Of a stretch of DNA of 64,000 nucleotides, positions 1 through 64,000 are shown piece after piece. How positions within the stretch are numbered: the first letter of the stretch is position 1; every line of letters begins with the position of its first letter. The stretch comes from the human T2T-CHM13v2.0 reference genome, Homo sapiens, in the NCBI RefSeq assembly GCF_009914755.1, contig NC_060925.1; one strand, 5' to 3'. Both the position numbers and the translations under genes were made by a program. Below the pieces are notes generated by a model. It saw only the letters and a list, made by a program, of their open reading frames with translations, was not told the DNA's origin and made no database searches.

Positions 1-141
1 ATTTGCAGGGATTCTTAATATTTTCTAGACCCTGATCTTGAGTTTGCTCTATGCATTACAACTGTTTTCTTCATTTTGATACTTTTAAGAAAGTGTTCCT
101 AATGGTGTCTTGGTGGGTAGAAATTCTTAGTTTTGATGCAG

Positions 142-443
142 TTTTTTTTTTTTTTTAAATTGAGATGGAGTCTCACTCTGTTGCCCAAGCTGGAGCGCAG
201 TGGTGCAATCTTGGCTCACTGAAACCTCCACCTTCTGGGTTCAAGTGATTCTCTTACCTCAGCCTGCTGAGTATCTGAGATTACAGGTACCCGCCACCCC
301 GCCCAGCTAATTTTTGTATTTTTAGTAGAGATGGGGTTTCACCATGTTGGCCAGACTGTTCTCAAACTCCTGACCTCAGGTGATCCACCTGCCTCGGCCT
401 CCCAAAGTGCTGGGATTACAGGTATGAGCCACCGTGCCCGGAC
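142..443 (-). mobile_element. AluS (Sx-like), full length
   Basis: Poly-T then antisense Alu dimer; TSD ATGCAGTTT at 136-144 and 445-453. Confidence 0.95.
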
Positions 444-1057
444 AATGCAGTTTAATTTAATTTTATTTTTTATGTTAGTGCTTCTTGTTCTTGTTTACTA
501 AATCTTTATCCTAATCCATAAATATTATCTTCTAAATAGTTTAGGAGTTTGGTTTGGCTTTCACATCCAAGTTTTAATCTATCTAAAATTCATTTTGTGT
601 AGGAAAATTCTCCTTTTTTTCCGTGTTGGAAAGAGGTGTCCCATGCATTGGATGAGTCATCCTTTCCCCAGTGATGTGCATATGTCAAGTCTGTCCATAG
701 ATGATTCCTGTCTTATGTCAAGTAGCTGCCTGTGCGTAGATCTGTTTCTGGGCCCCTTATGCCATCACTGTAGTCGTCAGTTTGTCTATTCTTGTCTCAG
801 CACACCATCAGTTCAGTTGCTGTAGTTCACTGTAGCTTGGAAATAAGTCTTCACAGGTGGTTGATCACATTCTCCTCTCCCTCCTACCACTATATATATG
901 TTCTGCATTTCACCTATTCTTGGCCTTTGCTGTTTCATGAACATTACGGAAGATAATCTTGTCAAAATCCTCAAATTCCTATGGGGAGATTTTGATTGGA
1001 ATTACATTAAATCTGTCAGTTTGGTGAGAATTGACCTATTTAGGATATTGAGTCTTC

Positions 1058-1367
1058 TTTTTTAAATTAATTGGTTAATTAATTAATTAATTAATTTTAG
1101 AGACAGAGTCTTGCTCTGTCACCCAGTCTGGAATGCAGTGGGGTAATCATAGCTCACTGCAGCCTCGAATTCCTAGCCTCAAGTGATCCTCCCACCTCAG
1201 CCTCCCGAGTAGCTAGGACTACAGGCATGTGCCACCATACCCAGCTAATTTTTACCTTTTTGGTAGAGACAGGGTCTCACTATGTTGCCCAGACTGGTCT
1301 CAAATTTCTGGCTTCAAACAATCCTCCCAAAGTCCTGGGATTACAGGTGTGAGCCACTGTACCCAGC
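1058..1367 (-). mobile_element. AluJ with tail decayed to (TTAA)n
   Basis: AluJ diagnostics (atcatagctcactgcagcctcgaa; gggtctcactatgttgccca); TSD tgagtcttct 1049-1058 / tgagttttct 1368-1377. Confidence 0.92.
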
Positions 1368-1612
1368 TGAGTTTTCTATCTTTGAACAGAAGATCTATCT
1401 TAGGTTAAACACTAATAATTTATTCTTATAAACTTTAGCTTTTAAATTGCAATTATGTGTTATTTTAAAAAGTATATTTTCTGTTTGTTGCTATTGTATA
1501 TAAATTAATTTATTTTTTGTATGTTGACCTTATGTTAGGCACTTTGGTGGAATCTTTTAATACTTTGCCTCTAGATTCTTTGAATTCTATGTAGATAATT
1601 CACACTCAATGA

Positions 1613-2035
<423 letters not shown>

Positions 2036-2847
2036 AATTGTACTGGAAGTTCTGATCTGCACAGTAATGCAAGAACAAGAAATAAACTTGAAGTTCTAGG
2101 ACAGAGAACAAGAATAGAACTAGAAGTCCTAGTACAACTTCTAGTTGAGTAGAAATATTAATAGCAGGAACTCTTGCCTCATGTCTGATTCTAAAGGAGA
2201 TTCTTCTAGTGTTTCATGGTTAATAGTAATATTTGCTGTAGGGGTTTTATTTGTTGGTTGGTATAGTATAAACTCTTTATTAGATCAAGGAAGGTTTCTT
2301 CTATTTTAGTTTGCTAAGAATTTTAAAATCACAACTGGATGTTTAATATTATTGAATGCTTTTAATGTCACTAGTAAGAATAATCATATACTTTTTCTCC
2401 TATAATCTGTTAACATTATGAATTATAGTTATTTTCTAATATTAATCTAACTGTAATCCTAGGATAAACCCAACTTGTTCATGGTTTATTATTTTTAGAC
2501 ATTACTGGATTTGGTTTTCTAAGATTTTGTTTAGGAGTTTTGCGTCTATGTTCATGATTTATAATGGCTTCTATATTTCTTTTCTCATGATATTCTTGTC
2601 AGACTTAATGTCAAACATGAGTTTGAGGCCATGGAATAATTATGCTGTGGAATAATTTGTGTAAGATGATGATTTGGATTGTTACCTGAATATTTAATTA
2701 GAACTATTTAAGTGGTACCATCATCTGGACCTGGTAATTTTTATCTACTGCTTCTTTTTTGTGTGTTTACAAGAATATTCAGGTTTTTATATTTTCTTAA
2801 GATGGTTTAGATAAGTTTTTTTAATAATTTGTCAATTTCATTTAGAC

Positions 2848-3159
2848 TTTTTTTTTGTTGAATGGAGTCTTGCTCATGCCAGGCTGGAGTGCAGTAGTGC
2901 AATCTCAGATCTCAGTTCACTGCAATCTCTGCCTCCCAAGTTCAAGTGAGTCTCCTGCCTCAGCCTCCTGAGTAGCTGAGACTACAGGCATGCACCACCA
3001 CACTCAGCTGATTTTTGTATTTTCAGTAGAGAAGTGGTTTCACCATGTTGGCCAGGCTGGTCTCGAACTCCTGACTGGACTTGAGCTGGGCTCAAGTGAT
3101 CTGCTCTCTTCAACTTCTCAAAGTGTTGGAATTACAGGCATGAGCCACTGTGCCTGGCC
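2848..3159 (-). mobile_element. Alu (J/S-type) with small internal insertions
   Basis: Antisense Alu dimer ending tgcctggcc; extra sequence at about 3074-3090. Confidence 0.92.
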
Positions 3160-3627
3160 TAAGCTTCTAACTTATTGTCATGATATAGTCATATATCCTC
3201 TCAATAATTTTTTAATATTTGAAGCTTCTCTGGTTATGTTCTTTTCACTCCCAATATTATCCTTTTTAATCAGAATTTTGTCAACTGTATTGTTCTTTTC
3301 AAAGAACCAACTTTTGACTTTGCTGTTTGTATCTATTTTAGATTTGTTTCCTGTTTTGTGAATTCCGTTTTTATGCTGTTTTCCTACTTTCTATTCTTTG
3401 AATTTATTCTACTTTCCTTCTTCTAATTTCTTAAGCAGGAGCATTGGTTCATTAATTTTAGCTTTCCCTCTTTTCTATATGAACATTTAAATGAACAATT
3501 CCTTTCTAAATATGTTTTAGCGTATGTTCCATGTGTTTTAACATGTAGTAGTTTGATTATCCTTCAGTTCGCAATGTTTTTTAACCTCCATTATGATTTC
3601 TGTTTTGAATTGTATAAAATGGGTTTC

Positions 3628-4076
3628 TTTTTTTTTTTTTTTAATTTTACTTTAAGTTCTGGGATTCATGTGCAGAATGTGCAGATTTGTTACATAGGTA
3701 TACATGTTCCATGGTGGTTTGCTGCACCCGTCAACCCATCATCTAGGTTTTAAGCCCTGCATGCATTAGGTATTTGTCCTAATGCTCTCCCTCCCCTTGC
3801 CCTCCAACCCCGACAGGCCCCAGTATGTGGTAGTCCCCTCCCTGTGTCCATGTGTTCTCATTGTTCAACTCCCACTTCTGAGTGAGAACATGCAGTGTTT
3901 GGTTTTCTGTTTCTGTGTTAATTTGCTGAGAATGATGGCTTCCAGCTTCATCCATGTCCCTGGAAAGGACATGAACTCATTGTTTTATATGGCTGCGTAG
4001 TATTCCATGGTGTATATGTGCCACATTTTCTTTATCCAGTCTATCATTGATGATCATTTGGGTTGGTTCCAAGTCT
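3628..4076 (-). mobile_element. L1PA (older, ~PA7-13-type) 5'-truncated 3' end
   Basis: Poly-T then ttttactttaagttctgggattcatgtgcagaatgtgcag...ttgggttggttccaagtct, matching the antisense L1PA 3'UTR and ORF2 end. Confidence 0.92.
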
Positions 4077-4639
4077 AAAACATATTTCTTAATTTCCAAA
4101 CATATAGGGTTTTTTCTGGGATCTTTTTGTTAACTGATTTCTAATTTAAGTTTTGGTCTGTAGTTCACTTCATTGTTATTTGGACAATATGATGCTAGCG
4201 GTTTTGAAATTTTTTGAGACCCAGTATTGGTTCCAGCAAATATGGAACATGGAATGTTTTCCATTTTGTGGGTGCCATGTTCTAAGTGTTTGTCGAATCA
4301 AGTTTGTTAATCATGTTATTCAAATTTTCCTTATTTTTCCTGATTTTAGTTTCAGTTTGACCTATACTGAGAAAAGTGCCCTAAAAATCTCCCCTTTTAA
4401 TGGTGGATTTGTTCAGTTTCTCCTGGTCTTCCCTTCAGAGCTTTCCTTTATTGACTACTTCACTTTTGAAAAATGTTTTCAACCTGTTCTCCTGGAACGT
4501 GAGGAAAATGCAGCTTGTTCCTTGTTCCATTTGTCCAGTGGCCAGTTCAAGAAAGGTTGGACCCACATCTATCATTTCCATCAGCAGTGAGCTGTTCAGA
4601 GTATGTGCAATTGCCTTGGTTTGGAGACATGGCTGCACA

Positions 4640-4856
4640 CATTTAGGACTCTGGCTTTGCTCAAGCTGTTCCCCTGCACAGAATGCCTTTAACCTCTCCC
4701 TTTTCCCTGCCCCTTGTTCACCTGGTGAACTCTTTCTCTTTCCAGCCCTGCTCAAATGTTACCTCCTATTACGATTATTTGTTTCCACTTCTGCCTCCCC
4801 CAGTATCTCAGGGCCAACACAGACCAAGTGGTCAACAAGTATTTATTGGACTGAAA
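4640..4856 (+). mobile_element. L2 3' end relic
   Basis: ctttgctcaagctgttcccctgc...aaatgttacctcc...ggtcaacaagtatttattggactgaa resembles the L2 3' tail. Confidence 0.55.
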
Positions 4857-4924
4857 TAGTTTCTGCTCTTAAGGGACTCTTTTCTATGAATTATTCTCCC
4901 CTGCCCCCAATCAAATCCATCCCT

Positions 4925-5365
4925 TAAATTTTAAAAAACTGAGATGAAATTCACATAACATAAAATTACCCATTTTAAAGTATACAATTCAGTGGCATTT
5001 AGCACGTCCACGATGTTGCGCAGTCACTGCTACCTAATTCCAATGTGCTTTCATCTTCCCAAAGTGAAAGCCTGTACCCACGGCTCAGGCAGTCCCTCCC
5101 TGGTCCCCCTCCTACAGCTCCTGGCAGGCACTCAGCTGCCTTCTGTCTCCATGGATTTGCCTGTTCTGGATGTTTCATAGAAATGGAATCATATAATATG
5201 TGACCTTGTTGACTGGCTTCCTTCACTCCTCATGCAGTTTCTGAGGTTTGTCTGTGTTGTCGCACATGTCAGTGCTTAGTTCCTCTTCGTGGTGGAATAA
5301 TTGTCTATTGTACTGGACCACATTTTGTTTATCCATTCATCTGCTGATTAATATTTGGGTAGTTT
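4925..5365 (-). mobile_element. L1MB-type 3' end
   Basis: gagatgaaattcacataacataaaattacccattttaaagtatacaattcagtggcatttag...ggatttgcctgttctggatgtttcatagaaatggaatcata. Confidence 0.85.
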
Positions 5366-5454
5366 CCCATCCCTGTTCCATTTTTCCTTTTCTCTCACTC
5401 AGCCCCATCATTCAGCATTTTGCTTTTCATTGTCACGGGACAGGTTCAGGTTGA

Positions 5455-5781
<327 letters not shown>

Positions 5782-6534
5782 CCCAATGACTTCTTAATCC
5801 AGGAGAGCTTCTAGGGAGGTGAAGGTATGCGGAGCATGAACAACAGCATGACAGGCCTTGGAATGATCATGGTGGTCACCAAAGGGGGCAGGGCATGGAG
5901 CGACTTAATGAGCACAGAGAGCCTGAATTTCTGCACACACATCTGATGAGGGATGCCCAGCCTGGGGATGCTCTGTGATCTTTAAACAACGGTCTCACTG
6001 GGCAGCTGAGCCTCTCAGCCAGCCTGATGTTTTCATTCTTGCCAGGCTTTCCCTGGGGAGACAGGAGGACACTGGACTCAGCAGAAAGAAGGACATTTGC
6101 TTGCTAGGACCATGCCCGTGATGGCTGGCATCCCCGGGGCCCTGGAGGGTGAGGCGTGAGGGGCAGTGACGCAAATGCACGATCTCCTCTCATGGTGGGT
6201 CTTTGCAGACTCTCCGTCTGCTATCCCCAAGGTTTGGGAGCAGCCAAGTGTTTAATGATGTTCTGCACCAGCAATTTTAGACTCTCGGAGCTAAAATTAG
6301 ATCCCTTCCTGGTGCCTCGGGGAGGATGGGCTGGCTGTGTCCATCCATCCCGTGCTGGAGCGTGGCTGGGGACAGGCTGTGCGGGAGGCGCAGGGGTGAG
6401 GCTCCGAAGCAAGAGCAGCCAGACGCTGCGTCCCTCCTGTCTCTTCAGCTGCGCCTTCCTCAGGAGAGACAGAAAGAGCCTTTGGCTGCCCTCTGTCCTC
6501 TTGAGGGTCACTATGTCTATGTTTGCATCCCAGC

Positions 6535-6682
6535 TTTACAGCTTCCCAGTTCTCTGGCCTCAGGCACATCATCCTAAACTGGGCACGATAATCCCCCTGA
6601 GGCGGAGTTGTGAGCTGAAATGAACAGAAGGCAGAGCGGGGTGCAGGGCCTGGCCGTGACTGAGGCTCCACGAACGCTGGCT
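6535..6682 (+). mobile_element. MIR core/3' relic (GC-shifted)
   Basis: catcctaaactgggcacgataatccccctgaggcggagttgtgagctgaaatga...gggcctggccgtgactgaggctccacgaacgctggct aligns loosely to the MIR core and tail. Confidence 0.55.
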
Positions 6683-6725
6683 CCCTTCTTAAATTTTTGT
6701 GGAACTGTGGGAACACACAGTTTAA

Positions 6726-7019
<294 letters not shown>

Positions 7020-7136
7020 CAGAGCTTAATTTTTTTTTTTAATTATTTCTTTCTAGCCTTCTTTACATGGTCCCTGGCTTGACTGGGGGTTGGGAGGTGC
7101 AAGGAGGAAGGTGACAGTTGACTTTCCTTCCTACAA

Positions 7137-7280
7137 AAACTCAACATGGCTCAGTGGACTGGACCCCAGCAGAACTTAGCAGAACCCAAAAAGGCCCAGT
7201 GGAACCCAGGGGACCCACAGGGACTCAACAGGACCCAGCAGGTACCAACAAAACCTAGTGGAACTCAGAGGGGCCCAGCC
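7137..7280. repeat. Degenerate 10-bp tandem repeat (~13 copies, consensus approx. GGACCCAGCA)
   Basis: Successive decamers agaacttagc, agaacccaaa, aaggcccagt, ggaacccagg, ggacccacag, ggactcaaca, ggacccagca, ggtaccaaca, aaacctagtg, gaactcagag, gggcccagcc. Confidence 0.7.
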
Positions 7281-8375
7281 TTTACCATGGGTTACCTTTG
7301 ACACCAAGGTTCCCCCACCCCTACCCTTCAAGATACCTGGGTACCTTTCCTTGTCATTGTGACTGTCAAGCCCTCTAATCAGTCCACACGAGAGCCCCTC
7401 CACTCCTCACCTCCCACCTCCCTCTCCCTGAGGAAAAACAGCTGATCAGGGAGCAGTGCAAAGCAAGCTCTCTGGGCCTTATATCCCCTGAAGGAGCAGC
7501 TCTGTCAGGCCGGGAAAATGGTTGTATTATTCTTCTGCAGAACTTATTAGATTAGAAACTTAGTACAAACAGCCCCAGCTGCAACCGCTATACATAGTCA
7601 CTATCAACAAGGAAAATTTATGCTTTAAAAATAAAAAGAAACTCAAGTGCATTAGTCAGAGTGAGGAAGCGTTCACGAAAAAAGGTTTGTTCTCCAAGTA
7701 AACAGCCACAATGGAATTGTAATCAAATTTCTTAATTATTTCTATAAATCTTGGGAACATAAAAATACACAAGGCCCTTTTTCAAAAAGTCACTGTTTGC
7801 AAGTGCCTTGGATGAGAGAAGAGGTAACCGAAACAGCTCTGGCATGACTGGAAGATTCCAGAAGGGGTGAAGCCACGATTCGGGAGCTGAGAGCACATTG
7901 CCTCGTCACAGACCAGGAGCAGAGGCTGGGGGGACCACTTCTGAGGGGGCGCCACGAGAGCCGCATTTAGGGCGACTGCATAAAGAACCTGAGACCCAGT
8001 TCTGCAGAGCTCAGCTTCCTCCAGTCACGAGAGGCCGTGGACGAGCAGGAGGCAGGTGGCCCTGGGGGGCCTGGGAATTGGGAGGAGTTAGAGCTGCTTC
8101 TAGGGAGGCAGGAGAAGCTGGGCATCATTGGTGCCCCACGGCCCAGGCGAGGCAGAGGTGCCCTGTCTGTCCTCGTCAGGCAGGCAGCTTGTGGGTCTGG
8201 GATGGTTTTTCCCTGCTGTGTGTCTAAGGCAGAAGAGATTGGCCTGACATCCGGATGTCCCATCATGCCTTTCCCCAGGATTAGGGAGCAGTTCTTTTAT
8301 AAACTATGTTTGAAACTAATTTAGAAAATTAGAAACATAGAAAAAAAATGTCATAAGTTATCTTGGTACATCCTG

Positions 8376-8422
8376 GTGTGTGTGTGCGTGTGTGTGTGTG
8401 TATGTGCGTGTCTGCAGGTGTG
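8376..8422. repeat. Imperfect (TG)n microsatellite
   Basis: gtgtgtgtgtgcgtgtgtgtgtgtgtatgtgcgtgt. Confidence 0.9.
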
Positions 8423-10365
8423 TAGGACAGGAAAGTACAGGAGTGGGAGGGTCAGGCACTCTGGCCCATGTGCCCAAGCACACACTTGGATGTTGGCACT
8501 TTTCAGGTGTCCAGGTGTTGCCTCTTGTCCCAGTGGACACTCTGGGAAGGACAATAGACAGGGTCGTTGACATCTGGCCACGGTGCGGCTGGCAGTTTTA
8601 ATGCCATAGAATATGTGATGGAGACAGATGCATGTCAATAACATAATAAAGATATTTTTCCATCCACAAATGTCTGATATTGGAATTACTATTCTTCTGT
8701 TTTCTGTTCTGCTATAACCTGCTTAACTCTTCAAGAAAGCCAGAGTATCTTGTTTGAACAGTTGGCCACACGCTCGCATGATAACACAATTCCATTAAAA
8801 CATTCATACCTTCAGCAGAAAGGCACCCCGCCAAATGCTCTATGTGTTGTATTAAGCCATAAGCAGAATTAAAGTGCGGAATCCCAGCCTTTCCAAATAG
8901 TGCAGGAATTGCGTGGGGGGCTGCAGGCTGGGGAGGAGCAGGCAACTGCACTGTTAAACCCCAGGTCCAAATCCTGCAGCCACCCCAGCCGCTTGAAGCG
9001 GGGTATCCCCTGGGATCAAACCGTTAGTCCATCAAACACTGCCTTAGTGCAAAGCCCTGTCCCTGGCCGAGGCTTCTCCCCTCCCCTCTGGGCAGTCCTC
9101 AGCTGAGCAGAGCAGGTGCCCTTGTCCTTTCAGCCCCCAGGTATTTGCAGGTCCTGGACTGACAGGCTTTGCCTGAAGCCATGTGGGTTTCAGAAAGGCT
9201 CTTTCCTGCCGATTTACACTGTGACTTCACAAATAAGCTATTTTCATGGTCATTGATCTTGTCGGTGGTCCCTCACATTTCCCCAGATCATCTCTAAGCA
9301 AACTCTGAAGTGGGTCAGCAAAGCAGCTCCCCCCAGGGAGGGCAGCCTGGAGCTGCTGCAGCTCCCACCACCTGACCTTGGAGGTATGCACCTCACTTGG
9401 GCTATTCTGACCTCAGATTCCTCCTCTTCGGTAATTGGGGTATAGCGGGGATAGATACCTCTTGATTCATGTTAAAACAATGTAATCCTTTTGCAATGTG
9501 ATGAGCTGCCCCTGCTGCATTTTGTCAGATCAGAGTTTTGCAACAAGGACTCTCTTAAAGTGAGATGCACTTGTCACTGCAGCTGGATCTTTCTGTCCGA
9601 GCAGGAGGAGCAGCGTGAAGGTGAAACTGAAGGGAAGAAGAACCCACACTCAAGGCATTCTGAGCTCTGTGGTAACCAGAAGCCCTGGGTGACTGGGGTG
9701 CTTGAGGGAGATGTAGGCTGCTAACTCCTTCCACTTTGGTGTCTGTACAGAGGGAGGGACCTTTTCCAAGGGAACAATGCCTTTATGTTCTGGAAGAGTT
9801 CTGTACTGAGCCCATAGGGTATCCTTAGGCCTCGGAGTCAGGGGCCTACACATGCTAAACTCCAGCTGCTCTTTGAGTCTAGACACTCGCTCCAGCTCCA
9901 ACTGCTTCTGATTCTACAGCTCGTTCGCACTTTTTCCTGGTTGCCCTGGGTTAGCCATTGGGATAGACAGATGCTGAGGGCATAGGAGCACTCACGGGTT
10001 TCTACTCTGGATCCTTCCATAGCATATTTAATCAAGACATTTTTGCAAGAATAGATGAATTGGGAGGCAGTATAGTAAAGCAATGACAATGTGAATTGTA
10101 GCAATGGTCAGGCCACCCCTGGCTGTGCCATCTTGGGCAGGCCCTGTGACCAGTGTCCACAGGAGAGATTGTTGTGGACCAGGCCTGGAAGTGGCATGCA
10201 TCATTTATGCCACTTCCCACTGGGCAGAAGTGAGTCACAAGGCCCCACTAGATTGCGGAGAGGCTGGAAAATACAGTTTAAAAATGTGCCCAGGAAGAGG
10301 AGGAGGAAACCACATTGCTGAGCATCTGCATAACGGGGTGCCTGGGGCTGGCTGGGCAATAGACC

Positions 10366-11420
10366 ATGCCCCCTCCCCTCACAAGGCCCCTCCTACCCAC
10401 CAAGGCTCCTTCCCACAGAGGCCCCTCCCACACACTGAGGCCCCTCCCACCCATGGAGGCTCCTCCCACACACCGAGGCTCTTCCCACATACTGAGGCCC
10501 CTGTAACACATCAAATCTCCTCCCCCATGCCAAGGCTCCTCCCCACACAGTGAGGCACCACCCACACACCGAGTCCCCTCCCACACACTAAGTCCCCTTC
10601 CCAACACGCAGGCTCCTCCCACATGCTGAAGCCTCTCCCACACATTGAGGTATCTCCCACACACTGAGGCTTCCTTCAGCACATCAAAGCCCTGTCCACA
10701 TACCAATGCCTCTCCCCCAACACAGAGGACTCTCCCACACACTGAGGCCCTTCTCACACACACAAGTCCCACTCACACAGAGGCCCCTCCCACACCCTGA
10801 GGCCCCCCCACACACACTGAAGCCCCTCCCACACACTGAGGCCTCTCCCACACACAAGTCCCTCCCATATTGAGACCCCTCCCACATACTGAGACCTCCA
10901 GTGCATCAAAACTCTCCCCATACCGAGGCCCCTCCCATACACTGAGACTCCTCCCACACACTGAAGCCCCTCCCACACATTGAGGCCTCCTTCAACACAT
11001 CAAAACCCTGCCCATATACCAGTACCCCTCCCCACACACAGTCCCACACATTGATTACCCTCCCACATACTGAGGCCTCTAACATGTCAAAGCCCTGCCC
11101 ACACGCCAAGGCTCCTCCCTACACACAGAGGCTCTTCCCACACACTGAGCCCCTTGCCACACACAGAGGCTCCTCCCACACATTGAGGCTCCTCCCCACA
11201 CACTGCGCCTCCTCCCCATACACTGAGCCCCCTCCCTCAGGCGGAGGCTCTTCCGACACAGAGGCTCCTCTCCACACACGGAGGCTCCTCCCACACACTG
11301 AACCCCCTCCCCACGCGTGGAGGCTCCTCCTACACACTGAGCCACTTCCCAAGCACTGAGGCCTCATTCAATACATCAAAGTCCCGCTCACATGCCAAAG
11401 CCCCTCCCACACATTGACCT
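10366..11420. repeat. C-rich minisatellite, ~19-bp unit CCCACACACTGAGGCCCCT, degenerate
   Basis: Roughly 50 recurring variants of cacactgaggcccctccca over about 1.05 kb, with periodic acatcaaa-containing variant units. Confidence 0.95.
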
Positions 11421-13416
11421 GCCTCTCTTCCTGAGAAGTCCCTCCTGAGGAAAAGGCTTGAACACTTAAAAGAACAAGGAGGTCCGTTCTCTTTTCTGTA
11501 TAGCTTTTGTTCCTCTCTCTGTGCTCAGGGCTGCCAGAACTGGTGCAGAGTGTAGGGCCATAGGAAATATCCCTCACTATTTCTCCCCACCATGCTCTAT
11601 CTCTGCCACTATTTTTAAAATGCTCTTTTAAAGGGTTTGTCAACAGTTATCCCCCGTTTGTCTCTGCCCTGATTTATATTTCTAGTGACTATTAATTGCC
11701 TACCAAATGAAGGCTCAGCATTTGTAATTAGGCTGGCAAATTCTACCTGACATCTTCGGCTCTGTGTTGGGGCAGGAAGGGAGCATGTGTTAATGGTGTT
11801 GAACTAAGCCACACCCCTCCCCCAGCCCGCTGATTAACCCCAGGTTCACTAATCAATGAAGTCTAACTGATTCTCTTTGCATTTACATCCTGCCTTGACT
11901 CTTAGCCAAGGGCTGAGGGCTTTGGTTCCAAAATGCTTTCTATGCCCAGAGAGGATGCCTCTCTGCCTTGTTCCTGCAGAAGGAACTCTCACCCTGAATG
12001 GGTAGGGTGGGGGTTCCGTAAAGAGCTAGAGGGAGAAGGGCACTTGCGGAGTAGCCAAGCTGCAGAGAGCTCCCTGTAGCTGTTCTGGAGAATGAAGCCC
12101 TCCTCAGCCTCCTTTATAAAAAGTCTGCCATAATTCAGCTGAACACAACATGGTACCAAGAAGCCACAACCTCAGGGATTTCCTTGGTTTTCTGTTCTGT
12201 TAATCTTTTCAAAACACGATTGGATTGGAAGCATCCATTCTCAGCCACAGCAGGTTGCTTGGCAGTGGCCGTGGAGGAGCTGTCCAGGATGCTGGCTGTG
12301 TGAACCAGGGAACAGCCCAGGATTCATGTATACTTATTGGCACAATTGGTGCCCTAAGTGAGGAACACCAGTACCAACATCCCAGGGTGTCTTCATGACC
12401 AAGGCGAAGCATCTCTGTGCCCCTCTGTGGTCATTGCTTCCAAATACATGAAAGGACAAATGATGATATGGGTTCTGCCTTGCCCACAGCAGGTGCTCAA
12501 TGACTACACTCAGAAAAATGGCTGCTAATAACAATTCAAAAGAGTTATATATCAGTCACGAATATCTATGCATGAAATAACACAGGAACCACCTTTATAA
12601 AGCAGATACTGCAAAAGAAACCAGGAAATGCAGAGAAAACCACTAATAATGGGAAAATTTAACATACCACATTCAGCACAAGGCAGATGAAGTGGAAAAA
12701 AATAACAATGGAATCAAGAAGATAGGTATTATGGAGATATAGATATCTTTATGTATACATTTATGCCACAATAATATAGAATATACTTTCTTCTCAGGTA
12801 TACATGGAGCATTTACAAACAGTTATATATTAGCTCACAAAGAAAATTTCAGTAAGTTCTATAAGGTAGAAATATTATAAACAATACTTTCTAACCACGG
12901 TGCACTAAAACTGGACATTATTAACAAAAAGATGAAAATACCCTATCATCTGGAAATGAAAAACAACCTATTAACTCTTGGATGAAATGGGGAAAGCAAA
13001 TTAAAAATTAAAAAATAATCATAATGAAAACACTACCTACCAGAATGTATGAGATATATTTAAAGCAGTGATTGGAAGGAAATTCATATCCCTAAATGCT
13101 TTTATTAATAAAAACACAAAAATGCAAATAAGTGAACTAAGTTCTTACCCCAAAAGCTAGGTAAAGAAACACAAGGTAAACCAAAAGAAAGCACAAGAAA
13201 CATAATAGTAAGGATAAAAGCAGAAAATAGTAAGATAGAGAATGAAAGAACAGTAGACCTGATTAGCAATCCCTAAATATGGGTTTTTAAAACATTAACA
13301 AATGAATGAAACCCTTGCTAGCATAAAAAATGGAGAGAAAGCACAAATATATGAAATAAATGACAAAAGAGACATAACCATTGACATAGAAGACATTTTT
13401 AAAAATTATGAGATTA

Positions 13417-13710
<294 letters not shown>

Positions 13711-13841
13711 TTATTTTGTAGACCTCTATTAAAAATATGAAAACAGTATCAATTTGGTATAGGAAGCTTAAAGCTTAAATAAACCAATTTCCATAAAAGA
13801 TCTAGAAAAAATCCTGAAGGAACTACCCCAAATGTCACTAG

Positions 13842-14144
<303 letters not shown>

Positions 14145-15591
14145 CAAACTTTCAAAGACCAGATATTCTTCATTCTTTATTAATTGTTTAGAGAATCGAA
14201 AATAAATGAATGTTTTCTAAGTCTTTCTTGAAAGTAAGTACTACATTGACACCTGAATCTGAAAAGGCAAGTACCAAAATGAAATTACAGAACAATATCA
14301 CTTATAAACTTATAAATATTGAAGTAAAAGTGCTAAACAAATTATTCGTAAACTAACCAATACCGCAATAAGAAATCAATGCACCATGACCAAATGGTGT
14401 CTTTTTCCCAGGAATGCAAGGTTGGTTCAACATGAGGAAATCTATTAGTGTACTATATTAAGGTATCTAAGGAAAAACATAATGATTATCTCCATAAATA
14501 CTGAAAACCCTTTGAAAAAATTCAATATGCATTCCTGATATATCATTGAAGAAAATAGGAATAAATAGATGCTTTTTTAACCTGAAAAAATATTTGAATC
14601 CTAAAGTCAGGATGCTTGTTGATGGGAAAACACTAGAGGCATTTCCACTTAAAGACCAGGATCAAGGCAAGGATATTCATTATCTCTGCTACTATCCCAC
14701 AATTGTACTGGAGGTATTAGCAATTAGGTAAGATAAATCAGTTACTGGCATGAATATTAGAAAAGAAGAACCAGAACTATCTCAGTTTGCACATGATATG
14801 ATAGTATACTGGGATAACCCTAGAGAATCAATGATAAAAGTAAATTAAACAATAAAATCATTATGGTAGCAGGAAAAATTTAACATATAGAACTTATTAA
14901 CTTTCTTGTACATAAATAAGAACCACATAAATAACCAGTTTGAGGACGCAATAGCAACAAAGAAGATACTTAGGAATAAACTTAGAAAGATATGGGCAAA
15001 GCCTTGATAAGAAACATTTTTAAGCTCTTCTGAAAGATGTGAAAGTAGTCTTGAACAAATAGAAAGACATCCCTTGATTTTGGATGGATTGATTTAACAT
15101 CATAAAAAAGTTTGTCCCAAGTTAATTTATGAATTTAACATAATCCCAGAGAAAGTATCAGTAAGTTTTTTTATGGAGCTACACAACTGATACTTAAGTT
15201 CATATGAAAAGACAAACATGCAGTAACCACGATAACCCTGCAAATTAAGAACTACTGGGAGGAATAGCTCTACCAAACATTAAAATGAACTATAAAGCCT
15301 CTATAATTAAAACAGTATGGTGAAATTGATGCATGAATATTCAAAATAGCAGTAGAATTGAATAGAAAGTCTTGAAATAGACCCCAAGTTCATATGGAAA
15401 TTTAGTATATGACAAAGGTGGTATCTCAAATCACTGGAGCAGAGATTACCTTTTCAATACATTGTTCCGGGATGACCAGGCAGCCTTTGGAAGAAGATAA
15501 AATTAATGCATAAGTTCCAGTATACACAAGAAAAACTCCAAATGGATTGAGATCTAAATATAAAAGGTGAAATCATAAAAGTACTAGAAGT

Positions 15592-15846
15592 GGCTGGGCA
15601 CAGTGGCTCATGCCTGTAATCCTTGCACTTTGGGGGGCCAAGGCAGGTGGATTGCTTGAGCCCAGGAGTTCGAGACTAGCCTGGGCAACATGGCAAAACC
15701 CTGTCTCTACTAAAAATACAAAAACTAAGGTGGGAGGATCACCTGAGCCTGGGGAGGTCGAGGCTGCAGTGAACCGTGATCGTGCCACTGTACTCCGGCC
15801 TGGGTGACAGAGTGAACACCCCATCTCAGAAAAAAAAAAAAAAAAA
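15592..15846 (+). mobile_element. AluJ-like with internal deletion after the middle A-rich linker
   Basis: taaaaatacaaaaact joins directly to aaggtgggaggatcacctgagcc; TSD-like aaaagtactagaag / aaaacactagaag. Confidence 0.9.
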
Positions 15847-16335
15847 CACTAGAAGAAAACATGGGTGAGCTTTTCTGTAACATGGATGTAAGAAAAGGTT
15901 TTCTAACAATGACTCAAAATCCAGATGTAGTTAAAGAAAAGATTGACAAGTTTGATTACAAAAGTCCATGATAAGCACAGTCAAAATGCAAATGACTTTG
16001 TAGGAGAAGGTATTTGCAGCATATATCAGAAGTAAAGGGTTAATATCCCTGATATGTAAAGAGCTGTTATCATTGAGGAAGGGGTACTTGATAGAAAAAA
16101 TGGGCACAAGACATGAAAGATAATTCACATCAAGGATATACAAATGTCCTTTAAACAAACGAAAAGATGTTCAACATCACTCATAATTAGAGAAATGAAA
16201 ATGGCTTTGAGCTGTCATTTTTAATCTGTCAGATTGGCAAACATGAAAAAGCAAGGCTGTGAAGAGACAAGCAATCCCACACATTGCTGGGGGACTGCAA
16301 ATGGGCTTAGCCCTTTTCAAGGGAAGTGTGGCGAT

Positions 16336-16732
16336 TGTACTCGTCTGTTTTGCATTGCTATAAAGGAATACCTAAGGCTGGGTAATTTATAAAGAAAAGA
16401 GGTTTGTTTTGGCTCACAGTTCTGCAGGCTGTACAGGAAGCATGGTGTCAGCATCTGCTTCTGGTAAGACCTCAGGAAACTTTTAATCATGGTGGAAGGG
16501 AAGGGGACCTGGAGTGTCCGATGGTGAGAGAGGGAGCAAGAGAAAGAGGAGGAGGTGTCATGTACCTTTTAACAGCCAGCTCTTCTGTGACTTCGTTACT
16601 GAAGGGAGAGACCAAGCCTTTTTTGAGGGATCCCCCCCAATGACCCCAATAACTCCCATCAGGCCCCAACTGCAACTTGGGGACCATATTTCAACATGAG
16701 ATTTGGAGGGGACAGATATTCAAACCATATCA
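16336..16732 (-). mobile_element. MaLR solo LTR (MSTB-like)
   Basis: TG...CA termini (tgtactcgtc...aaaccatatca), MST body sequence; 5-bp TSD gcgat/gcaat. Confidence 0.92.
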
Positions 16733-17277
16733 GCAATATCTATCATAACTGCTTATACATTTACATTTTGACCCAGAAATCCCACTTCTGGGAATTCACC
16801 CTTGAAGATATACCTCAAAAGTATGAACATCCCCACCCACAAGGTTATCCACTGCAGCATTACTTGCAATTCCAAAATATTGGGAACAACCTGAATGTCC
16901 AAACACAGTGGGGTGGTTGAATAAGTGCTGGTGCATAATGCATAGTACATGGCACAGTGGATACTATGCAACTGTGAAAAAGAAAGAGGATGGTTTCTAT
17001 GAACTGGCATGGGGTGTATCCCAGGATACACTAGTACATGACAAAGGCAAAGAGCGGAAGAGCATCTGTGGGTGGGAGTAGGGACTGAAGGCAGGTGAGC
17101 ATGAGGACAGTTCTTGGTGTAATGCTGGTGAGAGTTGCACACTCTATGCTTTCTTAAATCTCATCAGACTGTACACCTATAGTGAGTAAATTTATGATAT
17201 GAAAATTGTACCTAAACAGAGCTGTTAAAAGGACATCTTTATTATGCCACTGTTTCATATTAAAGAAAGTAAAATAA

Positions 17278-17867
17278 CTTTATCTGCAGTAGCCAAGATT
17301 TGGAAGCAACCTAAGTGTCCACCAACAGATGAATGAATAAAGAAAACATGGTACATCTACACAATGGCGCACTATTCAGCCATAAGAAGAGTGAGATCCT
17401 GTCATTTGCAACAACATGGATGGAACTGGAGGCCATTGTGTTAAGTGAAATAAGCCCGGCACGGAAAGACAAACTTTTCATGTTCTTGCTTATTCATGGG
17501 AACTCAAAATTAAACAATTGAACGCATGGAGATAGAAGGAGGATGGTTACCAGAAACTGGGAAGGGTAGTAGGGGCAGTGGGGATGGTTAATGGCTATAA
17601 AAAAATAGTTGGAAAGAATGAATGAGACCTAGTATTTGCTAACACAATAGGGTGTCTATAGTCAATAATAATTTAATTGTAATTTAGAATTAACTAAAAG
17701 AGTATAATTGGATTGTTTGTAACAAAGGATAAATGCTTGAGGTGATGGACACACCATTTATCCTGATGTGATTTTTACACATTGCATGCCTGTATCAAAA
17801 TGTCTTTGTACCCCATGCATATATACCTACTATGTACCCACAAAAATTAAAAATTAAAAAAAGTAAA
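17278..17867 (+). mobile_element. L1MA-type 5'-truncated 3' end
   Basis: agccaagatttggaagcaacctaagtgtcc...tatgtacccacaaaaattaaaaatt; TSD aaagtaaaataa 17266-17277 / 17868-17879. Confidence 0.9.
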
Positions 17868-19649
17868 AAAGTAAAATAAGAAAACATACACAGATCTGTG
17901 TAGTTTAGTAAAAAAGAAATATAGGAAAGGTGAGTTAGAATCTAATGAGATTGATTACTGATGGGGTTGTTGGGACCAGGGTTGAAAGGATGGGAGGATG
18001 GGAAGGAGACAGGAGACAGAAAGTTAGATTTCTCTGAGTATATCTGTTTATATGCTTTTGACATTAATAATCTTGTCAATATTTCAAACTAAAAACATCA
18101 TGGGCTAGAGACGAAGCCTAATGTGGAATAAAAACAGAAACAAACGAAAGCAGCCGTATTTCAAATGGATAAAAAGCCATGCTGAAAGTTGGGGGCAGCT
18201 CCCCAAGTAACTTTTGGGCTCTGTATTTTGGCCATGTACCACCAGTCTAATAAGAGGAAACAACTGTAAAAGAAAAATATATGGCTACTGTAGTAGGGTT
18301 TGTTTTTTCAAGTGATGTGGATTAGCAGTTCTGAAATGATTTATATTCAAGATTGAAGAAATATGTAAATGTATTATAAGTAATGGGAGCCATTTTTTCC
18401 TCTCAATCAGTGAAGGGAGTTACACATATGGAAAGGTATAGAAGGCTAGAATTAGTCCTGTGGTGTTGGGTTGGAATTTGAGGTATCAGTATGAACACAT
18501 ATATACACACAGAGAGAGTTCTAGAAATATAAATGCATGTATTAATGTAGCAGTCTGCTAAGATAGCCTAGAGGCAATGATGTCTCAGTAGTAAACCTAC
18601 CACCCTGATTTTTTTCTTAAATAACTTCTCCACTAAAAGGTAGCAGGGTGATATGGTTAATTCTAGGGTTAGGGCAGAGACAGTACAAATGAGCCTGGAA
18701 AAATTTTGACCAGAAAGTAAGGGAGAGCTGACACACTCATGGAGATGTGGTAAAAGACACAGAGCCAGGCAACTACTGGTCAGAGCTGTAATAATTGAGC
18801 GTCAAAATTAATATAAATAAGTGAAAAAGAAGGAATAGTGTTTCTTATAGTAGATTGAAAATGTAGAAGGAATTTACATAGTCCTGACATATCTCCCCAC
18901 AAAGTTCTTACTAATTTCAAAGGGGGAATTACAATTTTACATTGAAGAAATATAGCAGACACTACCTGAATCAAGTGATCAAAAGTAACATCGTGAAATC
19001 GGGACAAACACACAGCTGTGGCTCTGGTTTGAAGAATGAAGGACCTGACATCGTTTCTGTGATATTCCTGCCCAAAATGTACAACCTGAACCTAATTATG
19101 AGGAAACATTTGACAAACCTAAACTGAGTGATGTCTACAAAATAATTGGCCTGTACTCCAAGAAAAATGTCAAGGTCATGGAAGAACTGTTCCACATTAA
19201 AGGAAACTAAAGAGATACAAAAACTGGATGTTCGCGTAATGCTGGATCGGATCCCGGACCACGCGAGTTTGTGTTCTTTTCTTTAGCTCTCAAGGGCTTT
19301 ATAGGACGCTTGGTGAAATTTGAAGGTCTGTGGATTAGATAATATGTTTTATGTCAGTGTTAATGTTCTGATTTTTAGGGAATACACAGTGAAGAGGTAC
19401 AGGGGCATCGTGGCTTTGCCTTACTCTAAAACAGTTCAGAAAACAATGTGTATGTGGGGATATATTTGTGTGCATGTCTGTAGGTAGAGAGGGAGAGCAA
19501 AAGAGCAAAAGAGAGAGAGGGAAGGAAGGGTAAAGAAAGCAAATGAGATAAAGACATTTGGGGAATCTGGGTGAAGGATATACAAAAATTGTACTATTTT
19601 TGCCAATTTTCTGTGTCTTGAAGTGTTTCAAAATAAAAATCTATTAAAA

Positions 19650-19972
19650 AGTGGGCTAGTATAATATCTTTCTTAGTAGTGTTAAGGATTAAATGAGATA
19701 ATACCTACAGGTGCTAGTGCTGGGACCTGGACATAGGAATTACCAAAGAAATGATAGCTTTGATGATCAGGAGTGATGGCCTTGAGGGTATGTGTGATGC
19801 TGGCTCTGAGTTGATCTGTTGGAGATGTCCCTTTCTTATTGGGGGATGACAGATGGCAGCCTCCTTTATGGCAAAAGCCCTGATCTGAGAATCTGGTGAC
19901 CTGGGTTCCCATCAGCTCTGACACCCACCTGCTATGTGACTGCAAGTTGGCAGTCATTCAAGTTTCATTTTG
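19650..19972 (+). mobile_element. Two MIR fragments
   Basis: gttaaggattaaatgagataat (~19680-19740) and gacctgggttcccatcagctctgacacccacctgctatgtgac (~19895-19970). Confidence 0.6.
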
Positions 19973-20024
19973 CCGGGGCTGGTTGGGGGGAGGGTACATT
20001 TTCTTAGGCTTACTTTAGAATGAG

Positions 20025-20190
20025 TTTTATTCATTCATTATTTAATTTATTCACGCATTAACATCTTTATTGAAAACTATGTGCCAGGCACTATTCCTTG
20101 CAATAAGCCAGGTCCACGGAGAATGAATGCTGTAGTTTAGGGGAGAGAAATATACACCACGCTGGCAGTGTAGAGAAACGTGCACAACCA
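20025..20190 (-). mobile_element. L2 3' end relic
   Basis: tcattcatt...aacatctttattgaaaactatgtgccaggcactatt. Confidence 0.65.
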
Positions 20191-21227
20191 GGTAAATATT
20201 TCCTGGTGAGGTGCAGTTCAGGAGTCTTCCCGGCGGGGGCGTGAAAATCAGTCTCCCTAGTGGGGTGTAATTGAGGAGTGTTCTGGTGGGTAAAATTCAG
20301 AGTCTTCTTAGTAGGGGGTAATTCAGAGTCTCCCTGGGAAGTCAGTGCTCACTTGGTCTGGGAGAAGGGCTGGAGGTGCTCACCTGTGATGGGGGGAATA
20401 TAGGATGGGCAGTGAAGCCATGCTGGTCACTGTCCTGACAGTATGAGAGAGTGGCTGGGGCACAGGGCAGGGTGGGTGCGGGGGCATTTGAACCAAGATT
20501 GAAAATGACTCCAGGTTTGCAGAGAGGAATATGGGCTCAGGAAGCAGTCCCAGACTCAAGAATCCTGACCAGTGCCAGCCTGCAGAGTTTTTACTGGTCT
20601 ATGGCAAGATATGGGAAATGAAGACAGTGGTGGTGTCTGCATACTCACTGGGAAGGATTGCCAACTGCTGTTTCTCGGAAAGAACTACTTTTATGCCCAA
20701 GCTCATTTTTTAACATAAAATACACATTCTTTTATGAAATTATATTGAAAGCAGATGGTGATTTTTTTTAACGTCGTTACTTAACAAAATAAAAAGTTGT
20801 CAATCCTATATTTGTCTCCCCATTAAATTTTTAAAAACTGGATCATAAAATCTAAACAGCTGGGAACTTAAGCATTCTAGACTTCCTGAATGAAGTTTCA
20901 TGGTAATTTCTGGTTTTAAAAGATGTATTTTAAAAAATGAATATAATATTTTTAACATACATGAAATTATAGAGAATAAGAGGCACATCAGTTCACCTGC
21001 CCTCTGGATTTCAGAAAAGCCCATACTTCCTGGCACCAACCTTCATTATCTTTGCATTTTCATTTTCACTGATGATTTGTTTACCCACCCTTTCCCCCTC
21101 CATCCCATTAGAGTGGGACCTGGCTTGAGGCCAGGGTCTGTATTTGCATGCAGTTATTTTGATAGAACTCTTTTGGAGCTCCTTCTTGGAGACAGCTCTT
21201 TTGATGCAGGAACATTGGGATGGGCCC

Positions 21228-21597
21228 TGTATTAGTCTGTTATCACACTGCTATAAAGAAATACCCAAGACTGGGTAATTTACAAAGGAAAGAAGTTTAA
21301 TTAACTCACAGTTCTGCATGGCTGGGGAGGCCTCAGGAAACTTACAATCATGGTGGAAGCTAAGGGGAAACAGGCACCTTCTTCACAAGGTGGCAGGAGA
21401 GAGAAGTGGGCAAGAGGGGAACTACCAAACACATAAAACCATCAAATCTCACGAGAACTCACTCATTATCCTGACAACAGCATGGTGGGGGGAACTGCCC
21501 CCATGATCCAATCACCTCCCACCAGTCTCTCCCACAACACCTGAGGATTACAATTCAAGATGAGATTTGGGTGGGGACAGAAAGCCTAACCATATCA
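21228..21597 (-). mobile_element. MaLR solo LTR (THE1D/MSTA-like)
   Basis: tgtattagtc...aaccatatca termini; identical gggccc on both flanks (21222-21227, 21598-21603). Confidence 0.95.
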
Positions 21598-21619
21598 GGG
21601 CCCAAACAAACCATTAAAC

Positions 21620-22353
21620 TTTTAAAAGGAAATTGTGGTGAAATGCACCTAACATAACATTTACCACTTTAACCATTTTCCACTGTACCATTCAGTGACA
21701 TTAAGTATGCTCATATTGTTGTTCGACCATAACTACTATTATTCTGCAGAACTTTTTTGACTTTCCAAACTGAAACTCTGTACCCATTAAACAGTAACTC
21801 CCTCCCTCTCCCCTAACCCTGGTAACTGTTGTTACACTTTCTGTCTGTATGGATTTGACTACTCCAGGGACCTCATACAAGTACCAATACATACAAGTAT
21901 TTGTCCTTTTGTGGCAGACATATTTCACTTAGCTTGTCATCTTCAGGGTTCATCCATGTTGTAGCAGGTATGAAACTATCCTTCCTTTTTAAGGCTAAAT
22001 AATATTCCACTGTATTCCATATTTTGTGTAGCTGCTCATCTGTCAATGGAAATCTGAGTTGTTCTCTACCTTTTGGCTATGTGAACAATCCTGCTATGAA
22101 CATAGGTGTACACATGTTTGTTCAGTTCTCTGATTTAATTTCTTTGGGGTATATATCCAAAAGTGGAATGGCTGGACCATGTGGCAACTCTGTGCTTAAT
22201 TTTTTGTGGAACCATTATACCATTTTCCATAGCAGCAGCACCATTGTACCTTCTCACCAGCAATGCACAAGAGTTCCAATTTTTCCACATCCTCACCAAC
22301 TCTTGTTTTTTGTTTTTTAATAATAGCCATGCTAGTAAGTGTGAAGTGGTATC
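21620..22353 (-). mobile_element. L1MB-type 3' end
   Basis: aacataacatttaccactttaaccatttt...ccaaactgaaactctgtacccattaaaca...taatagccatgctagtaagtgtgaagtggtatc. Confidence 0.88.
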
Positions 22354-22479
22354 AAACCATCACACTTTAAGCTTCACATTTTTGTCAACAGGTAATATAC
22401 AAAGCTGGTGTCTGTTCTCTATCCTGAATCCCATCCTCTCTTTGGCTTCATGCTCTCCTTCAGCCTCAATTATTGTTTC

Positions 22480-24005
22480 CTGTGCACAAAGTTGTACATA
22501 AAATACTTTCTGTGTGGTTTCTAACAGGGAAACACTGTAGAAAGCCTAAATGTCCATCAGAAAAACCAAGGTTAAATAATGTATGCCACACAGAGATTGG
22601 AAAATACCATGCAGCAATGAACAAGAATGAGCTATATCTGTAAGTGCTGGCATTGAGTGAGGTCCATGACATATTGCTAAGTGAAAAAAATCAAGCCATA
22701 CAAGAGCACATTAAAAACTACACGTCTGAATATCCAGAAACTACAGTGAACTCAAACAAATTAGCAAGAAGAAAACAAACAATCCCATCAGAAAGTAGGC
22801 TAAGGACATGAATAGAGAGTTCTCAAAAGAATATATAGAAATGGCCAACAAACATATGAAAAAATGCTCAGCATCACTAATGATCAGGGAAATGCAAATC
22901 AAAACCACACTGTGATACCACTTTACTTCTGCAAGAATGGTCATAATCAAAAAAATCAAACAATAATAGATGTTGGCGTGGATGCAGTGAAAACGGAACA
23001 CATCTGCACTGCTGGTGGGAATGTAAACTAGTACAACCACTATGGAAAGCAGTGTGGAGATTCCTCAAAGAACTAAAAGTAGAACTACCATTTGATCCAG
23101 CAGTCCCACTACTGGGTATCTACCCAGAGGAAAGGAAGTCATTGTACAAAAACTTTCACACTCATGTTTATAGCAGCACAATTTGCAAATGCAAAAAGGT
23201 GGAACCAACCCAAATGTCCATCAGTCAACGAGTGGATAAAGAAACTGTGGTGTGTATGTATTTTGGCACCATCTTTTTACACCTAGTAAGAAGGAATGAA
23301 TTAATGGCATTTGCAGTAACCTGGAGGGGATTGGAGATTATTTTTCTAAGTGAAGTAACTCAGGAATGGAAAACAAACATCGTATGTTCTCACTGATGAG
23401 TGGGAGCTAAGCTATGAGGATGCAAAGGCATAAGGATGACACAGTGGATTTTGCGGACTCGGGGGAAAGGGTGAGAAGGGGTGAGGGATGAAAGACTACA
23501 AATTGGGTTCAGTGTATACTGCCTGGGAGATGGGTGCCCCAAAATCTCACAAATCATCACTAAAGAACTTACTCACGTAACCAAATACCACCTGTTCCCC
23601 CAAAACCTATGGAAATAAAAAATTTTTTAAAAATCAAGCCACAAAAGAGCACATTAAAAACTACACATATGAATAGATATATGTCTATGTACACATATCT
23701 CTGTATGTGTAATACATGTGTGTATTACACGTAGCATATATAATGATGTACTATATGTAAATGATTCTTATACGTGTGTAGAAAATAATCATGACGTAAC
23801 ATAAATGTACATATAACTTTTTTAAACACACAGAAAGCTCTGGAAAAATAGGCAGAGTTAGTTGACTGTGATTACTTCTGAAAAAGAGACTGAGGTGAGT
23901 AGCGGAGGGGAATTTCAATTTTTACTTGTTATGCTTCCAACTGTTTGAGTGTTGTTCCTTTTTTAACAAGAAGTATATTACTTTTGTAATTTAAAAAAAT
24001 AGAAA
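22480..24005 (+). mobile_element. L1ME-type 3' relic split by the L1PB insertion
   Basis: aaagcctaaatgtccatcag...gacatattgctaagtgaaaaaaatcaag on the left; ...tattacttttgtaatttaaaaaaa on the right. Confidence 0.6.
22733..23628 (+). mobile_element. L1PB 5'-truncated element (~0.9 kb, ORF2 C-terminus plus 3'UTR)
   Basis: ORF 23052-23396 [24 protein letters not shown] is an ORF2p C-terminal remnant; L1PB 3'UTR (aaatcatcactaaagaacttactc...ggaaataaaa); 47-bp flanking direct repeat. Confidence 0.95.
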
Positions 24006-24109
24006 AAAACAAATATAGTAAGCCCAGCCTGCAAGTCATAAAACACAAATCCTCAATCATGGGGCCACACATGTTTTAGGTGCACGTAATGGTAATGCAT
24101 TATTCTAAT

Positions 24110-24265
24110 GCGTACTGGGAGGCAGACTCCATTCTAAGCACTTGAAATAACCTAGTTTCCCAGAAAACTACACTATGAAGGAGGTTATCCATGTTTTACA
24201 CATAAGGATATAAGCTCAGAGAGGTGAAGTTACCCACCTAAAGTCACACAGCTAGTGAATGGTGT
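24110..24265 (-). mobile_element. MIR
   Basis: ttttacacataaggatataagctcagagaggtgaagttacccacctaaagtcacacagctagtgaatgg is the antisense MIR core. Confidence 0.8.
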
Positions 24266-25999
24266 GTAATTAGTGCTTTAATGGTGAGACTTCTTTCTTC
24301 CAGACAGGTACACTGGTAATTTTTTAGAACATGGATTTTAACTTCTGATTTATTTATTTTTTTACATACTGAGATAGTGCAGGTTGTGTTTGTAAGATTC
24401 AAGGACCATTAGGGTCTCGCATTTTGTTTGTTTGGCTTTATTTGAACACAGCTCTGATTATAAGAGCCCTTGGGCATGGGAAGAGTGCCAGGAGCTTGTC
24501 AGCCATCTCTATCAGAAATAAATGGTGCTGTGTTTCTTTTTAAATAAAGAGAATTACTGGGTAGGACACCCCATAGCTTTGTTCTGAATTCTAGATGTAA
24601 ATGGAGACTTCATAGTTTATCCTAAAGTTGCTGTTGAATTCTCTAATTCTGGATATAAGCGTTCTATTGATTTCCCTCTGCACATGCACCATGCATGAAT
24701 TGCTCCTAGAAGGCTGAGTGGCGGACATGGTATGCCACCTTGCACCATATTATCAATAGTGTTGCGTTTTCAAGAAGCGTTGTTTAGTTCCTTTACAAAT
24801 CATCCTTTTCTTTAAATTAGCTCTCTTGGGTGGCACCATCTTTTTTACACCTAAATGAACAGATTTCACAACAAAGATTTCTAAGTGCATCATTTTGTTA
24901 AACTCTTAAAACTGTTAAATTAATAAAATCAGCTTAACAGAACCCTGATTAGTTCAAAATTGCTTTAAATTTGGTCATTAAGTTTCAGGGAACATGTAAT
25001 TTTCTCCACATCTGGTACAGCTGCAAGGCGTGAGGGATGAGGACACAGTGCTGTAACAAATACAGAGGATGGGGAAGAAACGCTTTGTCATCGACAGTTT
25101 CTGCACTGCTGGTTTGCAGTCCCCAGGAATAAGCTTCCTGAGGAGACATTAGGCCTTGTGTTATTTCTCTAAGAACGTCCCCTTCCTGCAGCGAGAAGGC
25201 CAATGCAGAACCGCTGGGCATCAAGAGATCTGGGTTCACTTTTTGAGAACCCTGGGAACTCACTGTGTCACTAGACACACATTCCTCTCTCTGTGCCTCA
25301 ACATCCCATCTGGGAAATGGGCTGATGTTCTTGAGATCCTCTTCCATTAGCTTGTTGGGGGCTGGGACTGGTGGGGGAATAGTGTCATCTTTTGCTAGGA
25401 GCTATTGGACACATCTGAGATGCATTATTTGGATAATCGCATGTCAAGATGCATTTGTCTGTCTTCTTGGCTACAATGCTCCTGGTTCTGGCTCTTCTGG
25501 TTGGGACTCCAGGATCAGGTCTGTGAGATGCTGACACTGATGTCGCTTGCGTGGTAGCAGCCAGCCTCTTCCTCTGCATCTTTCTCCACTTTGGGGTCAA
25601 GGTTTGACAAGCTCCTCAGCTGACTTGGTGTGCTATGGTGTCTGACCTGGCTGAAAGCCATGACGCTTGGCCTTTGGTTGGGATAGCACCACTTGATTCA
25701 TCACTGGCAGCTGCGGAGGGGCAGAGCGGAGGGAACATGTCAGTACTTTATGGGCAATCCCAATGTGAGAAGGGACTGAGGCCGGATAGCCCAGTGGTGG
25801 AAATCCCGTCATTGTAGAAGGGAGGGCCTGGGATCTCAAATCTGGGAATTTTTGAGTTAGATCTAGAACCTGAGGCTGGAGGCAAGTTGGATGGAACTGT
25901 CTGTGCTTGTGGCCGCTGCTAGCCATTGAGCCGAGTGCCACCTGCAGGAGCAGTGATGATGGGGGTCAGGCCCAGCCCCTGAGTGCACGCTGCCCGCCA

Positions 26000-26142
26000 G
26001 TGTGTGCTGGGCATCACGGCCCCCTCACAACCCTGCAAGGTAAGACGTGTGACTCCCATTTAACAGATGAAGGAGCGAGCCTAGTGGGATTATGTAGGTT
26101 ACATTGTGAGTCAATGACAGGGTTAGGATCTGAACCCAGGAG
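26000..26142 (-). mobile_element. MIR
   Basis: ctcacaaccctgcaaggtaag...cccatttaacagatgaagg...ggatctgaacccagg. Confidence 0.7.
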
Positions 26143-26397
26143 TGAGGAGTGAATGCAGCGTCACCGGAAGGAAAAGGAAAGAAGGAGAACTGGAGGATGA
26201 TCTGTCTCAGGCAAGCTTTAGTCTGAGGTTCTAAGTCATGCTGTGAAGGTCTCTGCAGAGTCACTCCTTGGCTTCATTATGCAGAGAGCTTGTAGCCAGG
26301 TGGCACTGGGCAGGGGCTCATCCCAGGTGCCTAAACCCCACATGCATCAAAACTTAGAGGAGACCAGCGTCTTCTGCTGGTCCTTTAAAAATAGTCA

Positions 26398-26699
<302 letters not shown>

Positions 26700-26808
26700 G
26701 TCATTTGCTCTGTAGTGTCAGTTTCCAAGTCCCAAGTCTCCCATGAAAGCCAAATGCCTTCTGATATTGATGGTACTTCAGCAGGTGACTGCAGCCCAAT
26801 TGTATCGG

Positions 26809-26885
26809 ATGTTTCTGATGACAGCAGATAAGTGCCAGTGAACAGCTAAAGTTCAGTGGCACTTACCTGCTGTCATCAGAAACAT
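26809..26885. repeat. Near-perfect inverted repeat, 35-bp arms and 7-nt loop (pre-miRNA-like hairpin or cruciform)
   Basis: atgtttctgatgacagcagataagtgccagtgaac-agctaaa-gttcagtggcacttacctgctgtcatcagaaacat; 33/35 Watson-Crick pairs. Confidence 0.95.
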
Positions 26886-28846
26886 GAGGGGAGGGGATGG
26901 GATAGTGGAAGAAAGGACATAGGGAGGTGAAGGACGCAGACCCTGAAGACAAAGTCCTTCCACTCATGTGCCCACCTGCAGAAGGGGGTGCGGAAGCTTG
27001 AGCCACACACAGAGGGTCTGGTCCCAAATGCAGAGAGCCCAGGCAGTGGCTTTTCTGAGGGATAGAATGTGAGCACTTTGGATGTCTGGAATTCTGTAAG
27101 AACCCAATGGAAAGAAAATATGAGGTTTGGAAACTTCTCCTCCGAGTGCTCCTTTAGGTGTTCAGGTGGATTTTACAGAAGAGGCTGACGGCCCGAAGGG
27201 GAGGCTAGCCATCAGATTTCCATTAATGTCTCCCACCATCTCTGAGGCCTAAATGACAGGGTTCTTGAAGACAGCAACAGAACAGTGGTAACCTATATTT
27301 TATTCACTATCTTTCATGCCCTTAGCATCATATCTCACTGATACGTAGATAGACACATGTGAACGGAAGCATTTTATACGTAAACGTAGGGATGTGTGTG
27401 ACCTAGATTTAAAGGATGCATATTAAAAGAATTGTACCTAATAATATGAACTATTTTTGGCCCATGACATGCGGCCTTTAGAAGCATGACAAACCAAAAA
27501 CACTTTTACCAAATTCCTTCCCTTTACAATCCCCTACCGTCCTCCTATCTGGTCAAAATATAGCTACTTTTTTGGTACGTTGGTTTTAAAAACAGCTCTG
27601 TCCTCCAAAGATATGGCAAAGTTTTCTAGTTACTGTTTTTTAATACTTCCTGGTATTCTTAGAGTCCACAGCTTTGAGTGCAGCTGGAAAACATCTACAC
27701 AGAGGATATGTTTGGACAGGTATTGAATATAATAAACTATATTTAAATATTTATACGTGAAATTTTTTTTTATGGTGCTGTTCTTTAAATCATTGAACGA
27801 GGTCCTTTCATTTCTCCAAAAGATATATGAGCACTGTCTTTTGGCATATAGATCATTTTTGCCTTTGAAAGATGTCTCAGTTAAAAATGATTTCTACAGA
27901 TGATCTTTTACATACATTTGTTATTGTGGTGAGCGTTACATCCTGCTGTTTTACAGCGATACTTGGAGGATTTCTCCTGAAAATAGCCCTTTATTTGTGG
28001 CAAGCTGAAAGGGAGAGGGCAGGAAGAGGACTTGCGATATTTCATCTGCCTAGAGCTTAGTAAGGAGAGGAGAGGGCCGTGCAGTCCCCAGTATGACCCT
28101 CCTTCCCTGTGCTCGGGAAGCAGCTTGAGGCTAAGAGAAATATTGGGCTCTTCTCTTCTGCTAAGAGGCTTAGAATTCTGTGATTTTTATTTTCTGCTTC
28201 TGCCTGCAAGGCCCTCCTTCTCCTTTGTCAATTTGAAGAGCTCTCTTTCTATTCCTAGCAGTTATCTAGATAACAATCATTTGTTTTTGAGATTGATTCC
28301 TATAAACAGTACGTGGAGCATCTCATGGACTAAAACGTGGTAAATTGTCAAACTTCTCAGAGTAGGAAGATGTCTGCTGGCTAGGTAGAAGGTTTCTGGT
28401 TTAATGGTGAAAACAGCCAAACACACAAATAAGCAAACACGCACATAAACCACCAACTAACCCAGCCCAGCAGCAGGCGAGGTTTTCTGTCGTCCAGCAC
28501 GTGCAAGAGAAGGGCTGGGCAGCTTGATGGACATTTGTGCCGTCCACCTTGCAGGCATATGGCAGCTCCCACGTTCTCACACCATTCGACATTTGGGGTG
28601 ACCAAGTCATGCACTCTGACCAGTGAAATGCAAGTGGAAATGATAAGTGCGACTTCATGGCACAGATTTTCGGAGTCCAAGTGTTGCTATACACATTCTC
28701 TGCTTGTCTTGGCTATTTGGAAGCACATTCAGTGCTGAGCTTCCCTGGGCTTGGTGGCCGAGTGGAGTGAGGAGTGCAGACTCCCCAGCTGCCCGTAGTG
28801 ACCATGGGGCACAAGCAGGGAATAGAGCTTTCCTGTTACAGCATCA

Positions 28847-29363
<517 letters not shown>

Positions 29364-29367
29364 TGTG

Positions 29368-29728
29368 TGATACAGTTTGGATTTGTGTCCCTACCCAAAT
29401 CTCACATTGAATGAGAGGAGGGGCCTGCAGGAGGTGATTGAATCACGGGTCAGGTTTCCCCCTTGCTGTTCTCGTGATAGTGAGTTCTCAGGAGAACTGA
29501 TGGTTTAAAAGTGTGTGGCACTTCCCCCTTAGCTCTCTCTCTCTCTCTCTCCTACTCCACCTGGTAAGACGTGCTTGCTTCCCCTTTGCCTTCTGCCATG
29601 ACTGTAAGTTTCTTGAGGCCTCCCAGTCTGTGAAGCCTGCAGCACTATGAGTCAACTAAACCTCCTTTCTTCATAAACTACCCAGTCTCAGGTTGTTCTT
29701 TATAGCAGTGTGAGAACAGACTAATACA
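29368..29728 (+). mobile_element. MaLR solo LTR (MSTA-like)
   Basis: tgatacagtttggatttgtgtccctacccaaatctca...gagaacagactaataca. Confidence 0.93.
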
Positions 29729-30646
29729 GTATGTGTGAAGAAAACATACATTCTTAGAGATCTGTTTGCCTGCTCTCACAGAGCCCCTGACCAGTGATGG
29801 GACATTCCAGTTAGCAGGAGAGAGGGTGTGGTGGAGCACAGCGTGGCTGGAGGAAATCACTCTAAACGGGCTTCAGTGCACTAACAGATTTTGGAGTGAT
29901 TTATATGAAAACAGTTTAAAGCATTTACTAGCTGTAGGAACTAATTTCCAATAAATCAGACAGGATTCCCTTGGGAACCAGAAATAAATGAGGGCAAAAG
30001 AAATTGCTAAGGGTTGTTGAGCAATAAAGAGATGGGTTCTAGATACCTTAAAATGATATTTAAATGGACAAAGTTGATTTAGCTGTCTTCTCTCATGTCT
30101 AGGAGTAAGATTGAAGTCCATAGCATGTCATTATGACCAGGAATTATTCACCAGGAGACCTGCAGCATTTCATGCACATTCCGCTGAATGGCAATTTTAA
30201 TATTCCAGTTTCAGTCCTCGGTTGTAATGAAAAGGCATTAATTGCTTGGTTCCTTGCAAAGTCTGTAACAAAAGTGTTCCTAGAACAAGTTCAAATTTGG
30301 CACACAAGGCAGAACTTTTATGATCTAACGTTAGTCATTTTTTTTCTAATTAAGAATTTTTAATGCATATATATTTTGTGATCTTCAAGTTCTCAAGTAA
30401 TTATTTCACACACACGGGTCATCTGGCATCGTGCCATGTGTCTTGGAAAATGCAGAAAAATAGAATATCACTGTGGTCCTTGCACTCTGGAAGTGTACAT
30501 TTCATAGGAAGATGAAGCTGTGACACCCTCTGAGAACACTGAAGCCACACGTGTGTGTCAAATGTGAGGATGGAAGGACCAGCAGCCAGGAGATGCTGAC
30601 ATTGCTTCAGGGAGGTGGAGGCCAAACAAGGGGCTCTGAAGCACTG

Positions 30647-30833
30647 GCTAGACTTGGCCAGAGTGGGGAGACAGCTCATTGTCCCGAATGAGCAAGACCT
30701 GTGGCCAGAGCTGGATGCAGTTTCCAAAGACCAGGAGATGCTCTCTCAGCTGCCCACACAGGGTTCGGGAGACATCTGTTCTGTTAAACATGGACACTTC
30801 TTGTGACCAGGACGTAGCATCATTTCCTAAAGA
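30647..30833 (+). repeat. Local duplication, copy 1 (187 bp, probable donor)
   Basis: 183/187 identical to 31232-31418. Confidence 0.97.
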
Positions 30834-30960
30834 GGTGGGGGCTCAGAGCTCCCTGGGACCAGGGGGATGACTGTTCTCTGTTTTAGGAACCTGCGTGTGG
30901 GATGTTCTTGGGAGATGTGAAGAGAGAGGAAGGAAAGGACACTCAAATTATTGTCCCCCA

Positions 30961-30961
<1 letters not shown>

Positions 30962-31007
<46 letters not shown>
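30962..31007. repeat. Perfect (CA)23 microsatellite
   Basis: Uninterrupted CA run. Confidence 0.97.
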
Positions 31008-31010
<3 letters not shown>

Positions 31011-31034
31011 TCTACTTGCTTATTTATCTGCTCA

Positions 31035-31172
31035 TTTCATTGACGCTTCCCAACAACTGGGGTATTTTTCATTCCCTTTTCCTAGTTGAGAAGAAAGACT
31101 CCGAGAGGGTGGAATCCTACCCTAGGTCATTTAGCTGGAAGGTTGCAGAGTGGTCTTCAAATCCAGGTCATG
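31035..31172 (-). mobile_element. MIR
   Basis: cattcccttttcctagttgagaagaaagactccgagagggt...ggtcatttagctggaaggttgcagag...ttcaaatccaggtc. Confidence 0.65.
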
Positions 31173-31231
31173 CCCCTTTTCGGGACACTGGAACATTCCA
31201 ATCAACAGCAGGGGAAGCCGTATCTTCCCCT

Positions 31232-31418
31232 GCTAGACTTGGCCAGAGTGGGGAGACAGCTCATTGTCCCGAATGAGCAAGACCTGTGGCCAGAGCTGGA
31301 TGCAGTTTCCAAAGACCGGGAGATGCTCTCTCAGCTGCCCACACAGGGTTCGGGAGACATCTGTTCTGTTAGACATGGACATTTCTTGTGACCAGGACGG
31401 AGCATCATTTCCTAAAGA
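31232..31418 (+). repeat. Local duplication, copy 2 (187 bp, probable insertion)
   Basis: 183/187 identical to 30647-30833; bracketed by TCCCCTGCTAGA at 31226-31237 and 31419-31430. Confidence 0.97.
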
Positions 31419-31929
31419 TCCCCTGCTAGAACTTACTGATAGTAAGTTCTAGGATATTGGGGTGACCCAAACCCAGGAATCCAGTTTCTGCCCTTGCCTT
31501 TCTCTTGCATAAAAGGTTGAATTGTGCCTCATTCAAGTGCATGAACTTCCCCAGGCCCTGCTCAGTGCATCTAGTAGAGCCAGGATGTCCCAGCTGACCC
31601 TGCATTTGGAGGCCTGGAGGTGGGCTCACCACAGTTTGCAGCTTAGGTGTGCCCCCACTCCCCTACCCCCGACCTGTCACTGGTCCTGACCCCAACTCTT
31701 CTGGAATCACGTGGTGTGAGTGGTACAGGAGGCCTCTGCTTGCAAAGCTGGGTGCTGACCTGTGTGTGCCCCTGATGACTCCTGTGGACCGTGTTTGCTG
31801 CTGCACTTCAGAAGGTGTCAGGAATGTGTCCCTTCCATGTCTCAGCAGCCCTGGGTGCTCCCGACATCACCCTGAGAAACCCCCAGGACCTCTCTGGGTC
31901 TCATTTCCAGAGGGTGTCTCCATCACTCA

Positions 31930-32465
31930 TACCCCCTTGGCCACGCTGCGCTGGCTTCTTTGAGCCTCTGCTAAGAGGCGAGTGGCAGCTTCCACCTCTA
32001 GGACCTCTTCTTGCTGTGACTCTGCTTGGGACCATCTTTCCTGACACCCATAGCTTCCCTTGTTCCTTCAAGTCTTTGCTTAAAGTCTCCTTCCTGGCCA
32101 GATCTTCCCTGACCCTGGCCCTCTGGTTTGGGACAGATGCTTGCACACCGCTGCTCCATTCCTGTAGTGAGTCTGGGGGAGCCCTCTGCAGGCAGGGAGC
32201 CCCGCGGGCAGCGCTGGATGCAGGCAGGAGCACACAGGCCCCCAGGCTCCAGTTCTTCTTCCCTACTCCTGACCTTTTTCTTCTCCAAAGCACTTACTCC
32301 CAGTTGACATATTGTGTGCTGGCTTGTTTGTTTTGTTTATTGTCTCTTCCACCGCCTCCCAGGAGGGCAGAGGTGTTTGTCTTTTCCCCCCCACTTCTCT
32401 CCCCTAAGCGCCTGGAGGTTTGCGCGGCACGTGGTGGGTACTGTCTCCATCTTTGCTGAAGGAGG
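31930..32465 (+). mobile_element. L2 (L2a-like) 3' portion
   Basis: tccttcaagtctttgcttaaagtctccttcctggccagatcttccctgacc; tttttcttctccaaagcactta; ttgtttattgtctcttcc...caggagggcagagg, ending in a GC-shifted L2 tail. Confidence 0.7.
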
Positions 32466-33099
32466 GAAGGTTCCTTGTTTACTGATGCCCCCCCAACTCC
32501 TGTTCAGAGGACAGGCGAGGCCTGGGACTCGGATTGGAGCCCGCCCCCACGCCTCCACCCGCTGGGCATCCTGCCTGGAGAAGCCTCCTCCTGTCTGACT
32601 GTGGGAAGCAAGCTGCGCTCAGCGGGGCATCAGTTCCAAGCGGAGGGTAAAAGGGAGCCAGGCAGAGACCACTTCTTTTGTTACTCAGTCCATGCGAGGT
32701 GGTGGCGTCAGCCCTGCTTCAGGGAGGACGCCTGCTGCTCAGCGTCCCTTCTGCAAGGAGCTGTGGGGACCCCATTCTCTTTCCCAGACACGGGCACCCG
32801 ACCCTAGGGCTGGGAAGTCATCTGCCCCCATGTCCTGTGCCTGGTGCACAACCCCCTTCCCCTGTCCTTCTCCGAAGCACCAGCCGCCGCCTGGAAGAAT
32901 TCTTCCCTCCCACCCAAGGCAGCGGTGGGCACGCCCAGCCCTTGGTCCTGTTCTCCAGGGAACCCAGCCGTGTGCGCAGGGAGAGTTTCTCAGTGTGGCT
33001 GAAATGTATCCAAGGACGCATGGGAACTGGCCGCCCAGTGCAGCCCTGCAGTTGGTGGAAAGGAGGATGGTGGCTGGGGAGGGAGGGTGGGGAGTGGGT

Positions 33100-34200
33100 T
33101 TTTAAATTTTAAATGTTATTATACAATATTCTAGATATACAAAAAGATAAATAACAATAAAATGGATAGCCTCATACCCGCCACCAGCTTGAGAAGTAAA
33201 ACACAGTTATTGCGTACCTGGCCCCATCCTCCCCAGAGCTAACCACTGTCATGAATGTTTATACACCTTTGCTGCATGTGTATATAGATGAGGATAATTT
33301 TCTTTCATCTGCTTTAGAACTTTATATAAATGACATTGTACTGCAAGCATGCTTTTTTAATTAAAATTTTTATTTGAAACAATTTCAGAAAGTTGAAAAG
33401 TTTTTTAAAACATACAAGTACCATTTGTATATCATTCGCCAGATTTCATAGTTGTTCACATTTCACTATATATACTTAATTATTCTCTGTGTATGTGGGT
33501 GTGTGTATATATATGAAGTGGTGTACATATGTAACATTTTAACACTCTTTTGAAATATTTGAGAATAGATTGAAGACATGAAGCTTCTTACCTCTAAATA
33601 TTTCACTGTGTGTTTAAGACCAAGGACATTCTTGTACATAACCACGTCTTATACATAACCACAGTACAAATATCAAAGTCAGGAAATTAACATCAATGTG
33701 ATACTATTATTATTTTATCCTCATCCCTTACAGAAATTTCAACAATTGTCCCAGTAATGTTCTTTATAGCAAATGAAAAACAAATGGTTGTTTGAGTTTT
33801 GGTCCTGGATTCAATCTGGGATCATGGGGCGCATTTAGTTCCAGTTTCTTAATCTGGAAGAGTTCTGCCGTCTTTCTTTTTCTTTCTTGAATCGGACATT
33901 TTTGACGAGTACAGGCCTGCTATTTTGCAGCATGTCCCTCAGTTCTGGTTTGTCTGAGGTTCCGCATAGATTAGATTACACAGTGTTGTCCAAAATACTA
34001 CGGAAGCCATGTTATGTCCTTCTCAGTACCTCATATCAGGAGATTTGCGCATTGCTGGTTGGTGTTAACTCATTGCTTGATTAAGGTGGTTGCCTGCCAG
34101 GTTTCTCTACTGGAAAGTACTGTTTATTTTTTCTAATTAATAAGTATCTCATGAGGTGGTACTTGGGGACTGTGTGAATATCTTGTTTCTCATCAGGCTT
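33100..34200 (-). mobile_element. L1ME and L1MC4/5-type 3' ends, nested
   Basis: aaatatttcactgtgtgtttaagaccaaggacattcttgtacataaccac; aaagtcaggaaattaacatcaat; gattaaggtggttgcctgccaggtttctctac. Confidence 0.75.
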
Positions 34201-34588
34201 AAAAATTTTGAAAAACAGCTTTATTGTGATGTAATTCACGTGCTGTACAAGTCACCATTTAGAGTGTACAATTCAAAGGTTTTTAGTATATTCACATAAA
34301 TGTGCCCCCATTGATTTTAAACATTTTCAAAACCTCCAGAAGAAATGCCATGTTATGTAGCCATCACTTCACTATCTCCCCATCCACACTCCCCACCGCC
34401 AGCCCTCTGCAAACATTAATCCACTTAGAGTCTCTATAGCTTTCTCTGTTCTGGACCTTTGTAAGAATGAAATTGTATAATATGTGGCCTTTGGTAACTG
34501 TCTTCTTTCATTTAGCATCATGTTTTTAAGGTTCATCCACATTGTAGCATGCAGCAGTGCTTCATTCTTTTTTATGGCTGAATAATAT

Positions 34589-34644
34589 TTCATTATATGG
34601 ATATAACTCATTTGGCTTCATTATATGGATATAACTCATTTGGC
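34589..34644. repeat. Perfect 28-bp tandem duplication
   Basis: ttcattatatggatataactcatttggc x2 (34589-34616, 34617-34644). Confidence 0.97.
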
Positions 34645-37113
34645 TATTATTAACCATGATGCTATAAACATTTGTGCACATGTTTTTGTGTAGACATATT
34701 TTTTTTCATTTCTTTTTTGGGTATCCACCTGAGTAAAATTGCTGGGTCACATGGTAACTCTGTGTTTAATTACTTGAGGAACTGTTAGACCTAGACCATT
34801 TTCCACAGTGGCCACACCAATTTACATTCTTACCAGCAGGGTATGAGGGTTCCAGTTTCTCTGTCAACACTTGTTATTATCTGACTTTCAGATTCTCATC
34901 TTCCTCCTGGGTATTAAAGTGTCATCTCTTTATGGTTTTGATGTGAATCTCCCTGATAGCTAATAATATCAAGTGTCTTTGTGTGTATATTTGTATATTT
35001 TCCATTTGTATTTCTTCCTTAGAGAAATGTCTATTCAGAGGCTTTGCCTATTTTTAAATTGGGTTACCTGTCCTTTTTATTATTAAGTTGTAAGAGTTCT
35101 TTATATATTCTAGACATAAGTTCTTTATCAGATATATAATTTGCAAATATTTTATCCTATTCTTCCACAGTTTCAATTTTTTATGGTGTCCTTTGAAGCA
35201 CAAAAGTTCTGTGTTCTGAAGAAGCCCCATGTGTCTATTTTTTATTTTGTTGTTCATGCTTTTGGTGTCATATCTAAAAAATGCTTTGCCAATCCAAGGC
35301 CGTGAATGTTTATACCTATGTTTTCTTTTAAGAATTTTAGTTTTAACTCTTTCATTTAGCTCTTTGATCCATCTGTTTTGAGTTTATTTTTGTATATGGT
35401 GTGAGATAAGGATTCAATTTCATTCTTTTGCATGTGACTAGCTAGTTGTCCCAGCTTCATTTGTTGAAAAGACTATTTTTTTCCCAGTTGAATGGTTTTG
35501 GTGCCATTGTCAAAAGTCAATTGATGACAGCTGTATGGGTTTATTTCTAGGCTGTCATTTCTATTCTATTGATCTGTACGTCTCCTTTGTGCTAGTACCA
35601 CATTGTCTTGATTACCATTGCTTTGTAGTAAATTTTGAATTCAGAAAGTGTGAATCCTCCTACTTTGTTCTTTTCTTAGTATTGTTTTGGCTATTCTGTG
35701 TCTCTTACAGTTTCATATGAATTTTAGAATCAGCTTGACAATATCTACAAAGAAGTCAGCTGGAATTCTCACAGAGATTGAATTGACTCTGTAGAGCAGT
35801 TTGGAGAGTACTGATATCTTAACGATGTTAAGTTTTCTGACCCATGAACATTGAAGTTTTTCCATTTATTTAGGTCTTTTTAAATTTGTTTCAACCATGT
35901 TTTATAGTTTTTGCAATGTAAGTTTTGGACTTCTTGTAATTATTCCCAAATAGTTTATTATTTTTTGTTAAATTGTGAATGCAATTGTTTTCTTAGTTTC
36001 ACTTTCAGATTATTTATTGCAATTGGGTAAAAACACAATTATTTTTATATATTGATCTTGTAACCTGCAACCTTGCTGAATTTGTTCATTAGTTCTCATA
36101 GTGTTTTTTAGTGGATTCCTCACGATTTTCTAAATAAAAGATCATCTCATCTGTGAATATAGTTTTATTTCTTCCTTTCCAACCCGGAGGTCTTTTACTT
36201 ATGTTTCTTGCCTAGTTACCCTGGCTAGAACTTCCAGTACAATGTTGAATAGGAGTAAAAGTAGACATTCTTGTCTTGTTCCTGCCCTAGGAGAAAGCCA
36301 GCCAGTCTTTCATCATTAAGTATATTGTTAGCTGTGGGATTTTTGTAGGTGTCCTTTATTAGGTTGAGAAAGTTTTCTTCTAGTTGGGTGTTTAGGCATG
36401 AGGATTTAGTCAAATTCTTTTTCAGCGTCTATTGAGATGATTCTGTTTTTTAGTCTATTGATTGATATGATGCATAACTTAGTTGATTTTCAGATGCTGA
36501 ACCAACCTTGACTTCCTGGGATAAGTCTTACTTGGTCATGGTATGTAATTCTTTTTACATGTTGCTGGATTCAGTTTGCTAGTATTTTGTTGAGGATTTT
36601 TTTATCCATACCCATAAGAGATATTGGTGAATAATTTTCTTATAATGTTTTTGTCTGGTTTTGGTATCAGAGTAACACAGGTTTCATAAAGTGAATTGGA
36701 ACATATTCTCTCCTCATATTTTTTGAAAGAGTTTGTGAAGAATCACATTCATTATTATTTACATATTTGGTAGAATTCAGTGGTAAAGCGACCTGGGCAT
36801 GGGTTTTTCCTTGTGGGTAGTTTTTTTTTTTTTTTTAAATTGCCTATTCAGTCTTTTCATTTGTTACAGGTATTAATATATTCAGACCATCTATTTTTTT
36901 TCTTGAGTCAGTTTTAGTAGTTTGGGGTCTTTATAGGAATTTGTTCATCTAAGCTATCTAATTTGTTGGTGTACAATTGCTCATAGTATTCCTTTGTAGT
37001 CATTTTCATTTCTGTACGGTTGATAATACTGTCCCTGTTCTCATTTTTGCCTCTAGTTATTTGAGTTTTCTCTTTTTTTTTTCTTGGTCAGTCTAAAGAT
37101 TTGCCGATTTTGA

Positions 37114-37467
<354 letters not shown>

Positions 37468-38069
37468 AATTTTCTTTATTTTTCTATTCTCACGTCATTA
37501 ACTTCCACTGTAATATTTATTATTTTCTTCCTTCTGCTTACTTTTGGATTAGTTTGTGCCTCTTTTTCCAGTCTTAAGGTGGAATATTAGGTTATTAATT
37601 TGAGATTTTTCTTTCTTAGTTTTTTCTGAGTTCCTTTAATATTTTTGGGGGAGAAGAAGTTTCACAGCATCCCGTAAGTTTTGGTATGTTGTGTCTTCAT
37701 GTTTACCAATATTCGTATTTTTTTATTTCCCATTTGATTCTTAAGGCATTGATTATGTAAGAATGTGTTGTTTAATTTATACATATTTGTGAGTTTCTCC
37801 CATTGTTTTTCTGCTACTGATTTCTAATTTCATTGTCATTAGAAGACATACTTTGTATTATTTCTATCCTTTTACATTTATTGAGGTATGTTTTATGGCC
37901 TTGCAGATGGTCTATCCTGGATAATGTTTCATGTACCCTTAAGAAGAATGTGTATACTATTCTTGGGTAGAGTGCTCTAGAAACATATGTTAGTTTGTTG
38001 GTTTATAGTGTAGTTCAGATCTTCTGCCTTCTTGCCAATATTCTATCTAGTTGTTCTATCTATTATTGA

Positions 38070-38729
<660 letters not shown>

Positions 38730-39019
38730 TCCAACTACTATTATTGAATGGTCTACCTTCATCTTCATATCTATCCATTTTTTCTTCATGTATTTTGGTG
38801 CTGTGTTACTAGGTGCATTGTGTTTATAATTGTTATATCTTCCTGATAGATTGACCATTTTATTTTTATGAAATGTCCTTCTATCTCTTGCAACATTTTT
38901 TTAAAGTCTATTGTATCTGACATGGTATAACAACTCCAACTTTGTGTTTGCATGACATATTTATTTTCATGCTTTTACTTTCAACCTTTTTGTGTCTTTG
39001 AATATCAGATGTGTCTTCT

Positions 39020-40155
39020 GTGAAAAAACTTTTTATTTCTGTGTAGTCCTGTTCATCAATCTTTTCTTTTACTGTGTGTGTATTTTTGAGTCATAGTAAG
39101 AAAACCTCTTCCTACATCCAGATCAAAAAGAAATTAACCCAATTTTCTTCTAGTACTCGTATGGTTTCATTTTTTTTCTTACATTTAATCTTTGATTCAT
39201 TTAGAATTCATTCTTGTGCTTGGTAGGAGATACTGGACTTAATTTTTTAAAATTGTTATTCAGTTGTTCCAGCAGCATTTATTTAAAAACATCTGTTTTC
39301 TCCAGTAATTTTAGAGGCCACCTTTATCGTATACTGAGTTTCCAAATGTGGTTGGGGCATATCTGGACTTCTTCTACTCCACTTCTCTGTCAACTCATAC
39401 ACCAGTATACACTGTTTTAATTATGAAGGCTTTGTAGTATTTTTAGTGTCTGGTAGGGCTTATGTTCCCATTGAGGCTTTTCTGTGTTCCTGGCTATTCT
39501 TGAAGGTTAATTTTCCCACATGAACTATAGTATCAATTTGTCTAGCTCCATAAAATTGCATTATATTTATAAATTAATTTAGGGAGAACTGGCATTGTGA
39601 TGATACTGAGTTGTCTCATCCAAGAAGAATTTATGTCTTCCCATTTGCTGAGGAATACTTTTGTGTTATTTAGTTTTGAAAGGTTTTCTCATGGAGGTTT
39701 TGCACATACCCGAATAAATTTATTCCTAAATAGTTTATCTTTATTGTTGCTATTATACATGGGAGTTTCTTTGTAGTACTGATTTCTGAGTGCCAGTTTT
39801 ATATTCTGCTAGTTTACTGAATCCTTTTTTGTGTGTTCGAGTTATAATGTGCTTTTTTCCAGTATATTTTCATGAGATTCATCTTTGTGGATGTTTGTAA
39901 CTCTATTATTTATTTTCACTGCTGTGTACTATTCCATTGTATAAATATATCACAGGATATTTATCTGTTTGTATTTGGATGGACATTTAGATTGTTTCCC
40001 ATTTGTTGAACTTGTCAAGTAGTTTTCCAAAGGCGTTAATTCTGTTCTCACTCCTTTCTGTAATGTGGGAGCCTCTGTTGCTTCACATTTTTACCAACAT
40101 TAGCTATTGTCAATGCTTAAATTTTGTCAGTCTGAGGGAGTGCAAATGGCACAGA
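39020..40155 (-). mobile_element. Further old L1M/L1ME fragments
   Basis: ataaattaatttagggagaactggcattgtgatgatactgagttgtctcatccaagaa; catgagattcatctttgtgg...ggatggacatttagattgtttcc. Confidence 0.7.
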
Positions 40156-40469
40156 AGCAGCATGCTTTTTAATGACTTCTCTTAAGTCCTTGGTTTCCAA
40201 ATTCTGACCCAAATGCTGCTTCCCACATGGACACAGTCTCCATGGATTGCACACCCCACCCCCGGCCTGCTTCCTCTAAGTGCCCCTCTCTCATTCAGTG
40301 GCTGCTGGTAGGAGTTGAGAATGGCAACGCTGCTTTCCTAGTCTCCTGAGAGGGAAACACACTTCTGTAAAAATTAAACACTTTATTAGCTGAGAAGTGT
40401 CTGGCCCTGGTACTGGCCTCCTAGAGGAATTTCTTTGCTGACTTACTTGCATTATATCTGTTGTATAAT

Positions 40470-40620
40470 TATCAACAATCAGCATCCACTGAGTAGCATC
40501 TTGTACCTGACACTTTACTAGGCTCTGAACAGGGCTTAGTGATGAATAAGACCCAGTTCCCCACCACTCCTGGGGCTTTCCACCCGCTTGGAAGAGGAGA
40601 CATGTTTACATTAGGTGATA
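40470..40620 (-). mobile_element. L2 relic
   Basis: ccactgagtagcatcttgtacctgacactttactaggctctg...gatgaataagacccagttcccc. Confidence 0.55.
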
Positions 40621-43134
40621 TCGCTGGATAACACCAGTGATACCCAGTGAGCGTGTCAAGGGCCAGGTTGCTGACACTGACAGGGAGGTCTGTAGAAAAT
40701 GAATGTGGAAAGAAAATCTTCTATCATATTATATTACAAATTCAGGAGGAAAATCTGTCATTGAATGTTTTCTTCTTGTTTTAAAAAGCTGAATTCATTC
40801 TGATAAAAATGTATATACCACCTAAAAATATACACTCTATTTTTCCAACCGACACAATCACCCACAACTGAAAATTGACCTTGGAGCCCTGTCCCACCTC
40901 TAATGGGTGGATCTAGGATCAACCCTATTTCTAAAGGGGTACATTGCAGGATCCTGGGTCACGAGGCCAGTGGCTGGTCCAGTTGTGGCCTTGACGCAGG
41001 TGTCCTTCCCTTATTTCTTATGACCAAACCACCGGCTCTGTGCTTCTCCATATGGTGTGGTCTATTCCAAGCTCCTGGTATCTTGTGGATCCAAGACCTG
41101 CCTTTATCTCCCCAGTCTTCGTGAAATAAGAGCTCTTCTCTTCCTTTAGTGTTTGGGGCCCTGCTACCTCTCCTGGGCATTTGAAAGCTAAGTGCCCACT
41201 CACCTCAGGTCCAGGGATGTCCTCCATTAGCATTTCCCTCATTCTGCTGCCCAGCAAAACCAGGGTTAAACTAAGGTTTGGTTACAGCATATGGGTAAGA
41301 AGTTTCCATGCTCAATAAAATGCCACGTCATCTACTTTATAAAAGGGTAACACATCCCTTCCGAGCTGGAAGCCTCTCTCTCCATGCTTGCTCCTCTTGT
41401 GGCCAACAGCACACCCTCCAGGCAACTGGGGAGCATTGCAGGTGTAGACCGGGCTTCCGTCAGGCAGTGCTTTCTGGCAGAAGCCAGCTGGCTTGTGCAG
41501 ACATCTTGTCCATAGCCTTGACCTTACTGGATACACTTGCTAACCTCCCAGACAAACTGATCCAGGCTCATGAAAGTTGGTTTGTTCTTTGGTTTGTTCA
41601 TTGTGCATTCATTCATTTGTTTGTTCATTTGGTAAACACATACTACATACTTCATTGAAAATTCTGCAATGATCAGGTCAGTCAAAATGCACACACACAC
41701 AAAGAGCCTCTTTCTCCCTTTACCCTATTGAGTATTGGGTACCTTATTGGGCATCTGAGATGCTGTGGAATTTTTGCCAGAATTTTACCTGTTTGTCTAC
41801 CCCTGTGCTAGGTGATGTGAAAGCTACATAGGGCAGGGGCTTGACTCTTGAAAACCATGTGATTCTGTTGAAGGTGTAAATCAAGCCAGCCCACAGGAAG
41901 CAATGAGTCAACATGTGCACCTCTGTGTTTTGCTCTTGTGGGTCCGAGAAGAGGCGCTTAAATTGCCCAGTGTTCATTGAGGGCTGCCGTGGGTTGGGAT
42001 TGTTTCCTAGAACCATAGCTGAGCCTTGAAGAGTGGGAAGGCTTTAGACAGATTCTGGGGAAAGGTGTCATACCTGGGGAGAATAACTTGACTATGTGGG
42101 CTGAGAGTAAACATAGTGGGTTCTGATGATGTCGAAGGGACCAGCTTGATGATATGTGTTGTTTCACATGTTAAATCCTTGGGACCTCCTACTTGACTAG
42201 ATCAGCACTTGAGCCCTTCGTATAGAAAGCTATGTGCTACAGTGACCATTGCTGGGCCGACTGGCTGGCATGGGGCTGTGGTTGACTCTGTCCTGGGTGG
42301 GGCCGTGGAGACACCATAGTCTATTCCTAGTCTGGCCATGATACCGAAATAGCCTTTAACCATGATTCAAGGCCCCACCCTTTCTCCTATGTGATTGTTG
42401 TTTGAATACTTCTATTTTGTTGTTGTTGTTGTTGAAACTGTAGGGTAATTACCCTTGTCCTTAATAATTGCTTTAGTTTCCTTGATGCGCAGAGATGCTC
42501 TAGAGTCTACGCTGTTAAAAAGAGGTTAGGATTAAGTTTTTCAACCTGCTGCTGGTGTGAGAAGGATGTCTCCATGCCAATTACTGTCTCCTTGATAGGA
42601 TTAGTCACTGTGTTAATTGCTACTCAGAAAAACTGCCAAGTTTGTTGTTTTAGACATTGGCTTTTAAAATATTGCAGATGTCATCTCAAATGCAAATTGT
42701 ATTTGGTATTAGAGATAACTGTTGATCTATTAACACTTTGGGGTTGATTCATATCTGAGGCTGTGTGAGTAAAAGGAGTCTCACCCTTGGATTAATTGCA
42801 TCTTTGATGGTGGTTCCAGAACTGGGAGGGGGAGGCAGCTGTCAGGTCTGTTTCTTGGCACTCTCTTTGAGAGAACCCAGAGCTCTGTCAGCAACAATCT
42901 GTTGGAATTGGCCAGCGTAATGTATGAAACAACCTCGTTCTTCAGCTCAAGAGCATCACCTACCTACTCCACAGGTCGCAGTGGTTGGTAAGCTCCTGGT
43001 TTACCTTGAATGTTGACACTCCAGGGAGGGTCAAATGGCCACAGAAGTTCTTAATCCTTAGAGATTTCCGAGTCAGTAGAACCTCCCCATTTTGGACCAG
43101 GAAAGAATAGAGAATTCTGACATTACATAGCATT

Positions 43135-45850
43135 TAATTTTTTATTAATGTTTTATTTTTAAGTCATTTCAAGATTTCAGAAAAGTTGTAGGAATAAAAT
43201 GAAGAATTCCCATATGCCCTTCACGCAGATTCCCGATATTAACATTTTATCATATCTGTCTTATCATTCTGTATGTGTGCATGCACATGACTGAACCATT
43301 TGAAAGTAAGTTTCAGACATGATGCCCCGTTAACCCTAAACACTTCAATGTGTATATCCTGAGAACTAGGACATCCTCTTGCATAAGCCAGTGCAATGGT
43401 CAAAGTCAGGAAAATAGTACTAATGCAATAGCATTATCCAATCTGTAGACTTTATTCCTGCAACCAACAATATCCTTTATTAGCAAAATACAATAATAAA
43501 AACAATAGTCTGTTCTAGGATCCAATTCAGAATCTCACGTTATGTTTAGTTTCCATGTCTCTGTAATCGCCATCAATCAATTCTTCCGTCTTTGTCTTTC
43601 ATGACCTTGCCATTTTTGCAGCATACAGGCCATTTATTTTGTAGACTGTCCTTTGGTTGGGGTTTGTCAGATGTTTCCTTAGGACCAGATTCAGGATATG
43701 CAATTTTGGCAGGAACACCACAGAAGCGACATTGGGTTGTTCTTAGTGCATCGTGTTAGAAGGTGCATGGTTGCCTGCCCCTTTACTGGGATTGTTGACT
43801 TTGATCATTGGTTAGGATGGTATCTGCTAGGTTTCTCCAGTGTAAAGTTATTGTTTATTCTCTTCATAATTAATTCGCATTTTATGGAAAAATAGTTTAG
43901 GTCTGTGTAAGTAGCTTGTATTTCATTAAACTTTTACCCCTTGATTTAGCATCCATTGATAATTCTTGTCTGAATCAATTATTATAATGCATGCCAGATG
44001 GTGATTTTTCTCTAAATTTATTTATTGTTTAGTACTCTGTACCAAATTGGAAAGCTTTTTGCTTTCTTACATTTATTTATTTACTCATTGATTCGTTTAT
44101 ACCCATATGGACTCATGGATTTCTATCTTAGTGAGTGACATTGACTAGATTATGTTGACTGAGTTACATTCATTAGGTTATATATTTGTCCAGTGGTTTA
44201 TAACCTAGTTGTTTTGGTAATTATATTGTCACAGATTTGGCCAATGGAAGCCCTTTCAATTTGGCTACTGTGTCCTTTTGACAAATCCCCATAATATTTT
44301 TCCACAACATTTTATTATGAAAAACTTCAAGCATAGAGAACGTTAACAGATTTTTTTCAGTGAACACTCATGTACCTATCACCTAGGTTCTTTAATGAAC
44401 ATTTTATTATGCTGTCTTTATCATAGATCTATTCAGCTATCCACCCAGCAATGCATCTTGTGTTTAAATTGCATTTCAAAGTAAGTTGTAGATGTCAGCA
44501 CACTTCATCCATAAACACTTTGGCAGGCATGATAGTGTCTCGACTTTAACATTTATTTACAGTTCTTTTACTCAGCAAAACTTACTTACAGTGCAAGGTA
44601 CACATAGTAAGTGTACCATCGAACAAGCTTTGACCAGTGCATGCACCTGTGTGACTCAGACCCCTATCAAGTTGTAGAGCATTGCAGCCAGTTCAGAAAG
44701 TTCTTTCATGTTTCTTTCTAACCAGTTCTTTCTCCATCATCTTCAGCAGCAACCGCTGTTCTGATTTTATTCTCACCATAGATTAGCTTTACCTGTTCTA
44801 GCACTTCATCTAAATGGAACATGTGCAATATACATTCTTTTGTATAAGGATGATTTCACTCATTATTGTGATTTTGAGATTCATCCGTGTTGTTGTTATC
44901 AGTGGTTCTTTGCACCCATCATTCTTTGAGCGCTTCCTTTTTTCTGGTCCAGCAAAATGTCCCAAGGTCGCCTTCCACTTCCTCTCACCAACCCTGGGAT
45001 TAGCTCAATCTCTAATGAGCCCCGGCTCCTTTCAGCAGAGAATGGTTTCTGAATTCCAGCTGTGTGCCTTGCGAGTGGTATGCCATTGCTTCTAGACACT
45101 CTCTGCCTTAGTAGAAGAAGCTAAGCAATGCATGTGTGAGGATACATTCATAGATACACAAACACATATATATCCACACCTACTTCTAAACATCCGCGTT
45201 CATGGATGTGTGTAAAACCATGCATTGTGATGATACCAATTCTAGTCCAACATCACAGGGTTCCTCCTAGCCGTTCATCTTTCCATATGTGGCACTTTCT
45301 TTTCCAACATGGAGAAATTTTCCTGAGTATATTATTGTCTAAATCCTAAATATATATAAAATAATGAAATAAGAGTTAACCTATACCACTGAAGAAAGCA
45401 AACCTACCAACTATAGTTCAATGTTTGTTTATAGCACTTTTTCTTTAGCCTGAGGGCATATAATCAAAATACTGTGTTCATAAGCCTTTTGGGTTAATCT
45501 CTACCCCCTTTCTCTCCGGTTATGTTATTCTTGGAAATAAAATATAATTAGGCTCTTTTGTTTTTTTGCTTGTGTTCTATTTTATGGTCTCTCCCCATCC
45601 TTGTTGATTTTTTTAAGGATGGAAAACATTAACATGTTTATAAAAATCAAAACTATGCAAAAAAGTTAGATCCAGAGATGTGTCACTGCCCCCATCCCTC
45701 CCCACACATGGGTAACCACTCTCATTATTATCTCCTTATCTGTTTTGTGTTTCTTTGCTGAGATAAGCAGATACATGTATACTTTCTTATTTTCTCCTTT
45801 TTTTCTTACACAAAAGACAGCTACTATAAATACTCCTTTGCACATTGCAT
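43135..45850 (-). mobile_element. Nested L1MC4/5 and L1MD/ME 3' fragments
   Basis: gaaccatttgaaagtaagtttcagacatgatgcccc; cagatttggccaatggaagccctttcaatttggctactgtgtccttttgac. Confidence 0.75.
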
Positions 45851-46915
45851 TTTTTTAAATTAAACTTTCTATTTCAAGACAACTGTTGATTCACATGCAG
45901 TTGTAAGAACTAATACAGAGAGATGATCCATGCACCCTTTGAGCTGTTTTTCTCAATGGTAACATCTTGAAAACTATAGTAGAGTATCACAGCCAGGATA
46001 CTTGATGTTGGCACAATTAAGATACAGAACATGTCCCTCACCTCCGGGGTGCTGCAGGATGCCCTTTTTAGCCACACCCACTTCCTCCCCTCCCCTACAC
46101 CCTCTTTGACTCTTTGCAACCCCTAATCTGTTCTCTATGTCTATAATTTTTATCATATCAAGAATGTTATATAATTGGAATCATACAATAAATTACCTTT
46201 TGGAATTGGCTACTTTGACTCAGCATAATTGTCTCGCGATTCATCTAGATTGTTGCATTTATTAAGAGTTTACTTCTTTTTATTGCCGAGTGATGTACCA
46301 TAGAATGAATGTGCTACAGTTTGTTTAGCCCTTTATACATTGAAGGACATCTGGGTGTTTCTAGTTCTTGGCAATTACATATAAAATGTCTATAAACATT
46401 TGTGTACAGGTTTTTGTGTGGTCACAGATTTTTATTTCTTTGAGATAAATGCCTAGGAATGCAGCTGCTGGGTTGTATGATAACTACATATTTAGCTTTT
46501 AAAGAATCTGCCAAAGCACTTTTCAAAGTAGCCGTGCTTTATTTTCCCACCAGCAATGTACGGATGACCCCATTTCTCTGCATCCTTATCAGCATTTGGT
46601 GTTGTCACTATTTTTTATTTTAGCTCCCCTGACAGGTGTGTAATGTTATCTAATCGTGGTTTAAGTTTGTATTTCTCTAATTGGCTAATGATGTTGAACA
46701 CCTTTGCATGTGTTTATTGCCATCTGTATATTCTCTTTGGTGAATTACCTTTTGGAGTCCTTTGTCCATTTTCTAATTAGATTATTTTATTTTTTATTAA
46801 GCTTTGGGGGTTCTTTATATATCTTAAATACCAGTCATTTTTCTGAGGGGTGGTTTGCAAATATTTTCTCCTAATTTGTATCTTCTTTTGCATCCTGTCC
46901 TTCACAGAGCAAATA

Positions 46916-47993
<1,078 letters not shown>

Positions 47994-48707
47994 CAAAGAT
48001 TTTAATTTTCATGAAGTCTACTTTACCCATTTTTCCTTTTATATGTTGTGCTTTAGGTGTTAAGTTTAAGAACCCTTTGCCTAGTCCTAGTTCCCAAATT
48101 TTCTCCTATGTTTTAAGCCCATTGTCCCTTCCAAGTTAGTTTTTGCAGGTGTGGAGAAGACTTTGGTGGAGACTTTTTCTTTCTTTCTTTTTTCTTTTTT
48201 TTTGCCTGTGGATGTCTGATCACTCTAACACCAATTGTTGAAAAGGCTATCTTTCAACAAAGCTATCTTGAATTAATTTTGGCATTTCTGTCAAAAATCA
48301 GTTGGGTGTATTTGTGCAGGTCTCTTTCTGGGTTCTCTATTCTATTGGTTTATGTGTCAATTCCTTTGCTAATACCACACAGTCTTGATAACTGTAGCTA
48401 TATAATAAGCCTTCATCTGTATCCTGACATTCTTATTTGGAATATTTGTGTTTTCTCATTCTTTGATGAAGTTTAGCTTGTGATTATCCTATTTTTTTAA
48501 AAAAAAGACCCGAAATTTTGGTTAATTTGACCCACCTCATTTATTTCTACATCTAACTTTATTTTCCCCTTTCTTATGGTTTTGCTGTTGTTCTTCTTCT
48601 AGCTTTTTGAGCTTAGAATTTTAAAATTTTAATTTTTCATTTTTACTAAAATAATGAAAAAGGCTATGAATATTCAGTCCGACCACTGTTTTAAATATGT
48701 CTCATAA

Positions 48708-49031
<324 letters not shown>

Positions 49032-49289
49032 TAGTGTTTTCATGATCACATGTACATTTTTGGAATTTCTATTGCTTTAATTTTGAAAAGATTTTTAACA
49101 TTATTTTCCAGTTTTATTAGACTGTGATCAGAAAATATTTCTTTGTAATATTTCTATTTTATGAAATGCATTGATTATCACCTAACACGTGACCAACTTT
49201 TGTGAATATTCTATGTGTACTTAAGGAGAAGGTATAGTAGATTCCCCATCTACTAATAGGTAATTCAAGGAAAAAGTATGAAGTATGAC

Positions 49290-49672
49290 TGTATTAGTCT
49301 GCTCTCACATTGCTATGAAGAACTACCTGAGACTGGGTCATTTATAAAGACAAGAAGTTTAATTGACTCATGGTTCCACAGGCTTTACAGGAAGCATGGC
49401 TGGGGAGACCTCAGGAAACTTACAATCATGGCAGAAGGCGAAGGGGAAGCCCGCGTGTCCTGCGTGGCTGGAGCAGGAGGAAGAGGGTGAAGGGGGAGGT
49501 CCTGCACTCTTCCAAACAACCAGATCTCCTGAGAACTCACTCACTATCACAAAAACAGCAAGGGGGAAATCCTCCCCCATGATTCAGTCACCTCCCCCAG
49601 GCTCTTCCTCCAACACTGGGGATTACAGTTTGACATGAGATTTGGGTGGGGACACACATGCAAACCACATCA
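49290..49672 (-). mobile_element. MaLR solo LTR (MSTA)
   Basis: tgtattagtc...aaaccacatca termini; TSD atgac/gtgac. Confidence 0.94.
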
Positions 49673-49821
49673 GTGACAAATTGATTTGTCAAGGAAATTG
49701 ATTATATTGTTTAGGGCTTCTGTGTCCTTACTTATTTTTTGTCTATCTGGTTTCTCTTGTACTGACAGCGGTGTGGTAAACACACTATTCTTAGTGTTTT
49801 CATCATATTTCCTACAGTTTC

Positions 49822-50132
49822 TTTCTTTCATTTTCCTTCCTTCCTTCCTTTCTTTCTTTCGTTCTTTCACAGAACTGTCGCCCAGGCTGCAGTGCAGTGT
49901 TGAGTTCTCGGCTCACTGCAATCCCCGCTTCCTGGGTTCAAGCAATCCTTGTGCCTCAGCCTCCCGAATGGCTGAGACTACAGGCAGGTACCACCACGCC
50001 TGGCTAATTTTTGTGTTTTTAGTAGAGATAGGGTTTTGTCATGTTGGCCAGGCTGGTCTTGAACTCCTGACTTCAAGTGATCCACCATTCTTGGCCTCCC
50101 AAATTGCTGGGTGTGAGCCATCAAACCTGGCC
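49822..50132 (-). mobile_element. Alu (J/S) with (TTCC/TTTC)n tail
   Basis: Antisense Alu; TSD atatttcctacagtttc 49805-49821 / atatttcctacaatttc 50134-50150. Confidence 0.92.
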
Positions 50133-50373
50133 TATATTTCCTACAATTTCCTCTCCTGTAAAAGTGGTTGTAGTCTTGTTTGGTGCACTAATACTCATTA
50201 TGGTTATATTTTTATTGTGGAATGTGATTTTTAGCATTAGAAGGTGTCATAATGTTGTTTCTTAAATTATACTTATTCTACTTTGATATCAAGATTGCAA
50301 TACTTGTTTTGTTATTTCCATTTGCCTCATATGTCTTTGCCATCCTTTTAGTTTTAGGCTTTCTGAATCTCTT

Positions 50374-50739
50374 TGATATGGTTCGGCTCTGTGTCTCCAC
50401 CCAAATCTCACCTTGAATTGTAACAATCCCCATGTGTCAAGGGTGGGACCAGGTGGAGAAAATTAAATCATGGGGACAGTTTCCCCCATACTGTTTTCAT
50501 GATAGTGAGTCCTCACGAGATCTGATCGTTTTATAAGGGGCTTCTCCCCCTTTGCTCGGCACCTCTCTCTCCTGTCGCCATGTGAAGAAGGAAGTGTTTG
50601 CATCCTCTTCTGCCATGATTGTAAGTTTCCTGAGGCCTCTCCAACCATGTGGAACTGTGAGCCAGTTGAACCTCTTTCCTTTTATAAATTACCCAGTCTC
50701 GGGCAGTTCTTTATAGCAGTGTGAGAACAAACTAATACA
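50374..50739 (+). mobile_element. MaLR solo LTR (THE1D-like)
   Basis: tgatatggttcggctctgtgtctccacccaaatctc...actaataca; perfect 5-bp TSD ctctt (50369-50373 / 50740-50744). Confidence 0.95.
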
Positions 50740-52689
50740 CTCTTTTTAAAAGTATGCCTCTTATATATAACATATAGTTGGATCTTTCTTTTTAAGCCAA
50801 ATTGAAAATTTTTTTATTTTCATAAGTAAACCCATTCACTTTTATTTATATGTCCAATATGTATAATATCTTATATAATAAATGCAATGTGTATTATGTT
50901 CTACTTGCTGTACTTGTCTTTCTACATGATGCATTTTCTATACTCATTTAATTTCTTTTTATATATAAGAAATTCTCATTTTTAGTCTAATGGGTACCTT
51001 TGTACTCATTACCTTTAAAAATCCCTTTAGTCTCTTACTAACTTTTACCATTTGGTCTTTCAGTTGTTAATGGAGTCTCTTGACTCCTACCTGTTGCTTA
51101 TACAACCATCACTGAGCTTATTCTGGTTTTGTCTTTCCTTTTTTTGTTTCCTATCATTTTGTAGTTGACAAAACATATATAATCTATGTATGATTCTCTT
51201 AACCTTAGTTACACACTTAATTTAGGTCCATAATTAAATATATTAAATGTTCCCCATAAGTTCCTTTGCCAAAGAGTCCCTAGTCATCTCCTGGTTGGAT
51301 GAAGTTAATTTTCTAGAAGATTCCTTCAGAGGCGCCTGTGGGTACATCACTCAATTCTCCCATATTTTAAACTCTTATTCTGTACCTCTGATTTTTGAGG
51401 GTCTGCTTCGCTAGATATAAAATCTTTGAGTTTTATGAAACTGCTGCTCCATCCTTGCCCCACCTTCTAAGTTGTTTTTGAGAAGGCTGACAACTGTCTC
51501 TGTTGCCCTTATAGTAAGTTATTTGATCTTTTCATTTACAAGCGTTGAGGATATTTTTCAAATGCATCGTTGAGGTTTTTAATTCAGTTTGTAGTGTTAT
51601 GACACAGTTCCTCCCCCTCCACCTTATGGTTGGGATTTTGGGGTAAGTGTCGTATTCTCATTTTAGTTTTTTTTCTTTCATAGTCTTCTACAGATGAAGA
51701 CCACTTACATCGCCACATTGAGTGGTTCGTGTGATTTTTAGTTCAAGAGCTCCCTCTTCTGTCAGTGCAGCGAAGTGCAGTTTCTTTATGACTGGTTTTT
51801 GGGGGAGGGGCGGGAGGAGTTGAGGGTCCTTGGATGTATCATTATTTTTTGTTTTGCAGAATCCTAAATGCCCACATCTGGCTTCTCCCTCCCTCCCCTG
51901 CACATTTGCCAATGCTGCCCCTGCCTACCTTTAAATCACTTCCTTCTAGTCCATATTCTGGTCTATCTGGATTCATTTTTGGTATTTTCTTCCCTGTAGG
52001 ATGTACTTTCTCTTTCTTCAGGTAATTGTAATTTATTCCTAAACTCTCCATGCTCGACGTCTGCCTTCATTGGCTTTTGGACCCATCTTATCCTCTTGCT
52101 CTTTATAAAAGTTCTGGGTGGGAACTCAAGAATTTGTTAATTTGATGTTTATAGTGTCTCTTTTTTCCAGTCGTGTGAAAGGTGTGTGGGATTTGTGTGG
52201 TTGTTTTTGTTCTTCTTGTTGATCTGTGTAGTTTTCAGAGGATGCGTTGGGAGATTTGAGTTTTTGTGGCTATCATTACCTTGGCGACCTGGAAGTCCCT
52301 TACGTGGCATTTTAGGAGACGTGTGCAGTTATATCAATTTCAAGTACAATTGTAACTCAAGCCTGTTATGAACACCATCTTTTCATGTTAATTGTACCAT
52401 AAAAGAATCTTGAGGATATCTTTAAAAGGTCTGCTCTCTTACGAAGGTGAAGTGTCTCCCCTGTAAGCTTGTTTACACCGGCATCTGTTCAGCCAGCCCT
52501 TTTTCATAGACACTTCAGCCAAATACTGGCGTGTTTTCCGTTTCTGTGTTTACGGTTGGACTCAACGAGCCTTTTACTATTGTGGCATATGGGAGGGAGC
52601 GTTGCCATTCTGCTGCCAGGGGTGAGTGTGATCTGGTGGCTGTTACATTGTGTATATGCGAGTAGGTCTCTATCAAGAAGGGACCCGCC

Positions 52690-52854
52690 ATGCTTACCTG
52701 GCACGGGAGATATACCAGGATCCTGAAGGTGGTACTCCCAGGGTGAGGCTTATCCATTGTGCGCCAGATGTGTTGACCCTTGTGATTTCCCCAAATGTGG
52801 GAAACTCACTGCATCATTTGTGGTAGTGGGGGACTGTGTCTGTGCTCTCTCCTG
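52690..52854 (+). pseudogene. U1 snRNA retro-pseudogene, full length
   Basis: ATGCTTACCTGGCACGGGAGA...TTTGTGGTAGTGGGGGACTG...CCTG aligns end to end with U1 (about 22 substitutions and 2 indels by hand, ~85%). It is followed by 18 nt of extra sequence and A28 (52873-52900). The U1-70K loop (GATCACGAAG>GATCCTGAAG) and U1A loop (ATTGCAC>ATTGTGC) are mutated. Confidence 0.96.
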
Positions 52855-52868
52855 ACATTTGAATTTTT

Positions 52869-52902
<34 letters not shown>

Positions 52903-52914
52903 AGACACACCATC

Positions 52915-53431
52915 TTCCATGGACTGAATATCTGTGTTTCTCCAGAATCCATGTGCTGAAGCCTTAACCCCAGTGTGATAGTCTTTGGAGATGGGGTCTT
53001 TGGGAGGGAATTAGGTTTAGGTGAAGTTGTGAGGGTGGGGCCCCATGATAGGATTAGTGCCCTTATAAGAAGAGGAAGAGGGGCCTGGTGTGGTGGCTCA
53101 CACTTGTAATCCCAGCATTTTGGGCAGCTGAGGCAGGAGGATTGCTTGAAGTCAGGAGTTTGAGACCAGCCTGGGCAACACAGGGAGACCCCATCTCTAC
53201 CAAAACAAAGAAAAAAGAAGAGGAAGATACTAGAGCTCTCTCCCTGCTTTGTGAGGACACAGTGAGAAGGTGGCCGTCTGTAGGCCAGGAAGGGAGCCCT
53301 CACCAAGAATGGAACTGGCTGGCATCTTGATCTCAGACTTCCCGTCTCCAGACCTGTGAGACATAAATGTCTGCTGTTTAAGCCACCCAGCCTCTGGTAC
53401 TTTGTTACGGAAGCCTGAGCTAACTCAGATG
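52915..53431 (+). mobile_element. MaLR solo LTR (MLT1A/B-like), interrupted by a FLAM
   Basis: atggactgaatatctgtgtttctccagaatccatgtgctgaagcc...gattagtgcccttataagaagag...ctgctgtttaagccacccag...ggtactttgttac. Confidence 0.92.
53082..53216 (+). mobile_element. FLAM (free left Alu monomer)
   Basis: Single Alu left monomer with A-rich tail; TSD aagaagaggaaga 53067-53079 / 53215-53227. Confidence 0.9.
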
Positions 53432-54969
53432 TCAGCCAACCATATTTTTACAGCATTCTCATACAAAGCCCGAAACCATAGTCAGATTCAGCGCTGCGTG
53501 GCTTAGGGAATGCGCCACGCCTGACTCATTGCAGGGGGTCAAGAATGTTTGTGAGATGAATACATGGAGTATCTTTGTTCTGGAAATAGACCACCTATGA
53601 ATTATTATAGTAGAGAAATCCCAGGCCTCCTCGAAGGACAGGGAAAACCTGTAAAGTGTCTGTACTTTGGGCCCAGAGGAATAATGGAAAGAGGCCAGGC
53701 ACGCTGGGAAATTTCCATTTACAAACCCGCCTTCTGCTGGGTTGAGTCTCGCCTGCTGTGGGCTCAGGGATCCTGGCCTGGCCTATTTTTTCTCTGGGTG
53801 GATACCCCATTCCCGGGAGCGTTCAGATCCCTGAAGACAGCTTCTGTCTCCTCCGAGACCACTGCTGAGTCTTGTCACCTGGTGTTCCCACAGTGCCACC
53901 CTGTCTTCTCTTGTTCTCTGTGGGTTCCAGAAAAAGGGACCACCTCGGCTCTGTGGCTTTGGATCTCTCCAGAGGAGGGTTAAGGCCTCAGATAGCTTCT
54001 CCAATGGGACACAGCCAACATCTGAGCTGCATTTTCAAAATGAGAGCCAATCTTAGGCTGAGTCGGACAGGGAGAAAGGAATTGTGCTCGGGCACCCAGG
54101 TGGCACCTGCTGTCCCCTGACCTGGCACCACGGGCCCAACTTTGGGTTTTAACTTCCCACGAGTGCCTGGACATGGAGAAGAAGTGGTGGAGAGGATGAG
54201 GACATATGGGGAGCGATCTCCAGGGTCACTGAGGTCCTGTCTCCTGCCTCCCGCTCCCTAGGGCCCTCCAGCTGGGCCCAGGAGGTCTCCCTCCCACCTG
54301 GTTGTCAGTCAGCTTCTGCTGTGCCCTCACGGGGAATTCCTCCTAGAGCCCACCAGGTGGGAGAGCCAGGGCAGCAAGCACCGAAGGCCGGCACGGCACC
54401 AGCACAGATGAATGGCCCGGCTTTCTCAGAACCCATCCCCTGGAACGCTGGAGGCAGTGCAGGAAGGGCCGGGTTCTATGAGAGGACCTTAGGCAGCAGG
54501 AATACTCCATGACAGCAGAGATGCTGGGGCCTTTTCCCCAGAGCCTTATTCTTTTTTTTTTTTTTAATCTTTAGACAGAACTCTCATTCACAGCATTTAG
54601 TTACTTGTTCATTCATTCATCATTCATTCACTCAAGCACTTGATGGGTATTGCACTCTCCTACCTTGTGCCAGAGACTGTGTGAGACTCGGAGAGTTGGT
54701 AACACACCCAGAGTCGCCTTCGGGGGCTTTCACGAGCAGAGCCATTGCTCCGGCTTTTGGGTTTCCATAGTGTGCATTAGCCTTTGGAGGCCTCCAGGAA
54801 GTCCCTCCAGAATCAGACCTGTTCCATTGTGTTCACTGAGAATTCTGCAAATTTCTTTGGTGATGGGACTTGATTCTTCTTTATATGGTACCAGGCAGAC
54901 CAGTGAATGCGTCGTGAAACACCTCTCCAGGCCCGTGGAATGGGGTGGGGAACGCTGGGGTCTCAGTGT

Positions 54970-55150
54970 GAGCCTGGCCTTTGGATTCAGACAGTGCTGA
55001 ATTACAGTCTCAGCCCTGCTTCTTGCTGGCTGTGGGGCTGGGGCCACATGAACCGGCTAAGCTTTGGCTTTCTCAGAAATAGTTTGGGGATAATGATTCC
55101 TGCCTAGTGGGAAGATTAAATAAGATAAAGGAATGGCAAAGTTTTATCCC
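54970..55150 (+). mobile_element. MIR
   Basis: ctttggattcagacag...ggggataatgattcctgcctagtgggaagattaaataagataa. Confidence 0.7.
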
Positions 55151-55232
55151 ATGGTCAGGGAGGATGGTGACTGCCTTGTGCCATGGGTGACCCCTGCCTT
55201 CCTTCAGAGGGCATGTGCACAAGCTGGTGCAT

Positions 55233-55275
55233 ACACACACACACACACACACATACACACACACACACACACACA
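55233..55275. repeat. (CA)n microsatellite with one interruption
   Basis: acacacacacacacacacacacatacacacacacacacacaca. Confidence 0.95.
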
Positions 55276-56119
55276 GGCTTCCTGTAGTCCTCGGTTGCCT
55301 GGGAGGCAGCAGTGACTCTGCCTTCTAGAAGTCGTCTGAACTGTCTGCTTTCCAAACAGGGGCGACAGGACTGTGACTCGAGGTGATGGGTTGCTGAACT
55401 GCTCTGCTGCCAGACACATTTTGCTGGCTTCTCATAATGTCACTGAGATCTGGGAAATGGACCAAGCACGATTTCCAGCTAAATGAAACACTTTGGGGCC
55501 ATCAGCTAAATAGATGATGCTTTTGAGAAAACCCCATGAGCATTGTGTCAGACAGGCCGTGGGACCCTGCAAGCCTGTCTTTTTCTGTGCTCGTCTGGGT
55601 GATGAGACATCGCCCGGGCTGGTTCCATGAGCACCTCTGGCTGTGAGGACCTGCGTCTTCTGTCTCAATGCACCTGCGGGGAGGCTGAGATTTGATCCTC
55701 ATGGAACATTCAATCCTTTCTGCATCTCGCTGTCTTCCTGCCCTCCTCTTTCTCCCTTCCTCTTGCCTGACTGTTGACTACAAAATAGGATATTATTTAG
55801 GAACGTGTCCTTGCCTCCCTCCCTGGCTCTACATCACCCCATGACATAGTGGCTGTGCTCAGGCGGAGAGTGAGTTATGTTTCTGTGGGCAGGAGTGGGT
55901 CATGAGTCCTGAGTCCTCCCTAGACAGCCCCAGCCCTTTCTCTTTGTTCCAAGGGGCCCAGCCACCATATTGATTGTTTCATCCCTCTGCACTGCCCAGA
56001 GCTGCCTCCTGGAGCACGCTCTCTTCTTTCCTGATGGCAACGGTCCCACCTGATGGCAATGGTCCCTGGGCCAGAGGATGCCCATTGGTCTTCATGGAGG
56101 GAGCTTGGGTCAGGCCCAC

Positions 56120-56298
56120 TTGGTCTCCAATCCTGGCTTCGCCGCGTGCCAGCTCTGCAGTGGTGCCAGCTTATCCTGCTAAGCCTAGCTTCCTCTTCTA
56201 CGTGGGTATATCTGCCTCAGGTGCAGCTGTGAGGATCCGGGGTGATGCTCATGAGGTGCCCGGCACCCTGTGTGGCACAGAAATGACCAGAAAATACC
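56120..56298 (+). mobile_element. MIR (GC-shifted)
   Basis: aatcctggcttcgcc...gcttcctcttcta...tgcctcaggtgcagctgtgaggatccggggtgatgc...ctgtgtggcacag. Confidence 0.6.
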
Positions 56299-56474
56299 AA
56301 CTCACCCAATGCCAAGTCTTCACTGTCCTTAAGATCTCAAACCTTTTTTTCTTGATCTTCTTCCCTTGATGACCAACGCTCTTGTTCCTCTCGCCCTTGC
56401 GGGCCACCCCCTCATACATCTTTCCTTGGGCCACAACTTAGGCCTTTGCCTTGCCTTTACTTACCTGTTGATCC

Positions 56475-56832
56475 ACCCACCCACCCACCCACCCATCCAA
56501 CCATTCATTTCTTGCTTCATTCATCCAGTGATGTACTGAATGTTTCCTACATGTGTATGTCAGGCTAGGGTGAGCAAAGCAGATTCAGTGTCTCCCTACC
56601 CTAAACTTAGTGCAGGAGAGGATAGAGACAATGGAACAGGTGCATGTGCGTGTGAGTATGTGTATGTGTGATTGTGTGCGTATGTGTGTGAGTGTATGCA
56701 TGCGTGTGTGTATGTGTGTGTGAGTGTGTGATGGGAGGTAGGTGCTAACAGGGAGAGTCTTGAGAAATGGATACTAGGGTCACCTAACAGGGTCCTGAGG
56801 GGTCAGGAAAGCTTCATAGAGGAAGTGACTCT
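56475..56832 (-). mobile_element. L2 3' relic containing an imperfect (TG)n tract (56640-56730)
   Basis: (CCAC/CCAT/TCAT)n tail, tactgaatgtttcctacatgtg...caggctaggg, and ggtcaggaaagcttcatagaggaagtgac. Confidence 0.65.
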
Positions 56833-58249
56833 TACCTCCTTGAGCAGATATAAGCAACCTGAGGCCAGGGGTTGTGCTTTCTAGGGCCTCAGAACACCAG
56901 CATCGTCAACAGGTGAGTGCCTGCCATTTATATGAGGCCCTGGGTTTGCAAAGAGGGATGAATATGCAACATAAATAGTAATGCAAAGGGACAGTTAATA
57001 AATACTTGTCCGATGAATTCATGGATGCATGTGCCATTGCCAGGCTTATATTTGCTAAGCAATCTTCCCAGCATGTGTTAAATCTCTGACTCACCATGAA
57101 TAAGGAGCTTAGAAGAGCTCATTTGAGTTTCCACGTGGTTCATGAATATGCAAGCGAGATTCCTTTTAATCTCAAATTTTATTTTATTAGATGTATTTAC
57201 ATGTATTTATTAGTTCTCAGGTTTACCTTGGGGCCTATGGGATATTTAACGAAGGTATCATCCCATCTTCACTGCAGTTGTTAGAGGGCGGGGTGGAAGA
57301 TTGCTGAATAACTCGATCACCCCAGATGACCAGAGATCTTCTGGGTGTGTAATGACCACAGACTAATCTTAATCATAATCACTACCATGAACCCACATGA
57401 CATGCAGTTGTATAAAGGATGGGGCACCTTAACGTTTGTAGCACCTTTACATAAAGCCAGAGTGCTCAAGCCATCCTGGACCTCACCCGATGGGAGGGAG
57501 AATGATGCTCTGCCAGGTGGAGGCCTTAGGTCTTGTCAGTCTCCTTTTACTGCAGGAGAGGCTGCAGGCTTAGCTGGAAACATAATCGCTGCTCAAGGTC
57601 AGGCTGTGCCCAGTGGCCGAGGCGCTTGGTGAGCTTTCCACTGGATGGCCTAAATTTGCACCGCTCTGCAGGCTCTCGTCCCAGTTGGCAAGGGCGCCAC
57701 AGCTGGATGGCTCAGCGTCCACCCAAAGGGAAGTGGAAAAACCAGCAGCTGGCTGAATCTGAGAAGGTTTTCATGTTCCCAACGAGATCCAAGAGCAAAA
57801 CAGTTTTCTGAAACTATTTTCCACTTGCTAAAATTAAGGTTATTATTATTATTTTTCAGGAATCTGCTGTGTACGGGTTTTATTTTTAAATGTCATCATC
57901 GTTTTGTACAGGAGCACAAAACTCATGAATTCCGTCCCTGCTCAAGCGGGGTCCCAGGTTGGAGGCGTGACACCCGCGCCTCTCCGCTGGTGTCATTGAT
58001 TGCTAAGGGCAAGGCTCTAGGGTTAGTGGGGACCTGATGAAAGCCCACCTGGGGCTCTTGATGTGGGAGTGTTTGGTGGATATGCCTCCCTGCCCCGCTC
58101 CCCAGGGCCCTGCTCCGTAGCTGCTCCATGTCGTCTGGATGGTCCGTTGGCACCCTGCCCACCGCACTTCAGCTTCCCTTGCTGCCACCTGCATGGGCTG
58201 CTGCCCTGATGAGTCTCGGGTCACATGAGCTGCATCCTTATTGCCGCAG

Positions 58250-58263
58250 CCAGCAGATGGCAG
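58250..58263 (+). promoter_or_regulatory. Candidate CTCF core motif
   Basis: CCAGCAGATGGCAG fully matches the core consensus CCASYAGRKGGCRS; motif match only. Confidence 0.4.
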
Positions 58264-58329
58264 AAAGCGCCTTGACCCCATCGTCTAGTGTCTCCTTGAC
58301 TGAGATGAGGAGGCTGGAGGAGAGGCTAG

Positions 58330-58705
<376 letters not shown>

Positions 58706-59956
58706 AGCAGATCTCTTTTATTACCCAGAAAGACCTCTACTGTCACCCTTTCCCTCCCCACCAACAATATCCTGGGAGCCTTTTCTCCGAGTGGCCCTGG
58801 GAATTCTTCATTTAAGGCATTGGATTTCCCTTGGAACTTCCCTTTCCTGGGGGTGTGGGTGGGGTGTTGCTGAGAACACCTGGGAGGGTCCATCAACAAC
58901 CCATCAAGAGTGGCGAGGCCGGCACCCCAGTGCAATGTGCCAGCGGGGTTGACAGCTACCCCAGAGGAAAGGGTGGAAGCTCAGACACTTAGCAGGATTT
59001 CGGGGGTTCACTTCTCTGCATCAGTCCCTCTTTGGAGAAGGTCACAGGCGCATGATCATAGACTTTTGGTTGGCTCAGAGTTCCCTCGACAGTGGCATTT
59101 CCAGCTCAGAAGTTCAGGGTCTAGTCTCCCTGCAGGAAGATGGTGAGTGACAGAAACACATCCCCTCGACTGTTCCAGTGTGGCTCCTCTGCTCATCCCT
59201 ACAGGGTTCCTGCCAGCAGCGAACCTTTCCGAGCCACTGATTCCTCATCTCAGGGGTTGGGATCCTAGCATCCCCTTTTGGGGGTATCCTAGGATGGCAG
59301 ATGTGGGATGGCCTGGCGTGTTCAGCCCAGTGCCTGTCCACAGCCCCTTGAGGCAGGTGTTTCCTTCTTGCCTTCTCTGGCTTTGAGTTCAGTTGTCCCC
59401 ACATCCCCTGAGGATCCAAAAGGGGCTTTTTAACTCTGCTCAATGAGAACTTTCCTTGAGGCCAAACACGTGCCTCCAAAGAACCCACTTTTAGGGGGCA
59501 TGCAGGCCAAGGTTTATTGCAGTAAAAGGAGGTGACACAAAGCTCACTGCCTCCCCCTCAAATTCCCGCCCCGCCACCTCACCCTCATTGCCTGCCCCTC
59601 GTGGAATTACAATCATCTGCTTGTTATTTGTGATTTCCACTTGCCTTCAGGCTGTTCCAGGCAATGGCTGAGTTTCATCACCCTTACATCCCTAGGACTG
59701 GGTGCAGAGCAGGTGCCCCGTGAATGCTTGCTGAGTTCATGCTGTAATCCCTGTCCTTTAATTTCATTTAAATTAACATCTTTCTCTCTGATAAAGATAG
59801 AACAGGCTCATTGAAGAACATTCTTACCACACAGAAAGATACAACAAAAAGCAACCAACTTCACAAACATCCTCTGAAGTCCCATTTCCCAGAGATAGCC
59901 AGGGTCAAGGTTTTAGAGAACTCAATGCTTCCGGACTTTTCCTTATGTACACATAG

Positions 59957-60454
<498 letters not shown>

Positions 60455-60644
60455 AACTGAAGCCATTTTTAGGGGTTTTCCACACTCTTCCTATCATAAA
60501 CTAGGCTGTGGAGAATGTCACTCTGTCCGTCTCTGTGCCCCTGTCCGCCCAAATTAGTGGGACCAACCCCTTTTACAGGACACCAACCCCATTTATAAGT
60601 AGTTTACAGGATGCTACTTTGCTTCTGTGAACTTATCCCTTTGT

Positions 60645-60950
60645 TTTATTGTTTTTCGTTTTTGTGAGATGGAGTTTTTGCTCTTGTTGCCTAGGCTGAC
60701 GTGCAATGGTGTGATCTTGGCTCACCGCAACCTCTGCCTTCTGGGTTCAAGCGATTCTCCTGCCTCAGCCACCTGAGTAGCTGGGATTACAGGCATGCGC
60801 CACCATGCCTGGCTAATTTTTTGTATTTTTAGTAGAGACGGGGTTTCTCCATGTTGGTCAGGCTGGTCTCGAACTCCCAACCTCAGGTGATCCACCTGCC
60901 TCAGCCTCCCAAATTGCTGGGATTACAGGCATGAGCCATTGCTCCCAGCC
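60645..60950 (-). mobile_element. AluSp
   Basis: gcaatggt...ctcaccgcaacc, gggtttctccatgttggtcagg diagnostics; TSD gaact(t/c)atccctttgt 60629-60644 / 60951-60966. Confidence 0.94.
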
Positions 60951-61642
60951 GAACTCATCCCTTTGTAAACGTCAAGTTTCTCCTGTGTGGGCCAATGTTC
61001 CTGGGGGCTGCCTGGGTTTCCTAAAATGGGGGTAATGATCTTTTATGACAAGGGGCATCCTGAGGAGTGACCAGTGACTGAGAAAACCTGGTAGTCTCTC
61101 TTGCTGCAACAGGATTGTATGCTGCGTGAGGACAGGAAGGGCTGTTTCTTCTAGCCCCTCCCCTCCCCAGGACTCCTCACCCAGGGCCCCTGCACATGGG
61201 GACTCGGGGTGGCTGCTGACTGCAAGAAAGAAGGGCCAAGGCGGGAGCCCCAGGCTGGCAGCGCTTTGTCCCTCAAACCTGCCAAAGGTTGTCGCCAGGC
61301 TTTGCACTCATCTTCTCAGCCACCTAGCTCCCCTGGCAGTAAAACATTATTTTCTATGAAATGATATGTCTGACATTTACCAAATTTTTATGTGACAATT
61401 TAGAAGGAACTGGTTGCATTAAACAGCCTTATTAATATTGCAGTAACATGATTGGGGAACATCATGGCTGTTAGACCACAGGGCTCTGATTTATAAGCTC
61501 TGGAGGCACAGAGGTCTCCATTGACCAAAACACCTTCAGCTCAATTCATGTATGGTTATCGAAATCCAGAGATGCAGTCCTGTGATCACGCAGCCCGTCA
61601 AAACAAGGGTGGTGTTGCGAGCTCTTCAAGAACTCCGGACTC

Positions 61643-61702
61643 AGCTGGGCATGGTGGCTCACGCCTGTAATCCCAGCACTTTGGGGGGCCGAGGCGGGCA
61701 GG
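61643..61702 (+). mobile_element. Alu 5'-terminal 60-bp fragment (3' part missing)
   Basis: agctgggcatggtggctcacgcctgtaatcccagcactttggggggccgaggcgggcagg, then an abrupt switch to unique sequence. Confidence 0.9.
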
Positions 61703-62740
61703 TTCATGGCAGTAGTCAAGTGGGGCTCGTGCATGTGAGCCCTCGGCATAGCTCCTGACTCTCACTTCGTGCTCAGCAGGTGTGGGCTCTCACTGGGGTT
61801 CCAGCAGGGCCCTGTGGTCTCTGTTCCCAGCCCCAGTTAGGAACACACTGGAGATACTTTTGGAGACTCTTCTAGATCTGCAGAAGACCCCAAGATAAAG
61901 GGCTGTGGCTCTCCCAGGGGTTTTCAGCCCTCTGGGGACAGACATGTGGAGCAAACTGTAATGAAGCAAGAGCACCTACAGGGGCCTCGGACCGGGGATG
62001 GCGTTGCGGCACAGGAGGGGTGAGAACCTGCCAGCAGAGCAGGAGGCAGTGGCATTCGGGATTGGCCCTGAGGAACCAACCAGGATGCTGGACTTTGGCC
62101 AGGGGATGAAGCTCTGGGTTTGAAATAGGAGCCTCATGATCCACAGCTGCCTTGGGGCACTTTGGACTAAGGTGACAGTGTGTGCTGTGACACCAAGGCC
62201 TTAGGGCACATTGTGCTGCTGGAGGGGGATGGGTTTGGGTCAGGGGGCTTAAGGATGCATGGGAAGGGGCCACAGAGCAGGCTGAGCCCAGGGGGAGGGC
62301 TCTGCACACAGCCCAGGAATTCCCTTCACAGCAGTACAGAAAGTGTGTGCGTCAGGACAGGCATCTCCCTGGAGCAGGTGGAGGGGAGCCCAGAGGGCAG
62401 CCCCGCAGAGTCCAGGAGGAGATGATGAGGCCACCCCAGGGACAGCAGGGCCTGGGGCAGAGGAGGGAGAGTGGAGGTGAGAGCAGAGGGGGCTGAGAGA
62501 GCTCTAGGGGACAGGGGTTGCTGTCCTTCCATCCTCCCTGGGCCTTCTGCACGGCTTTGCCCTGGCACTGTGGGCCATTTCCCAGATTTGTAGAGGTTGT
62601 CAAATGCACCCCTGTTCCCAGGGAGCCGGGAAAGTGAGGGCAGATGGTGAAGTGTTGCAGGGCTGGACCACGAGGCAGCTGGAGGCCAGGACAATGGACT
62701 GGGCAGGGTTGCAGGGCCAAGTGCAGTGGTGAGAGCAGGT

Positions 62741-62988
62741 GAGAGGAGGGGAGGGGAGGAGGGGGGTGTGAAGGGGAGAAGGAAGGAGGGCAGGAGGAGG
62801 GGAGGGGAGGGGAGGACCAGAGGAAGCGGAGAGGAGGTGGGGGGGTGAGGAGGGGAGGATTGGAGGAGGGGGAGGGGGTGAAGAGGGGGAGAGGAGGGTG
62901 AGGAGAGGAGGGGAGGGCAGGAGGAGGGGAGGCTAGGAGGAGAGGGGGAAGGAGAGGAGGAAGGAGAGAAGGAGGAGAGGGGAGGAGG
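62741..62988 (+). repeat. GA-rich polypurine low-complexity tract
   Basis: ~250 nt of GGA/GGGA repeats; 62935-62988 is purely purine. Confidence 0.95.
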
Positions 62989-63754
62989 CAAGAGCCAGTC
63001 TGGAGGGAGCGAGCCTGTGAGCCAGGAGCACAGAGGGCAGGGGTTGGGCCTCAGCGTCCTTCATGAAGAACTCAATTCTTCAATGGCAGAGGATGTTTCT
63101 TTTTCCTCTGGTTATAAAACAGTTGATGTTCTTTATAGAGAAGTTGAGCTACAGATAGGTAAAAAGAAGAAAATAGCCCGCATAGTCCCCCGGCTCCCCG
63201 ATGACCATTGGTGAGAAGTGGGGCCTGGTATTCACAATGACTCACATCCAGATGTTTCTTCTTGGGGTTTTGAGAGGCCGGTTGGGCTGAAGCTCCAAGG
63301 AATGACCTGAAGGCCCTGGTGAAGTGTTCCTGGGGCGCTTTCACCCCAAGGAGCTCTGAGCAGCCGGAGAAGGGGCTGAGGTATGTGGGCCTGTGAAGGA
63401 CAGGAGCACCCAGAAAGCCGGTTCCTAGGGTGTCCCCCCCCACCACATCTGGGGAAAGCCCAGCCTGGCCTGGCTCCTGGCCCGGCCCTGAAGCCTAGGT
63501 TTGAAATTGTGGCTTAATGATCCACAGCTGCGCTTTTGGTTGCCAGCGCCCTCCTGAAAAACTAAAGAAGGCCTTAGCAATTTGAGAGAGCTCTGGGAAG
63601 CAGGAATGAGGCCGGGGTCTGGGGAGGAGGGTGGAAGAGGAAGAAAGAGTCTTTGAGGGCACTGGCAACCCCCAGCTCTGAGCCTGTGCCCTCTCCCGGC
63701 TTTCTTGGGCTCCTGGGTGCTGTGGATCTTGGCTGGGCTGCTGCTCTGGGCTGA

Positions 63755-63770
63755 CCCCCCCCCCCCCCCC
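63755..63770. repeat. C16 homopolymer
   Basis: Sixteen consecutive C. Confidence 0.95.
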
Positions 63771-64000
63771 GGCAAAGCTCTGTGGAAAGCGCCTTACCTG
63801 CTTATCTCCCGCCATCTGGAACATCCTCCTGAATCTCTGCCTCATCGCCCATCATCTGTACCAAAAGCCATTCCTCTGATTCTAGTGTTAGTCCTGGCAG
63901 AGTGGCTGCAGTTGGCTGTCTTAGGTGTGCGAGAAAATCATTGTTTAGCCAAGGAGGTGGAGGGTGGAGGGTTATCCCTCAGGCTCTTCAGCTCGGGAGC

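What the first reader, a model, noticed from the sequence alone, without database searches (positions are those of the whole stretch)
26809..26885. 77-nt near-perfect palindrome of pre-miRNA size in unique DNA
Seen: 35-bp arms (26809-26843, 26851-26885) around a 7-nt loop AGCTAAA, with only two non-pairs (A26828/C26866, G26838/G26856). In a minus-strand RNA the first becomes a G-U wobble, giving 34/35 paired. Pairing stops abruptly outside the arms. No TA or 8-bp TSD and no DNA-transposon terminus that I recognise. Known: Microprocessor prefers ~35-bp stems, and many young primate miRNA hairpins are near-perfect palindromes made by template switching. Inference: a de novo hairpin born in a single event, possibly an unannotated or young miRNA/endo-siRNA source, an ADAR substrate, or a cruciform site. 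I do not recognise it as a named miRNA.
Basis: partly seen in the sequence, partly recalled or inferred. Interest (0 to 1): 0.8.

Follow-up and report, generated by a model that had tools for sequence, protein, structure and literature searches.

The report
Single-copy 77-nt palindrome in CAMTA1 intron
A real, unique 77-base palindrome sits in an intron of the human CAMTA1 gene; it looks like one of the thousands of hairpins made by replication copying errors, and nothing found here shows that it is a microRNA gene.

Summary
Arms 26809-26843 and 26851-26885 are 33/35 complementary around a 7-nt spacer. RNA folds are -60.9 kcal/mol on the + strand and -60.7 on the - strand, z about -10 to -12. 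About 3e-7 such palindromes are expected by chance genome-wide.

It is single-copy in T2T-CHM13 and has no target-site duplication. That argues strongly against a MITE. It fits a one-step inverted duplication by short-range template switching, a published mechanism. That origin is inferred, not shown, because no orthologous genomes were available.

The miRNA reading has no positive support:
- No Rfam family comes near its gathering score.
- The supplied RefSeq table lists no MIR gene in the window.
- The loop is 7 nt, where 10 nt or more is preferred.
- Basal UG and CNNC motifs are absent at canonical positions on both strands.
- Only 0.9% of 6,054 comparable hairpins are annotated miRNAs.

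Verdict: an ordinary new example of a known kind of mutation product. Function is unshown. Interest is low.

The parts
26809..26843 (.). Left arm of the inverted repeat (35 nt)
   Evidence: arm I1. Unique in the genome apart from its partner arm at up to 3 mismatches.
26844..26850 (.). 7-nt spacer/loop AGCTAAA
   Evidence: It is unpaired in the RNA and DNA folds.
26851..26885 (.). Right arm of the inverted repeat (35 nt). It differs from the reverse complement of the left arm at 2 positions (26856, 26866).

Best explanation
This is a single-copy inverted duplication in a CAMTA1 intron. It was most likely made in one mutational step. During DNA replication or repair synthesis the polymerase switched template, either to the opposite strand or by folding back on the nascent strand. 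It copied about 35 nt of adjacent sequence in reverse-complement and then returned (short-range template-switch mutation, Loytynoja-Goldman four-point model). Two later point substitutions account for the two non-pairs. The result is a DNA palindrome. In CAMTA1 pre-mRNA it folds into a very stable 33/35-bp hairpin. There is no evidence that the hairpin is processed or has a function, and it is most likely a neutral by-product. Shown here: the palindrome, its stability, its uniqueness, and the absence of transposon or known-miRNA hallmarks. Inferred: the template-switch origin, the age, and neutrality.
For: The anatomy is 35-nt arms, 94% complementary, 7-nt spacer, with abrupt ends. The chance expectation is about 3e-7 genome-wide, so a copying mechanism is needed. 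It is single-copy. The 136-nt and 695-nt queries hit only the locus itself. The 35-mer arm at up to 3 mismatches hits only the two arms. The 24-mer at up to 3 mismatches adds 2 hits, both at 3 mismatches, against about 1.3 expected by my arithmetic (not from a call); the reversed-pattern control gave 0. There is no direct repeat at the ends. Published precedent (PMC10710096; abstract, introduction and Results read): template switches create whole stems in one event from sequence with no prior similarity. That paper reports 53,666 putative events in genic regions on the primate-to-human lineage. Of these, 31,007 made new RNA stems and 6,054 were of miRNA size. The arm difference of 2/35 is consistent with a perfect copy followed by neutral decay. 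The point estimate is about 25-60 My, depending on an assumed rate of 0.5-1.2e-9 per site per year, with a 95% range of about 3-200 My.
Against: No orthologous sequence could be examined. The expected signature is therefore unverified: one arm present in outgroups and unrelated sequence in place of the other. Neither the copied arm nor the branch is known. The locus was not found in the lists I could read. These were the PMC10710096 supplements (0 CAMTA1 hits in 3 files). They also included the great-ape event table of PMC7954356 (no chr1 start with prefix 7188-7198). The last was 21 of 22 supplement files of PMC9435742. Those coordinate searches rest on my own rough hg38 estimate, made from recalled gene bounds. 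An older inverted repeat kept similar by arm-to-arm conversion or by selection cannot be excluded.
Confidence: 0.7

Rival explanations
1. The hairpin is an unannotated, probably young, miRNA or hairpin-siRNA precursor. It would be released from the CAMTA1 intron (+ strand) or from an antisense transcript by Drosha/DGCR8 and Dicer.
For: The stem is 35 bp, the length the Microprocessor prefers as stated in the introduction of PMC10710096. [quoted passage not shown] It folds at -60.9 kcal/mol and persists in a 401-nt context.
Against: No Rfam miRNA family is near threshold: the best is mir-891 at 31.2 bits against a gathering score of 90, with mir-4477 at 30 against 74, and the sub-threshold hits span five unrelated miRNA families. 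At gathering scores the whole window holds only the U1 pseudogene. The hub's RefSeq table has no MIR gene. The loop is 7 nt, against 10 nt or more preferred. There is no UG at -14/-13 and no CNNC at +16 to +18 on either strand, and no CNNC at all within 40 nt 3' of the stem on the + strand (motif positions are recalled from Auyeung 2013 and Fang & Bartel 2015). The lower stem is fully paired, so there is no mismatched-GHG motif. Only 57 of 6,054 comparable hairpins are annotated miRNAs. The arm sequences occur in 0 papers' main text.
Confidence: 0.06
2. It is the relic of a short palindromic DNA transposon (a MITE such as MADE1-like elements), so it is an inserted element and not a local duplication.
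For: Its size and near-perfect palindromic form resemble MADE1-type elements (about 80 bp; recalled, not from a call).
Against: The assembly holds no other copy at the sensitivities tested. There is no TA or other target-site duplication: the flanks are TATCGG and GAGGGG. Arms that are 94% alike would mean a recent insertion, and recent insertion should leave similar copies elsewhere.
Confidence: 0.03
3. It is an old hairpin whose pairing is maintained by selection or by arm-to-arm conversion. It would act as a structured intronic RNA element, for example an ADAR-edited dsRNA or a splicing/processing regulator of CAMTA1.
For: It forms about 35 bp of nearly perfect dsRNA in a transcribed intron. 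One of the two differences is wobble-compatible on the - strand.
Against: There is no Rfam family, no annotated functional element at this place in the hub's table, and no conservation data. The + (sense) strand carries the two real mismatches, while the better-paired - strand is antisense to the only annotated gene.
Confidence: 0.08
4. It is a private variant of CHM13 or a local assembly or polishing artefact, not a fixed feature of the human genome.
For: Only one assembly was examined.
Against: Two substitutions between the arms suggest age rather than a fresh artefact. Artefactual palindromes from long reads are usually kilobase-scale (recalled). It is not among the segregating template-switch clusters in the 21 supplement files searched, though that search is weak.
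Confidence: 0.03

Closest known systems
Template-switch-mutation (TSM) hairpins of the primate lineage (Monttinen, Frilander & Loytynoja 2023, PMC10710096; Loytynoja & Goldman 2017, seen in a search listing only)
   Same: A short inverted copy lies next to its template in unique, mostly intronic DNA. The stem is near-perfect and of miRNA size, with a few later point changes and no transposon hallmarks.
   Different: For this locus the ancestral and derived states were not reconstructed, so membership is inferred from anatomy alone. The locus was not found in the lists I could read.
Young TSM-derived human miRNA genes such as hsa-mir-4713 and hsa-mir-576 (named in PMC10710096)
   Same: An intronic, sense-strand hairpin with a stem of about 35 bp.
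   Different: Those have miRBase entries and read stacks. This one has no annotation, no Rfam match, a 7-nt loop and none of the tested processing motifs.
MADE1 and other palindromic MITEs (source of the mir-548 family; recalled)
   Same: A near-perfect palindrome of about 80 nt.
   Different: Those are multi-copy with TA target-site duplications. This one is single-copy with no duplication.

Membership tests
Canonical animal pri-miRNA (Microprocessor substrate) | Stem of about 35 bp | tested here: met
   35-position stem with 33 pairs (+) or 34 pairs (-).
Canonical animal pri-miRNA (Microprocessor substrate) | Unstructured apical loop of 10 nt or more (criterion as stated in PMC10710096) | tested here: not met
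   The loop is 7 nt in the RNA folds of both strands.
Canonical animal pri-miRNA (Microprocessor substrate) | Helper motifs: basal UG, downstream CNNC, mismatched GHG in the lower stem (positions recalled from Auyeung 2013 and Fang & Bartel 2015) | tested here: not met
   There is no UG at -14/-13 and no CNNC at +16 to +18 on either strand, and no CNNC within 40 nt on the + strand. The lower 19 pairs are perfect. These motifs help processing but are not obligatory.
Canonical animal pri-miRNA (Microprocessor substrate) | Membership of a described miRNA family or gene | tested here: not met
   The best Rfam hit is 31.2 bits against a gathering score of 90. Nothing on the hairpin reaches gathering scores. 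The hub's RefSeq table has no MIR gene. miRBase and MirGeneDB were not searchable here.
Canonical animal pri-miRNA (Microprocessor substrate) | About 22-nt reads with uniform 5' ends, 2-nt 3' overhangs, AGO loading | not testable with these tools
   No small-RNA or CLIP data are available.
Template-switch-mutation inverted repeat (four-point model) | Inverted fragment of at least 15 nt lying close to its template | tested here: met
   A 35-nt inverted copy lies 7 nt from its template. The threshold is as used in PMC10710096.
Template-switch-mutation inverted repeat (four-point model) | Not explained by a repeat family or low-complexity DNA | tested here: met
   Single-copy. Arms are 57% A+T and not simple sequence.
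Template-switch-mutation inverted repeat (four-point model) | Parent-to-child change on a phylogeny: one arm replaces unrelated ancestral sequence in one step | not testable with these tools
   No primate or mammalian orthologues are held; the genome 'has no relatives here'.
MITE / DNA-transposon relic | Multiple related copies in the genome | tested here: not met
   Only the locus itself was found. The 24-mer search adds 2 chance-level hits. Copies below about 85% identity could be missed.
MITE / DNA-transposon relic | Target-site duplication flanking the terminal inverted repeats | tested here: not met
   The flanks ...TTGTATCGG and GAGGGGAGG... share no direct repeat.

The most novel reading that the evidence does not exclude
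The palindrome is a young, primate-lineage hairpin gene in the making. Transcribed with the brain-expressed host CAMTA1, it would already yield low levels of Drosha/Dicer products (predicted 5p CAGCAGAUAAGUGCCAGUGAAC) or serve as a site-specific ADAR substrate. That would make it an uncatalogued de novo small-RNA locus caught soon after a template-switch birth.
Probability: 0.05. Interest if true: 0.45.

Novelty: new member of a known kind. Interest (0 to 1): 0.15.

Why it matters
It is a clean textbook-style example of how one replication error can create a complete miRNA-sized hairpin in unique intronic DNA. Published work already counts thousands of such hairpins, and about 1% of them became annotated miRNAs, so one more example changes little. 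It would gain some interest only if small-RNA or editing data showed that it is processed in brain, where the host gene CAMTA1 is active.

Tried and rejected
1. Known RNA family: the Rfam E-value scan of 26000-27700 and the gathering-score scan of the whole window gave nothing on the hairpin above threshold. The sub-threshold hits on the hairpin (mir-891, mir-4477, mir-2007, mir-3338, mir-3927) are unrelated families that score any long stem.

2. Repeat family: four whole-genome searches found no family.

3. Literature by sequence: two 20-nt arm motifs occur in 0 papers' main text. Supplements of other papers are not searched by that tool, so novel-miRNA lists could still hold it.

4. Literature by gene: CAMTA1 + host gene + intronic + novel miRNA gave 0 papers.

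5. Published template-switch lists: there is no entry for this locus. One file of PMC9435742, one oversized file of PMC7954356, one oversized file of PMC10710096 and the external dataset were not readable. My hg38 position is an estimate.

7. U1/5' splice-site link: the 9-mer ACTTACCTG in the right arm occurs 2 times in the window against 0.53 expected, and 7 of 100 shuffles reach that count. I judged it chance.

8. Microhomology at the switch points: reading the loop by eye, the self-complementary AGCT suggests no simple priming scheme that reproduces the observed asymmetric loop. I dropped this line.

Full report
**Observation**

The window holds the palindrome exactly as described. The arms are 26809-26843 and 26851-26885, each 35 nt and 94% complementary, separated by the 7-nt spacer AGCTAAA. 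The non-pairs are A26828/C26866 and G26838/G26856, and neither lies in a CpG context.

- As RNA, the + strand forms 33 of 35 pairs at -60.9 kcal/mol (z -10.2).
- The - strand forms 34 of 35 pairs at -60.7 kcal/mol (z -11.8), with the A/C position becoming a G-U wobble.
- None of 200 shuffles folds as well on either strand.
- As single-stranded DNA the same hairpin has -36.5 kcal/mol, z -10.6.
- It remains intact in a 401-nt RNA context.
- The flanks do not pair.
- The analytic expectation for such a palindrome is about 3e-7 per genome.
- In my scan of the 64-kb window for short-spacer inverted repeats, the next best have 14-17-nt AT-rich arms.

**Is it a repeat or transposon?**

The window's own assembly (3.1 Gb, 24 contigs) could be searched.

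- A 136-nt query centred on the palindrome found only itself and its own reverse-strand self-match.
- A 695-nt query gave the same result.
- The 35-nt arm at up to 3 mismatches found only the two arms, and the reversed-pattern control found 0.
- A 24-nt core at up to 3 mismatches added two hits, on contigs C3 and C16, both at exactly 3 mismatches. My arithmetic, not a call, expects about 1.3 by chance.
- The sequences next to the arms (…TTGTATCGG | arm … arm | GAGGGGAGG…) share no direct repeat, so there is no target-site duplication.

A MITE whose arms are still 94% alike would be a recent insertion and should have similar siblings, and there are none. One limit applies: copies below roughly 85% identity could escape these searches, and Dfam was not available.

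**Is it a known RNA?**

A permissive Rfam scan of 26000-27700 gave only far-sub-threshold hits on the hairpin:

| Family | Bits | Gathering score |
|---|---|---|
| mir-891 | 31.2 | 90 |
| mir-4477 | 30 | 74 |
| mir-2007 | 28.5 | 100 |
| mir-3338 | 26 | 95 |
| mir-3927 | 19 | 90 |

mir-891 also scored on the - strand. These are unrelated families, which is the pattern any long stem gives. At gathering thresholds the whole window holds one match, the annotated U1 pseudogene at 52690-52854. The RefSeq table supplied with the finding lists no MIR gene in the window. The arm sequences occur in the main text of 0 papers. A gene-based literature search also gave 0.

**Fitness as a Microprocessor substrate**

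The 35-bp stem length is ideal. The introduction of PMC10710096 states a preference for a 35-bp stem and an apical loop of 10 nt or more. Here the loop is 7 nt.

I used the recalled geometry of a Drosha cut 13 nt from the basal junction on the 5p side and 11 nt on the 3p side. With it, neither strand has UG at -14/-13 or CNNC at +16 to +18. The + strand, which is the sense strand of the host gene, has no CNNC anywhere in the 40 nt after the stem. The lower stem is perfectly paired, so the mismatched-GHG feature is absent. These motifs are helpers, not requirements, so they lower the odds without excluding processing.

**Most likely origin**

Chance is excluded and transposition is disfavoured, so a local copying mechanism is needed. 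Short-range template switching is the documented one.

PMC10710096 (abstract, introduction and Results read) shows that such events create whole stems in a single step, including at sites with no earlier similarity. [quoted passage not shown]

- 53,666 putative events
- 31,007 new RNA stems
- 6,054 stems of miRNA size
- 57 of those 6,054 (0.9%) annotated in miRBase

[quoted passage not shown] This hairpin also lies in an intron: the hub's table gives no CAMTA1 exon in the window.

The two arm differences fit a perfect copy followed by neutral substitutions. The Jukes-Cantor distance gives about 30 My at 1e-9 per site per year. The Poisson range is about 3.5-103 My, or 3-200 My across the assumed rates. 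The rates are assumptions, and two events give almost no precision.

**What could not be shown**

No orthologous genome is held ('no relatives here'). The defining test is an outgroup with only one arm, and it was not possible.

I looked for the locus in published event lists and found nothing:

- PMC10710096 supplements: 0 CAMTA1 hits in 3 files, with one file too large to read.
- PMC7954356 great-ape table (4,016 rows): no chr1 row with a start beginning 7188 to 7198; the only hits were 8-digit positions on chr2, chr9 and chr11.
- PMC9435742: 21 of 22 files searched, 0 hits.

These coordinate searches depend on my rough GRCh38 estimate of about chr1:7.19 Mb. I derived it from recalled CAMTA1 bounds, so a miss is weak evidence.

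**Verdict**

A MITE origin is about 0.03. A maintained structured-RNA or ADAR-substrate role is about 0.08, and a private variant or artefact about 0.03.

It is a new example of a known and common kind of mutation product, so interest is low.

Noticed in passing
window 26402-26699: A full-length Alu with a poly-A tail at 26685-26699, flanked by the direct repeat GTCATTTG (26394-26401 and 26700-26707). It ends 110 nt upstream of the palindrome. The sub-threshold Rfam hits to Metazoa_SRP, mir-1268, mir-3135 and mir-1285 all fall inside it.
   Followed up: partly
window 26861-26869 (+), i.e. the right arm: The right arm contains ACTTACCTG. Its reverse complement CAGGTAAGT is a consensus 5' splice site on the - strand, and the left arm has the G-to-A version CAGATAAGT. 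The window's U1 pseudogene starts ATGCTTACCTGG. The 9-mer occurs 2 times in the window against 0.53 expected, and 7 of 100 shuffles reach that count, so it is probably coincidence.
   Followed up: yes
window 26886-26918: Directly 3' of the palindrome lies a purine tract with no C for about 33 nt. It holds the G-runs GGGG (26888-26891), GGGG (26893-26896) and GGG (26899-26901), then GG (26907-26908). A G-rich, possibly quadruplex-prone tract at the boundary could have stalled a fork and favoured template switching. This is pure speculation.
   Followed up: no
window 26779-26786: The 8-mer CAGCAGGT in the 5' flank equals the reverse complement of 26865-26872 in the right arm, and resembles CAGCAGAT at 26822-26829 in the left arm. 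A match this short is plausibly chance.
   Followed up: no
window 52690-52854: The annotated pseudogene RNU1-8P scores 104.5 bits against Rfam U1 (gathering score 69.5) over the full model. Its 5' end differs from the U1 5' end as I recall it (ATGCTTACCTG, against recalled ATACTTACCTG).
   Followed up: partly

What the first reader, a model, noticed from the sequence alone, without database searches (positions are those of the whole stretch)
30647..31452. 187-bp local duplication inserted at a double-hairpin site with a 12-bp target duplication
Seen: 30647-30833 recurs at 31232-31418 (4 substitutions, no indels, 585-bp offset). Copy 2 is bracketed by TCCCCTGCTAGA (31226-31237, 31419-31430), whose last 6 nt GCTAGA are shared with the start of copy 1. 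The left junction lies in a perfect 11-bp hairpin AGCAGGGGAAG-ccgtat-CTTCCCCTGCT (31207-31234). The right junction runs into a perfect 12-bp hairpin CTAGAACTTACT-gat-AGTAAGTTCTAG (31426-31452). No poly-A. Removing the insert leaves two abutting hairpins. Inference: a recent microhomology-mediated templated insertion (fork stalling/template switch or polymerase-theta-type repair) at a structure-prone site rather than retrotransposition. About 2% divergence suggests great-ape age.
Basis: partly seen in the sequence, partly recalled or inferred. Interest (0 to 1): 0.75.

Follow-up and report, generated by a model that had tools for sequence, protein, structure and literature searches.

The report
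DNA-repair scar with two hairpins
A 187-letter piece of a human CAMTA1 intron occurs twice, 585 letters apart, with the second copy wedged between two perfect hairpins; it is likely an ordinary scar left when a broken chromosome was patched with nearby DNA in an ape ancestor, and the hairpins were likely made by the repair itself.

Summary
Observation confirmed: 30647-30833 recurs at 31232-31418 (4 substitutions), with a 12-nt repeat and two perfect hairpins at the junctions. No third close copy was found in the genome. The hairpins are 2 of only 4 complex perfect hairpins with arms of 11 bp or more in 264 kb, so their place is not chance. The insertion fits the published class of repair-mediated duplications (Pace 2009; 824 in human). 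Each hairpin parses exactly as snap-back synthesis from one broken end (3-nt primer plus 8 nt; 6-nt primer plus 6 nt), and the 12-nt 'target duplication' equals 7+2+3 nt filled in around a 2-nt pairing of those two new ends. So hairpins and repeat are likely products of one multi-step repair (0.55), or the hairpins came from an earlier switch at the same site (0.3 with its variant), rather than old features (0.07). The readings predict different empty sites: about 208 nt without hairpins, or 193 nt with both. No primate outgroup was available. Age is likely younger than the macaque split. No sign of function. New member of a known kind.

The parts
30647..30833 (+). Donor copy (187 nt), inferred to be the original
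   Evidence: no repeat or hairpin at its ends. Direction is inferred from the scars at the other copy.
30647..30652 (+). 6-nt microhomology GCTAGA shared by donor start and the end of the 12-nt repeat
   Evidence: the only match of 6 nt or more to that end within 2 kb either side, both strands (1 of 2 within 5 kb)
30962..31008 (+). (CA)23 microsatellite between the copies (context only)
31029..31171 (+). Old dispersed SINE fragment ending about 55 nt left of the junction; MIR-like by recall (context; does not span the junction)
   Evidence: E 5e-10 to a profile built from 48 other copies in 264 kb, this site excluded
31207..31234 (.). Left hairpin, 11-bp perfect stem, 6-nt loop. Parsed as primer 31224-31226 folding on 31215-31217 and 8 nt (31227-31234) copied from 31207-31214
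   Evidence: the parse is inference
31226..31237 (+). First copy of the 12-nt repeat = 7 nt + 2-nt overlap (CT) + 3 nt
31232..31418 (+). Acceptor copy (187 nt, of which 181 beyond the microhomology)
31418..31419 (+). Return junction, no microhomology (apparent blunt join)
   Evidence: 0 nt; longest junction-spanning word within about 700 nt is 6 nt, a chance-level match
31419..31430 (+). Second copy of the 12-nt repeat
31426..31452 (.). Right hairpin, 12-bp perfect stem, 3-nt loop. Parsed as bottom-strand primer over 31432-31437 folding on 31441-31446 and 6 nt (31426-31431) copied from 31447-31452
   Evidence: one search shows the 6-bp seed folds alone (-3.1 kcal/mol, z -3.0); the parse is inference

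Best explanation
The 187-nt copy at 31232-31418 sits between two perfect hairpins and a 12-nt repeat, and is likely the scar of one multi-step repair of a double-strand break in an ape germ line, in which the hairpins and the repeat were likely synthesised during the repair. Inferred order: (1) break near 31226/31432; (2) the left 3' end folds back through a 3-nt primer and copies 8 nt, creating the left hairpin; (3) the right 3' end (bottom strand) folds back through a 3-6-nt primer and copies 6 nt, creating the right hairpin; (4) the two new ends pair by 2 nt (CT), the top strand adds 3 nt and the bottom strand 7 nt, giving a 12-bp duplex that comes apart, so that each end keeps one copy of the 12-mer; (5) the left end, now ending in GCTAGA and no longer matching its own allele, invades the one nearby site with those 6 nt, 585 nt upstream, and copies 181 nt; (6) the ends are joined bluntly. 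[quoted passage not shown] A stalled fork making the same switches would leave the same letters. Shown: the letters and their exact match to these templates. Inferred: the break, the order, the single event, the enzymes. No function is expected. Confidence in the class (repair-mediated local duplication) is about 0.9; in this single-event version 0.55.
For: Every junction base is accounted for by a template within 30 nt or by the donor. Hairpins of this length are rare and sit at both junctions. Snap-back repair makes the insertion part of a new, longer inverted repeat, uses short primers within 30 nt of the break, works on both sides, and has a 'trans' form with annealing, limited synthesis and dissociation (PMC5728401). 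In great-ape template switches, stable hairpins rise strikingly in the descendant and less in the ancestor (PMC7954356). In one of 5 human-specific repair-mediated duplications that I read in full in Pace's Figure S1 (chr6, hg18 14395452), the 20-nt filler contains an 8-nt reverse complement of the adjacent flank and so forms a hairpin absent in chimp and rhesus (read by eye, not computed). All 23 stem pairs are intact, which fits an age like that of the copy (P 0.61 at 1.07% per lineage; 0.004 at 12%). The predicted pre-break site folds weakly (-4.0 kcal/mol against -20.5 for the 193-nt empty site), so it needs no special ancestor.
Against: No outgroup sequence was seen; the parse is fitted after the fact. 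It needs five synthesis or joining steps. The return junction has no microhomology. A 181-nt tract from 585 nt away exceeds the 'limited synthesis' of SD-MMEJ as described. The shared CTT at 31224-31226 and 31432-31434 that fixes the 208-nt figure is weak (3 nt), so the exact break is uncertain. True target duplications of 4-21 nt occur in 6 of 39 resolved proximal duplications (Pace Table 1), so the 12-mer need not be newly made. Of 7 other local duplications in 264 kb, none has a hairpin with arm >=9 wholly within 45 nt of an end, 3 have arms of 7-8, and one has a 10-bp hairpin starting 32 nt away in AT-rich sequence: the signature is not general in this small sample. A repeat profile could not tell the two empty sites apart.
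Confidence: 0.55

Rival explanations
1. Two events at one site: an earlier snap-back or template-switch event made the overlapping hairpin pair; that pair later stalled or broke, and the 181 nt were copied in through the 6-nt microhomology with a true 12-nt target duplication.
For: Needs only two switches for the insertion; gives the 6-nt microhomology and the 12-mer directly. New hairpins can stall forks and break (PMC7954356 passages). Microhomology plus target duplication is a recorded type, 5 of 39.
Against: Needs two rare events at one site within a short time. The implied nicks (31225|31226 and 31237|31238) lie inside the stems, not at loop tips or stem bases (sequence). 12-nt complementary overhangs would be expected simply to re-anneal (inference).
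Confidence: 0.22
2. A 585-nt tandem duplication through the 6-nt microhomology, followed by a blunt 392-nt deletion in the second unit that removed 30834-31225 and left the second 12-mer; the hairpins predate both steps.
For: Reproduces the present letters exactly (sequence arithmetic). The deletion would end at the inner end of the left hairpin's right arm.
Against: Three events at one site; the deletion has no microhomology; it ends only 12 nt from the duplication junction.
Confidence: 0.08
3. One reading: two old or chance hairpins formed a fragile site, into which the copy was inserted.
For: Fragility could enrich events at such sites; a smaller pre-event rise in structure is seen in great-ape switches.
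Against: Overlap of two such hairpins is about 1e-4 given the first; 0 abutting pairs among 27 complex hairpins with arm >=9 in 264 kb. Perfect stems are unlikely to be old unless re-corrected. The flanks holding the hairpins have no other close copy, so they are not the ends of a young element.
Confidence: 0.07
4. L1-mediated retrocopy of a CAMTA1 pre-mRNA fragment, or a small transposon.
For: 12 nt is a typical target-duplication length; the locus is in a transcribed intron.
Against: No poly-A; neither predicted nick resembles the TTTT/AA L1 site (motif recalled). Two copies only. None of 39 proximal duplications examined by Pace had a poly-A tail. It leaves the hairpins and the 6-nt microhomology unexplained.
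Confidence: 0.03
5. Assembly artefact or a rearrangement private to the sequenced cell line.
For: Only one assembly was seen.
Against: Four substitutions between the copies, one of them a CpG-type change, point to millions of years; complex templated junctions are not what assembly errors look like (inference).
Confidence: 0.03

Closest known systems
Repair-mediated duplications (Pace, Sen, Batzer, Feschotte 2009, PMC2671141; main text parts 1-4 of 8, passages, Table S1 part 1 of 15 plus two searches, Figure S1 parts 1-2 of 24 seen) and the 'doublets' of Thomas et al. (seen only as cited there)
   Same: Short (mean 162, maximum 619 bp) non-tandem copy of a unique donor within 5 kb, no poly-A, microhomology 2-9 nt, filler or target duplication at junctions; 824 in human, continuous through primate evolution.
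   Different: Not found in their Table S1 by gene name or by estimated position (position from recalled offsets, weak). Their screen needed an interrupted annotated repeat. Their main text has 0 uses of hairpin, inverted or palindrome. Here both junctions carry long perfect hairpins.
Synthesis-dependent MMEJ, snap-back and trans forms (Khodaverdian et al. 2017, PMC5728401; part 1 of 7 and passages seen; Yu and McVey 2010, PMC2943611, listing only)
   Same: Short primers near the break, new longer inverted repeats, rounds of annealing and dissociation across the break, apparent blunt joins.
   Different: Defined at induced breaks in Drosophila with insertions of one to tens of bp; here the break is unknown and a 181-nt tract from 585 nt away is added.
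Short-range template switching, four-point model (Walker et al. 2021, PMC7954356, passages and one search of its event table seen; Loytynoja and Goldman 2017, PMC5453318, listing only)
   Same: [quoted passage not shown]
   Different: The model has two switches; this locus needs about five and includes a same-strand 181-nt copy. No chr1 row at the estimated position in their table (position from recalled offsets).

Membership tests
Repair-mediated duplication (Pace 2009) | Inserted copy of at least 50 bp, up to about 620 bp | tested here: met
   187 nt
Repair-mediated duplication (Pace 2009) | Donor within 5 kb and more than 50 bp from the acceptor | tested here: met
   398 nt between the copies
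Repair-mediated duplication (Pace 2009) | Only one other copy in the genome | tested here: met
   2 matches in the own genome (this search misses old repeats, as one search missed the SINE); nhmmer over 264 kb found only the two copies while the same method found the SINE family
Repair-mediated duplication (Pace 2009) | No poly-A/T; microhomology, filler, deletion or target duplication at the junctions | tested here: met
   6-nt microhomology, 12-nt repeat, no tail
Repair-mediated duplication (Pace 2009) | Empty orthologous site in an outgroup or a repeat consensus | not testable with these tools
   No primate genome held (no relatives); the nearby SINE ends at 31171 and does not span the junction
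SD-MMEJ (snap-back and trans) | Inserted bases templated within about 30 nt through short primer repeats, forming longer inverted repeats | tested here: met
   given the assumed break position
SD-MMEJ (snap-back and trans) | Limited synthesis only (one to tens of nt) | tested here: not met
   181-nt tract from 585 nt away; so it works like SD-MMEJ at the junctions but is not filed as a pure SD-MMEJ product
SD-MMEJ (snap-back and trans) | Known pre-break sequence and dependence on polymerase theta | not testable with these tools
   needs an outgroup and a cell assay
L1-mediated retrotransposition | 3' poly-A tail | tested here: not met
L1-mediated retrotransposition | TTTT/AA-like endonuclease site at one end of the target duplication | tested here: not met
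   motif recalled
Dispersed transposon (MITE, Helitron) | Further copies of the unit or of its ends | tested here: not met
   (close copies only)
Structured RNA (Rfam) | Match at the gathering score | tested here: not met
   0 of 6 weak matches in 30300-31800 reach gathering; stems of 11-12 bp fold separately and make no miRNA-length stem

The most novel reading that the evidence does not exclude
The 12-nt 'target site duplication' and both hairpins never existed before the break: this locus is a complete fossil of a germ-line repair in which both ends snapped back, paired, came apart and one then copied nearby DNA. Such false target duplications and new hairpins would be a recurrent, unnoticed polymerase-theta-type signature among the roughly one thousand primate repair-mediated duplications, readable from one genome and countable against ape assemblies.
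Probability: 0.3. Interest if true: 0.45.

Novelty: new member of a known kind. Interest (0 to 1): 0.22.

Why it matters
As a single locus it matters little: an intronic scar with no annotated element, one of hundreds. If the single-event reading holds, it is a neat teaching case that hairpins at breakpoints can be the result rather than the cause of a rearrangement, and that an apparent target duplication can be newly made. It also suggests a cheap genome-wide test of which repair pathway built primate local duplications. The two 98% copies could seed a 585-nt deletion by recombination (not tested).

Tried and rejected
Using a repeat consensus as a stand-in outgroup: the left flank holds a SINE but it ends at 31171; the right flank matched the profile only at E 0.48; the 2.8-bit gain for the 208-nt empty site came from poorly aligned padding columns, so it was discarded as uninformative. 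Search for a paralogous empty site: both flanks matched only themselves. Second example in the window: the 47-nt repeat at 22686/23629 beside hairpins at 23690-23730 proved to flank a dispersed repeat in AT-rich sequence, and the hairpin cluster 14.7 kb beyond the window's end is AT-rich low-complexity; neither counts. Templated explanation of the return junction: only 5-6-nt words, chance level. Helitron (hairpin plus CTAG): no A|T target and no copies (rule recalled). Rfam and RNA fold: nothing. Literature on this locus: a five-term search with CAMTA1 listed 3 papers, none about it by title or abstract; searches gave the classes cited and no listing on hairpins at repair-mediated duplications. 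Ape structural-variant tables (supplements of PMC10028934 and PMC8172381) and one file of PMC7954356 were not seen; they may list this insertion and fix its age.

Full report
Observation. Window 30647-30833 and 31232-31418 are 187-nt ungapped copies with four substitutions. A 12-nt exact repeat lies at 31226-31237 and 31419-31430, and its last 6 nt are the first 6 nt of the donor. Perfect hairpins lie at 31207-31234 (11 bp) and 31426-31452 (12 bp). There is no poly-A. The locus is intronic in CAMTA1, with no listed functional element (annotation supplied with the finding).

Is it chance? The window has 3 perfect hairpins with arm >=11 against 0.58 expected. In 264 kb around and including the window, 36 hits had arm >=11; 32 were low-complexity and dropped; 2 of the remaining 4 are at the two junctions. 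From the other two, the chance of one within 25 nt of both junctions is about 1e-7, and of a second abutting a first about 1e-4 (rough). The tie between hairpins and insertion is therefore real and needs a cause.

Copy number and context. The unit has two matches in the whole own genome, and each flank only itself. That search misses old repeats, since the left flank holds a SINE fragment at 31029-31171 that a profile from 48 other copies detects at E 5e-10 (MIR-like by recall). The same profile method found no family for the unit or the right flank. No Rfam family reaches its gathering score and the RNA fold gives two separate short stems.

Anatomy of the junctions. Left: the 3 nt at 31224-31226 can pair with 31215-31217, and the next 8 nt are the reverse complement of 31207-31214; the match then stops. 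Right, on the bottom strand: 31432-31437 can pair with 31441-31446, and 31426-31431 is the reverse complement of 31447-31452; the match then stops. The end of the left extension and the start of the right one overlap by 2 nt (CT). The 12-mer is 7 nt left of that overlap, the overlap, and 3 nt right of it: what a brief pairing of the two new ends, partly filled in from both sides, would leave on each end. The left end then finishes in GCTAGA, and the donor start is the only match of 6 nt or more within 2 kb on either strand. The return junction at 31418|31419 has no microhomology, and only chance-level words span it.

Mechanism. I favour one multi-step repair (0.55): two snap-backs, an aborted pairing across the break, invasion of the nearby donor for 181 nt, and a blunt join. 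The junction steps work like synthesis-dependent MMEJ, in which short primers within 30 nt of a break on either side fold back, the insertion becomes part of a new longer inverted repeat, and 'trans' rounds of annealing and dissociation occur (PMC5728401). In great-ape template switches the rise in hairpin stability is striking in descendants and smaller in ancestors (PMC7954356). In Pace's Figure S1 I read 5 human-specific cases in full; in one (chr6) the filler forms an 8-bp hairpin with the flank that chimp and rhesus lack, and in another (chr13) the filler looks like re-copied donor end (by eye). What is shown is the match of letters to templates; the break, the order, the single event and the enzymes are inferred. 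A stalled fork with the same switches cannot be told apart.

Against it. No outgroup was seen. The parse is post hoc and long. A 181-nt tract exceeds SD-MMEJ as described. The 3-nt repeat that sets the 208-nt figure is weak. True target duplications are known in this class (6 of 39). Among 7 other local duplications in 264 kb, none has an arm >=9 hairpin wholly within 45 nt of an end, 3 have arms of 7-8, and one has a 10-bp hairpin starting 32 nt away in AT-rich DNA.

Age. Divergence is 2.14% (95% interval 0.58-5.48%); at 3.3% per lineage, about the macaque split by recall, four or fewer differences have P 0.006. So it is likely younger than that split unless gene conversion has acted; human-specific is not excluded (Pace's human-specific cases average 0.89%). 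Intact stems agree with a similar age.

Comparison with what is known. It meets every feature of a repair-mediated duplication that I could test (PMC2671141). It was not found in their table by gene name or estimated position, nor in Walker's event table by estimated position; both positions rest on recalled coordinate offsets. Pace's main text does not mention hairpins or inverted repeats. My searches listed no paper on this locus; ape variant tables that I did not see may list it.

Verdict. A real, ordinary kind of event with an unusually legible scar. New member of a known kind; interest 0.22. One alignment to ape and monkey orthologues decides between a 208-nt and a 193-nt empty site.

Noticed in passing
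window 22686-22732 and 23629-23675: A 38-47-nt direct repeat (91%) flanks a 905-nt dispersed repeat (72% to a copy 13 kb beyond the window's end; L1-like with an A-rich 3' end by recall). It looks like an unusually long target duplication.
   Followed up: partly
window 23690-23730: Two overlapping perfect hairpins (8 and 10 bp) in AT-rich alternating sequence just right of that repeat.
   Followed up: partly
window 10187-10217 and 2118-2146: Isolated perfect hairpins of 11 bp and 10 bp with 9-nt loops, candidates for single short template switches.
   Followed up: no
window 10376-11390: About 1 kb of degenerate 19-nt tandem repeat that overlaps the RefSeq enhancer at 11227-11727.
   Followed up: no
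L005-L006 (window-relative 67784-68011 and 71794-72328): Two overlapping inverted local duplications (104 and 139 nt, 88-93%) about 4 kb apart, a possible two-step templated insertion.
   Followed up: no
L017-L018 region (window-relative -30658 to -29076) and L010 (115590-116290): Older low-copy direct local duplications of 155 nt (86%) and 78 nt (82%), likely further repair-mediated duplications.
   Followed up: no
window 31194-31203 and 31453-31464: The outer flanks can pair imperfectly (5 perfect bp) around the whole insertion in the RNA fold; probably chance.
   Followed up: no
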